Shown here in pieces: positions 1-12,906 of a DNA stretch of 12,906 nt (its first letter is position 1; every line of letters begins with the position of its first letter). Source of the stretch: Octopus sinensis (taxonomy: Eukaryota); NCBI RefSeq assembly GCF_006345805.1, contig NW_021826397.1:1-12906 (forward strand), given 5' to 3'. Under the pieces are notes generated by a model that worked only from the letters and a program-made list of their open reading frames with translations, was not told the origin of the DNA and searched no databases. Position numbers and translations under genes: made by a program.

Positions 1-16
1 CCATTTGATAGATCTA

Positions 17-132
17 TCACAAGGCCCGAGGCTATAGCAGAAGACACTTTCCCAAGGTACCACACAGTGGGGCTGAACCCGGAACTATGTGGTAGAGAAG
101 CCAGCTCCTTACTACACAACCACGCCTGGGCC
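17..132 (-). mobile_element. Family A SINE 5' fragment
   Basis: CCCGAGGCTATAGCAGAAGACACTTTCCCAAGGTACCACACAGTGGGGCTGAACCCGGAAC matches ~8580-8680. Confidence 0.85.
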
Positions 133-133
133 A

Positions 134-760
<627 letters not shown>

Positions 761-776
761 GTTTGAACCAATGAAA

Positions 777-1012
777 GTAGAAGACGGCGAGCTGACAGAA
801 ACGTTAGCACGCTGGGCGAAATGCTTAGCAGTATTCGTCTGCCGTTACGTTGTGAGTTCAAATTCCGCCGAGGTCGACTTTGCCTTTCATCCTTTCGGGG
901 TCGATAAATTAAGTACCAGTTACGCACTGGGTCGATGTAATCGACTTCATACCCATGTCTGTCCTTGTTTGTCCCTTCTATGTTTAGCCCCTTGTGGGTA
1001 ATAAAGAAATGG
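777..1012 (+). mobile_element. SINE family M (MetaSINE-like core) with 20-bp TSD
   Basis: Head GGCGAGCTGACAGAAACGTTAGC, B box GAGTTCAAATTCC, core GTCGACTTTGCCTTTCATCCTTTCGGGGTCGATAAATTAAGTACCAG. TSD GGATGTTTGAACCAATGAAA at 757-776 and 1013-1032. Confidence 0.9.
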
Positions 1013-1261
1013 GGATGTTTGAACCAATGAAAAAAAACTTCAACATGGCAGCTAGATCTGCTAGAAACAGTAACTAAATCCGTAAATAATAATATTCAGA
1101 TTCTGTACCTGCTCTTGCCCCCTCCTCTGATAAGGTAACGGTGTAAAGTCTTTTGATTAGGAATTAGTAAATAGGTGTGAATTCAACATTTGTCCTCAAT
1201 CTCTTATCTGTTCATCTTTTCTCATATGTGATTTTCCATTTTAAATAAGAGATTGTAAAGG

Positions 1262-1665
<404 letters not shown>

Positions 1666-1844
1666 GTGGGGGTGCAAGAGCAGGTACAGAATTAATAGAC
1701 CTGGATATTGGGCATCTAAAAATGGTGGAAAACTTTTGAAATCTGCTTGTGTCACCTTGAAGTGTTGGTGTTCTTTATCACGTGTCAAGTGATCTGTACA
1801 GAAGCATGAACATGGCAGACATGTAATGTCACCGACCACATTGA

Positions 1845-2326
1845 CGCACACACATACACACGCACACTCACTCATATATACGTGTATATATCTACGTACG
1901 TACGTACGTACGTACGTATGTATGTGTGTATGCGTGTATGTATGTATATGATTGTATATAAATATATATCTATATCTATAGACAGAAATATACATACATA
2001 CATACATACATACATACATACTTACACACACACACACACACAAATATCTATCTATATATATATGTATAGATTTGTATATATGTATTATGTATGTTTTATG
2101 TATGTATGTATGTATGTATGTATATATATATATATATGTATGTATACACACACACTCGCACACACATATATGTAGACACATATATATACATATATATTTA
2201 TATACATACATATAATATTTATATATACATACTTAAACTACACACACACACATACAGAAATACAAATACATACATACATACTACATACATACATACATAC
2301 AACATATACATATATATATACATATA

Positions 2327-2367
<41 letters not shown>

Positions 2368-2610
2368 TAATATATATACATTATATATATATATATATAT
2401 ATTTATATACAGCATGGTTAGTAGTACATAAAATGTATACGTACATAAACATAGATTACAGACATACATACCTAATACATGCATCATATACATACATACA
2501 TACATACATACATACATACATACATACATACATACATACATGCACACATACATACATATATGTATGTAGTATGTATGTATGTATGTATATGTATGTGTAA
2601 GTATCTATTG

Positions 2611-2692
<82 letters not shown>
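1845..2692. repeat. Compound (TA)/(TACA)/(TACG)/(CA) microsatellite
   Basis: Direct reading. Confidence 0.95.
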
Positions 2693-2694
<2 letters not shown>

Positions 2695-2882
2695 GTATTA
2701 AGAATGTATCTACGTATATATGTCCGCCGTGATTACGTTAAGGTTTACAAACGGGAGTGGAATTACGATGTGAAATAATTTATGTTTTTGTTGTATTATC
2801 TCATTAACGAGGAGCATATTAACTGTGGATGACAGACGGAGAGGCACGCACACAGACACACAGACAGATACATACACGGGCC

Positions 2883-2913
<31 letters not shown>

Positions 2914-3149
2914 CGATTGACATGTATAAGTCAGGTTTTACGGCATTCATTTTTGTTAATTTTAGTCATGAATGCAACGTCAACAGCAGCAACAACAACA
3001 ACACCAACAGCAGTAACAACAACAACACAGAAGAAAGGGTTTACTCCTTCCACTTTCTCTTTTTTAATTATCCCTTATTTTGCCTCTCTTCCTCCCTCTG
3101 TTACTCTTAGTCTCTCTTCTTACTTCTCTGTCTCTGTCTCTGTCTGTCT

Positions 3150-3809
3150 CTCTCTCTCTTCCATTTGTCTCCTAGTTTCTCTCTCTCTCTCTCTCTCTGT
3201 AACTCTTTCTCACTTTCTCTCTCCCTCTCCACATCCCTCTCGTCCCCACCTCTCCTCCATCTGTCTCGTCTCCATCTCTCTGTCTCTCTCTCTTCCATTT
3301 GTCTTCTACCCCCTCTCTCTCTTTGTAACTCTTTCTCTCTTCCTCTCCCTCTCTCCCTCTCTCTCGCTCTCCTTTTCCCTCCTCTCCACATCCCTCTCCC
3401 TTCCTCACGTCCCCACCTTTCCCCCATCTGTCTCATCTCCATCTCTCTGTCTGTCTCTCTCTCTCTCTCTTCCATTTGTCTTCTACCCCCTCTCTCTCTT
3501 TGTAACTCTTTCTCTCTTCCTCTCCCTCTCTCCCTCTCTCTCGCTCTCCTTTTCCCTCCTCTCCATGTCCCTCTCCCTCCCTCACGACCTCACCTCTCCT
3601 CCATTTGTCTCGTCTCCATCTCTCTGTCTCTGTCTCTCTCTCTCTTCCATTTGTCTTCTACTTTCTCTCTCTCTTTGTAACTCTTTCTCACTTTCTCTCT
3701 CCCTCTCACTCTCTCCCTCACCCTCTCTCTCGCTCTCCTTTTCTCCCCCTCTCCACATCCCTCTCCCTCCCTCTCGTCCCCACCTCTACCCCATCTATCT
3801 CGTCTCCAT
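3150..3809. repeat. Polypyrimidine higher-order minisatellite, 4 units of ~134-177 bp
   Basis: Anchor TCTTCCATTTGTC at 3157, 3291, 3468 and 3643, each followed by TGTAACTCTTTCTC. Confidence 0.85.
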
Positions 3810-3811
3810 AT

Positions 3812-4222
3812 GTGATTTGAAGGCGAATGGTGTTCTTCCATCAGGATAATGCTCGGCCACATACAGCGAGGATGACATTCCAAAGGCCGGAGCACTTTGA
3901 ATGGGAAACGATACCCGACCCATCAGATTCGCAGGACATTGCCCAATCTGATTATCATTTATTCCACAGTCTTCAAAATCATTTGGACGGAAAAAAAAAA
4001 GAATTCTATAGACGAGGTCAGAACAGAACTGGAAGAGTATTTTTCGTCACGGACAATTTAAGTTTGGAAAAGGGGCCTTGCAAATCTACCAGATAGATGA
4101 AAGACTATCGTAGTTAAAGAAGGAGAATATATTCTAGATTAAAAAAGAAGTTTGTTTATCTTAATTTTGATAAATACAAGAAGTATAAAAAGAAACCGTG
4201 TTACTTATGGGATGACCCAATA
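3812..4222 (+). mobile_element. 5'-truncated mariner transposon with right TIR and TA target site
   Basis: Transposase remnant followed by ...TTACTTATGGGATGACCCAA|TA (4201-4222), a mariner-type TTGGGT terminus. No left TIR in the window. Confidence 0.8.
3827..4142 (+). pseudogene. Mariner (D34D) transposase C-terminal fragment, inactivated
   Basis: HQDNARPH...SDSQDIAQSDYHLF: the second and third catalytic Asp are 34 residues apart and the YSPDLAPSD motif is degenerate. Frameshift in the A-run 3991-4000; the continuation reads NSIDEVRTELEEYFSSRTI*VWKRGLANLPDR*KTIVVKEGEYILD* with internal stops. Confidence 0.92.
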
Positions 4223-4709
4223 TATAAATATAGATATATACAAATGCATGTCTATATGTATGTATGTATGTATACACAAGTATACATGTATAGGTATATA
4301 TGTACGTGTATATATCTTAAACGATGTATATCATCCTGGGATATAAACATCTGCAAGAAAAGCGAAAAAACAAAACAAAACAAACAAAGCAAAAACAACA
4401 AAAGCAAAACAAAAACAAGTTCGGCACAATCTTTTCGCTGTTACCATGAGAAGTACTGTGAACCAGTGGCCGCTGGAAATCTGCAACCAATGAGAGCGTT
4501 GTTCAAAAAGGAACAAATAAATAAATAAATAATCCTTAGGCGCAGGAGTGGCTGTGTGGTAAAGTAGCTTGCTTACCAGCCACATGCTTCCGGGTCCAGT
4601 CCCACTGCGTGGCTTCTTGGGCAAGTGTCTTTTACTATAGCCTCGGGCCGACCAAAGCCTTGTGAGTAGATTTGGTAGACGGAAACCCGTTGTATATATG
4701 TATATATAT

Positions 4710-4945
4710 ATACTAAGCAATAAAGGGTTTAGCAACGAATTGCCTTACCACATACCGAATTTAGAAATAGCAGTCAAAGGGTTATAGCTATTTCTTCTAC
4801 TAAAAAGGGAGATCTCAGTAAAAACAGCAATTTTTACTGAGATCTCCCTTTTTAGTAGAAGAAATAGCTATAACCCTTTGACTGCTATTTCTAAATTCGG
4901 TATGTGGTAAGGCAATTCGTTGCTAAACCCTTTATTGCTTAGTAT
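4710..4945. repeat. Perfect palindrome: 115-bp arms (4710-4824, 4831-4945) with a 6-nt loop CAGCAA
   Basis: Checked by eye in 10-nt blocks with no mismatches. Followed by ~95 bp of unique sequence and then (TA)n; the whole insert sits in the TA tract of a SINE. Confidence 0.95.
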
Positions 4946-5059
4946 TACTTAAATTTTCCTCGAATGAGGCTTTTACATGCCGAAGACTACTTGGTGTAAT
5001 TGATAATTATTCCAAATTAATTAATTTCACCCTTCATTATTATGTATATATATATATAT

Positions 5060-5210
5060 ATTTCTTTATTGCCCACAAGGGGCTAAACATAGAGAGGACA
5101 AACAAGGACAGACAAAGGGATTAAGTCGATTACATCGACCCCAGTGCGAAACTGGTACTTTTATTTAACGACCCCGAAAGGATGAAAGGCAAAGTCGACC
5201 TCAGCGGAAT
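5060..5210 (-). mobile_element. 5'-truncated family M SINE inserted in a TA tract
   Basis: Reverse complement of the 3' two-thirds of 777-1012. Confidence 0.88.
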
Positions 5211-5481
5211 ATATGTATATATATATATGTATGTGTGTATGTATATATGTATGTGTGTGTATATGTTTGTGTGTATGTGTTTGTTCCCCCAACATCGCTT
5301 GACAACCGATGCTAGTGTGTTTACATCCCCGTAACTTAGTGATTCGGCAAAAGAGACCGACAGAATAAGTACTAGGTTTACAAAGAATAAGTCCTGGGGT
5401 CAATTTGCTCGACTAAAGGCGGTGCTCCAGCATGGCCAGAACTGTCTCCTCACACCTACTTTAGAATGTCATTGTAAAACT

Positions 5482-5928
5482 AAACAAGAGCACTCGGAGA
5501 GCACAAACCTCCGCCAAGGCAACTCCAGCGTTCTCTCAAAGATTAGCCGGAAATAAATTTTTAAATGAGAATATCTGAAATAAACTCGATTGCTCTCACA
5601 AACGAGAATACTAAAAATGAAGCCAAGTAGAAAAAAATATTCATTCAAAGATGGTGAGCTGGTAGAATTGTTAGCCCACCGGGCGAAATGCTTAGCGATA
5701 TTTCGTCTGCCGGAAAAATAATCCAGAAAAATAACCGGAAAAATAATCCAGAATCCTTGTCCAGTACCGGATCGATCCCCATATCTAATCAGTTCGTGTC
5801 AGTCACAAGGCCAAACATCCCTGAAAGTTTCATCCGAATCCGTCCTGTGGTTGTTGAGATATCTTGTCCACGGACAAACAAACAAACACGGCTGAAAACA
5901 ATATCTCCGCCTTAGCGAAGGCAATAAT
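5482..5928 (-). mobile_element. Non-autonomous DINE-1/HINE (Helentron-associated)-like element
   Basis: Subterminal inverted repeats CCTCCGCCAAG (5508-5518) / CTTAGCGAAGG (5911-5921, 2 mismatches), short hairpin GCACTCGGAGAGC near one end, and a (TTTG)n microsatellite followed by GATATCTCAACAACC...GGATTCGGATGAAACTTT near the other. Contains a family M SINE head fragment at ~5652-5711. Confidence 0.6.
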
Positions 5929-6016
5929 CACATCATCGCTATCTCGAAGCTTCAAGATAATACACGACTTATCGCAAACGGCATGTTTATTCATACAATG
6001 GGTATAAATAAACATG

Positions 6017-6404
6017 GTGGAGGTGCAATGGCCCAGTGGTTTGGGCAGCGGACTCGCGGTCGTAGGATCGCGGTTTCGATTCCCAGACCGGGCGTTGTGA
6101 GTGTTTATTGAGCGAAAACACCTAAAAGCTCCACGAGGCTCCGGCAGGGATGGTGGTGATCCTTGCTGTACTCTTTCACCACAACTTTCTCTCACTCTTA
6201 CTTCCTGTTTCTGTTGTACCTGTATTTCAAAGGGCCGGCCTTGTCACTTTCTGTGTCACGCTGAATATCCCCGAGAACTACGTTAAGGGTGCACGTGTCT
6301 GTGGAGTGCTCAGCCACTTACACGTTAATTTCACGAGCAGGCTGTTCCGTTGATCGGATCAACCGGAACCCTCGTCGTCGTAACCGACGGAGTGCTTCCA
6401 TTCC
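6017..6404 (+). mobile_element. Full-length tRNA-derived SINE (family C) with 13-bp TSD
   Basis: A box TGGCCCAGTGG 6029-6039, B box GGTTTCGATTCCC 6072-6084, TTCCA-repeat tail, TSD ATAAATAAACATG at 6004-6016 and 6405-6417; CpGs intact. Confidence 0.9.
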
Positions 6405-6509
6405 ATAAATAAACATGACATTTGACAGAGTAATTTGAATGCTACACGATTAAGATACAGCACTCCGTGGGATATCATCGATTTATTTGAATGAATATTA
6501 AAATCCTGT

Positions 6510-6650
6510 CTACTGGAAGCACAAGGCCTGAAATTTGAGGGAAGGGATTAAGTCGATTACATCGACCCCAGTGCGTAACTGGTACTTGTTTAATCGTACC
6601 CCGAAAGGAAAAAAAGGTAAAGTCGACCTCGACGTAATTTGAACTCAGAA
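6510..6650 (-). mobile_element. Family M SINE fragment (alternative tail)
   Basis: AAGTCGATTACATCGACCCCAGTGCGTAACTGGTAC...AAAGTCGACCTCG...TTTGAACTCAGAA. Confidence 0.85.
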
Positions 6651-6726
6651 AGTAGGAATTAATTTCGCAGAGAATGGAATTTTCATGCTTAGTTATGTTT
6701 TCCTTTTCTAAGTAAAAAGGTAATGT

Positions 6727-6936
6727 CCCTTTTTGATCATGTATAACCATGAGATTGTACCTAGAAAAGTTTCCCTTCGAGGCACAAGTCTGGGCTAGGT
6801 TGTTTATGGAAGACCAGCAGTTGCCCGTACACACCAGCCTCTCCTTTCCACAGCACTGATGTTATCCAAGGGAAAGACAAAGGCCGATACAGCTTCGTAC
6901 CAGTGATGTCGCAACTCATTTCAATAGTCGAGTGAA
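6727..6936 (-). mobile_element. Diverged 3' half of a family B SINE
   Basis: Reverse complement aligns by eye to ~7210-7423 (e.g. GGTTGTTTATGGAAGACCAGCAG, TGTTATCCAAGGGAAAG, GGCCGATACAGCTT). Confidence 0.85.
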
Positions 6937-6983
6937 TAACTTCTATTGTGATATACTACTGATAATTTCTATAGTGATATATT

Positions 6984-7539
6984 GGTTTCAAATTCTGGCA
7001 CAAGGTCAGAAATTTCAGGGAAGTGGGATAAGTCGATTAAGTCGACCTCAATGTTTAACTGGCACTTATTTTATCGACTCCTAAAGGATGAAAGCGCATG
7101 GCTCAGTGGTTATAGCGTCGAGCTTACGATCGTGAGGTTGTGAGTTCGAATCCCCACCGGGCTGCGTGTTGTGTTCTTGAGCAAGATGCTTTATTTCACG
7201 TTGCTCCAGTTCACTCAGCTGTAGAAATGAGTTGCGACGTCACAGGTGCCAAGCTGTATCGGCCCCTTTGCCTTTCCCTTGGATAACACTGGTGGCGCGG
7301 AGAGGGGAGGCTGGTATGCATGGACGACTGCTGGTCTTCCATAAACAACCTTGCCCGGACTTGTGCCTGGGAGGGTAACTTTCTAGGTGCAATCCCATGG
7401 TCTGTGTCGTGACCGAAGGAGGGTCTCAAAGGATGAAAGGTAAAGTCAACCTCGGCGGAATTTGAACCAACAGGTAAGTTCGAACGAAATGCTGCTAAGC
7501 ATTTTGTCCGGCGTGTTAACAATCCTGCCAGCTTGCCAC
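6984..7539 (-). mobile_element. Older family M SINE split by the family B insertion (pieces 6984-7094 and 7428-7539)
   Basis: Removing 7095-7439 restores TTTTATCGACTCCTAAAGGATGAAAGGTAAAGTCAACCTCGGCGGAATTTGAAC...GCTAAGCATTT...TGCCAGCTTGCC. Confidence 0.85.
7095..7427 (+). mobile_element. Full-length tRNA-derived SINE (family B) with 12-bp TSD, nested inside another SINE
   Basis: A box TGGCTCAGTGG, B box GAGTTCGAATCCC, central GTTGTGTTCTTGAGCAAG...TGCTCCAG...CAGCTGTAGAAATG (resembles conserved SINE core domains). TSD AAAGGATGAAAG at 7083-7094 and 7428-7439. Confidence 0.9.
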
Positions 7540-7609
7540 ATTTCTCTAGTGATATTTTAGAGAGGTTTAATATAATTTCCCGGTTATTTCCCCAACATCT
7601 GTCATAGTT

Positions 7610-7745
7610 TAACCTTGAGTAACCTTGAGCGGGCGCAGTTTCGTTCGGAAGTCGCAAAAAAGCGAGTGGTCACGTGGTTTTCTGTTTGCGGTTCACTAAT
7701 TGGCAAAAGCATAATTATTTCAGCCTTCCTGTGGCCGCCCCGCTT
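7610..7745. promoter_or_regulatory. Candidate promoter/enhancer island
   Basis: Unique CpG-rich block: (TAACCTTGAG)x2 7610-7629, MRE core TGCGCCC on the minus strand 7631-7637, ETS CGGAAGT 7646-7652, E-box CACGTG 7671-7676, reverse CCAAT 7699-7703, GC box CCGCCCC 7735-7741. Confidence 0.4.
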
Positions 7746-7920
7746 TTGCAAGCTAAGGCATAATCGCGGATTCAACGGGTTAATAGAGTCACCGAAACCT
7801 TAACTCCTTTTATGTTTTGAGAAATGAAAAAAACTAACGCCCTTGACCTTTACAACGCATTTGAGACTGATAAGGAATCGGAATAAGTCTTCAGTCCCAG
7901 AACGGCAACGAGTCCGCCGA

Positions 7921-8080
7921 TTGGTTTCCTCACAGTTTCTTTCCACTTAAATTTACTTATACGACTTTAATCAACATGACACTATGACCGAAGATACATG
8001 GTCCATATACTGTGCTTTGGGATAGAACCCAAAACCGCATACTTTCACAGCAAAGTGATAAACCACACAGCTATACTTGT
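7921..8080 (-). mobile_element. Highly decayed family A SINE head
   Basis: Residual CAGTTTC...GAAGATAC...TGGGATAGAACCC...ACCACACAGC colinear with ~8530-8680. Confidence 0.55.
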
Positions 8081-8125
8081 ATCCAATCTCTATTGGTTAT
8101 TCTTTAAAATGTCCGATAACTCTTC

Positions 8126-8179
8126 AAGGCGGTGGTGCTCCAGCATGGCCGCAATCCACTGACTGAAACAAGTCAAAGA
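8126..8179 (+). mobile_element. Family A SINE 3' tail fragment, inverted relative to 8246-8294
   Basis: 8131-8179 vs reverse complement of 8246-8294: 44/49 identical. Confidence 0.85.
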
Positions 8180-8236
8180 TATATATATATATATATATAT
8201 AATATATATATATATAAGAAAGAATATATTCTTTAG

Positions 8237-8462
8237 TTCTTTTATTCTTTTACTTGTTTCAGTCATTTGACTGCGGCCATGCTGGAGCACCGCCTTTTAG
8301 CCGAACAAATCGAACCAAAGTCTTATTCTTTGTAAGCCTAGTATCTTATTTTATCGGTGATTTTGTCGAACCGCTAAGTTACGGGGACGTAAACACACCA
8401 GTATCGGTTGTCAAGCGATGGTAGTGGGGACAAATATAGATACACAAACTTATACACACACA

Positions 8463-8523
<61 letters not shown>

Positions 8524-8686
8524 CGACGGGCTTCTTTCAGTTTCCGCCTACCAAATCCACTCACAAGGCTTTGGTCGACCCGAGGCTATAGAAGAAGACA
8601 CTTGCTCAAGGTACCATGCAGTGGGACTGAACCCAGAACTATGTGGCTGGGAAGCAGGCTTCTTACCGCACAGCCACACCTGCACC
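8237..8686 (-). mobile_element. Full-length family A SINE with internal (TA)/(TG) microsatellite and TAAAAGAA-repeat tail
   Basis: Minus strand: head GGTGCAGGTGTGGCTGTGCGGTAAG...GGTTCAGTCCC, CCTTGAGCAAGTGTCTTCT, internal (TG)n, 3' GGCGGTGCTCCAGCATGGCCGCAGTCAAATGACTGAAACAAGTAAAAGAATAAAAGAA. Confidence 0.9.
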
Positions 8687-8690
8687 TATA

Positions 8691-8868
8691 TTTGACTGCG
8701 ACCATGTTGGAGCACCACCTCAAAGGGTTTTAGTCGAAGAAGTCGACCCCAGGACATATTCTTTGTAACCCTAATACTTATTCTATCGGTGTCTTTTGCG
8801 GAACCGCTTGGTTATGGGGACGTAAACACACCACCATCGGTTGTCAAGCGATGATGGGGGCAAACATA

Positions 8869-8928
<60 letters not shown>

Positions 8929-9111
8929 CTTACACTCATATATATATACAAAGGGTTTCTTACAGTTTCCATCTACCAAATCCACTCACACGGCTTTAGT
9001 TGGCCCGAGACTATACTAGAAGACATTTGCCTAAGGTGCCACGCAGTGGGACTGAACACGGAACCGTGTGCTTGGGAAGCAAGCCTCTTACCACATACCC
9101 ACTCCTATGCC
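8691..9111 (-). mobile_element. Second, more diverged family A SINE directly in tandem
   Basis: Colinear with 8266-8686, including the internal (CA)n. Confidence 0.88.
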
Positions 9112-9115
9112 ACTC

Positions 9116-9586
<471 letters not shown>

Positions 9587-9626
9587 GAACAATATGAAAA
9601 GTTTAAAAAAGAAAGTGAGGGTGGAG

Positions 9627-9826
9627 GTCAGCAAGGTTTTGCGTTTGGTACCGCAGCTCGAATTTTGCACCCGTCTCTTTCCCATCAGAATTGCTGCGAT
9701 TAGTTTTGCTATCGTAACAGTCAGACGCGATAACGTATCTGAGGATTTTCAGTTTTGGATTTAACTTGTAAAGTATCACAATTTTTTTGACACGCATTTT
9801 TATACCATTGTATTGTTTATACATAC
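9627..9826. repeat. Unclassified dispersed repeat, copy 1
   Basis: 9627-9781 vs 12657-12811: 134/155 identical, ungapped; shared downstream TGTATTGTTTATACATAC. Confidence 0.9.
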
Positions 9827-10048
9827 GTACATATACTTACTTACACTCACACACATATATATTTGGGTGTACGTACACAGACATGCGCATATATATATTA
9901 TATAGAATATGTATTTGTTTAATTATATACGTAAATTTCTTATATATATATATAATAATATTAGGGATTATATCCAAACTTATAGGGAAAAATTAGATTT
10001 AGGATTAAATCAAATTTCACTGTTGTCTAATAATGGTTTTATCTCTAA

Positions 10049-10052
<4 letters not shown>

Positions 10053-10143
<91 letters not shown>
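10053..10143. repeat. Pure (TA)n tract, ~45 units
   Basis: Direct reading. Confidence 0.97.
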
Positions 10144-10144
<1 letters not shown>

Positions 10145-10243
10145 TTAATCATATCAAAGGGAAAGGGACATTAATTAAAATTTCCATTTCCAGTGGGCCT
10201 AACGTGTAAAAATTTAGTCCAAAGACTATGTATTAGTCATAAA

Positions 10244-10398
10244 ATACAGTGTACATTTAAACACATGAGGAATCCACATGAGGAATTTCGTTCCTGTCGA
10301 ATTTTATCCCTAATTTTGTGGTTATAGACCCTAGCTGTTCTTTCTAGCGTGTTGAATCCCACAAGTGGATTCCTAATGTGTTTAAATGTACACTGTAT
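10244..10398. repeat. 34-bp inverted repeat (10244-10277 / 10365-10398, 33/34 identical) within a (TA)n-embedded insert (10143-10398)
   Basis: ATACAGTGTACATTTAAACACATGAGGAATCCAC vs GTGGATTCCTAATGTGTTTAAATGTACACTGTAT; 87-bp spacer; 12-bp direct repeat CACATGAGGAAT at 10262 and 10275. Confidence 0.9.
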
Positions 10399-10408
10399 AT
10401 ATATATAT

Positions 10409-10629
10409 TTTTTTTTTCAAAATGTGACCTCGTGTGTACCGTTGGCGAATTTTTTTCCTCTATCTTCCCTTCTCTGGATCTTTCCTTCTCCTATGTTTCC
10501 GACGAAGAGCTCCGCTCGAAACGTTAAACCCTCCTTCTTCCCTTCTTTCCTGAGCGTCCAATAATATTATATTTGTTCCACGTCCTCGCATTTTTGTGTT
10601 TTTTTTTTTTTGTGTTTTCTTGTTTGGAT

Positions 10630-10633
<4 letters not shown>
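10409..10633 (+). mobile_element. Putative Penelope-like/retrozyme pseudo-LTR fragment inserted in (TA)n, carrying the hammerhead
   Basis: Non-coding ~225-bp pyrimidine-rich block bounded by (TA)n on both sides, containing the hammerhead motif; T-rich 3' end. Confidence 0.5.
10495..10529 (+). ncRNA. Minimal type I hammerhead ribozyme motif (Penelope-like element type), U4C variant
   Basis: GTTT-CCGACGA-A-GAGC-TCC-GCTC-GAAA-CGTT-AAAC: stem I GTTT/AAAC, core C(C)GACGA, stem II GAGC/GCTC, GAAA, and palindromic ACGT in place of helix III. Predicted GUU cleavage site after 10525. Confidence 0.6.
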
Positions 10634-10673
<40 letters not shown>

Positions 10674-10808
10674 GTGTATATATTAACCCTTACCCCCATT
10701 TCAGCTATACCTCTATGTGTTTATCTGTTCATCTGTCTGTTTCTGTCTATCTTCAGCTGATGTAAGAAGCAAACACGGAAAATACGCAACAAAAGGACGA
10801 CGGTAAAA

Positions 10809-11180
10809 ATGGTGAGTTTGACCAAAATGGTAACTTCCCAGCGGCAGAATGTTTTGGCGCTTTCTATTCTCGTTGTATTTTGTTTATCGCCAAAACGAAC
10901 GTTTGGAAATTACATCGTCGATACTGCGGCCCACGAAGAGACTTCAGATTTCTTGGATGCCCTTACAACAAAATATACCACAACTGGAAGTATATTCACC
11001 TTAACGGGGATTAAGAAATTGCTGCAGAACATTCAAAGGTCGAACCAGGATGACGGAAGTTTAGCAGCCACGGTAGGTCACGGTGATACGCGCAAAAATT
11101 CGGAAAATCCTGAAGAGAAACCCGTGATGACTAGTAAATCCGTCTGTGAAAAATCGGAGAAAGTGTGTGCTGCAGAACAA
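10809..11180 (+). CDS. First coding exon (124 codons, partial CDS) of a LIV-1-subfamily ZIP/SLC39 zinc-metal transporter, most like ZIP14/ZIP8
   Basis: Non-repetitive ORF with a hydrophobic signal-peptide-like stretch (NVLALSILVVFCLS). It continues into DFLDALTTKYTTTGSIFTLTGIKKLLQNI, which resembles the LIV-1 ectodomain helix motif (ZIP14-type FL.DL..RYG...SLTL..LK.LL..L, recalled, not aligned). Acceptor ttctgtctatcttcag| ends at 10756, so the exon starts at 10757. Phase-0 donor CAA|GTAGGT at 11180/11181, followed by T-rich intron. Start could be ATG 10809 or 10827. Paralogue not resolvable from this exon. Confidence 0.72.
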
Positions 11181-11470
11181 GTAGGTTTTTATATTTTTGT
11201 ATTCTTAATTTTTTTACATTCTTTATCTATGTTATTTTTTTACATTCACGCTACGAACAAAGAAAAAAAAAAAAAAAAGCAACAAGAACCAAAAGTGCTA
11301 CAAAAAACAAAAAAAAAAACAACCTGCCCTACTCGCCCCACCCCCACCCCACTGCCAAAAAAAATTCTCGCATTACATAAATCACTGTTAAATTGAAATG
11401 GGGTCACGTTTTACCTACATGTTTCTTGTATGTGGGTTAAATGTCAGTGGTCATTATGTAAAATCTGATA

Positions 11471-12234
11471 GGCGGCGATCTGGCAGAAACGTTAGCACGC
11501 CGGGCGAAATGCTTAGCGGTATTTCGCCTGCCGTTACGTTCTGAGTTCAAATTCCGCTGAGGTCGACTTTGTCTTTCATCCTTTCGGGGTCGATAAATTA
11601 AGTACCAGTTACGCACTGAGGTCGATGTAATCGACTTAATCGCTTTGTCTGTCCTTGTTTGTCCTCTCTGTGTTTAGCCCCTTGTGGGTAGTAAAGAAAT
11701 AGGTATTTCGTCTGCCGTTGCGTTCTGAGTTCAAATTCCGCCGAGGTCGACTTTGCCTTTCATCCTTTCGGGGTCGATAAATTAAGTACCAGTTACGCAC
11801 TGGGGTCGATGTAATCGACTTAATCCCTTTGTCTGTCTTTGTTTGTCCTCTCTGTGTTTAGCCCCTTGTGGGTAGTAAAGAAATAGGTATTTCGTCTGCC
11901 GTTGCGTTCTGAGTTCAAATTCCGCCGAGGTCGACTTTGCCTTTCATCCTTTCGGGGTCGATAAATTAAGTACCAGTTACGCACTGGGGTCGATGTAATC
12001 GACTTAATCCCTTTGTCTGTCTTTGTTTGTCCCCTCTGTGTGTAGACCCTTGTAGGCAATAAAGAAATAGGTATTTTGTCTGCCACTTCGTTCTGAGTTC
12101 AAATTCTGCCGAGGTCGACTTTGCCTTTCATCCTTTCGGGGTCGATAAATTAAATACTAGTGAAACACTGGGGTCGATGTAATCGACATATCTCCGCCCT
12201 CAAAATGGCTGCCCTTGTGGCAAAATCTGAAACC
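11471..12234 (+). repeat. Tandem array of family M SINE: one head plus 184-bp units starting at 11518, 11702, 11886 and 12070 (last unit switches tail)
   Basis: The anchor GGTATTT(C/T)G recurs at an exact 184-bp period; units 2 and 3 are identical over roughly the first 140 bp. Confidence 0.95.
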
Positions 12235-12252
12235 GCTATGTAAAGCCTGACA

Positions 12253-12580
12253 GGCGGCGAGCTGGCAAAATCGTTAGCGCACCAGGCAAACGCTTAGCAA
12301 CATTTCATCCGTCTTTAGGTTCTGAGTTCAAATTCCACCTAGGCCGACTTTCCCTTTCACCCCTTTCAGAGTCGATAAAATAGGTACCAGTCGAGCATGG
12401 GGCCGATGTAATCGACTTAGCCCCTCACCCGAAGCTGCTGGCGTTGTACCAAAATTTGAAATGATTATTTTGTCTGATAATAAGGTGGAAAATAAACTGG
12501 CTGAATAGTTAGTACGCCAGACAAAATCCTTAGCAATATTTCATCCGTCTTTAGATAGATTAAGCACCAGTTGAATCGAC
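12253..12580 (+). mobile_element. Two further diverged family M SINE copies in tandem (12253-~12460; ~12484-12580 internally deleted)
   Basis: GGCGGCGAGCTGGCAAAATCGTTAGC...TTCTGAGTTCAAATTCC...GATGTAATCGACTT; second head CTGGCTGAATAGTTAGTACGCCAGACAAAATCCTTAGC. Confidence 0.8.
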
Positions 12581-12656
12581 CGAGGCCCTTCCATAATAGA
12601 AAGGATTATTTGAAGTCTGATGTAAAATATAAGAAAGAAAGAAATAAAAGGGTTAA

Positions 12657-12886
12657 GTCAGCGAGGTTTTGCGTTCGGTACCGCAGCCCGAATTTTGCAC
12701 ACGTCTCTTATCCATCAGAATTTCTGTGATTAGTTTCGTTCTCGTAACAGTCAGGTGTAATAAGATATCTGAGGGTCTTCCGTTTTGGATTTACCTTGTA
12801 AAGTATCACAAACTCTTTGACAGAATCATGGTTATTGTTTAAAAAGAATATATGCATATTTATGTCACTGTATTGTTTATACATAC
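12657..12886. repeat. Unclassified dispersed repeat, copy 2 (same orientation)
   Basis: See copy 1; this copy has 30 bp more between TTGACA and GCAT. Confidence 0.9.
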
Positions 12887-12906
12887 ATACATATACGTAT
12901 ATGTAT

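What the first reader, a model, noticed from the sequence alone, without database searches (positions are those of the whole stretch)
10495..10529. Minimal hammerhead ribozyme, sense to the ZIP gene, ~230 nt upstream of its splice acceptor
Seen: GUUU-CCGACGA-A-GAGC(UCC)GCUC-GAAA-CGUU^AAAC has stem I, the catalytic core, stem II, and a palindromic ACGU where helix III should be. Established: minimal type I hammerheads with a palindromic helix III occur in Penelope-like element pseudo-LTRs and retrozymes and typically cleave as dimers. Inference: the exon at 10757 begins with an acceptor, so this motif is probably in the ZIP pre-mRNA intron, where cleavage (in trans with another family copy) could affect processing. 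Core position 4 is C rather than U, so this copy may be weak or dead.
Basis: partly seen in the sequence, partly recalled or inferred. Interest (0 to 1): 0.8.

Follow-up and report, generated by a model that had tools for sequence, protein, structure and literature searches.

The report
Variant hammerhead in octopus retroelement tail
The self-cutting-RNA (hammerhead) motif is real, but it is one of thousands of copies in the tail of a jumping gene that landed in an intron of a zinc-transporter gene, where it is likely a harmless passenger; its unusual core letter is shared by most of the family, including intact young elements, rather than being damage to this copy.

Summary
The motif is at 10495-10529 as described, and 0 of 500 shuffles gave a match to a minimal-hammerhead descriptor. 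It lies in a ~218-bp solo 3' end (pseudo-LTR) of a Penelope-like retroelement (PLE) inserted in a (TA)n tract, sense, inside the intron before the first coding exon of an octopus ZIP8-like gene. Longer copies link it to an RT + GIY-YIG ORF; two copies have unbroken 1008-codon frames between two such repeats. The C at core position 4 is not decay: 4165 of 6328 exact genomic matches have it, as do 99 of 100 listed copies of the younger subfamily. A young sister family has instead fixed A6U. The motif stays conserved while its flanks diverge. Nothing supports an effect on the host gene: the copy is solo, has no private change, and the exon is spliced in contigs of seven runs. Verdict: known kind of element with a family-wide core variant I did not find in print; cleavage untested. 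My look-ups found no earlier scan note on this sequence.

The parts
10495..10529 (+). Minimal type I hammerhead motif with C at core position 4; predicted cut between 10525 and 10526 (GUU triplet)
   Evidence: Sequence; descriptor scan and shuffles; alignment and pair counts across families
10499..10506 (+). Core strand C3-C4-G5-A6-C7-G8-A9 plus the extra A typical of PLE minimal hammerheads
   Evidence: extra nucleotide between 9 and 10.1 described in PMC4209133
10507..10517 (+). Helix II, 4 bp with 3-nt loop, G10.1-C11.1 closing pair
10518..10525 (+). GAAA strand, palindromic ACGU in place of helix III, U17
10416..10633 (+). Solo, 5'-truncated 3' end (pseudo-LTR fragment) of a C-terminal-endonuclease Penelope-like retroelement
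   Evidence: 41 other places at 92-95% among 40 scored of 1764 candidates; shared ends in 60 oriented loci; continuity with ORF in longer copies
10396..10415 (.). Left target: (TA)n followed by a T run at the 5' junction
   Evidence: same arrangement in most oriented loci
10634..10667 (.). Right target: (TA)n tract
10757..11180 (+). Host exon: first coding exon of a ZIP8-like metal transporter (ATG 10809; acceptor AG 10755-10756; donor GT 11181-11182)
   Evidence: 100% match to the first 124 aa of P0001, Pfam Zip; one contig in each of 7 of 7 laid runs covers 10756-11180 without other letters and continues in sequence not adjacent in the window

Best explanation
The motif is the hammerhead of a Penelope-like retroelement's terminal repeat, present here as a solo truncated copy in an intron of a ZIP8-like gene, where it is likely an inert passenger. 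Shown: the repeat is the 3' end of an element with one RT + GIY-YIG frame; it inserts into (TA)n; C4 is inherited from master elements that went on transposing. Inferred: reverse transcription starting at the element's 3' end stopped after about 218 nt and left this copy; in full-length or tandem elements two copies would pair through the ACGU palindrome, probably helped by the element's protein, and cut slowly; C4 would lower that rate without abolishing the element's mobility; a lone intronic copy lacks helix III, folds preferentially into another hairpin and would rarely be cut before the intron is spliced out.
For: Copy number: 6328 exact matches to the 32-nt motif with positions 4 and 7 free, 4165 with C4/C7, 1714 with U4/C7; a further 1105 for the GUC subfamily, 99 of the 100 listed with C4; backwards controls 0. 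Link to PLE ORF: RT and endonuclease remnants upstream in the same orientation; L168 and L169 hold unbroken 1008-codon frames between two C4 repeats, L175 (93-94% to the window copy) has repeat - ORF remnant - three tandem repeats; Pfam RVT_1 E 0.002 and GIY-YIG E 0.02. Selection on the motif in the element lineage: between the window-type and GUC subfamilies 2 of 35 motif columns versus 66 of 170 flank columns change (Fisher p 5e-5); helix I pair G-C is C-G in the sister family. Passenger status: one motif in the window, no private change in it, exon spliced in contigs of 7 of 7 runs from 5 studies. Literature: monomers inactive, dimers weak (PMC4209133); PLE hammerhead is protein-assisted and its cleavage is not needed for insertion in vitro (PMC11167929); U4C lowers activity in vitro yet suffices for a viroid (PMC3088659).
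Against: No cleavage was measured. Both Pfam hits are below the curated cut-offs. The flank count in the conservation test includes indels in pyrimidine tracts, which inflates the contrast; the old-type versus window-type comparison is not significant (1 of 35 versus 13 of 172, p 0.47). Covariation rests on one pair in 9 distinct rows (13 of 500 shuffles as high; pairs with a double change 161 of 500). The runs are only guessed to be RNA and contigs cannot show RNA ends, so partial cleavage of the intron is not excluded. The direction U4 to C4 is not shown: the tree rooted on the distant sister family puts the root among C4 elements, the sister shares more sites with C4-GUU than with U4 (30 versus 16), and a single C4 clade is only not rejected (p-AU 0.066).
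Confidence: 0.85

Rival explanations
1. In this lineage the motif no longer cleaves at all and is kept only as a folded signal, for example a binding site for the element's protein or part of the internal promoter or 5' UTR.
For: Two young, abundant lineages have each fixed a different change at a normally invariant core position: C4 and A6U (4487 matches, 0 of 100 listed with A6). The younger C4 subfamily also has a U-U mismatch in helix I and a stronger competing hairpin (-8.8 versus -0.5 kcal/mol). Catalytic mutants of the Anolis PLE hammerhead still insert in vitro (PMC11167929).
Against: C3, G5, G8, A9, G12, A13, A14, A15.1, U16.1 and G10.1-C11.1 are invariant in all 10 aligned rows, the cut-site base changes only among U, C and A, and a third family has the compensatory U3-A8 pair: the pattern expected if catalysis is still selected. 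U4C and A6C variants keep low activity (PMC3088659).
Confidence: 0.3
2. The intronic copy is cut in trans by pairing with another family transcript and so lowers or alters ZIP8-like pre-mRNA processing.
For: The copy is sense, intact relative to its subfamily and 231 nt from the acceptor; family sequence is abundant in the laid runs (summed depth 3,900-25,000 at 10491-10571 versus 8-53 on the exon), so partners may exist.
Against: Only a 4-6 bp palindrome would join the two RNAs (duplex -3.5 kcal/mol); dimers of PLE minimal hammerheads cut poorly even in cis; C4 should slow it further; the exon is spliced in 7 of 7 runs and no listed joint or end involves 10525 (57 joints not shown); thousands of equivalent copies exist, so nothing singles this one out.
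Confidence: 0.07
3. The motif is a chance match.
For: Rfam finds no hammerhead and the folding z-score is unremarkable.
Against: 0 of 500 shuffles match; it sits where PLE hammerheads sit, in both terminal repeats of full-length elements; about a quarter of family copies have the canonical U4 core.
Confidence: 0.01

Closest known systems
Minimal hammerheads (min-HHR) in pseudo-LTRs of metazoan Penelope-like elements (Cervera and de la Pena 2014, PMC4209133)
   Same: Type I, 4-bp helix I, extra base between positions 9 and 10.1, G10.1-C11.1, palindromic C-G at 15.2/16.2 with no helix III, GUU or GUC triplet, position in both terminal repeats, most copies solo from truncated elements.
   Different: Core position 4 is C in the majority and in intact elements; none of the 56 representatives of their Fig. 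S3 has C4 or a non-A at 6, though their search descriptor fixed the core, so this is not an unbiased sample. No cephalopod among them.
C-terminal endonuclease PLEs with a cysteine linker (Neptune/Nematis clades; Craig et al. 2021, PMC8557442)
   Same: Single frame with RT then GIY-YIG, C-x4-C-x2-C linker before the endonuclease, pseudo-LTRs, tandem and inverted arrangements, (TA)n targets.
   Different: Long (CA)-rich 3' UTR of 1.2-3.2 kb between ORF and hammerhead. Clade not fixed by a tree with reference elements.
Natural U4C hammerhead variant of a viroid (cited in Perreault et al. 2011, PMC3088659)
   Same: Same core substitution; reported to lower in vitro activity considerably while supporting function in vivo.
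   Different: There a rare variant of a full hammerhead with tertiary contacts; here the majority state of a minimal, dimer-dependent motif in over 5000 genomic copies.
Poseidon element of Anolis carolinensis (Frangieh et al. 2024, PMC11167929)
   Same: PLE hammerhead in the terminal repeat; AT-rich targets.
   Different: Its ORF starts inside the hammerhead; here the first ATG of the intact frame lies about 420 nt after the cut site (L168: 1897 versus 2314).
Animal non-LTR retrozymes (Li, Clavereau and Pollet 2026 preprint, 10.64898/2026.07.22.740005)
   Same: PLE-related repeat with a type I hammerhead; a few copies occur as tandem dimers with 271-bp period.
   Different: The window copy is a solo 5'-truncated end of a coding element, not a unit of a tandem array.

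Membership tests
PLE minimal hammerhead (min-HHR) | Type I topology with short helix I and helix II closed by G10.1-C11.1 | tested here: met
PLE minimal hammerhead (min-HHR) | Core CUGANGA | tested here: not met
   Position 4 is C (10500) here and in 4165 of 6328 matches; U in 1714. Filed as a core variant, not a canonical member.
PLE minimal hammerhead (min-HHR) | Extra nucleotide between 9 and 10.1; GAAA; palindrome in place of helix III; NUH triplet | tested here: met
   A10506; 10518-10521; ACGU 10521-10524; GUU; consensus in PMC4209133 supplement
PLE minimal hammerhead (min-HHR) | Located in the pseudo-LTRs of a PLE | tested here: met
   Both ends of L168, L169, L170, L173, L175
PLE minimal hammerhead (min-HHR) | Self-cleavage as a dimer | not testable with these tools
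   Needs in vitro assay; contigs cannot show RNA ends
C-terminal EN+ Penelope-like element | One frame with RT followed by GIY-YIG endonuclease | tested here: met
   1008-codon frames in L168, L169; Pfam RVT_1 and GIY-YIG in that order, both below cut-off; tblastn to other PLE frames of the genome
C-terminal EN+ Penelope-like element | Direct terminal repeats, tandem or inverted insertions | tested here: met
   Repeat pairs with 2-7 mismatches over about 155 nt; tandem triple in L175; inverted 5' segments
Neptune/Nematis clade | Cysteine linker between RT and endonuclease; microsatellite targeting | tested here: met
   C-x4-C-x2-C in the L168 frame; (TA)n flanks; feature description in PMC8557442
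Neptune/Nematis clade | Placement in an RT tree with named reference elements | not tested
   No reference elements were fetched
Non-LTR retrozyme | Tandem units each carrying a hammerhead | tested here: not met
   One motif in the window; definition from the preprint
Host-domesticated intronic hammerhead (HH9/HH10 type; names recalled) | Single-copy, self-sufficient three-helix motif conserved at an orthologous site across species | tested here: not met
   Thousands of copies, no helix III, no Rfam hit; cross-species conservation itself could not be tested

The most novel reading that the evidence does not exclude
Octopus PLE lineages have stayed mobile after fixing different changes at 'invariant' hammerhead core positions (U4C in this family, A6U in its younger sister), while the rest of the motif stays under selection: the hammerhead has become a protein-rescued or non-catalytic RNA signal, giving a natural series (U4, C4/GUU, C4/GUC, U6, U3-A8) with intact partner proteins for testing what PLE hammerheads are for.
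Probability: 0.3. Interest if true: 0.55.

Novelty: new variant of a known kind. Interest (0 to 1): 0.3.

Why it matters
The locus itself matters little: it is one of thousands of solo retroelement ends. The family pattern is the useful part. Why PLEs keep hammerheads is open (PMC8557442 calls the function unclear; PMC11167929 shows cleavage is dispensable for insertion in vitro). Young elements with intact frames and fixed core substitutions let one ask directly whether catalysis is required. It also shows that searches demanding CUGANGA miss most members of these two families (over 5000 C4 and about 4400 U6 exact matches in one genome).

Tried and rejected
Rfam did not detect the motif. Pfam found nothing on the exon or three other window frames at E below 0.1 except a weak DUF620. 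The first GIY-YIG search led to a different, abundant PLE family that does not carry this repeat; its hammerhead is a U3-A8 variant. CpG decay as the source of the U4 copies or of C4: rejected as the main cause, since within the window-type group T at 10500 occurs in 4 of 43, similar to other CpG sites (1-4 of 43 on either strand), while the old-type group has U4 in 49 of 54 (30 of these loci were selected for U4). Rooting to fix the direction of the change failed (L152 left out of the C4 group in the AU test; 38 of 64 loci used, 5 dropped for no linked motif, 21 for under 300 nt of endonuclease match). The repeat tree (148 copies) kept the position-4 column, so its C4/U4 split is not independent of the trait; bootstrap had not settled. 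Age comparisons are biased because loci were picked by similarity or exact motif. Dimer folding gave the same -22.5 kcal/mol structure for all variants, driven by the helix II palindrome rather than the hammerhead, and was not used. No RNA holder was listed as RNA on record; all runs are contigs, so cleavage ends could not be sought. Whether the insertion is polymorphic was not tested (read laying cap spent on RNA-guess runs). Lunse et al. 2017, the paper most likely to list such variants, is not held; one search fetched an unrelated paper. Paper searches for the variant: 'hammerhead + U4C' gave one paper; 'hammerhead + Penelope + octopus' none on this; motif spellings gave one paper whose descriptor allows C or U at position 4 (PMC13481778); nothing relevant. 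Supplement file 1 of PMC4209133 could not be searched. Scan look-ups by words, sequence and place found nothing on this family; one search listed eight notes on other genomes' PLEs that did not bear on it.

Full report
Observation. A relaxed descriptor finds this site alone in the window and matches 0 of 500 dinucleotide shuffles. Rfam has no model that detects it, and a lone copy is predicted to fold into a different hairpin.

What it lies in. A search of the own genome (2.72 Gb) with 10409-10633 gave 1764 candidates, of which 40 were scored, yielding 41 other places at 92-95% identity. Sixty oriented loci share the same 3' end followed mostly by (TA)n and have variable 5' ends, the pattern of 5'-truncated retroposition. 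Exact pattern counts: 6328 with positions 4 and 7 free, 4165 C4/C7, 1714 U4/C7, backwards controls 0; strands are balanced. Walking upstream through longer copies crosses a long (CA)-rich region and reaches endonuclease and RT remnants on the same strand. An RT search and retrieval of 20 loci gave L168 and L169, each with an unbroken 1008-codon frame between two copies of the repeat, and L175, 93-94% like the window copy, with repeat, ORF remnant and three tandem repeats. The frame has RVT_1 then GIY-YIG (E 0.002 and 0.02, both under cut-off) and a C-x4-C-x2-C linker, which with (TA)n targeting points to the Neptune/Nematis type described in PMC8557442 (passages); I did not place it in a tree with reference elements. 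The window holds only the last ~218 nt (10416-10633).

The C at position 4. It is inherited, not private. The window copy differs from its subfamily's commonest letters at 7 of 205 columns, none in the motif. Sorting 148 copies by markers outside position 4 gave window-type 39 of 43 C4, old-type 49 of 54 U4, GUC-type 19 of 19 C4, and 32 unassigned, half and half (the sample was partly chosen by motif or similarity). The GUC subfamily has 1105 exact matches, 99 of the 100 listed with C4, includes the intact elements, and has short endonuclease-region terminal branches (median 0.009, n 14, versus 0.042 for C4/GUU, n 7, and 0.052 for U4, n 6). In four laid runs, T accounts for 8-26% of depth at 10500. 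The likely order is U4, then C4/GUU, then C4/GUC, but this is not shown: rooting on the distant sister family falls among C4 elements, and one C4 clade is merely not rejected (p-AU 0.066).

Selection on the motif. Between window-type and GUC-type, 2 of 35 motif columns but 66 of 170 flank columns change (p 5e-5; flank indels inflate this). The sister family, 58-77% identical in protein, has the reversed outer helix I pair and another helix II loop (weak covariation, one pair), and has fixed A6U: 4487 matches, none of the 100 listed with A6, with the shortest branches of all (median 0.0018, n 11). A third PLE family has the compensatory U3-A8 core, a type known from PMC4209133. After insertion, copies lose motif letters at rates near those of the flanks (old-type 0.052 versus 0.062; window-type 0.022 versus 0.041), so the constraint acts mainly on master elements.

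The host gene. The exon's 124 codons match P0001, labelled by NCBI as ZIP8-like of Octopus vulgaris, at 100%; P0001 has a Pfam Zip domain. The exon is single-copy; the next coding exons lie on another contig. One contig in each of 7 of 7 laid runs (5 studies, RNA by guess) covers 10756-11180 without differences and continues into other sequence on both sides. The upstream piece is absent from the window, which is the whole contig, so the motif lies sense in an intron of at least 10.7 kb before the first coding exon, if the assembly is right. No listed joint or end involves the motif, but contigs cannot show ends and 57 joints were not shown.

Mechanism. PMC4209133 (parts 1-2 of the text and supplement file 2 parts 1-2) reports that single minimal hammerheads do not cut and dimers cut poorly. 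PMC11167929 (parts 1-2) reports that a PLE hammerhead cuts only with the element's protein and that cutting is not needed for insertion in vitro. PMC3088659 (passages and section 8) reports that U4C lowers activity considerably yet supports a viroid, and that A6C is slow. PMC6765202 (passages and section 11 part 2) summarises the dimer model. From these I infer that the motif serves the element, as a slow, dimer- and probably protein-dependent cutter of tandem transcripts, and that the lone intronic copy is rarely if ever cut (0.85). The invariance of the other catalytic bases argues that cutting is still selected; the fixed C4 and U6 argue that it may have lapsed (0.3). A host effect is possible but has no support (0.07).

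Novelty. PLE minimal hammerheads, solo copies and intronic insertions are known. None of 56 published representatives has C4 or U6, but those came from a descriptor with a fixed core; a 2026 virome study allows C or U at position 4 (PMC13481778, passages), so C4 hammerheads as such are not new. I found no report of PLE families fixed for these changes, but could not read Lunse et al. 2017, which surveyed such variants (known to me from recall and the reference). The preprint on retrozymes was read in part 1 only. Verdict: new variant of a known kind, interest 0.3.

Noticed in passing
L188-L195, L198, L200, L201; genome-wide: Very young sister PLE family whose hammerhead core has U at position 6; 4487 exact matches, 99 of 100 listed CUGUUGA.
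   Followed up: partly
L081, L083-L085, L089-L093: Third young PLE family (781-codon RT/GIY-YIG frames, some with an overlapping upstream 479-codon frame) whose terminal motif is a U3-A8 hammerhead with a 6-nt palindromic helix III.
   Followed up: partly
window 10247-10395: Small element with about 34-nt terminal inverted repeats (35 of 37 letters alike including the flanking TA), flanked by TA, directly left of the PLE fragment; looks like a Tc1/mariner-type MITE (label recalled).
   Followed up: partly
window 4710-4945: Perfect 115-nt inverted repeat with a 6-nt spacer.
   Followed up: no
window 11518-12185: 184-bp tandem repeat, about 3.6 units at 92-98%, from a very abundant dispersed repeat family with very high depth in the laid runs.
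   Followed up: no
window 3821-4093: Short frame with a motif recalled as mariner-type transposase; no Pfam hit at E 0.1.
   Followed up: partly
L095 3524-4006; L096 3196-3678: Tandem dimers of the repeat (271-bp period) with C4 and a G in place of the extra A; identical on two contigs.
   Followed up: partly
L168 5160-8130 and relatives: The 3' UTR of the element is a 1.2-3.2 kb (CA)-rich tract that lengthens in the younger subfamily.
   Followed up: no
L169 1639-1940: A U6-family repeat sits about 270 nt upstream of a C4-family 5' repeat on the same strand, so hetero-dimers between families are possible in cis.
   Followed up: no
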